DNA from: an uncultured Chloroflexia bacterium
GTDB taxonomy: Bacteria > Chloroflexota > Anaerolineae > Anaerolineales > Anaerolineaceae
NCBI GenBank assembly: GCA_963704755.1
Contig: OY969938.1
Location: 2,100,001 to 2,132,000 of the forward strand
DNA length: 32,000 nucleotides
Direction of reading: 5' to 3'
Position numbers and translations under genes: made by a program. Position 1 is the stretch's first letter. The number at the start of each line of letters is the position of its first letter. The notes beneath the pieces were generated by a model. The model made no database searches. It was given only the letters and a program-made list of their open reading frames with translations, and had not been told where the DNA came from. This document shows, piece after piece, positions 1-32,000 of this stretch.

Positions 1-230
1 TAAAAGGGCCTCGTCGTAGGGTGCGTTTGAGGGCTGACTTTCCTGATGGCGGCGGATCACCAGCCCATTTGCCCACATCGGCGTGCCCGAAACGCACCGA
101 TATGACGCTGTTCTTAACAAGCACTAAGGATAGGAAAGGGGGCTTGGAAAAAGCGTTCGGCCCGGTCTCCAGACCGAGGCCGCTCTTATTGGCTGGTCAG
201 GCATTGTCCCGCAGGCGCAGTGCTCAGAAA

Positions 231-407
231 TGTAGGGTGGGTGCAGGGCTCATTTAGAACGCTGGCGACCTACCCGCCGGCAAGACCTACGAAACCTTGC
301 CCGTAACCCACTGTTATGTCCGGATGGTGGGTTACGGGCAATTCCCGGGTTGGGACATCGGCTCTTTATTCGCCAGTCTAGCTTTTGAGCCCTGCACCCA
401 CCCTACA
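231..407. repeat. MITE-like palindromic element (177 bp) with perfect 22-bp terminal inverted repeats and an internal 15-bp-stem hairpin
   Basis: tgtagggtgggtgcagggctca (231-252) is the exact reverse complement of tgagccctgcacccaccctaca (386-407). The inner hairpin is ttgcccgtaacccac (297-311) / gtgggttacgggcaa (327-341). No coding capacity. A related solo end occurs at 13382-13403. Confidence 0.6.
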
Positions 408-473
408 GCGCTGATACACCCCCACATATCCCCCGGCTTCGAAAGCCGGGCTACCCTACCCGGCACGCCCCCC

Positions 474-2882
474 TCATTCCCCCCGCCCAACGATCTCCAT
501 AAACGCCGCCACCACTTGCGGATCGAACAGCACCCCGGCATTGGCCTGGATGTATTGCAAAGCCTTCTCGCGCGGCCAGGCCGGCCGGAACGGCCGGTCG
601 GATTGGAGCGCGTCCCAAACATCCACCACCGCAAAGACCCGCGCGGCCAGCGGGATGCTCTCGCTCTGCAAGCCCAGCGGATAGCCCGACCCATCCCAGC
701 GCTCGTGGTGAAAATAGGGCACATCGAGCGCCCGGCGCAAAAACTGGATCGGCGCCAACATCTGCCGGGCAAAAATGGGGTGTTGTTTTACCAGCTCCCA
801 ATCCTTCTCATCCAACGGCTCAGGCTTGAACAGAATTTCATCCGGGATGGCCATCATACCGATATCGTGCAGCAGAGCCCCGCGGCGTAAATGGATCAGC
901 TCGGTATCGTTCATGCGCATCAGCCGGCCCAATTCCAGCGCCAGCTCGGTTGTCCGCTGGGTTTGCCCCTCGTTATCCTTGTTGTGCAGCTCGAGCGCTC
1001 GCGCCCAACCTTCCAGGGTCGCGTCATACGAGCGGATCAAATCGAAATTTGTGCGCTGTAAACTCTGGAACAGCCCGGCGCTGTCGATCGCGATCGCGGC
1101 CTGGCCGCCAAGTGTCTCCAGAAAGTCGGTCCAATCCGCCGTAGCCTCGAACTTTTCGCGTTTGAATACCTCCAATACGCCCTTTACTATTCCCTTTGAG
1201 ATCAACGGGACGGCATATCCCGTCCGAAAGCCCAGGGCCACCAGGAGGGCCAGCCGCGGGTTGTCTCGTCCAGCCGTCTGCAGATCGTCGATGGCGATCA
1301 ATTTTCGTTCCAAAACCGCCCGGCCGGCCAGCTTTTCATCCAGGCGAATGGCCTCACGATAAGCAGGCCCCAAATTGATTCCCCGGCTGGCAGAATAATC
1401 CAGGTGGAAGAAATTCGGGTCGATCAGCAGCACATCGGCAGCCGCTGGCCCAAGAAGAGAAATGACATAATTCAAAAATGCATCCAGGGTCACCTGCAAA
1501 TCGGTGCTGGACGAAATCATCTGGTCGATCTCACGCAGCGCTTTCAGGCGCTCCAAATGCTGCTGAACCTGCTGCTCGGTGCGTCTCCGGTCGGTAATAT
1601 CCCGCACGATCCCCTGGATGTACAACGGATCGCCTTTGAGGTCGCGGATCAAGGTGGCATTGATTTCCACCGGGACGTTGCTGCCATCTTTTTTGAGCAA
1701 TAACCGCTCGTACAACGGCACAGGTTCCGTAGCCAACAGACTCTCCCGTACCCGGATCGAATCGGGGTAATCGAAGGGCAGCACCACATCTTGCAAACTT
1801 CTTCCGATCAATTCCTCAACGGTGTAGCCCAGCAGATCAGCAGCTTTTTGATTTCCGGCAATAAAGACGTTCTCGAGGTCCATCAGGAAGATGGCATCGT
1901 TGGCGTTTTCGAACAGGCTGCGGTACAGGTGTTCGCGTTGATCGAGTTCCTGCTCGGCCAGGGTACGATCGGTCACATCTCGCACGGCAATGACCGTGGC
2001 CGGCCGGCCGCGGTAGGTCTGATTCCGGGAAATTGTCTCGATATAGAGCGAAGAGCCATCTTTACGCCGCACCGGCCGATCGCTGGGATGGCTGCCGTTG
2101 CCCAAAGTGATAACGTCCATATCGGACCGGGCGGCCGGCGGGAACAGGCTCATGACCGACTTTCCCAGTAATTCCGCCAGCTCGTAACCGAATAGCCTGG
2201 CAAAACCAGGATTAGCGTCCCGGATAATATCGCCGGAAAGAATGCAAACCCCTTCGTAACTGGTTTCCAGCAATGTGCGGTAACGTTCCTCGTTTTCGAT
2301 CAGCACTTGCCGGCGATGATCCTCTTGCTGGTTGCGATTGCGGACTACTACGACCGTCAGCACACCCGAGAGCAGCACAAAAAAGACCGGCCCAATGACC
2401 ACGTCAACGACGGGAAAATGAAAAAAGAAAACCGATGGGACAAATACGCCCAGAATAAACAAAACGGTCAGGAAAAGGATCGTCCGATCAGAAAAGAACA
2501 AGCTGGCAAACAGCAAAGGCAGGAACAGGTAATACAAAAAGCCCAGATCGACCGGCAGCCCGTAGGTGTAAAAGGTCATCACCAGAATGGAGAGGGCCAG
2601 GACCAGGATCGTTATCCAGGTCGATGAGATAAGGTACCCCCTGCGGTTGAGCAAGAAAGCCAACCCGAACAGCAAGACGGCCGTAACCACCATCCAATGG
2701 CCGCCATAGTCCGCGTAATAGTTTGTCAGGACAACATAGACTTCGAGAACCCCGCTGAGCGTGACCATCAAAATCTGCATGGTTGCCAGCAACCGTGATT
2801 GAAGCAATCTGTCGGGTCGATCGATCGGTACCGCTGGGGAAACCAACCAATCCCAGGCTTTATGCAGATTTCTATTTATCAT
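474..2882 (-). CDS. Multi-sensor signalling protein: N-terminal polytopic membrane domain, two PAS domains, GAF domain, C-terminal HD-GYP phosphodiesterase domain
   Basis: 802-aa ORF with an ATG start. The C-terminus carries HDIGMMAIP...HHERWDGSGYPLGL (HD and GYP signatures). The centre has PAS-like repeats (VRDVTDRTLAEQEL, VRDITDRRRTEQQ). About 6 hydrophobic helices lie in the first 190 aa. Confidence 0.85.
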   Translation of the reverse strand: MINRNLHKAWDWLVSPAVPIDRPDRLLQSRLLATMQILMVTLSGVLEVYVVLTNYYADYGGHWMVVTAVLLFGLAFLLNRRGYLISSTWITILVLALSILVMTFYTYGLPVDLGFLYYLFLPLLFASLFFSDRTILFLTVLFILGVFVPSVFFFHFPVVDVVIGPVFFVLLSGVLTVVVVRNRNQQEDHRRQVLIENEERYRTLLETSYEGVCILSGDIIRDANPGFARLFGYELAELLGKSVMSLFPPAARSDMDVITLGNGSHPSDRPVRRKDGSSLYIETISRNQTYRGRPATVIAVRDVTDRTLAEQELDQREHLYRSLFENANDAIFLMDLENVFIAGNQKAADLLGYTVEELIGRSLQDVVLPFDYPDSIRVRESLLATEPVPLYERLLLKKDGSNVPVEINATLIRDLKGDPLYIQGIVRDITDRRRTEQQVQQHLERLKALREIDQMISSSTDLQVTLDAFLNYVISLLGPAAADVLLIDPNFFHLDYSASRGINLGPAYREAIRLDEKLAGRAVLERKLIAIDDLQTAGRDNPRLALLVALGFRTGYAVPLISKGIVKGVLEVFKREKFEATADWTDFLETLGGQAAIAIDSAGLFQSLQRTNFDLIRSYDATLEGWARALELHNKDNEGQTQRTTELALELGRLMRMNDTELIHLRRGALLHDIGMMAIPDEILFKPEPLDEKDWELVKQHPIFARQMLAPIQFLRRALDVPYFHHERWDGSGYPLGLQSESIPLAARVFAVVDVWDALQSDRPFRPAWPREKALQYIQANAGVLFDPQVVAAFMEIVGRGE

Positions 2883-3020
2883 CGCTAAGAACCAGTAGAA
2901 ACCGCCCCCTTTATAGGGTCAATTTTATCCATTTTCAGACCCCTATTTTACCCCTGTTCTCCTGGCCTACCGGGCAGTTAATGGAAATGCAAACCTTTTG
3001 AATCGAAATTTAACGCTGCC

Positions 3021-4889
3021 TTACCTTGCAGAACTTTCCAGGGCATAAATATAAACCCCATCCCGCTGAAAAATATTCGTGACCCCCTGGCATGCTGAAA
3101 AACCTTCGGGCTGCATGCTGCCCGTCCCCTGGCGAAGATACAGATAACTGGCTCCACTTTCGTCCACCAGATTCCAGAAACCCGTATCACAGGTGGTCAA
3201 CGCGGTGGAGGTTTTCGCCCAATCGTTGATCTGCTCCACGGTAGCGCCCGGCCCCAGGGTGTACAATGCCGGCGGCAAGGTTGTTTTCCGGCCGGTCAGC
3301 GCCGGAATCCAGTAACCTCCATCCACGCCGCGGTAGGTTGTGCCCATCCAGACCGTGGTGTTGATCAAAAACACCGCGTCTGGCGGGGTATTTTCCTGCA
3401 GCCAATTCATGGCCTCCAGATCGGCTGCCTGCACCAGAACGGTGTCCCGGTTGATCACGTCGCGGGTGCTCCAGGCGCCCCAGAGCACGCTCCCCAGGGC
3501 CGCTAACAGGAGGACAGCCTGGCCGCCAACTTTCAGCCATGGACGCGCCAGCCGGGCGCACAGGTCCACTACCTCGAAGATCCCCGCTGAAAGCAGCAGC
3601 GCCGCCGGCAGGAACAGGATTATAGCCATATGATCCGGCCGGTAAGGCCCAATCCGCGGCCCCCAGGGCAAGGTCAGCAAGGCGATCAGTAAGCCCCAAA
3701 CGGCCAGCGCCCGTGACTTTCCTCGCCAGAGGGCCACCACCAGCCCAGCCGCCGCCAATCCCAGCAAAATAGCGTTGAAGCGCGGCCCTAACAGGTACAA
3801 AATGTACTGCCAGTAGGCCGACTGGTCGCCGGCTGCCGGGCTGACAAAGCCAACGTCGAAGCTGCCGCCTTGGGCCTGGAAAACCCGCACCAGCCAGGGC
3901 GTGGTCAAGGCTACTCCGGCCAACGCGACCAGCCCGGCCTGCCAGAGGCCATCCAAAGGCCGGATGCCCGGCTCGTTCCGCCGCCCAAACCAGGCCGTGA
4001 TCGCCCGCTCGGCCAGGAAAATAGCCGTGAACAGTCCCAGCAGGTACAGGGCGGTCAGGTGAGTCAACGCCACCCCGGCGGTTAGCAGACCCAGGTTGAG
4101 CATATGGTTAACTTTGCCGGGCTCGCGTACCGCCCGGATCAACGCGGCCATGGCCAGGGGCATCACCACCAGCCCGGCCGCCAGGGTGTAGCGCCCCCAG
4201 GAGACGTAATAGGCCGGCATCTGGCTGGCAAAGGCTACCAGCAGCGCCGCCAGGGCCGCCCGGCGCCAGTCCGGCCAGATTTCATGCGCCAGCCGGTACA
4301 CCGCAAGGGCTACCAGGCCGTTCAGAGCCTGGCCAAACCACAAAACGCTCTGCGCGGCCGGCAGCCCGGAAATCGCGGCAAACAGGGCCGTCACCAGGTG
4401 AAAGCCGTAGTGGTAGCCCAGCGGGGCCTGGATGACCGGCTCCAAAGTGGCGGGCACGCCGCCGTGGGCCAGGATCAACTGCACAATCAGGGTATGGTGG
4501 AGCGAATCCACCCAGGCGGGCAGCAGCAAGGTGTGAGCCTGGTACAAACGCCAGGCCACCACCGCGGCGATGCCTGCTAGGCCGGCCAAACCGGCCAGCC
4601 AGCCCCAGGGCCGGAAGCTCGGCCGGCGTCGCCACAGGCCAGCCAGCAAAGCCAGCAGGCAAAGCCCGTAGCCGATCTCCAGATGGATGGCCCGGAACTG
4701 CCAGCCTGCTAGAAAACCCAGCAAACCGATCAGAGTATATAGACTGATCGACAGCCCAACCGCATCCGCCAGGTTTTCCAGCCAGCTCTGGCGGTCGCCG
4801 AACCAGGCCAGCCAGGCCGCGCCCGGCAGGGCCAGGACCAGGATGCCGGCCAGGACCGCCCAGGCCAATGTATGTGCAGGGAATGTCAT
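3021..4889 (-). CDS. Large polytopic membrane protein with C-terminal extracytoplasmic domain (GT-C-like / uncharacterised integral membrane family)
   Basis: Long ORF with more than 12 hydrophobic segments, followed by a soluble approx 170-aa tail. The track start at 4973 is TTG and overlaps the upstream gene by 46 nt. I prefer the in-frame ATG at 4889 (MTFPAHTLAW...). Function is not identifiable from motifs alone. Confidence 0.55.
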   Translation of the reverse strand: MTFPAHTLAWAVLAGILVLALPGAAWLAWFGDRQSWLENLADAVGLSISLYTLIGLLGFLAGWQFRAIHLEIGYGLCLLALLAGLWRRRPSFRPWGWLAGLAGLAGIAAVVAWRLYQAHTLLLPAWVDSLHHTLIVQLILAHGGVPATLEPVIQAPLGYHYGFHLVTALFAAISGLPAAQSVLWFGQALNGLVALAVYRLAHEIWPDWRRAALAALLVAFASQMPAYYVSWGRYTLAAGLVVMPLAMAALIRAVREPGKVNHMLNLGLLTAGVALTHLTALYLLGLFTAIFLAERAITAWFGRRNEPGIRPLDGLWQAGLVALAGVALTTPWLVRVFQAQGGSFDVGFVSPAAGDQSAYWQYILYLLGPRFNAILLGLAAAGLVVALWRGKSRALAVWGLLIALLTLPWGPRIGPYRPDHMAIILFLPAALLLSAGIFEVVDLCARLARPWLKVGGQAVLLLAALGSVLWGAWSTRDVINRDTVLVQAADLEAMNWLQENTPPDAVFLINTTVWMGTTYRGVDGGYWIPALTGRKTTLPPALYTLGPGATVEQINDWAKTSTALTTCDTGFWNLVDESGASYLYLRQGTGSMQPEGFSACQGVTNIFQRDGVYIYALESSAR

Positions 4890-4927
4890 CGATGCGGACA
4901 AAGCACCATCGATTATATCAAAGTGGG

Positions 4928-5455
4928 CTACTGGCGCGGCGAGGTCCGTTTCAATTCGCGGATGCGCAGCCAAACCCGCAGCATGATGAACAGAAACAAG
5001 GCCAGGAACGCACTGTACACCACCTTGACCACCAACGACATGTGATCCGATGACAGGATGGCCGTATCGACCAGCAGGAACAACGGCAGAAGCAAGTAGA
5101 ACAGCAGGCGCTGGTATTTGGCCACCTTGGATGAATTATCGCTGAAAATCTCCTCGCTCTGGCCCTGTCCGGCCGGCTTACGGAAGTAGTGCCAGCCGCC
5201 CAGTTCGCCCACATAATCCCAGCCGCTGTCCTGAAAGAGCTGGAAATAATCTTTCAATTCGCTGCGGGCCTTGTTCTGAAAATCCAGGCGATAAACGTAC
5301 TCACCCGGCTCGCCCTTCACGAACGAGTAGAACCCCAAAGCATACGCATGGGCCAGGTACCAGCCCTGGCGGGCCCGTTCATGCAGCCAGACTTCCTCGT
5401 CTTCATCCTGCCAGGGCAGAAAAATTCGGTGAAATGTTTTCGTAGTAGGTTTCAT
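4928..5455 (-). CDS. DUF2812-family membrane protein (usual partner of PadR regulators)
   Basis: The N-terminal soluble region (WLHERARQGWYL...YVYRLDF) is followed by two C-terminal TM helices. A strong SD (gggagggg) lies just upstream of the ATG at 5455. It sits downstream of padR on the same strand. Confidence 0.7.
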   Translation of the reverse strand: MKPTTKTFHRIFLPWQDEDEEVWLHERARQGWYLAHAYALGFYSFVKGEPGEYVYRLDFQNKARSELKDYFQLFQDSGWDYVGELGGWHYFRKPAGQGQSEEIFSDNSSKVAKYQRLLFYLLLPLFLLVDTAILSSDHMSLVVKVVYSAFLALFLFIMLRVWLRIRELKRTSPRQ

Positions 5456-5532
5456 TTTCCCCTCCCAACGGCCTGCCTTTCCGGCAAGCTCGATTTTCCT
5501 TGTTTAAGAATTTCATAAGGAACCACAGATGC

Positions 5533-5636
5533 ACACAGATAAAGAATAAGAAAAAAGAAGACTTTTTGAAGGCATTCTTTATAAAACAGACAAAAGCTTT
5601 TCCTTCATTTTTTATATTCTTTTTCTTTATCTATGT
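5533..5636. repeat. AT-rich imperfect inverted repeat in the padR-DUF2812 spacer
   Basis: acacagataaagaa (5533-5546) versus the reverse complement of ttctttatctatgt (5623-5636) matches 13/14. A/T-rich runs flank both arms. The whole 5500-5650 stretch is far more AT-rich than the rest of the window. Confidence 0.45.
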
Positions 5637-5656
5637 TTATCCGTGTCCATCCATGG

Positions 5657-5998
5657 CTAATCCTTCCTGCCGTCCAGCAAGGAAGCGCCGTTCTCCACCA
5701 TCACTTGCAGCCGCTCGACCTGGCTGCGCAGCACCTGCACGCCGCGGGGAGTCAACTGGTAGTACTTGCGCCGCTCTTCCTCGCCGGTCTTGACGATCAG
5801 CTTTTCGCCCTCCAGGGTGGAGAACACCCCGTACAGCGTGCCGGGCCCCAGCTTGACCACCCCCCGGCTCATTTCCTCTACCTTTTGCATCACGCCGTAG
5901 CCGTGCAGCGGCTCCACCAGCGCCAGCATGATGTAGTAAGTGGCTTCGGTCAGGGGTAAGAATTTGTTGTTTTCGTCTTTTGCCATAAGGTTTCCCAT
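5657..5998 (-). CDS. PadR-family transcriptional regulator
   Basis: 113 aa with a winged-helix PadR signature: YYIMLALVEPLHGYGVMQKVEEMSRGVVKLGPGTLYGVFSTLEGEKLI...RKYYQLTPRG. An alternative ATG at 5986 is possible. Confidence 0.85.
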   Translation of the reverse strand: MGNLMAKDENNKFLPLTEATYYIMLALVEPLHGYGVMQKVEEMSRGVVKLGPGTLYGVFSTLEGEKLIVKTGEEERRKYYQLTPRGVQVLRSQVERLQVMVENGASLLDGRKD

Positions 5999-6271
5999 CT
6001 ATACTCGGTGCCCGCTATACCGGGACGCGTTGTATCAGTTTCCGTTGTATCAACTACCGATATATCGAACAACGATATAATAGCATGACTAAACCGGGCT
6101 GTCAAGAGGGGATTTTCCCAATTTTGCGCAGCAATTCCTGAATTAAGCCTTCCTCCCATCGATTTGCGTCCTTTTCGGGCCCTGCCCGTCTTAACCATTT
6201 AAATAAACCCGATGCTTAAAAACAGGCTGGCTCGGTACTGTTGCCAGCCAGATCAACCAAGGAGAATATCA

Positions 6272-7003
6272 ATGGACGACCAAAAAATCAAAAGTGAAGT
6301 ACGCCAGCATTACGCCAGTATCGCTACCAGCCGCAGTGCAGGCTGCTGCTCCGGTGACAGCAGTTGCTGCGCAACACCAACCATAGACTTAAGCGACAGT
6401 CCGGCCATCGCCGAGGCCGACCTGGGCTTGAGCTGCGGGCTGCCCACCCAGTTCGCCGGCATCCGGCCCGGCGACACCGTCCTCGACCTGGGCAGCGGTG
6501 CCGGGGTGGACGCGCTGCGGGCTGCCCGGCTGGTTACCGCCAGCGGGCGGGTCATCGGCGTGGACATGACCCCCGAGATGATCGAGCGGGCCAGCGAGAA
6601 CGCCCGCAAGTCCGGCGACACCAACCTGGAATTCCGCCTGGGCGAGATCGAAGCCCTGCCGGTCGAAGACAACTCGGTGGACGTGGTGCTCTCCAACTGT
6701 GTCATCAATCTCGTGCCGGACAAACACCTTGCCTTCCGGGAGATCCACCGTGTGCTCAAGCCCGGCGGCCATTTCAGCATAGCAGATATCGTCACCTACG
6801 GCGAGGTACCCCCCGAGGTCCGCCAGGACCTTGCCGCCTGGGCCGGCTGCCTGGCCGGCGCCCTGGACCAAGAGGCCTACCTGGCGCTCATCCGCGAAAG
6901 CGGCTTCCCGGATGTATCCATCGACCAGTTGCTGGAGTATGATAAAGATAATGACCAGAATTATGGCACTGCCAGTATCACCATCCGTGCGACCAAAGTA
7001 TGA
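6272..7003 (+). CDS. arsM: Arsenite S-adenosylmethionine methyltransferase-like protein (ArsM/AS3MT family, short form)
   Basis: VRQHYASIA..., the SAM motif VLDLGSGAGVD, SNCVINLVPDK, WAGCLAGAL, and an N-terminal vicinal Cys cluster CCSGDSSCC. I chose the ATG at 6272, preceded by aaggag, rather than the track start at 6212. Confidence 0.75.
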   Translation: MDDQKIKSEVRQHYASIATSRSAGCCSGDSSCCATPTIDLSDSPAIAEADLGLSCGLPTQFAGIRPGDTVLDLGSGAGVDALRAARLVTASGRVIGVDMTPEMIERASENARKSGDTNLEFRLGEIEALPVEDNSVDVVLSNCVINLVPDKHLAFREIHRVLKPGGHFSIADIVTYGEVPPEVRQDLAAWAGCLAGALDQEAYLALIRESGFPDVSIDQLLEYDKDNDQNYGTASITIRATKV

Positions 7004-7572
7004 GCCGATCGACCGCCGAGATCTGGGAAGATTTTAACCGCGAGATCCACGCCTTCGTCAGCCGGCGGGTCGCCGACCCCGACGACGCCGAAGATCTTGT
7101 TCAGGATATCTTTGTCAAAATCCACACCCACATCGATACCCTGGCCGATGAAGAGCGCCTGGTGCCCTGGCTGTACCGCATCGCGCGCAACGCGGTCAAC
7201 GACTACTACCGCGGCCCCCGCCCGGCCCTCGACCTGCCGGACACGCTGCCGGTCGATTCGCCAGACCCGGATCCCGGCCCGGATGCCTTTCAAAGCCTGG
7301 CTTCCGGCATGCAAGAAATGATCGCCGGCCTGCCGGAAAAATACCGGCAGGCCGTATACCTTTCCGAGATTCAGGGCCTGAGCCAGCAAGGGCTGGCCGA
7401 ACGCAGCGGCCTCTCACTCAGCGGGGCAAAATCACGAGTCCAGCGCGGCCGGGCATTGTTACGCCAGTCCCTGTACGACTGCTGCCATTTCGAATTCGAC
7501 CGCCGCAACCACGTCATCGCCTACACCCCCCGTCCCGACTGCTGCCCGCAGTGCAGCGGCCAAACGGAATAA
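7000..7572 (+). CDS. sigZ: ECF RNA polymerase sigma factor, SigZ family, with C-terminal Cys/His-rich extension
   Basis: Region 2 (DLVQDIFVKI...WLYRIARNAVNDYYR) and region 4 (LPEKYRQAVYLSEIQGLSQQGLAERSGLSLSGAKSRVQRGR) are followed by CCHFEFDRRNHVIAYTPRPDCCPQCSG. The start ATG overlaps the arsM stop (ATGA at 7000-7003). Confidence 0.8.
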   Translation: MSRSTAEIWEDFNREIHAFVSRRVADPDDAEDLVQDIFVKIHTHIDTLADEERLVPWLYRIARNAVNDYYRGPRPALDLPDTLPVDSPDPDPGPDAFQSLASGMQEMIAGLPEKYRQAVYLSEIQGLSQQGLAERSGLSLSGAKSRVQRGRALLRQSLYDCCHFEFDRRNHVIAYTPRPDCCPQCSGQTE

Positions 7573-7652
7573 GGGGCTAAATATATTTACCGCAGAGGCG
7601 CAGAGCACGCAGAGAAGAAAAAATATTGATCACCCTGGTCGCCGGGTCTTAG

Positions 7653-7678
7653 CCCCTCTCCCGTTTCTGGGAGAGGGG
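7653..7678 (+). terminator. GC-rich REP-like hairpin downstream of sigZ (possible terminator/stabiliser)
   Basis: cccctctccc (7653-7662), loop gtttct, gggagagggg (7669-7678): a perfect 10-bp stem. No T-run follows, so terminator function is uncertain. A similar module occurs at 13565-13591. Confidence 0.35.
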
Positions 7679-7854
7679 TTGGGGTGAGGGCCTCGCGCCG
7701 ATGTTACCAGCCCATAGGCTGATTGGCCGGCGCTCCGTGCCTCCTCCTAACCTCCCCCAAAATCCAAAAACCGGATTTTAGGGGAGGAATTGAGATTTTA
7801 AGGGGATCAGGCAACGAGGAAATGAGGAAAAATGCTCACATCCTCATTGACTTA

Positions 7855-7998
7855 TTGTCTCGTTGCCTCATTGCCTCATTGCCTCGTTGCCTCGTTGCCT
7901 CATTTCCTCATTTCCTCATTGCCTCATTGCCTCATTTCCTCGTTTCCTCGTTGCCTTGTTGCCTTGTTGCCTTGTTGCCTCATTTCCTCCTTCCCTTC
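7855..7998. repeat. 8-nt microsatellite array, about 18 units, consensus TTGCCTCR (variants TTTCCTCR, TTGCCTTG)
   Basis: I read the units directly at a strict 8-nt register from 7855 (ttgtctcg) to 7998 (ttcccttc). An inverted partial copy, ggcaacgaggaaatgagga, lies at 7810-7828. Confidence 0.9.
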
Positions 7999-8019
7999 TC
8001 CCCCATTCCGTGCTACAAT
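7991..8019 (+). promoter_or_regulatory. Candidate extended -10 promoter for the gntR-like operon
   Basis: tgctacaat (8011-8019) fits TGnTAnAAT. The -35 position (7991-7996, ttccct) is the degenerate last unit of the octamer array. Distance to the ATG at 8139 is about 120 nt. Confidence 0.3.
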
Positions 8020-8138
8020 CTCTATTGTTCTATAACGACTATAACTATTAGGACGAAATATGATCCATCAGGCTCAACATGCAAGACAACCCTAATGCCG
8101 GTAAAGACAACAGCTCCTCCACATTTTTGCTGTTGGAA

Positions 8139-8534
8139 ATGAATAGCGAAATCCCGCTCTACCAACAAATCCGCGACCAGGTCGTGATTGCCATGGCCGA
8201 GGGCCATTTAGCCCAGGGCGATCCCCTGCCCACGACCCGCCAGCTGGCCATTGATTTTGGCATCAACTTCCACACCGTCAACAAGGCCTACGACGTCCTG
8301 CGCCGTGAGGGTTTCGTCAGCCTGACGCGCAAACAAGGCACTTTCGTCCGCCAGGCGCCCGAGGAAAATGTCGCCGCCATCGCCGATTGGCAAAACCGGC
8401 TGCGCACGCTCCTCGCCGAAGCGCTTGCCCGCGGGCTGCCGCCGGACGAGATCCTGGGTCGCTGCCAGGTGGCACTCGACAGCTTCACCCCGGCCCGAAC
8501 CGGCGCTAATAACGAACCTCAGCCGGCTTCCTGA
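8139..8534 (+). CDS. GntR-family transcriptional regulator, short YtrA-like subfamily
   Basis: IPLYQQIRDQVVIAMAEGHLAQGDPLPTTRQLAIDFGINFHTVNKAYDVLRREGFV is a canonical GntR wHTH. The effector domain is very short (131 aa total). I started at the internal ATG at 8139 because the upstream 20 codons lie in repeat-derived sequence. Confidence 0.8.
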   Translation: MNSEIPLYQQIRDQVVIAMAEGHLAQGDPLPTTRQLAIDFGINFHTVNKAYDVLRREGFVSLTRKQGTFVRQAPEENVAAIADWQNRLRTLLAEALARGLPPDEILGRCQVALDSFTPARTGANNEPQPAS

Positions 8535-8595
8535 AAGCCCCTGAACCTTAACTGGAGATTCTCAAACCTGCTTACTAATTCCGATATCGAATGAT

Positions 8596-9675
8596 ATGAA
8601 TACCGAATTCCTTTCCCTGATTACTACCTTCCTTCTGGCAATATTATTGCTGCTCATGCCATACCTGGTTTTTCCAACCGTACCGTTTGGTGTGCGTATT
8701 CCGTTGGCATATGTACAAGACCCGGCCGTCACCAGTGAGCGCCGCCGCTACACCCTGCGCTTGAGCATCCTGGGGATCCTCCTGATCCTGGTGGACATCG
8801 CTGCCTGGTCCTTGTACAAGTGGCAAGCGATACGCCCGTTCAGCATCATCTTAATGATTCTGGGCGGCTGGGTGATCTACTACCTCAGCCATCACCGCCT
8901 GGCCCAGGTAAAGGCCGACCAGAACTGGTTCGACAACGCCCATCAGGCCATCATGGTCGATTCCAAACCCCGCTCCAAAACACCTTCGCGCTTGTTTTGG
9001 ATCCTGTTGGCTTTGCCCGCCGCAGTAACCCTGGCGACGGTGCTGGCCGCCGCCTGGCGTTACCCGGCTTTGCCGGGCACGCTGTACTATTCCTTGCCGC
9101 AAAGCTTTGGCGAATGGACCCTGGCCAAGACGCCGCTCAGCGCGGTCTTGCCGGTCATGTTCCAGTTGCTCGTCACCGCCCTGGCCGCCGCTATGGCCTG
9201 GCTGTTCACTTTCGGCGCGCAGCCCATCGATGTGGAAGACCCCCAGGGCAGCCGGCGTTACCATCAGGCCATTGTCCAGGTCATCCAGGCCTTGCTCTTG
9301 CTCCTGGCATTGGGATTGGACTGCGCTCTTCTGCTTTCCGGGTTGGCGAGCTGGGGACTATTGCAGGTCAGCACTACCCTCATCAGTGTCGTCACCTTCG
9401 TGCCCATGGCCGCCTGGCTGATCATCGCACCGCTCTTGCTGATCGGTGTCCGGGCAGGTTCGAAAACCCCGGCTAAAACCAGCGGCTACGTCAACCGCGA
9501 TGATGATCGCTTCTGGAAGCTGGGCGTGATCTACGTCAACCGCGACGACCCCTCTCTCCTTGTTTCCAAGCGCTTCGGTGTCGGCCGCACCCTCAACTTC
9601 GGCAATCCGCTGGCCTGGATCCTCAGCGTAGCAATTATCCTGTTTATCCTTTACCGGGTTTTGACGAGGTCCTAA
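8596..9675 (+). CDS. DUF1648/DUF5808-type integral membrane protein
   Basis: 359 aa with about 8 TM segments. The C-terminal NRDDDRFWKLGVIYVNRDDPSLLVSKRFGVGRTLNFGNPLAW motif is typical of DUF5808. It lies immediately downstream of the YtrA-like regulator. Confidence 0.6.
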   Translation: MNTEFLSLITTFLLAILLLLMPYLVFPTVPFGVRIPLAYVQDPAVTSERRRYTLRLSILGILLILVDIAAWSLYKWQAIRPFSIILMILGGWVIYYLSHHRLAQVKADQNWFDNAHQAIMVDSKPRSKTPSRLFWILLALPAAVTLATVLAAAWRYPALPGTLYYSLPQSFGEWTLAKTPLSAVLPVMFQLLVTALAAAMAWLFTFGAQPIDVEDPQGSRRYHQAIVQVIQALLLLLALGLDCALLLSGLASWGLLQVSTTLISVVTFVPMAAWLIIAPLLLIGVRAGSKTPAKTSGYVNRDDDRFWKLGVIYVNRDDPSLLVSKRFGVGRTLNFGNPLAWILSVAIILFILYRVLTRS

Positions 9676-9756
9676 TGTTCAGTTATAAATAACTGTGAGA
9701 AAAACGGCATCCACCACCGGTTCGGTGCATAAAATTGCGAATAGAACGGAATAAAA

Positions 9757-10728
9757 ATGAACACAAAAGTTGATACACGCAGAATCTTTATCTTCCTCGG
9801 TTTTGCTTTTGGCATTGCCTGGCTGACCGGCCTGATCATCTACCTGACCGGCGGATTGGTCAACAGCCCGTCCCTGGGACAGGGTGTCACACTGGCGCTG
9901 GTGCTGATGGCAGTTCCGTACATGTGGGCCCCGGCTATCGCCCACATCCTCACCCGCCTGATCACCCACGAAGGCTGGAAAAATGTGTGGTTACGCCCCA
10001 ATTTCCGCAAAGGCTACCCCTACTGGCTGATGGGCTGGGTCATGCCCGCCGTGATGACCATCGTAGGCGCCGCCATATTCTTCCTGGTCTTCCCGGGCTA
10101 TTTCGATGCCAACCTGACCAAGTTGCAGCAAAGCATGGCCGGAACCACTTTACCTGCCAACTTTTCACCCTGGGGTATCGTCGCCGGTGAAATTCTGGTG
10201 GCCATATTGGTCTCCCCCATCCTCAACAGCCTGGCGACTTTTGGCGAAGAGTTCGGCTGGCGGGCTTATCTGCTGCACAAACTCCTGCCCCTCGGCTGGC
10301 GCAAAGCCGTGCTCATCCTGGGCGCCATCTGGGGCGTTTGGCACTGGCCGGTGATCTTTATGGGCTATGAATACGGGTTCAGCTACCCTGGCTACCCCTG
10401 GCTTGGCCCATTGCTGTTCATGTGGATCACTTTCTGCTTTGGCGTATTCCTGGCCTGGATTACCTTACGCGCCGGCAGCGTCTGGCCGGCGGTGATTGGT
10501 CACGCGGCCATCAACGGCATCGCCGCCCTGGCTGCCCTGGCCACCACCGGCCAGCCCAATCCGCTGCTGGGACCTCTCCCGGTTGGCATAATCGGTTCCC
10601 TGGGGTACGCAATCGTCGCCCTGATCCTGTTCTTCGCCCCTGGGCCTAAACTGATCCCGCTGCCAGAAGAAGTCATCGAGACCCCGCCGGTGCTCTCACC
10701 CGCCGAATCCGAGCAAGTGCAGGCATAA
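9757..10728 (+). CDS. CPBP-family intramembrane glutamic endopeptidase (CAAX protease/Abi-like)
   Basis: Catalytic motifs EEFGWRAYLL (EExxxR), WGVWHWP (FxxxH-like) and HAAING (HxxxN) lie in a polytopic membrane protein of 323 aa. Confidence 0.8.
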   Translation: MNTKVDTRRIFIFLGFAFGIAWLTGLIIYLTGGLVNSPSLGQGVTLALVLMAVPYMWAPAIAHILTRLITHEGWKNVWLRPNFRKGYPYWLMGWVMPAVMTIVGAAIFFLVFPGYFDANLTKLQQSMAGTTLPANFSPWGIVAGEILVAILVSPILNSLATFGEEFGWRAYLLHKLLPLGWRKAVLILGAIWGVWHWPVIFMGYEYGFSYPGYPWLGPLLFMWITFCFGVFLAWITLRAGSVWPAVIGHAAINGIAALAALATTGQPNPLLGPLPVGIIGSLGYAIVALILFFAPGPKLIPLPEEVIETPPVLSPAESEQVQA

Positions 10729-10758
10729 CCTGCTTACAAAATCACATAACTCAAATCT

Positions 10759-11235
10759 ATGGTTAATCGAATGAAATCAACCCGCAAAATCTCAAGTCCC
10801 GTCCTTATTTTCAGCCTGGTGCTGGCCTTGTTCGCTGCTGCCGGCCTGGCCGGCTGCTCCAACGGCAAAACCCTGACCGGCAGCGACCGCGATGCGGTCA
10901 TGGCCTACTCCGAGCCGATTGCCGATAACCTGCTCCAGGGCATGAATACCGCCGATTACGCTACTTTCTCGCGCGACTTCAACGACCAGATGCTCAAGGG
11001 TCTCCCGCAAGACAGCTTCACCAGCAACCTGCTGCCCAATGTGGTGGACAAATTGGGTAAATATCTCTCCCGCCAGGTGGATAGCGTCACCGAGATCGGC
11101 AGCAACGTGCTGGTGATTTACACTGCCAAGTTCGAAAACGACGACAATGTCACCATCCGCCTGTCGCTCGAAACGGCCGATCCGCACCACGTCTCCGGCC
11201 TGTATTTCACCTCCCCGACCCTGTCCCAGAAATAG
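10759..11235 (+). CDS. Secreted lipoprotein, DUF3887-like
   Basis: Signal peptide with lipobox LAGC followed by SN. The soluble approx 125-aa domain has no catalytic motif. The alternative ATG at 10771 (MKSTRK...) is equally plausible. Confidence 0.6.
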   Translation: MVNRMKSTRKISSPVLIFSLVLALFAAAGLAGCSNGKTLTGSDRDAVMAYSEPIADNLLQGMNTADYATFSRDFNDQMLKGLPQDSFTSNLLPNVVDKLGKYLSRQVDSVTEIGSNVLVIYTAKFENDDNVTIRLSLETADPHHVSGLYFTSPTLSQK

Positions 11236-11270
11236 AAGAATCCCCCCGATCTCACCCACATCCGAATCAC

Positions 11271-11305
11271 AAACGGGACGCACGTCCGTGCGTCCCGTTT
11301 TTTTT
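11271..11305. terminator. Bidirectional intrinsic terminator between convergent genes
   Basis: aaacgggacgcac (11271-11283), loop gtcc, gtgcgtcccgttt (11288-11300), then T-run to 11305. An A-rich 5' flank gives a U-rich tail on the opposite strand as well. Confidence 0.75.
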
Positions 11306-11337
11306 ACCCCCTTTTCAAAGGGGGCCAGGGGGATTCG

Positions 11338-13224
11338 TTATTCTCGCCCAAACCCCGGCAAAATCGACATGCCCCGCCTGCGGCTGGACGGTTGGGCCGA
11401 CTCTGCCTCGGTTTCGCTCGTTTCTTCTTCCGCCGGCGCAACCTCCTCGGTCTTGAATTGCAAGCGGTGCAGGCGCGCGTACAGGCCGTCCAGGGCCATC
11501 AACTCGGCGTGGGTGCCCAGCTCGACCATGCGGCCTTCCTCCAGCACTGCGATCCGGCTGGCATTGTGGATGGTGGACAGGCGGTGGGCAATGACCACAC
11601 TGGTCCGCCCGGCCATCAGCCGGTCCAGGGCTTCCTGCACCAGGCCTTCGCTTTCGCTGTCCAGCGACGAGGTGGCCTCGTCCAGCAGCAGGATGCGCGG
11701 ATCCTTCAGGATCGCCCGCGCGATGGCAATCCGCTGGCGCTGGCCGCCGCTCAACTTGACCCCGCGCTCGCCCACCAGCGTATCGTAGCCCTTGGGCAAC
11801 TGGCTGATGAACTCGTGAGCATTGGCCGCCTGGGCCGCTGCGATCATTTCATCCTCGCCGGCATTCAGCCGGCCGTACAGGATGTTCTCGCGCACGGTGC
11901 TGCTGAACAGGAGCGTCTCCTGCGGCACGATGCCGATCTGCTTACGCAGGCTTTCCACCTGTAAGTCGCGCAGGTCGCGCCCGTCGATTTGAATGGCTCC
12001 ACAGCTCGGGTCGAAAAAGCGTGGAATTAGATTCACCAGGGTGGTCTTGCCCGCCCCGCTCGGCCCGACCAGGGCCAGCACCTCGCCCGGTCGGATCTCC
12101 AGGTTGATATCTTCCAGGATATTGCTATCCGGGTCATCCAGGTAGGCGAAACAGACCCCTGCGAACTGGATTTGCCCCTGCGTTTGTTCCAGGGGATAGG
12201 CATCCGCGCGCTCGACGATATCGGATTGGGTATCCAGGATCTCGAAAATGCGCAAGGTCGCGCCCAGGGTCTCTTGCAGCCCGGTCCACAGGCTGCTGAA
12301 CTGGCCGATCGAGCCCGCCACAGTCAGGGCCAGCACCAGGAACATGAACAACTGGCCGGCCGTCAGCCGCCCGGCCAGCACCTCGTGGCCGCCGAACCAG
12401 AAAATCGAGACCACCGCCGCGAAGCCCAAAAAAGAGATCACCGGCCCAAACGAAGCCGAGACCCGCACCCGTTTCATCGCCAGGTTAAAAGCCTCCTCGA
12501 TCGAGCGGCGGAAGCGCCCGATCTCGAACTTCTCGCGGGTGAAGGACTGTACCACCCGCACCCCGCCGATGGCCTCATCCATGATCGAAGTCGCATCGGC
12601 CAGTTGGTCCTGTACTTTAGCGGAAACCACCCGCAGCCGGCGGCCGAACAGCATGGCCACCACCGCTACCAACGGGATGAGGGCGAACATGAACAGGGTC
12701 AGGCGCCAGTCGGTGATCAGGATTAGCACCAGCCCGCCGAAAAAGGTCAGCACCTGCGAGATGGCGGTCGAAACGTCGCTGGTGACCAGCGAGCGCACGG
12801 TCGAGACGTCGTTGGTCAGCCGGCTGACCAGTTCGCCGGTGCGGTGCTCGTTGAAGAAGCTCAACGAGAGCGCCTGCAACTGCCCGAACAGGCGGGTGCG
12901 CAGGTCCACCATCACCCGCTCGCCGATAAAGGCCAGTAAATAGGCGCGGAAGAAATAGAACACGCTCTGAGTCAAAAAGATCGCGATCAAGACCAGGGTG
13001 ATCTGGTTAAGCAGGCGTGCGTTGTTGTTCTTGAACACCGCGCCGATCAGAAACTGCAACGTGTACGGGCCGGCCAGTCCCAGGATGCTGCCGATCACGA
13101 TGACGACCAGGGCCAGGTACAGCCGCTTGCGGTAAGGCGCAACGAAAGCAAACAGCCTCCGGAATTGGCTGATATTCTTAAGCGGGTTTTGAGGTTTGGG
13201 TTTTGGGGATGCAGGCTCGTTCAT
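11338..13224 (-). CDS. ABC exporter, fused permease plus ATPase (type IV/MsbA-like, homodimeric type)
   Basis: Six TM helices followed by an NBD. All motifs are canonical: Walker A GPSGAGKTT, signature LSGGQRQRIAIARA, Walker B LLLDEATSSLD, H-loop VIAHRLST. ATG start with SD gagga. An approx 40-aa acidic C-terminal tail is present. Confidence 0.9.
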   Translation of the reverse strand: MNEPASPKPKPQNPLKNISQFRRLFAFVAPYRKRLYLALVVIVIGSILGLAGPYTLQFLIGAVFKNNNARLLNQITLVLIAIFLTQSVFYFFRAYLLAFIGERVMVDLRTRLFGQLQALSLSFFNEHRTGELVSRLTNDVSTVRSLVTSDVSTAISQVLTFFGGLVLILITDWRLTLFMFALIPLVAVVAMLFGRRLRVVSAKVQDQLADATSIMDEAIGGVRVVQSFTREKFEIGRFRRSIEEAFNLAMKRVRVSASFGPVISFLGFAAVVSIFWFGGHEVLAGRLTAGQLFMFLVLALTVAGSIGQFSSLWTGLQETLGATLRIFEILDTQSDIVERADAYPLEQTQGQIQFAGVCFAYLDDPDSNILEDINLEIRPGEVLALVGPSGAGKTTLVNLIPRFFDPSCGAIQIDGRDLRDLQVESLRKQIGIVPQETLLFSSTVRENILYGRLNAGEDEMIAAAQAANAHEFISQLPKGYDTLVGERGVKLSGGQRQRIAIARAILKDPRILLLDEATSSLDSESEGLVQEALDRLMAGRTSVVIAHRLSTIHNASRIAVLEEGRMVELGTHAELMALDGLYARLHRLQFKTEEVAPAEEETSETEAESAQPSSRRRGMSILPGFGRE

Positions 13225-13328
13225 GGTTCCTCAATTCTATATAGGTCACATTATCGACCGCATCGATGACGATTGCGGTCGAAATTATTATAATCCTCGC
13301 AGATAGTTAGGAGGGGAGAAGGCAATAA

Positions 13329-13362
13329 GGCAACCAGGGAAGAAGCCCAATCCCTGGTTGCC
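13329..13362. repeat. 12-bp-stem hairpin built from octamer-repeat sequence
   Basis: ggcaaccaggga (13329-13340), 10-nt loop, tccctggttgcc (13351-13362). The 3' arm runs into ttgcctcgttgcc. It lies in the 5' leader region of the minus-strand ABC gene. Confidence 0.6.
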
Positions 13363-13381
13363 TCGTTGCCTTTAGAAAAAA

Positions 13382-13403
13382 TGTAGAGTGGGTGCAGGGC
13401 TCA
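13382..13403. repeat. Solo copy of the MITE-like terminal repeat seen at 231-252
   Basis: tgtagagtgggtgcagggctca differs from 231-252 at one position. It is followed at 13449-13463 by gcccgtaacccacca, resembling the inner hairpin arm at 299-311. No matching right end was found. Confidence 0.5.
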
Positions 13404-13564
13404 TACGCAATACCGGTGCATCACCGGGCGGTAAAACAATCCGGGCCGTGCCCGTAACCCACCATCCTCGTTGGCCGGCGCTTCGCCCGCTAAGCTGGCT
13501 GGAAAACGATAAAAAAGCACATCCACCTTATGTCCACCTGCCGGTATCTGCCCTCATCCCCCGG

Positions 13565-13591
13565 CCCCTTCCCCCAGAGCGGGGGAAGGGG
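13565..13591. repeat. GC-rich REP-like hairpin
   Basis: ccccttccccc (13565-13575), loop agagc, gggggaagggg (13581-13591). It is preceded by ccctcatccccc, the same head found in inverted orientation inside each tandem unit (for example the complement of 20730-20739). Confidence 0.6.
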
Positions 13592-13620
13592 AGCCTCTCT
13601 GCCGGAAGCCTAATCCCTCG

Positions 13621-13740
13621 TTGCCTCGTTGCCTCATTGCCTCATTGCCTCATTGCCTCATTGCCTCGTTGCCTCGTTTCCTCATTGCCACATTGCCTCG
13701 TTGCCTCGTTGCCTCATTGCCTCGTTGCCTCATTGCCTTA
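13621..13740. repeat. Second TTGCCTCR 8-nt microsatellite array, 15 units plus degenerate tail
   Basis: Strict 8-nt register from 13621, using the same unit family as 7855-7998. The tail tcccttctattccctcttc resembles the tail of array 1. An inverted partial copy, gaggggagaaggcaataaggcaa, lies at 13311-13333. Confidence 0.9.
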
Positions 13741-13746
13741 TCCCTT

Positions 13747-14301
13747 CTATTCCCTCTTCAACCAATACCAGGTGGAGGGCTGATTATGCATCTTGCTGGG
13801 CGCGATCCTGGTCAGGCAAAACGCCGGCTGAAAAGCCTCCTGCACCTGCTGCGGGGTGACGCCGAAACTGGGGAACTGGTAATCGACAGCCCACATCAAA
13901 TACTGGCTGCCGGGATGAGTCAGGCGCTGCAACTCCGCCAGGTAAGCCTGCCGGGCCGGCTTGCCCATGCCGTGAAAACAGCCAATGTCCAGCACCAGGT
14001 CAAAGGGATCCTGCAGTACATTCAGGCGGGTGACGTCCTGGATAAAAAATTCCAGGCTTACCCCCGCCATGGCGGCCTTCATCTGCGCCCGTTGAATGGC
14101 GGTCGGCGAACCGTCCACGCCGACCACAACAAAGCCCTGCTGCGCCAGGTAAATCGCCTGGGTGCCGGTGCCGCAGCCCAGATCCAGCACCCGCCCGCGG
14201 GGCTGGCCGGCCAGCTCGATCACCGGGTCCGGTATTTCGCCGGTATCCCAGTTGGGTTCGGTATAGCGATACATCAAGTCATACATCTTGGGTGTGTACA
14301 T
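13747..14301 (-). CDS. Class I SAM-dependent methyltransferase (small, TehB/TPMT-like)
   Basis: 184 aa with the motif I sequence VLDLGCGTGTQAIYLAQQGFVVVGVDGS and a post-I acidic residue. ATG start at 14301. Confidence 0.75.
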   Translation of the reverse strand: MYTPKMYDLMYRYTEPNWDTGEIPDPVIELAGQPRGRVLDLGCGTGTQAIYLAQQGFVVVGVDGSPTAIQRAQMKAAMAGVSLEFFIQDVTRLNVLQDPFDLVLDIGCFHGMGKPARQAYLAELQRLTHPGSQYLMWAVDYQFPSFGVTPQQVQEAFQPAFCLTRIAPSKMHNQPSTWYWLKRE

Positions 14302-14496
14302 AAGGTTTTAAATTCACTCCCAAACAACAAAAGAAGTAACTACTCAGGCTTTCCTGAATTTGAAGTTCTTACTGATTAGGCCGAGCAGTTACAAAACAAG
14401 AATGATTAATCAAATTACCTGCCCATACTCCTAAGATACCCACTCTTTTTGGAGAAAATATGAAAAGATTGCGGAGGAAATGTGAATAATAAAAAA

Positions 14497-14754
14497 TGTC
14501 AGGTGTCATGTGTCAGGGTGTAACAGTGTTACGGTGTTTCAGTGTTTCGGTGTTGCAGTGTTTTGGTTTTATAGTGGTTCAGTGGTTCGGCGGTTTTGTG
14601 GTTCGGTTTATCAGTGCTTCTGGTGGCCCAATAGAAACGTTTTCTAAAGTCACTACCATTGCACAGCACCGTCCCGGCAGAAACACGGCCGCCCTGGCAC
14701 TGAATCACTGAAACACCGTAACACTGAAAAACCCTGTCCCCGACACCTGACACC
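14497..14754. repeat. Large imperfect inverted repeat (approx 57-nt arms) enclosing a second 8-nt repeat family (consensus approx YMGTGKTT)
   Basis: The left arm (14497-14553, tgtcaggtgtcatgtgtcagggtgtaacagtgttacggtgtttcagtgtttcggtg) matches the reverse complement of the right arm (14698-14754) at roughly 48 of 57 positions. Octamer phasing is visible from 14523 to about 14627. Confidence 0.8.
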
Positions 14755-14764
14755 TCTTCCACCC

Positions 14765-14793
14765 TTGACACTTGCCCTCCTCCGTCGTATATT
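14765..14793 (+). promoter_or_regulatory. Sigma-70-type promoter of the marR-ABC-ABC operon, with a small palindrome at the leader
   Basis: TTGACA (14765-14770), exactly 17-nt spacer, TATATT (14788-14793). Downstream, ctaaacaatttag (5-bp arms) is a candidate MarR operator. SD aggaga lies 9 nt before the ATG at 14830. Confidence 0.6.
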
Positions 14794-14829
14794 ACTTAAG
14801 TATCTAAACAATTTAGGAGATTAAACACA

Positions 14830-15294
14830 ATGAGCCCTGCCCCACCTGCTGAAACCACCCTCCAGAAGGTGATTGAACAATTTCTGGATACGATCCCGCC
14901 GACCTGGAACCTGGTGCGCGGGCACCTGCACGCCACGGCCATGGAAAAATTCGAGGTAACCGAAGAACAGTGGCACATCCTGCGCCACATCCATAAAGGT
15001 GTCGATTCCGTCAGCGGACTGGCCCAGGTCAAGCGGATTACCCCTTCGGCGATCAGCCAATCCATCGACCTGCTGGTCGATAAAGGCCTGGTCGAGCGCA
15101 AACACAGCAACCAGGACCGCCGCTTCATCCAATTGAGCCTGACCCAGAACGGCAACGACCTGGTCAGCACCATTTACCAGGCCAATCGCGAATGGATGGA
15201 AGGAAAAATGGCCGCCCTGTCCCCCGAAGATATCGCTACATTGACCCGGGGTATGCAGCTCCTCAAACAGGTCTTTTTTTCTCCCGAAGGATAA
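14830..15294 (+). CDS. MarR-family transcriptional regulator
   Basis: 154 aa with a wHTH region: EQWHILRHIHKGVDSVSGLAQVKRITPSAISQSIDLLVDKGLVERKHSNQDRRFIQLSLTQNG. Confidence 0.85.
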   Translation: MSPAPPAETTLQKVIEQFLDTIPPTWNLVRGHLHATAMEKFEVTEEQWHILRHIHKGVDSVSGLAQVKRITPSAISQSIDLLVDKGLVERKHSNQDRRFIQLSLTQNGNDLVSTIYQANREWMEGKMAALSPEDIATLTRGMQLLKQVFFSPEG

Positions 15295-15368
15295 CCACCT
15301 GGCCGGCTTCCCCGGTTGTCTTTTTGCCGGTCGCAGAACGGATACGAACCCTAATGAACTTATAACCC

Positions 15369-17132
15369 ATGAAAGATTTACGTAAATTATTTCACTTCAT
15401 CAAGCCTTACTGGTTGTTTTCTGTCCTCTCCCTGCTGCTCCTGGTGGGTGTGGCGGTATTGGACCTATCCATACCCCGGCTGATCGAGCGTATCATCGAC
15501 CAGGGCATCAACCAGCAGAATCAAGCCCTGGTTATACATACCTCGTTGATCATGCTGGGCATTTCAGTTCTGGACACGATTTTCGCGGTAGGCAATAACA
15601 TTTATTCGGTGCGCGTCGGCGAAAGCGTCGCCCGCGACCTGCGCGAGGCCATTTTCCTCAAAATCCAATCCTTTTCCTATGGCGACCTGGACCGCTTTAC
15701 CACCGGCAAGTTGATGGTGCGCCTGAGCAGCGATGCCGCCGCCTTCCAACGGCTGGTGCAGATTACACTGCGCATCGGTACCCGCGGTCCTTTGATGATG
15801 ATCGGCAGCCTCATCCTGATGGTCAACACCGATAGTCACCTGGCGCTCATCCTCACCCCCCTGCTGGTCGTTACCGCGGCCGTGATTATCGTCTTCAGCA
15901 CCAAAATGGAGCCGATGTTCCGCATCGTCCAACAAAAATTGGACCGTCTGAACACCGTCCTGCAAGAAAACGTTTCCGGCGTGCGTGTCATCAAAGCTTT
16001 CGTCCGCGGAGATCACGAAAGCCAGCGCTTCGAGGTCGCCAACGAGGAACTTACCCGCAATACCACCCAGGTCATGAAATTTATGTCCAGCATGTCCCCG
16101 GCGCTGACGATCTTCGTCAACATTGGTGTCGTCATCGTCATCTGGGTAGGCGGCTTACAATCCATCCAGGGCAATGTTTCCATCGGTCAAATCGTCGCCT
16201 TCAGCAATTACCTGCTCACCACCATGTCACCCCTGATCATGCTGACCAACCTGGCCAACGTCTGGGCCAACGGGATTGCCTCGGCCGCCCGCATCAACGA
16301 GGTCATGGATACCGAACCGGAAGTGGCCGCATCCGGGCACGAGCAGGTGCTGCCCCTGCCGGTACAGGGCAAAATCGAATTCAAAGACGTCATTTTCCAT
16401 TACAACGGCAGCAGTGACCAGACCGTGCTGGATGGGGTCAGCCTCAGCGCAGAGCCCGGCCAGACGATCGCTATTTTGGGCGCGACCGGCGCCGGCAAGA
16501 CCAGCCTGGTCAACCTGATCCCGCGCTTCTACGATGTCTCCGCCGGCCAGGTGAGCCTGGATGGCTACGACGTCCGCGACCTGCAAGAAGATTCGCTGCT
16601 CTCCCAGATCGCCATTGTGCCGCAGGAGACCATTCTTTTCACCGGCACCGTCCGCGAAAACATCCGCTATGGCCGGCCGAACGCCACGGACGAAGAAGTG
16701 GTTGCCGCGGCCAAAGCCGCCCAGGCTCACGACTTCATCATGGACCTGCCCATGCAATATGATTCTCACGTCGAGGAGCGCGGCGTCAACCTGTCCGGCG
16801 GTCAAAAACAGCGTATCGCCATTGCCCGTGCCCTCATCACCCATCCACGCATCCTCATCCTGGACGACAGCACCAGCGCGGTGGATGTCGAAACCGAGAC
16901 CTACATCCAGGACGCCTTGAATAACATGCTGCACGAGCACACCCGCTTCGTGGTGGCTCAGCGCATCAGTACCGTGCTGAACGCCGACAAGATCCTGGTG
17001 ATCGACAAGGGCCGTATCGTGGCCCAGGGAACGCACAGCGAGCTGCTTCAGTCCAGCCCAATCTACCAGGAGATCTACGATTCGCAGCTCGGCGCCGGCA
17101 TCCACGTGGACCAACTGGCCGGTGCGGATTAA
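15369..17132 (+). CDS. Heterodimeric ABC exporter subunit A (permease plus NBD contributing the degenerate ATP site)
   Basis: Walker A GATGAGKTS and signature LSGGQKQRIAIARA are present. Walker B is ILILDDSTSAVD (catalytic Glu replaced by Asp) and the H-loop is VVAQRIST (His replaced by Gln). Confidence 0.9.
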   Translation: MKDLRKLFHFIKPYWLFSVLSLLLLVGVAVLDLSIPRLIERIIDQGINQQNQALVIHTSLIMLGISVLDTIFAVGNNIYSVRVGESVARDLREAIFLKIQSFSYGDLDRFTTGKLMVRLSSDAAAFQRLVQITLRIGTRGPLMMIGSLILMVNTDSHLALILTPLLVVTAAVIIVFSTKMEPMFRIVQQKLDRLNTVLQENVSGVRVIKAFVRGDHESQRFEVANEELTRNTTQVMKFMSSMSPALTIFVNIGVVIVIWVGGLQSIQGNVSIGQIVAFSNYLLTTMSPLIMLTNLANVWANGIASAARINEVMDTEPEVAASGHEQVLPLPVQGKIEFKDVIFHYNGSSDQTVLDGVSLSAEPGQTIAILGATGAGKTSLVNLIPRFYDVSAGQVSLDGYDVRDLQEDSLLSQIAIVPQETILFTGTVRENIRYGRPNATDEEVVAAAKAAQAHDFIMDLPMQYDSHVEERGVNLSGGQKQRIAIARALITHPRILILDDSTSAVDVETETYIQDALNNMLHEHTRFVVAQRISTVLNADKILVIDKGRIVAQGTHSELLQSSPIYQEIYDSQLGAGIHVDQLAGAD

Positions 17133-17147
17133 AGGAGATACGATACC

Positions 17148-18980
17148 ATGAATAATTCATCTCCTACCCATACCACCAGCGACCTGCGCGCCCGCATGCA
17201 AAGCCGCGGCCCACGCAGCCTGGGCCGGATCGAAAAAGCCCAGGATCCCCGCAAAGCCTTAAGCCGCCTGCTGCCTTATCTTAAGCCCTATAAGGTTTCG
17301 CTCCTGATCGTAATGGGCTGCGTCATTATCTATACTTTGCTGGACTTGACCGGCCCTTACCTGATGGGCGTAGCTATAGACCGTTTCATCACCGGAAAAG
17401 ACCCCGCCGGCCTGGCCCGCATCGCGCTGCTGATGCTGGTGGTGTATCTCTTCGATAACGGCTTCCAGGCGGTTGCCAACTGGATCATGGCCGAGGTTTC
17501 ACAGCGGGCCTTGAAACAGGTACGCGCTGACCTTTTCGGCCACCTGCAATCGCTTTCGATCGGCTTCTTCGACAAAAATCCGCCCGGTGAGTTGATGAGC
17601 CGCCTGACCAACGACATCGACGCCATCAACCAGGCCGTTTCGCAGAACGTAACCTCGCTTCTGGCCGGTGTCCTCTCGTTGATCGGCATCCTGGCCGCCA
17701 TGTTCCTGTTGAACCCCTGGCTGGCCTTGACCACCCTGGTGGTAGTCCCCATCACCGTCTGGTTCACCGAGTTCGTAGCCAAATATACCCGTAAGGGCTT
17801 TCGCACTTTGCAGAAGAACCTGGGCGACATGAACGCCGTGATGGAAGAGGCTATTGCCGGCGAAAAAGTGGTCAAGGCCTTCCGCCGCAACGATTCGGTC
17901 ATCGCGGCCTTCCGCGAAAAGAACCAGGCCGTGTTCAAGGCCGGAGTGTACGCCAATTCCTACGCGCTGCTGTTGATGCCGCTGACCAACGTGATCGGTA
18001 ATTTCTTCGTAATCGTGCTGGCCGGCCTGGGCGGCTGGCTGGCCCTGCAAGGCCTGGCCAGTGTCGGCACCATCGCTACTTTCATCAACTATGGCCGCAA
18101 TTTCATGCAGCCTGTGCGCCAGTTAGCCAACCTGTATAACGCCATCCAGGCCGCCCTGGCCGGAGCCGAGCGGGTGTTCGAGATCATCGATACGCCTGTC
18201 GAGGTTCTTGACGTGGACCAACCCTTGTCCTTCGCGACGGTCAAGGGGGACGTGCAGTTCGACCACGTTAAATTCGGGTACTCACCCGACGTGCCGATCA
18301 TCAAAGAAATGACCCTGGAAGCCAAAGCCGGGCAAACCATCGCCCTGGTCGGCCCAACCGGGGCCGGCAAGACCACCATCATCAACCTGCTCGACCGCTT
18401 CTACGAAATCCAATCCGGGGCAATCCGTATCGACGGCAAAGATATCCGCCAGGTGCCCAAGGCCGACCTGCGCCGCAAGCTGGGCCTGGTGCTGCAAGAC
18501 ACCTTCCTGTTCTCCGACACCGTCATGGAAAACATCCGTTTCGGCCGCCTGAACGCCAGCGACGAGGAGTGTATCCACGCGGCCGAGCTGGCCGATGCGG
18601 ACCATTTCATCCGCCTGCTTCCCCAGGGTTACCAGACCCTGCTCTCCGAACGGGCCAGTAACCTCAGCCAGGGCCAGCGCCAGTTGCTGGCCATCACCCG
18701 CGCCATACTGGCCGACCCGGCCATCCTGATCCTGGACGAGGCCACCAGCAGCGTCGATACGCGCACCGAAGCGCGCATCCAGAAGTCCCTGCTGCGCCTG
18801 ATGGAAGGCCGCACCAGCTTCGTCATTGCCCACCGCCTGAGCACCATCCGCGACGCCGATAACGTGGTGGTCATCGACCATGGCCAGATCGTCGAACAGG
18901 GCACCCACCAGGAGCTGCTCGACAAAAAGGGGTTCTATCACCACCTGTACCTCAGCCAGTTCAAAGGCCAGGCAATTTAA
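17148..18980 (+). CDS. Heterodimeric ABC exporter subunit B (permease plus NBD with canonical catalytic residues, degenerate signature)
   Basis: Walker A GPTGAGKTT, Walker B ILILDEATSSVD and H-loop VIAHRLST are canonical. The signature is LSQGQRQLLAITRA instead of LSGGQ. SD aggag precedes the start, 15 nt after the stop of subunit A. Confidence 0.9.
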   Translation: MNNSSPTHTTSDLRARMQSRGPRSLGRIEKAQDPRKALSRLLPYLKPYKVSLLIVMGCVIIYTLLDLTGPYLMGVAIDRFITGKDPAGLARIALLMLVVYLFDNGFQAVANWIMAEVSQRALKQVRADLFGHLQSLSIGFFDKNPPGELMSRLTNDIDAINQAVSQNVTSLLAGVLSLIGILAAMFLLNPWLALTTLVVVPITVWFTEFVAKYTRKGFRTLQKNLGDMNAVMEEAIAGEKVVKAFRRNDSVIAAFREKNQAVFKAGVYANSYALLLMPLTNVIGNFFVIVLAGLGGWLALQGLASVGTIATFINYGRNFMQPVRQLANLYNAIQAALAGAERVFEIIDTPVEVLDVDQPLSFATVKGDVQFDHVKFGYSPDVPIIKEMTLEAKAGQTIALVGPTGAGKTTIINLLDRFYEIQSGAIRIDGKDIRQVPKADLRRKLGLVLQDTFLFSDTVMENIRFGRLNASDEECIHAAELADADHFIRLLPQGYQTLLSERASNLSQGQRQLLAITRAILADPAILILDEATSSVDTRTEARIQKSLLRLMEGRTSFVIAHRLSTIRDADNVVVIDHGQIVEQGTHQELLDKKGFYHHLYLSQFKGQAI

Positions 18981-18987
18981 AAAAACA

Positions 18988-19030
18988 GGAGTTTTGTGTT
19001 TGCGCGCTTTGCATGCAAACACAAAACTCC
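18988..19030. terminator. Perfect 16-bp-stem hairpin after the ABC operon
   Basis: ggagttttgtgtttgc (18988-19003), 11-nt loop, gcaaacacaaaactcc (19015-19030). The A-run is on the 5' side, so the U-tract would be on the minus-strand transcript, although both neighbouring genes are on the plus strand. Confidence 0.5.
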
Positions 19031-19152
19031 CCTCTTCGCCGGGAAACTGAGCCATGGCCATTCTAATTTTTTAATCGAGAAACGCTATACTTATACCGGC
19101 CTTGCAAATTCTGGCCGGCAAAGCCCGCAGACTCAGCCCAGGTGAAACGATC

Positions 19153-20328
19153 ATGACCGAAACCCAACCCACCCCGAAACGCGCTTCCCGTGCCTGGTTA
19201 TGGATCCTGCCGGTGTTGCTCTTCCTGTCCGTCTGGCTGCGCGTCATCTCTCTGCCGGCCACCAACGCGGACCTGCGCGCCTTTTTGCTGCCCTGGTATC
19301 ACTACATCGTCCGCGGCGGCGGGTTCCGTGCCCTGGGGGATTCCTTCTCCAACTACAACGCGCCTTACCTGTACCTGCTGTGGGTGGCCACGTTATTCAA
19401 ATCTATCCCGGCAGAGACCGCCATCAAGCTGATCTCGATCCTTTCCGACCTGGTCTCTGCTTACCTGGTCTTACAAATCCTGCGGCGGGTGACTCACTCG
19501 CCCAAAATCTACTGGCTGGGCTTTTTTTTGCTGCTAGTCGCACCGGTTGTGTGGATCGATTCGGCCTGCTGGGGCCAGTGCGACGGCATCTACACCGCCG
19601 CTTTGCTGGCCTGCCTGTTGGCTCTGCTGGACCAACGCCCTAACCTGGCCATGGTCTGGTTTGGCGTTGCGTTCAGTTTCAAGTTCCAGGCCATCTTTTT
19701 CGCCCCGCTGCTGCTGGTGCTGATCCTCCGGCGCAAGATCCCCTGGCGCGCAATCGGGCTGGTATTGCTGGTCTATTTGCTCATGGACCTGCCCGCCTTC
19801 ATCGCCGGACAGCCCTGGAGCAGCCTGCTGACCATCTATCTCAACCAGGCCGACCAGTACCACTTCCTGTCCATGAATGCGCCTAACTTTTACGCTTTCC
19901 TTTCCAATAACCTGTACGGCCTGTTGCAATGGCCAGCCATCTTGTTTGCCGGGCTAGTCCTGCTTGGGTTCGTCATCCTGGCCGCGCGCAGCAAAGCCGC
20001 CATCACCCCGCACTGGCTGATGGTAGGCGCCGCCTTCTACCTTTTTATGGCGCCTTTCCTGCTGCCCAAAATGCACGAGCGTTATTTTTACCCGGCGGCG
20101 GTCTTCCTCATCCCGCTCATGCTGGCCGATTTCAATTACATCCCGGCAGCCATCCTGCTGGAAATCAGTTCGGTCCTTTCCTATACCATCTTCCTTTTTC
20201 ACACGTCCTACACCAATCTCTTCATCGCCACCCTGGTCAACTTTATCCCCCTGATCTTCCTGACCTGGGCCTATGTCCGCGAGCTGTACCCGCCTAAAAG
20301 AAGAGAATTCCAGGTTCAAGCGCCATAA
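19153..20328 (+). CDS. GT-C-fold membrane mannosyltransferase-like protein (Gpi18/PIG-V-like or GT87-like)
   Basis: About 11 TM segments with an early loop LPWYHYIVRGGGFRALGDSFSNYNAPYLYLL and WGQCDGIYTAALL. I chose the ATG at 19153 (MTETQPTPKR) over the track start at 19102. The family assignment comes from recalled motifs only. Confidence 0.55.
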   Translation: MTETQPTPKRASRAWLWILPVLLFLSVWLRVISLPATNADLRAFLLPWYHYIVRGGGFRALGDSFSNYNAPYLYLLWVATLFKSIPAETAIKLISILSDLVSAYLVLQILRRVTHSPKIYWLGFFLLLVAPVVWIDSACWGQCDGIYTAALLACLLALLDQRPNLAMVWFGVAFSFKFQAIFFAPLLLVLILRRKIPWRAIGLVLLVYLLMDLPAFIAGQPWSSLLTIYLNQADQYHFLSMNAPNFYAFLSNNLYGLLQWPAILFAGLVLLGFVILAARSKAAITPHWLMVGAAFYLFMAPFLLPKMHERYFYPAAVFLIPLMLADFNYIPAAILLEISSVLSYTIFLFHTSYTNLFIATLVNFIPLIFLTWAYVRELYPPKRREFQVQAP

Positions 20329-20362
20329 CATCCTCGCTAAAGGGGATGTCATTGAGAAAGCA

Positions 20363-22086
20363 GTATCGTAGCCCGGTATCGTAGCCCGGCTTTCAAAGCC
20401 GGGGGGGGCGAGCGCCGGCGTAGGTCGGGTTTCGGGCTAATAACCCGTTTCCGCGGTCGAGGATATCGTTTTGTTCACCTACCCGTTGCCCGCAACCCGA
20501 CGTCGCAACGCGTATTTTCCAAACTGCCGGTTAGATAGGCGCACGGGCGATGCGGCCGGAACCATTACCCATTGACAAATCCAAACATACCGACCGGCTG
20601 CATCGCCCCTACAACCGACCAGATCAAAACGCGGGTCCCGACCGAAAAAATACACCCCGCGCCTTTCCCCACTTCCCCCGGCGAGCATAACTTAACGCCT
20701 TCCCCCTCCGCGAAGCGTGGTGAAGGCCGGGATGAGGGTAGATACCGGCCAAACCGAAGGACTCTTATGTAGGGTGCGTTGGCAACGCACCACTGAGCCT
20801 GGCGAAAGCAAACAATGGGTAGCCATACCCGTTTGGCTGCAATTCCTCTCCAACCCGCAATCCAATATCACCAAGCGTTTTGGTGCGTTAGCAACGCACC
20901 CTACATGCTGTACCCGCCTAAAGCCAGAGAAAACCTGCTGGCGGAGTGAAGTAGCCCGGTATCGTAGCCCGGCTTTCAAAGTAGCCCGGCTTTCAAAGCC
21001 GGGGGGGGCCGAGCGCCGGCGTAGGTCGGGTTTCGGGTAAATAACCCGTCTCCGCGGTCGAGGTTATCGTTTTGTCCACCTACCCGTTGCCCGAAACCCG
21101 ACGTCGCAACGGGTATTTTCCAAACCGCCGGTTAGATAAGCGCCCGGGCGATGCGGCCGGAACTATTACCCATTGACAAATCCAAACATACCGACCGGCT
21201 GCATCACCCCTACAACCGACCAGATCAAAACGCGGATCCCGACCAAAAAAAAACACCCCGCGCCTTTCCCCACTTCCCCGGCGAGCAGAACTTAACGCCT
21301 TCCCCCTCCGCGAAGCGTGGTGCAGGCCGGGATGAGGGTCAACGCCGGCCAAACCGAAGGACTTTATGTAGGGTGCGTTGGCAACGCACCACTGAGCCTG
21401 GCGAAAGCAAACAATGGGTAGCCATACCCGTTGGCCGCAATTCCTCTCCAACCCGCAATCCAATATCACCAAGCGTTTTGGTGCGTTGCCAACGCACCCT
21501 ACATGCTGTACCCGCCTAAAGCCAGAGAAAACCTGCTGGCGGAGTGAAGTAGCCCGGTATCGTAGCCCGGCTTTCAAAGCCGGGGGGGCCGAGCGCCGGC
21601 GTAGGTCGGGTTTCGGGCAAATAACCCGTCTCCGCGGTCGAAGTTATCGTTTTGTCCACCTACCCGTTGCCCGCAACCCGACGTCGCAACGCGTATTTTC
21701 CAAACTGCCGGTTAGATAAGCGCACGGGCGATGCGGCCGGAACTATTACCCATTGACAAATCCAAACATACCGACCGGCTGCATCGCCCCTACAACCGAC
21801 CAGATCAAAACGCGGGTCCCGACCAAAAAAAACACCCCGCGCCTTTCCCCACTTCCCCGGCGAGCAGAACTTAACGCCTTCCCCCTCCGCGAAGCGTAGT
21901 GCAGGCCGGGATGAGGGTCAACGCCGGCCAAACCGAAGGACTCTTATGTAGGGTGCGTTGGCAACGCACCACTGAGCCTGGCGAAAGCAAACAATGGGTA
22001 GCCATACCCGTTTGGCCGCAATTCCTCTCCAACCCGCAATCCAATATCACCAAGCGTTTTGGTGCGTTAGCAACGCACCCTACATG
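20363..22086. repeat. Triple head-to-tail tandem repeat of a non-coding approx 540-555-nt module joined by two 43-nt linkers
   Basis: Copies lie at 20363-20907, 20951-21505 and 21549-22086. The linker ctgtacccgcctaaagccagagaaaacctgctggcggagtgaa occurs only between copies (20908-20950, 21506-21548). By-eye alignment gives roughly 14-16 differences per pair. Copy 2 has a 17-nt internal duplication (gtagcccggctttcaaa). Confidence 0.95.
20768..20905. repeat. 138-nt TIR sub-element inside tandem copy 1 (equivalents at 21367-21503 and 21947-22084)
   Basis: tgtagggtgcgttggcaacgcacc (20768-20791) versus ggtgcgttagcaacgcaccctaca (20882-20905). Each end is itself a hairpin (ggtgcgt/acgcacc). In copy 2 the two ends are perfect 24-nt reverse complements. 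Confidence 0.8.
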
Positions 22087-22264
22087 AAAACATATTCCGG
22101 GCTTCGGAACCAGGGTGTAAAATAAAGAGCCTTTATTACCCAAACGAATTTCTTACCCCGAGTAATAACGCGCATTGACGAATCTTTCCTAGGAAAAATT
22201 ATTGCGATGAAGCCAATCAACAACTCAGGCAGGTTGCGCTGGTTCAACACCGCAGCTTTTTCTG

Positions 22265-24109
22265 GTGATCGCCCTGGGAGCCGCGGCTGCCCTGGTGGGG
22301 CTGCTGCGACTGCCTTCTGAAAATGTCCGCGCCGCCTGGCTGGGGTATTCCAGCTCGCGCCTGGCGGTGGCAGCGCTCACCGGCCTGCTCGTGCTCGTGT
22401 TTGCATTTTGCACCCTGGCCGAAGGAGCCCAGCTTCCCTTCTGGATAAAGCTCTCTGCCAAAGCCCGCGCGGTCTTCTCCCGCCAGGGCAATATCTACTG
22501 GCTGGCCGTTCCCGGCCTGACCATCCTGCTGGTAGACACCCTGCTGCTGGTCGCCGCCCTCTCGCCCCTGGCCCAGGCTGAGCCGCTGCTGGCTTCCTTG
22601 CTACAGCGGATGGGTCTGCTATGGGCCTGGATCGACCTGGCCGTTCTACTGCTGGGCTGGATGGCCTTGCGCAATTTCAAACCCTCCGGCCCCGAGCCGG
22701 TCTTTACCCCCCTGCGTTGGGCGCTGCTGGCCCTGGTCATTTCACTGACCTTCGGCGTGCTGATCCACGCTTTCAACCTGCTGGCCGGCTCCAACCGTTT
22801 CCGCCAGCTGGAATATTACCTGCAAGCCCCGGCCCTGATCGGCCTGGCCCTGGCTTTGCTGCAGCGCTATTTCAGCGGGCGGGCCTGGTATGGGTGGGTT
22901 AGCAAAACCCTCAGCCTGGCCCTGGTCGCGGCCGCTGCGGTGGTTCTGTTCGTCGCCACCGCCAAATTGGTGGGCTGGTACGGCACGCCGGCCAAGGTGT
23001 ACTGGAACCTGCTGGCGGACGCCTTTTTGAAAGGCCGCCTGTACCTGGTCGACCCGCCCACCACCCACGACCTGACCCTCTACAACGGCAACTGGTACGT
23101 GCCTAACCCGCCTCTGCCGGCCCTGGCCGTGCTGCCCCTGGTCGCCGTGCTCGGCGTGCAGGGGGTCAACATGGTCTGGTTCTCCATCCTTATTGCCGCG
23201 GCCATTGTGGCCCTGGTATTCTGGATCCTGCAGGATGCTTCCGCACAAGGTCTGATCCCCACCGGCCTGCGCTCCAACCTGTGGCTGACGGTGATGTTCG
23301 CCCTGGGCACCGACTACTGGTGGCTGTCTTTCCTGGGGCAGATGTGGTTCCTCAGCCAGCTTTTGACCTTGCTTTGTGCGGCCCTGGCCGTGCTGTTTGT
23401 GATCAAAAAAGCCTCGCCCTGGTGGGCCGGCCTGTGGCTGGGACTGGCGCTGCTTTCCCGCCCGAACATCTTCACCCTCTGGCCGCTGCTGGCCGGGTTA
23501 TACCTCTACCTCGATCATCGGGGACATCCCACCTTCGATTGGAAGCGGGCTCTCGGCTGGGCAATTCAGTCCGCCGTCCCGGTTGTGTTAGCTGCCGCCA
23601 TCCTGCTGGTGTATAACTACGTCCGTTTTGGCAATTTCATGGATTTCGGCTACACCACCATCAACGGCGCGGCCGAAATTGTGACCAACGTGCAGACCTA
23701 CGGCATCTTCAACATCCACTTTGTGCCCATCAACCTGAAAGTGATGTTCCTCGACTTTCCTCGATTCGCGCTCGAAAACGGCTGCCACGTCTTGAATACC
23801 GACGGGTTCAGCATGCTGGTGATGACGCCGGCCCTGCTGTACGTCTTCCGCCGCTTCCGCTGGAACGCCTGGACGATCGGAGCCTGGATTTCGATCATCC
23901 TCTCCATCGGCCTGCTGGCCTTCTACCACAACACCGGCTCGGCCCAGGTTGGTTTTCGCTACCTAATGGATTTCATCCTGCCCGTGCTGCTGCTGATGGG
24001 CATTGGGCTGGGCAAAAAGCCGGAGTGGCCCTTCAAAGCCCTGGTCCTGCTCGGCATCGCCGGCAACTTCGTGGGGATCCTGCTCTGGTTCCGGCTGCTT
24101 TGTTATTGA
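22265..24109 (+). CDS. GT-C-fold membrane glycosyltransferase (ArnT/PMT, GT39-like) with long N-terminal membrane extension
   Basis: 614 aa, with more than 14 TM segments. Central loop: DAFLKGRLYLVDPPTTHDLTLYNGNWYVPNPPLPALAVLPL. GTG start at 22265, so the start is uncertain. The 3' end overlaps the convergent cytochrome c gene by 7 nt. Confidence 0.55.
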   Translation: MIALGAAAALVGLLRLPSENVRAAWLGYSSSRLAVAALTGLLVLVFAFCTLAEGAQLPFWIKLSAKARAVFSRQGNIYWLAVPGLTILLVDTLLLVAALSPLAQAEPLLASLLQRMGLLWAWIDLAVLLLGWMALRNFKPSGPEPVFTPLRWALLALVISLTFGVLIHAFNLLAGSNRFRQLEYYLQAPALIGLALALLQRYFSGRAWYGWVSKTLSLALVAAAAVVLFVATAKLVGWYGTPAKVYWNLLADAFLKGRLYLVDPPTTHDLTLYNGNWYVPNPPLPALAVLPLVAVLGVQGVNMVWFSILIAAAIVALVFWILQDASAQGLIPTGLRSNLWLTVMFALGTDYWWLSFLGQMWFLSQLLTLLCAALAVLFVIKKASPWWAGLWLGLALLSRPNIFTLWPLLAGLYLYLDHRGHPTFDWKRALGWAIQSAVPVVLAAAILLVYNYVRFGNFMDFGYTTINGAAEIVTNVQTYGIFNIHFVPINLKVMFLDFPRFALENGCHVLNTDGFSMLVMTPALLYVFRRFRWNAWTIGAWISIILSIGLLAFYHNTGSAQVGFRYLMDFILPVLLLMGIGLGKKPEWPFKALVLLGIAGNFVGILLWFRLLCY

Positions 24110-24570
24110 TTCAGGCTAATGACGTAGGCAATCACGTCGGCAATTTCTTGCGGTGTCAGCAGCTTTTGATCTCCAAACGGTTTCATGCTCAGCGCCGGGC
24201 TTTCCCCTTCGGGGGTTGAGCCGTGCTCGATGAACAGGTCCAGGTTGGTGGCGAAGGTCTTGTAGTCTGAATTGACCAGGGTCGGGTCGATCGGGTTCAG
24301 GGATGGCACGGTCTTATCGTCCGAGCCCGGGTTGGCGACCCCACCCTTGCCCTGGTCACCGTGGCAGGCCACGCAGTTATTGGCAAAAATATCCGACCCG
24401 CGAGTTGCATCGCCGGTCAGGTTGATCGCATCGCCCGGTCCCCCACTGTTAGACGGCTTGGCGACCTCCTGGCTCTCTGTATCTTTGGAGGAGCAGGCGG
24501 TCAATGCCAGCGCCAGGATGCAAACCAAAACCATCCCCCATCCCATCCAGGATCGTTTTCGCTCGTTCAT
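24103..24570 (-). CDS. Monoheme class I c-type cytochrome, lipoprotein
   Basis: Signal peptide with lipobox LTAC and a single CVACHG heme motif. I prefer the ATG at 24570 (SD-like gagaggg upstream) to the TTG at 24591. It lies 56 nt downstream of actDE on the same strand. Confidence 0.8.
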   Translation of the reverse strand: MNERKRSWMGWGMVLVCILALALTACSSKDTESQEVAKPSNSGGPGDAINLTGDATRGSDIFANNCVACHGDQGKGGVANPGSDDKTVPSLNPIDPTLVNSDYKTFATNLDLFIEHGSTPEGESPALSMKPFGDQKLLTPQEIADVIAYVISLNQ

Positions 24571-24647
24571 CGGGTCCCTCTCTTTACACAACTGCTGCCA
24601 CAGTTGCCCTAACAGGTAAATGATTTCCCGTATTGGTCAGGGATTGG

Positions 24648-25676
24648 CTATTTTTTCAGGGTACGGACAAAGTTGATCACGTCCCAGCGCTCGTTCTTAT
24701 CCAGGTTCTCTGCCATGGAAGGCATAACGTCGAAACCGTTGGTGATCACCAGGTAAATATCCTGGTCGCTCATGCTTTGCACATCGCTGCCGGTCAAGTC
24801 CGCCGGAGGGGTTTTGCCAAAGAAACCGCCGACAGCGCTCTTGCCGTTCCCGCTGGCCCCGTGGCATACCGCGCAGGTCAGGCTGAACAGGTGTGAACCG
24901 CGGGCGATCGAATCGGCCGTGGCCGGCACAGGGTTAGAAGCCGGCTGGCCATCCACCAGCACCGGTCCATCGACCGGCACCGCATCCGGCGGTGCGGCCA
25001 GGCGCGGGCCCTCCAAATAGGCCACCGATTCCTGGCTGACCATTTGGGATGGGAACGGGATCTGGATGACGTTATAGGCCAACAAACCGGTCAGCAGGGT
25101 CAACACCCCGCCAAGCACGAAAAAGCCGGCCCAAAACAGGCGGTGGCCCGGGTCCTTGCGCTCATCCGTCTCCCCGCTGACCACGTCCTCGGCGCCCAGG
25201 TCATTGAAGATCCCGCGCACCTGGTCAACGATATCGGTCCCGATCTCAACGGCCACACCGATGTAGCCCTCGGAGATGCGCGGATCGTAAATCTGGCGCT
25301 TGAACACCGGAAAACGATTTTCACCGACCATGCCGAAAAACGATGCCCACATGGTACCCAGCATGGTCGCTTCGAACAGCACGATCAGCGTGGGCGGGAT
25401 CGGCACGATCGGCTGGCCGCCCGTGTGGATCGGGTAGAGTAAGAACACGGCCACGGACAGGAACAGCCCCAGCGAAACGCCCAGCAGAGAGCCCAGCAGG
25501 GCAATCCTGCCCACGCGCCGGCGCGGCTTAGGCCTGCCCAGCATATCCGCTTTGAACGGCATGCCCGAAATGACGGTGATATGCTCGTCCGAGATATTTA
25601 GATCGTGGAGTTTACGGATACTATCGGTTGCCGGCTCCAGGTCAGTAAAAAGGCCAAGAAGTTGTGTATCGGCCAC
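24648..25676 (-). CDS. actD: Alternative Complex III ActD (DUF3341) fused to ActE-like monoheme cytochrome c
   Basis: The N-terminal half (LLGLFTDLEPATDSIRKLHDLNISDEHITVISGMPF plus 2 TM) is ActD/DUF3341-like. After a third TM, the C-terminal domain carries CAVCHG and ends DVINFVRTLKK. GTG start with SD aggagg. Confidence 0.75.
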   Translation of the reverse strand: MADTQLLGLFTDLEPATDSIRKLHDLNISDEHITVISGMPFKADMLGRPKPRRRVGRIALLGSLLGVSLGLFLSVAVFLLYPIHTGGQPIVPIPPTLIVLFEATMLGTMWASFFGMVGENRFPVFKRQIYDPRISEGYIGVAVEIGTDIVDQVRGIFNDLGAEDVVSGETDERKDPGHRLFWAGFFVLGGVLTLLTGLLAYNVIQIPFPSQMVSQESVAYLEGPRLAAPPDAVPVDGPVLVDGQPASNPVPATADSIARGSHLFSLTCAVCHGASGNGKSAVGGFFGKTPPADLTGSDVQSMSDQDIYLVITNGFDVMPSMAENLDKNERWDVINFVRTLKK

Positions 25677-25689
25677 TTTGCCCTTCCTC

Positions 25690-27147
25690 CTATTCTGGTT
25701 CCGACTTGGTGGATACCAGCATACGCCCGAATTTCTTTACACCGGTTGTAATCTGGCCTTCGTACACTTCCCACAACGGAATCACCGGGAAGATACGGGT
25801 GAACAACACGTACATAAAGCACACAAAGCTGAACGCGCCAATGGTGATCAGGCTCTCAGGGATGTGCGGGATGTAAATACCCCAGCTATAGGGTAATTCA
25901 TTCCGGCTGAGCGTAACCGGGATGATCAGGTAACGCTCGATATACATCCCGATCTGGACAAACACCGAGATGAAGAACAGCGCACCCGGGCTGCTGCGCA
26001 CTTTCTTGGACCACAGCGTGCCCCAGGGCAAGACAATATTGGAGAAGAGCATCAGGTACCACAGCGGTGATGCGTACCCGCTCTGGAAGAGCTGCTGGAT
26101 AAGTTTCTCCACCGGGTCTTTGCCGTACCAGGGTACGATGTAATCGTTGAAGTAGAAGTAGGCCCAGGCCATCGAGAGGATCAGCAGCAGCGTGGCCATA
26201 CCGTTGAAATGCTCGGCCCGTAAGAAATACTTGAGCTTGAAGTTGCTGCGCAGTAACGCCAGCACCATAATTACTGCCCCGGTACCAGAGAACAGCGCGC
26301 CGATGACGAAATATGGCCCGAATACCGTGCTGTGCCAGCCGGGCTGGATGGCCATGGCGAAGTCCCAGGACACGATGGTATGGACCGAGAACATGACCGG
26401 GATAATGGCGTAAGTAAACACGTTCAGCGCCGTATCCTGGTTGGCCCATTCGCGCTCACTGCCGCGCCAGCCCAAAGCCAGGGCCTTGTACAGGCTGTGG
26501 CGCCAGCCGGTGGTATGGTCACGGGCCATGGCCAGGTCTGGCATCAGCCCGATATAGGCGAACAAAATACTACAGGAAAGGTAGGTCAGAATGGCGGTCA
26601 GGTCCCACAGCAAAGGCGAGTGGTAGCTGGGCCAGAGCTGGCGTTCGTTAGGATATGGCAGCAGCCAGTAAAATTTCCACGAACGGCCCAGGTGGATCAG
26701 CGGGAAAAGGGCCGCTGTCATCAGGGCAAAGATCGTCAGCGTTTCGGCCGCGCGGCTGACCGGCCGGCGCCACTCGACTTTGAGCGCGCGCAGGGCCGCC
26801 GAGATGAATGTGCCGGCGTGGCCGATACCGATGAAGTACACAAAATTGACGATGTACAGCGCCCACATGACCGGCCGGCCCAGGCCGGTGATCCCCAGGC
26901 CATCTTTCATCTGGAAATACCAGGTCACGAAAAGCATCAGCACCAGGCCGCCCAGGATCACTGTGACGAATTGGAAACGGCGTTTGGTCAGGCTCATCGG
27001 CTCTAACAGAGCCTGGATGTTCTCCTGAGGAGGGCGCGGATCCAGCATCAGCCTCTCGTTTTGCAGGTGCTCTACCTGGGAGGACATCTCCGGATCATCG
27101 TCCAGGCGACGCTGCCAGAAAGCACCACCGCTTTTGTTTTCTGCCAT
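25690..27147 (-). CDS. actC: Alternative Complex III ActC, NrfD/PsrC-like quinol-interacting membrane subunit
   Basis: 485-aa polytopic protein at the position expected for actC, after the FeS subunit. ATG start with SD ggaggagg. Confidence 0.8.
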   Translation of the reverse strand: MAENKSGGAFWQRRLDDDPEMSSQVEHLQNERLMLDPRPPQENIQALLEPMSLTKRRFQFVTVILGGLVLMLFVTWYFQMKDGLGITGLGRPVMWALYIVNFVYFIGIGHAGTFISAALRALKVEWRRPVSRAAETLTIFALMTAALFPLIHLGRSWKFYWLLPYPNERQLWPSYHSPLLWDLTAILTYLSCSILFAYIGLMPDLAMARDHTTGWRHSLYKALALGWRGSEREWANQDTALNVFTYAIIPVMFSVHTIVSWDFAMAIQPGWHSTVFGPYFVIGALFSGTGAVIMVLALLRSNFKLKYFLRAEHFNGMATLLLILSMAWAYFYFNDYIVPWYGKDPVEKLIQQLFQSGYASPLWYLMLFSNIVLPWGTLWSKKVRSSPGALFFISVFVQIGMYIERYLIIPVTLSRNELPYSWGIYIPHIPESLITIGAFSFVCFMYVLFTRIFPVIPLWEVYEGQITTGVKKFGRMLVSTKSEPE

Positions 27148-27165
27148 ACCCTTTTCCTCCTCCGG

Positions 27166-27885
27166 TTACACCGCCGGGGTAAACTCGCCGACTTTCAGAT
27201 AAACCACCTGGGGCAGCGTACCTAATTCTTCCAACAGCTTGAACTGGCGCTGGTCTTCACCAATCACCTGAGCGACCTTGCTGTTGGCGTCGTTCATGTC
27301 GCCGAAGATCAGCGCGCTGGTCGGGCAGGACTGCACGCAAGCCGGTACGACGTCGCCGTCTTGCAAGTCGCGCCCCTCTACCAGGGCCTCTTCTTCGGAG
27401 CGGCGGATGCGCTGGACGCAGAAGGTGCATTTTTCCATCACGCCGGCCGTGCGGACGGTTACATCCGGGTTCAATTGCTCGGTCAGCAGGCCCTCGAACT
27501 GCGGGTCGCGGAAATTGAAGAAACGTACTTTATAAGGATCATTATTCTGGCAGTAGCGCGTGCCCACACAGCGGTTGTAGACCTGTACATTCAAATTCTC
27601 GCGTTCGCTGTGCATGGTCGCGTACACCGGGCAGACCGGCTCGCAGGGCGCATTTTCGCACTGCTGGCACATCACCGGCATGTAGCGTTCCTTGATGTTG
27701 GGGTACTCCCCTTCCCAATAGCGCTCTATGCGGATCCAGTGCATGGCCCGGCCACGCACGACTTCGGCCTCATCTACAATCGGGACATTATTCTCGGCAT
27801 GGCAGGCTACCACACAGGCGTTACAGCCGGTGCAAGCGTCCAGGTTGACTACCATAGACCATTTATGTTCAGGAAGGTCGGCCAT
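27166..27885 (-). CDS. actB2: Alternative Complex III ActB2, 4Fe-4S ferredoxin-type subunit (separate polypeptide)
   Basis: Cys clusters CTGCNACVVAC, CQQCENAPCEPVCP, CVGTRYC, CTFC and CVQSCP are typical of PsrB/NrfC/ActB2. Confidence 0.85.
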   Translation of the reverse strand: MADLPEHKWSMVVNLDACTGCNACVVACHAENNVPIVDEAEVVRGRAMHWIRIERYWEGEYPNIKERYMPVMCQQCENAPCEPVCPVYATMHSERENLNVQVYNRCVGTRYCQNNDPYKVRFFNFRDPQFEGLLTEQLNPDVTVRTAGVMEKCTFCVQRIRRSEEEALVEGRDLQDGDVVPACVQSCPTSALIFGDMNDANSKVAQVIGEDQRQFKLLEELGTLPQVVYLKVGEFTPAV

Positions 27886-27907
27886 ATCTACTGATAATCC
27901 TTTCAGG

Positions 27908-30130
27908 CTATTCGCCCGGGAAGCCCTTGTTGAGGAAACCCGTCTCTACGCCCTCGGTATATTCAAAGGTCGCCATGTGCATCTTGCGCCCGGTAGGCGT
28001 TACCTGCACGCGGATATTTCCCAAAGGCAGCTCAACGCTGCCCGAACCGCTTTGCGGGGCCGCCAGTTGCACGGCATTGACGCCCCGCCGGCTGGCATAA
28101 CGGCCAAAGTCCGTGTGGCCCTGGCCCAACGGCATCGCCACGGTATCCGGCCGGATCGCCGGGTACAGGTAGGCCGCCGCTTCGATCTCGCCCGCGGGCG
28201 AGGTAATCTTCAAAATATCGCCTTGCTGGACGCCCATTTTCCCGGCCGTGGTGGGGTTGATCTCCACCCAGGTCTGCCATGAAATAGAAGTGTTGACGTC
28301 CGGAGAACCTTGCAGCCAGGGTTGGTTTGCTCCCCGGCCATCGCTCAATAACTCTGAAAGATAGAGGTGTAAATAATAGGGATAAGTCTGGGCATCGCCC
28401 TGGTAATTGTACTGGCTGCCGCCGGTGGGGAAGGTCACCGTGGCCGGTGGATGATTGCTGGCCGCTGCCCCGGCGGATTGAGGCCACCAGCCGCCCTTCT
28501 GCAAGAAGCTGGCCCAAACGGCGCCGGGCGTCGTTCCATAGGTCGAATCGATCGGCAGCCCGCCGATCTGCTCCTTGAGGAACTCCACCTCGTCCTTCCA
28601 GGTCAGCACACTGGCCGCCGCGGGGATTTCCTTGGCGGCGTCCAGGATCACGTCCCCGGCCGAGCGAATATCATAGACCGGCATGACCACCGGCTGCTGG
28701 CTGCTCAAAGAGGGCGTGCCGAAATCCGGTGAAGTCACGTCGTAGCCCCACGATTCCAGGTAAGTGCGGTCCGGCAGGATCAGGTCGGCCTGGACGGCCG
28801 TTTCGTCGATGACCGGCGCGAACGAAACCACAAACGGCACGTTCTTGAGCGCATCCAGGAAGCCGGCTTGCTGGGGCAGGTCGTAGGCCGGGTTGGCTCC
28901 GTAGATCACCAACACCTTTACCTGGCCGCTGGACATGCGCTGGATCAGCTTTTGGGCGTCTGCGTAAGTGGATACGGCCGGTTTTTGCAAGGCCGGCTGC
29001 TGCAAGCCGGCCGAACCAACCAGGGCAGACGAGCGCGTATCCGCGCCTGAAACCACGTTGAGCGCCTGCACGGCCGTGATCACCTCGGCCGCATTCGGCT
29101 GGTTGGCCAACAACTCGCCGGGAATGGCCAGGGCCTTTTGGGCGCTGCCGAAAATGCGCGCCAGGTCCTGGATCTCAGCGGCCTGCAAGTCGCATTCCTG
29201 AGCCGCCTGCTGCAAATCTACCGAAAGGTCCATCGCGCGAGCGCGGGTGACCACGTCATTCGAGCCCACCCCCAACCCGGCGATCTGCGAAATGATGGCC
29301 TTGGCCAGGGTCAGCTCGCTGCCCGGTTTGGCCGGTACCCAGCGGTCGGCTTTGGATCCGATCGAGGACATGCGTGGCTCGATCTGCACCAGAAAACCGC
29401 GTTTGCCTAACGGCTGGCTGCGGAATTTGCCAAACTCGATCCCGTAACGCACCCCGGAATGCCAGGCGCCGGTAAAATTGGCCCCGAAAGAAAAAATTAC
29501 GTCCTCGTCGCCCAACTGGTACGCCGGAAGCTGAGGCGTACTATACAGGGCCTGGTCAGCCAATCCGTAATTGGCATACCCGTTGAACAGGGTATACAGG
29601 TCGTAGACCAGTGGCGCAGGCGCGCCGATCGCCGTCGTCAGCCGCGAAAACAGGTCATAGACGTGGCCGGAAACGGTAGAGCCCGCCCAAACGGCCACAT
29701 CCGGGCCGGCCGCCTGGAGTTTATCGGCCAGCATCTTGACCCCGTCGTCCCAACTGACGTCGGTATAGGTCTTCGAGCCGCGGGAAGTCTGCTGCTGGGG
29801 TCCTTGCAGGCGGTCCGGGTTATATAACAGTTGCAGCCCAGACTGGCCACGCGCGCACAATTTGCCCTGGTTGAGCGGATGCTGCGGGTTGCCTTCGATC
29901 TTAACCGCCCGCCCGTTCATGATCCGCACAATAATGCCGCATCCGGCCGGGCATTGGCGGCAGGTGCTGGCGTACCAGGTTGCTTTACCGGCTACCTGCT
30001 CTTCTGGCGGCACGACATAGGGCTCCAATACCTCCCACCGCCGTGGCCATTTACAGCCGGTCAGGACGGCCGAGCCGGTCCCAATCATTGCGATGCGCAA
30101 GAATTTGCGTCGGGAAATTTTTATAGTCAC
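27908..30130 (-). CDS. actB1: Alternative Complex III ActB1, molybdopterin-oxidoreductase-like subunit with Tat signal
   Basis: The twin-arginine signal SRRKFLRIAMIGTGSAVLTGC is followed by CRQCPAGCG...KLCARG (N-terminal FeS motif of the complex iron-sulfur molybdoenzyme (CISM) family). 740 aa, GTG start. Confidence 0.85.
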   Translation of the reverse strand: MTIKISRRKFLRIAMIGTGSAVLTGCKWPRRWEVLEPYVVPPEEQVAGKATWYASTCRQCPAGCGIIVRIMNGRAVKIEGNPQHPLNQGKLCARGQSGLQLLYNPDRLQGPQQQTSRGSKTYTDVSWDDGVKMLADKLQAAGPDVAVWAGSTVSGHVYDLFSRLTTAIGAPAPLVYDLYTLFNGYANYGLADQALYSTPQLPAYQLGDEDVIFSFGANFTGAWHSGVRYGIEFGKFRSQPLGKRGFLVQIEPRMSSIGSKADRWVPAKPGSELTLAKAIISQIAGLGVGSNDVVTRARAMDLSVDLQQAAQECDLQAAEIQDLARIFGSAQKALAIPGELLANQPNAAEVITAVQALNVVSGADTRSSALVGSAGLQQPALQKPAVSTYADAQKLIQRMSSGQVKVLVIYGANPAYDLPQQAGFLDALKNVPFVVSFAPVIDETAVQADLILPDRTYLESWGYDVTSPDFGTPSLSSQQPVVMPVYDIRSAGDVILDAAKEIPAAASVLTWKDEVEFLKEQIGGLPIDSTYGTTPGAVWASFLQKGGWWPQSAGAAASNHPPATVTFPTGGSQYNYQGDAQTYPYYLHLYLSELLSDGRGANQPWLQGSPDVNTSISWQTWVEINPTTAGKMGVQQGDILKITSPAGEIEAAAYLYPAIRPDTVAMPLGQGHTDFGRYASRRGVNAVQLAAPQSGSGSVELPLGNIRVQVTPTGRKMHMATFEYTEGVETGFLNKGFPGE

Positions 30131-30207
30131 GTTACCCGCCTATCGATAGGTTTCTGGGGTTGTTCTCGATTACCAATCTTCTCATCATCGCGTCTCCTCC
30201 AAAAACC

Positions 30208-30810
30208 CTATTGGTGACATGTGATGCATTCCATTAATTGAGGTGCATTGGCCTGTTTTTCATGACAACTCAGGCACCAGCCCATATCCATCTTGACGAC
30301 CGGCTGGGCAATGGCCATGTGTCCCACGTCCCCGTGGCAGTTCGAGCAGTCGAGACCGGCCGCCGTCACATGCACCTCATGGCTGAAATAGACGAACCGC
30401 GGGAGTTGATTCACACGCACCCACGGGATCGGCTCGTCATTTTTCCAATACTGGGCTACTTTTTGGATTTCTGCGTTTGTGGGATCGATAACCTGGTGAC
30501 AACCCATGCACTTTTGTACGCTGGGCATTCCGGCCGCCATCGACCGGCGGGCGTCCGTATGGCAGAACTGGCAATCGATGCCCATCTGCACCATCACCTC
30601 GTGGTTAAACGCGATCGGCTGAACACTGGCCGCCTTGGCCTTGTTGGTCTGCACCACCAGCAAAACCACCACTGCCGCGACGATCACGACCAATCCAGCC
30701 GGAATCCACCAACGCTTCCGCAAGAACTCAAAAATTTTTCCGGGGCTGATTTTCAATATTCCCACCCTTTCGGTAAATTTTTTTTTATCGTTGGAACTCG
30801 TCCCGGTCAA
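30208..30810 (-). CDS. actA: Alternative Complex III ActA, membrane-anchored pentaheme cytochrome c
   Basis: Five CxxCH motifs (CQFCH, CMGCH, CSNCH, CLSCH, CITCH) follow one N-terminal TM helix. The track start at 30810 is TTG, so the exact start is uncertain. Confidence 0.85.
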   Translation of the reverse strand: MTGTSSNDKKKFTERVGILKISPGKIFEFLRKRWWIPAGLVVIVAAVVVLLVVQTNKAKAASVQPIAFNHEVMVQMGIDCQFCHTDARRSMAAGMPSVQKCMGCHQVIDPTNAEIQKVAQYWKNDEPIPWVRVNQLPRFVYFSHEVHVTAAGLDCSNCHGDVGHMAIAQPVVKMDMGWCLSCHEKQANAPQLMECITCHQ

Positions 30811-31294
30811 ACCTTACCGGCCGGGCGAAAATACAAAATCGCCGTACATAAAATGAATTATGCGGACTACTTGATCATCATAAATGGATGCAGTCCATTT
30901 TTACTTTACCCTCACCTTAGTCCGACTTAATCTCGACTTAAATGGGGGTGAGCGTTCTCTTCCAACCGTCGGCCTTGCCTGTATTTGCCTGTAAAAACCC
31001 TGAATTTCCCGGTAGCTGGTTTAGCTTCAGGCTCCGGCGGCGGCTCGCTTAACTCGCCATTAAGCCGCCGATATGATGGTTTAAGGCAGTGGGTTTTGGT
31101 TACTATTAAGATAATTATAATATAATATCGTGAGTTTTGAGCACACTATATTGGTGAATTCGGGGTTTTTGGTAATCTCCGTAGTGGGGTGGTGAGGTGG
31201 ATGGTGCAAGAACGCTTCTGCACCTTCTCCATACGACCTACGAAACCGGGATTTCTACAAGCCGCAAATTTACCGCCAGGGAAGCAGCTACCTG

Positions 31295-32000
31295 ATGGAA
31301 AAAGACCGCCAGACTTTACCACTACGAAAGCCTTATCGTTTCTTATCCGGCTTCAAAAAGCCCAAAAGGTTTCCTCTTTATTTATTCCTTTTGGTTTTCT
31401 TGTTAGCGGGATGTGCAACCAGCCCAACCTTCCTCCAACCCAACTCGCTCGTTTCCTCCAAGGAAGCCGACCTCTTTCGCATCATCCTCTACATGTCGAT
31501 CGGGGTCTTCGTGTTGGTCTGGGTACTGCTGTTGGTGAACATCATTGCCTTCCGCCAACGCGACCCGGAGGATAAAGTAGAGCCTCGCCAGAAATACGGC
31601 AACTTTCGCCTGGAGATCATCTGGACGGCGATCCCGATCGTGCTGGTGCTGATCTTATTCGTCCTCACCATGCGTACCATGCAGGCCGTCGCCGCCCCGG
31701 CGCCCGCGCAGAGCGATGTAAATATTACGGTCATCGGACACCAGTGGTGGTGGGAGTTTGATTATCCCGACCTGGGCATCGTCACCGCCAACGAAATGCA
31801 CGTTCCGGTCGGCGCCAACGTCAAGATGGTGGTCACCTCGGCGGATGTGATCCACAGTTTCTGGGTGCCTCAATTGGCCAACAAAGTCGATGCCATCCCC
31901 GGCCAGAACAACAACCTCTGGTTCCAGGCCCAAAACCTGGGCACCTTCGATGGCCAGTGCGCCGAGTTCTGCGGCCTCAATCACGCCAACATGCGCGTCA
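31295..32000 (+). CDS. coxB: Cytochrome c oxidase subunit II (partial, runs off the window end)
   Basis: My own translation from the ATG at 31295, in a frame not listed in the ORF track because no stop falls in the window. It reads MEKDRQ...LLAGC (lipobox), two TM helices, HQWWWEFDYP, SADVIHSFWVPQL and the start of the CuA site, CAEFCGLNHANM. Confidence 0.85.
   Translation, partial: MEKDRQTLPLRKPYRFLSGFKKPKRFPLYLFLLVFLLAGCATSPTFLQPNSLVSSKEADLFRIILYMSIGVFVLVWVLLLVNIIAFRQRDPEDKVEPRQKYGNFRLEIIWTAIPIVLVLILFVLTMRTMQAVAAPAPAQSDVNITVIGHQWWWEFDYPDLGIVTANEMHVPVGANVKMVVTSADVIHSFWVPQLANKVDAIPGQNNNLWFQAQNLGTFDGQCAEFCGLNHANMRV

Follow-up and report, generated by a model that had tools for sequence, protein, structure and literature searches.

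A probable tandem REPIN cluster of unusual unit length between two membrane protein genes

The 1.7-kb stretch of DNA that lies between a GT87-type glycosyltransferase gene and the gene for a polytopic membrane protein is a real but ordinary feature. The most probable reading is a BIME-like stretch without coding function, in which REP hairpins of the RAYT type run up to a terminal REPIN and the whole has been amplified head-to-tail to three copies. It would be a REPIN cluster repeated in tandem whose unit is unusually long. REPs are short palindromes handled by RAYT transposases, and the criterion applied to them here was a palindrome of about 20-40 nt capable of forming a stem-loop. The REP/REPIN-RAYT system has been little studied in the phylum Chloroflexota, and the array, which also accounts for an otherwise puzzling gap of 1.9 kb in a probable operon, offers a clean example of it there.

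Within the window, by which we mean the whole 32-kb stretch of DNA that was analysed, the array occupies 1.72 kb (20363-22086) and consists of three head-to-tail copies of a unit of ~581-601 nt, with start-to-start spacings between consecutive copies of 601 and 580 nt. The modules lie on the plus strand at 20363..20906 (copy 1, 544 nt), 20951..21504 (copy 2, 554 nt) and 21549..22085 (copy 3, 537 nt), and the G at 22086 that follows the third module is the same as the first base of the linkers between them. An earlier sequence-only reading had proposed three tandem copies here, about 97% identical by eye, and this is borne out when substitutions alone are counted: identity is 95.1% between copies 1 and 2 (26 mismatches), 96.8% between copies 1 and 3 (17 mismatches) and 97.8% between copies 2 and 3 (12 mismatches), far above chance in each case. 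Copy 2 carries an additional internal duplication of 17-18 nt (GTAGCCCGGCTTTCAAA), seen as an extra 17-nt micro-duplication at 20964-20998, and the array region as a whole holds micro-duplications of 13 nt and 17 nt. The 1-nt indels that the same reading had described among the copies are likewise present in the sequence, and four of the five that distinguish the copies fall in homopolymer runs; because of this location, and because the downstream gene carries a +1 frameshift, part of them may be sequencing errors. The GC content of the array (58-59%) is equal to that of the window.

Each module is a mosaic of hairpins of four sequence types, all of which carry GTAG, the guide tetranucleotide of RAYTs (REP-associated tyrosine transposases), at the foot of the stem, and GTAG abuts the stem directly in REP-A, in both REP-B arms and in two longer inverted repeats. 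A GTAG at the hairpin foot is needed for binding and cleavage by TnpA-REP (PMC3479197). REP-A (GTAGCCCGGCTTTCAAAGCCGGG) and REP-B (GTAGGGTGCGTTGNNAACGCACC) are each 23 nt long and are composed of GTAG, a perfect 8-bp stem and a 3-nt loop. REP-A occurs on the plus strand at 20381..20403, 20981-21003 and 21562-21584, folds as single-stranded DNA at -9.4 kcal/mol (z -4.7), and is preceded each time by a truncated form of itself (GTAGCCCGG; 20368, 20951 and 21549). A further REP-A with 1 mismatch is found 20 kb away on the minus strand (window 432-454), within another REP-like cluster; REP-B, within the 32-kb window, is confined to the array.

The first of the two longer GTAG-footed inverted repeats (GTAG plus GTCGGGTTTCGGGCAA, 46 nt, TTGCCCGCAACCCGAC) is found on the plus strand at 20420-20501, 21021-21102 and 21601..21682 (single-stranded DNA fold, z -3.3), and the second (GTAG plus GGGCGATGCAGCCGG, 34 nt, CCGGCCGCATCGCCC) on the minus strand at 20545-20612, 21146-21213 and 21726..21793 (z -3.4). 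Neither has a match in the databases searched, and both are assigned to the REPs from their architecture. The 3' element of each unit is a REPIN doublet, in which two inverted REPs across a short spacer form one long hairpin. These doublets measure ~140 nt, with 39-nt arms that are 79-85% complementary, a spacer of 61-62 nt and single-stranded DNA z values of -5.5 to -8.5. The doublet of copy 1 (20767..20906; -34.4 kcal/mol, z -5.5) is made of two inverted REP-B with 39-nt arms and a 62-nt spacer, and its outer foot is the unit boundary; that of copy 2 (21366..21504; -42.4 kcal/mol, z -8.5) has a perfect 26-bp outer stem, and that of copy 3 (21946..22085; -34.6 kcal/mol, z -5.7) forms the terminus of the array.

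The association of REP-B with RAYT genes is seen in other genomes. More than 115 stretches carrying REP-B are present in GTDB representative genomes, many per genome and mostly in Anaerolineae/Chloroflexota and cyanobacteria; 114 of the 134 matches lie outside ORFs of at least 200 aa, and their flanks are without conservation. In three Chloroflexota (mostly Anaerolineae) MAGs, REP-B directly adjoins RAYT genes that were called with NCBIfam NF047646 at 187-198 bits (cut-off 80): on both sides and in inverted orientation at L074 (gene at 2811-3365), downstream only at L098 (1261-1809), and on both sides in the same orientation at L107 (6688-7236). RAYTs of group 4 are frequent among Cyanobacteria and Caldilineae (PMC5581495). 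No RAYT gene is encoded within the 32-kb window, and when an Anaerolinea RAYT with the identical REP was used as query, none of the best 120 of 7,944 homologues fell on the 4.87-Mb source contig. The GTAG at four hairpin feet, together with the REP-B copies that adjoin RAYT genes in the three MAGs, favours the second candidate put forward by the sequence-only reading, a BIME-like cluster of REPs amplified as a block.

The remainder of the unit is without relatives in the collections searched. In a blastn comparison of the whole unit with 119 fetched loci, the REP-B region was the sole match and REP-A was absent, and the ~330-nt centre of the module matched nothing in 185,579 representative genomes, JGI metagenomes, plasmids and phages. 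A 25-mer taken from this centre gave 0 matches in genome contigs, and blastn against plasmids and phages likewise found nothing; a single 22-mer match, on an AT-rich metagenome contig, was judged to be chance.

Two co-directional genes flank the array. The upstream gene (19150..20328, plus strand; likely start ATG 19150, with the mechanical ORF running from 19102) encodes a GT87/DUF2029-like polytopic membrane glycosyltransferase, whose score against Pfam PF09594 (22.4 bits) is under the 25-bit cut-off and whose homologues carry PF09594 and are named 'Gpi18-like mannosyltransferase'. The downstream gene (22207..24109, plus strand) encodes a polytopic membrane protein of 614 aa with no match to any Pfam or NCBIfam family, and of the two membrane glycosyltransferase neighbours once proposed only the upstream one can be recognised as such. 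The conserved N-terminus of the downstream protein (ATG 22207, MKPINNSGRLRWFNT) and the main ORF at 22265-24109 lie in reading frames that differ by +1, which amounts to a +1 frameshift relative to the orthologue. In the closest relatives (L001 and L002) only ~95 nt separate the two genes, and the array, which these nearest relatives lack, is for this reason lineage-specific. In a pairwise alignment, homology with L001 ends at 20299 and picks up again at 22108, and the sequence at 22108..22206 (plus strand), homologous to the ~95-nt spacer of L001, is ancestral intergenic sequence. The downstream gene retains its own ~100-nt upstream region, and a promoter scan placed a promoter-like TTGACG-16-AATTAT upstream of this gene at 22175-22202.

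The modules are joined by two 44-nt linkers of the same sequence, on the plus strand at 20907..20950 and 21505..21548. That the linkers are identical to each other had been recognised before; the accompanying claim that they are absent from the outer flanks does not hold, as their first 16 nt reproduce sequence from the end of the upstream gene. A segment of this gene (20283..20307, plus strand) recurs at the start of each linker (alignment; blastn E=0.004), with identity at 16 of 16 nt (GCTGTACCCGCCTAAA) and at 22 of 25 nt over a longer stretch, and the match keeps the reading frame (LYPPK.RE). The linker is a diverged relic of the final codons of the GT87 gene (LYPPKARENLLAE and stop). The repeat unit starts 46 nt before the stop codon of the GT87-type gene and ends exactly at the outer REPIN foot, and because it starts inside the gene end, every downstream unit opens with a relic of the last codons. 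The interval 20300..20362 (plus strand) takes in the C-terminal tail that the upstream gene now has, with the stop codon at 20326-20328, followed by a unique spacer of 34 nt; neither the linker nor the relative L001 has sequence homologous to this interval. In alignments addressing the ancestral gene tail, the 21 nt after the array (22087-22107) and the linker were both compared with L001, and their similarity to it is too weak to mark either as that tail. A 14-nt match of the linker within the downstream gene (23006-23019; E=0.057) was judged to be chance.

Under the favoured reading of a REP block amplified in tandem, REP elements would have gathered downstream of the GT87 gene via RAYT-mediated single-strand transposition, and two rounds of duplication would then have affected a ~0.6-kb block, whether through slippage during replication, a switch of template or unequal recombination between sister strands. 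Duplication was probably favoured by the 140-nt REPIN hairpin, and micro-duplications of 13 nt and 17 nt occur in the same region. The copies would afterwards have diverged by 2-5%, and the promoter-proximal gene tail would subsequently have been replaced. Several observations count against this account, among them the lack of a RAYT in the window and among the best 120 homologues on the source contig, and the lack of matches for the two longer inverted repeats and the centre. Simple duplication leaves the first gene tail, strongly unlike the two identical relics, unexplained; the unit junction shares 1 nt (G) of microhomology and does not appear to fit the C^T cleavage rule of E. coli TnpA-REP; and, at 0.58-0.60 kb, the unit exceeds those of described REPIN clusters several-fold.

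An alternative is that the ~0.6-kb unit is a non-autonomous mobile or integrative element, whether a 'super-REPIN' or a small element whose target is the GT87 3' end, which was inserted three times in tandem with a surrogate gene tail. Such an element would agree with the 16-nt gene-end sequence that opens every unit and with the relic that stays in frame, with the exact coincidence of unit end and REPIN foot, with the lack of the whole block in relatives, and with a first tail unlike the other two, as if the units had entered separately. It is nevertheless unlikely, since the 16-nt core is missing at the right end of the array, the module has neither terminal inverted repeats nor a target-site duplication, integrase, transposase and RAYT are all absent from the 32 kb, the central sequence is unmatched in the 185,579 representative genomes, JGI metagenomes, plasmids and phages, and homologues at the level of ORFs are lacking. 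A more specific form, in which a hitherto undescribed composite element moves with the help of a single-strand transposase (a RAYT or some other), inserts at GT87-type 3' ends with a replacement C-terminal tail and builds arrays via repeated strand transfer at the REPIN foot, must be considered quite unlikely. Related element classes were rejected separately: a MITE or IS-derived element for want of terminal inverted repeats and target-site duplication, the left (GTAGCCCGGTATC) and right (CCCTACAT) ends of the module having GTAG alone in common and the flanks (GAAAGCA to the left, GAAAACA to the right) not being duplicated; and a site-specific integrative element at the gene 3' end, the 16-nt core standing left of each unit and missing after the last, with no recombinase in the window. 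Only if the whole unit proves mobile would the array pose a new biological question.

The sequence-only reading had taken the array to be non-coding, and this is supported by the 2-9 stop codons in every frame of every copy, by the lack of any Pfam match for the ORFs of the array, and by the lack of a homologue for its 165-aa ORF among 5.8 billion proteins. The view that it is neither rRNA, tRNA nor CRISPR-like was also upheld: a tRNA search of the array found none, no Rfam family reached its gathering score, and nothing CRISPR-like was seen. The same reading had entertained a structured RNA, and it could be argued that each module is the gene for one, as on both strands the units form more stable folds than shuffled sequences do (z -5.1 and -4.5). 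Most of the extra stability is contributed by the REPIN and REP hairpins, however, which fold as DNA too, and the best Rfam matches below threshold, at E<=1, are generic hairpins (mir-981, 26 bits against 51; Acido-Lenti-1, 19 against 37). A promoter scan found no sigma-70-like promoter within the array, the differences between copies repair some pairs and break others, and the lack of homologues beyond this locus means that no covariation can be demonstrated, all of which makes an RNA gene very unlikely. A nucleoid-organising site, offered alongside it, found no support.

Searches for type I toxins use tandem duplication within intergenic DNA as a criterion, and such toxins are further recognised by a conserved ORF of <70 aa with a transmembrane segment and a polar or bulky C-terminus, plus an antisense RNA (PMC2887945). 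The array could accordingly be read as a tandem type I toxin-antitoxin locus resembling LDR of E. coli, in which three ~0.5-kb repeats each encode a 35-aa toxin and an antisense RNA, and a minus-strand ORF of 35 aa with a hydrophobic core can indeed be found in copies 1 and 2 (20565-20672 and 21166-21273), with its C-terminal 27 aa also present in copy 3. This reading is highly improbable, as each of the four nucleotides at which the ORF differs between copies 1 and 2 changes the encoded amino acid, copy 3 is frameshifted, and the GTG start stands right against a G-rich run that leaves no Shine-Dalgarno spacing. The ORF is moreover without a charged C-terminus or a Pfam match, a search of 1.84 billion representatives matched it to a single protein, an unrelated one made of low-complexity repeats, and promoter-like sites are absent from the array. 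It is no easier to believe that one module was mis-assembled into three, for although homopolymer indel errors are possible, as the +1 frameshift of the downstream gene and the four in five 1-nt indels in homopolymer runs indicate, the copies differ by 12-26 substitutions, by a 17-nt duplication and by the tail before copy 1, assemblers collapse repeats and do not create diverged copies, and the source contig is of chromosome scale (4.87 Mb).

The array probably serves no function of its own. As with other REP/BIME clusters, a likely side effect would be that of a hairpin-rich intercistronic segment of RNA and DNA that shields the 3' end of the upstream mRNA and loosens transcriptional coupling to the downstream gene. 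The array suggests that REP-rich spacers in Chloroflexota can amplify as blocks of ~0.6 kb, and that the terminal part of an adjacent gene can be caught up in such an event and preserved as a fossil. For annotation, the ORFs of 60-165 aa in the gap should not be called genes, and the array is a likely hotspot of copy-number variation and mis-assembly.

Among known systems, LDR of E. coli resembles the array in having three tandem intergenic repeats of ~0.5 kb that are non-coding in appearance, with a 35-aa hydrophobic ORF that can be drawn in two copies here; the array differs in that this ORF, which carries a frameshift in copy 3, bears no sign of purifying selection and has neither homologues nor sequence similarity to LDR, and in that promoters and antisense RNA are not evident. 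Like the BIMEs (bacterial interspersed mosaic elements) of E. coli, the array is a mosaic of REP-type palindromes in both orientations between co-directional genes (PMC3479197), and it shares the 5' GTAG at the hairpin foot with E. coli REP/TnpA-REP and amplification as a block with BIME-2. The REP sequences are other than those of E. coli, however, the alternation of Y and Z PUs and the named linkers are lacking, the repeat period is ~6-fold longer, and the pattern of the CT cleavage dinucleotide is not apparent at the junction. Within the Chloroflexota, the genome of an uncultured Chloroflexia MAG (L094, CAWGZV010000002) contains a 12 x 49-nt array of REP-B, in which the same REP core (GTAGGGTGCGTTG..AACGCACC) has been tandemly amplified; its 49-nt unit is composed of one REP and one GC hairpin, with all REPs direct, and it lacks the REPIN, long flank and gene relic of the present array.

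The closest likeness is to Pseudomonas fluorescens SBW25, where tandemly repeated clusters of REPINs that include flanking sequence are the commonest higher-order arrangement of REPINs (PMC3116915). Together with the 12 x 49-nt array of the same REP in a Chloroflexota MAG, this shows that the rarity ascribed to the array by the sequence-only reading was overstated. Near-identical REPINs with their flanks stand head-to-tail in extragenic space in both cases, each unit consists of a flank, a REPIN and a short second flank, and the REP is of a RAYT-associated type; the array is, by this definition, a tandem REPIN cluster. It differs in its Chloroflexota-like host, in a REP sequence unrelated to Pseudomonas REPs, and in a flank that holds three more types of GTAG-footed hairpin and the relic of the 3' end of a neighbouring gene. 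The largest cluster of SBW25 comprises four REPINs in just over 700 bp (Bertels & Rainey 2011, PMC3116915), and described units are about 100-200 nt long, whereas the unit here measures ~0.58-0.60 kb and the array 1.72 kb, outside the described range; this excess is a variant in size of the same architecture.

Between the GT87/DUF2029-like membrane glycosyltransferase gene (19150-20328) and the gene for a 614-aa polytopic membrane protein with no assigned family, a module of ~0.55 kb occurs three times head-to-tail. As the sequence-only reading described, these tandem copies are present (20363-20906, 20951-21504, and 21549-22085; start-to-start distances of 601 and 580 nt), forming a repeat far beyond chance expectation. 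They are separated by two 44-nt linkers of the same sequence (20907-20950 and 21505-21548), and the array shares the GC content of the window (58-59%). Counting substitutions only, identity is 95.1% between copies 1 and 2, 96.8% between copies 1 and 3, and 97.8% between copies 2 and 3. Micro-duplications account for an extra 17 nt in copy 2 and for 13 nt at the start of copy 1.

Each module is composed of successive hairpins, described here in the coordinates of copy 3. A truncated GTAGCCCGG at 21549 precedes REP-A (GTAGCCCGGCTTTCAAAGCCGGG, 21562-21584), which has a 3-nt loop on an 8-bp stem footed by GTAG, and is followed by an inverted repeat at 21601-21682 (GTAG|GTCGGGTTTCGGGCAA, 46 nt, TTGCCCGCAACCCGAC) and a second, on the minus strand, at 21726-21793 (GTAG|GGGCGATGCAGCCGG, 34 nt, CCGGCCGCATCGCCC). 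A weakly pairing stretch of ~150 nt then leads to two inverted copies of REP-B (GTAGGGTGCGTTGGCAACGCACC), which form a doublet of 140 nt (21946-22085); REP-B has the same GTAG foot, stem length and loop length as REP-A. Folded as single-stranded DNA, the doublet reaches -34 to -42 kcal/mol (z -5.5 to -8.5). The stem foot is exactly GTAG in all four of the different hairpin types of the module, and GTAG is a conserved feature of REPs that the E. coli REP-associated tyrosine transposase (RAYT) needs for binding and cleavage (PMC3479197).

A scan of one genome per species found REP-B in more than 115 stretches, a lower bound, often with dozens per genome. Among the matches listed, these belong mostly to Anaerolineae/Chloroflexota MAGs and to cyanobacteria such as Prochloron, and 114 of the 134 matches listed fall outside ORFs of at least 200 aa; comparison of their flanks revealed no conservation past the 23 nt. 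In three Chloroflexota MAGs (two Anaerolinea and one unclassified Chloroflexi), REP-B stands directly beside genes of 182-184 aa that NCBIfam NF047646 ('REP-associated tyrosine transposase', cut-off 80 bits) matches at 187-198 bits; in the protein collection the RAYT family numbers no fewer than 7,944 clusters at E<=1e-20. The gene and its adjoining GTAGGGTGCGTTG..AACGCACC REP occupy 2757-3403 of locus L074, 1261-1895 of L098, and 6658-7347 of L107, and in L074 two REP-B copies flank the RAYT gene on both sides in the canonical inverted arrangement. The distribution matches the published observation that Cyanobacteria and Caldilineae often carry Group 4 RAYTs (PMC5581495). Because of this dispersal, extragenic bias, RAYT adjacency and taxonomic range, REP-B appears to be a true REP of the RAYT type, and its doublet of 140 nt would by its architecture be a REPIN.

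REP-A has a second site in the window, 20 kb from the array (432-454, minus strand, 1 mismatch). Positions 1-470 hold another cluster of GTAG-footed palindromes, comprising GTAGGGTGCGTTT...AAACGCACC at 16-108, a 190-nt palindromic element (TGTAGGGTGGGTGCAGGGCTCA...) at 228-411, and this REP-A copy at 430-464; half a copy of the 228-311 arm recurs at 13379-13467. The window also has an 8-nt unit (CCTCATTG/CCTCGTTG) repeated in tandem in two intergenic arrays located 5.7 kb apart, at 7842-7989 (18.5 copies) and 13616-13738 (15.4 copies), with a partly complementary stretch at 7784-7830. Four copies of 16/24-nt repeats (GGTGTTACAGTGTTTC; 14514-14736) lie just upstream of a MarR-family gene (14830-15294) and may be operator-like; 145 nt downstream of them is an inverted partner of 39 nt that is 87% complementary.

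The setting is ordinary chromosome, in which two ABC exporter genes, the GT87 gene, the array and the membrane-protein gene are followed, on the opposite strand, by an alternative complex III operon. Its ActB-like subunit is split (27166-30130, minus strand) into molybdopterin-like (27908-30130) and 4Fe-4S (27166-27885) ORFs 22 nt apart, which could be natural or another frameshift. The nearest available relatives, metagenome contigs L001 and L002, encode a GT87 protein 76% identical and carry the same gene pair with a spacer of only ~95 nt. In pairwise alignment with L001, homology ends at 20299, ten codons upstream of the window gene's stop, and restarts at 22108, the base directly after the L001 stop codon; thus ~1.8 kb is lineage-specific and includes, besides the array, a new C-terminus for the GT87 protein and another 21 nt. 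The downstream gene keeps its native 100 nt upstream, with one promoter-like match. Its conserved N-terminus (MKPINNSGRLRWFNT, ATG 22207; 22207-22270) is encoded, judged by L001, in a frame shifted by +1 from that of the 614-aa ORF. The shift is either genuine or due to a sequencing error in a homopolymer; in its place the L001/L002 orthologue has an in-frame TGA.

The linkers had been thought absent from the outer flanks, which is wrong on the left, where 20283-20298 of the upstream gene is identical to linker nucleotides 1-16. Read in the gene frame, the linker gives LYPPKARENLLAE-stop, against LYPPKRREFQVQAP-stop in the gene itself, and the repeat unit therefore consists of the last codons of a GT87 gene, the REP mosaic and the REPIN, units being joined precisely where the REPIN has its outer foot. 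Past the shared 16-25 nt the relics do not differ from one another and are very unlike the live gene tail, so a replacement of either that tail or the relic must have come after the first duplication and before the second. The repetition of this gene-end core and the absence of the block from relatives would also suit a mobile or integrative element; this is improbable, however, as the core is missing at the array's right end, there are neither TIRs nor TSDs, no transposase, RAYT, integrase or other recombinase is found within the 32-kb window, and searches of 185,579 representative genomes, JGI metagenomes, plasmids and phages gave no true match to the module centre.

The non-coding status proposed from sequence was borne out: each frame of each copy contains 2-9 stop codons, and the longest ORFs (66-165 aa, Arg/Gly/Pro-rich) differ between copies and have no Pfam match, the 165-aa ORF lacking a homologue among 5.8 billion proteins. 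No tRNA was found in the array and no Rfam family reached its gathering score, matches at E<=1 being generic long hairpins. An array of non-coding RNA genes, for which generic fold stability is the sole argument, is very improbable. So is an LDR-like type I toxin-antitoxin (criteria of PMC2887945), since the 35-aa hydrophobic minus-strand ORF of copies 1 and 2 that would encode the toxin has no family or true homologue, differs non-synonymously at four of four positions, and is frameshifted in copy 3. An assembly artefact is unlikely, the copies being too diverged for assembler invention; four of the five 1-nt indels among them do fall in homopolymer runs, in keeping with the earlier remark on indels, and homopolymer errors are probable.

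For the REP-derived array, the structures, unit boundaries, lineage-specific presence and local micro-duplications observed here suggest that RAYT-type single-strand transposition piled up REP elements downstream of the gene. Two rounds of duplication of a ~0.6-kb block would have followed, through replication slippage, template switching or unequal recombination; the long REPIN hairpin that ends the block plausibly favoured them, and the copies would have diverged by 2-5% afterwards. The junction gives no support to strand transfer made there directly by a RAYT, as microhomology is only 1 nt and agreement with the C^T rule for cleavage in E. coli is not evident. In E. coli, REP/BIME clusters shield the 3' end of the mRNA upstream of them and make the downstream gene less tightly coupled; by analogy, this hairpin-rich intercistronic segment is predicted to do the same.

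Three tandem ~801-nt units (94% identical), each with the REP, internal 126-nt repeats and ORFs of 95-141 aa, occur in Prochloron sp. OZ240666 (L108, 814-3272) and look as if a gene had been duplicated in tandem together with a REP. A Chloroflexia MAG (CAWGZV010000002; L094, 3902-4492) carries a 12-copy tandem array of 49-nt period, whose unit has the same REP GTAGGGTGCGTTGCAAACGCACC and a CCCCGCGGCGGGG hairpin. The tandemly repeated REPIN clusters of P. fluorescens SBW25, the largest just over 700 bp (PMC3116915), have the same architecture as the present array, which, given also the 12 x 49-nt array, is therefore classed as a size variant of this already known kind. Compared with the SBW25 clusters, its unit is longer by a factor of 3-6, a REP mosaic and a gene relic make up its flank, and the host belongs to another phylum.
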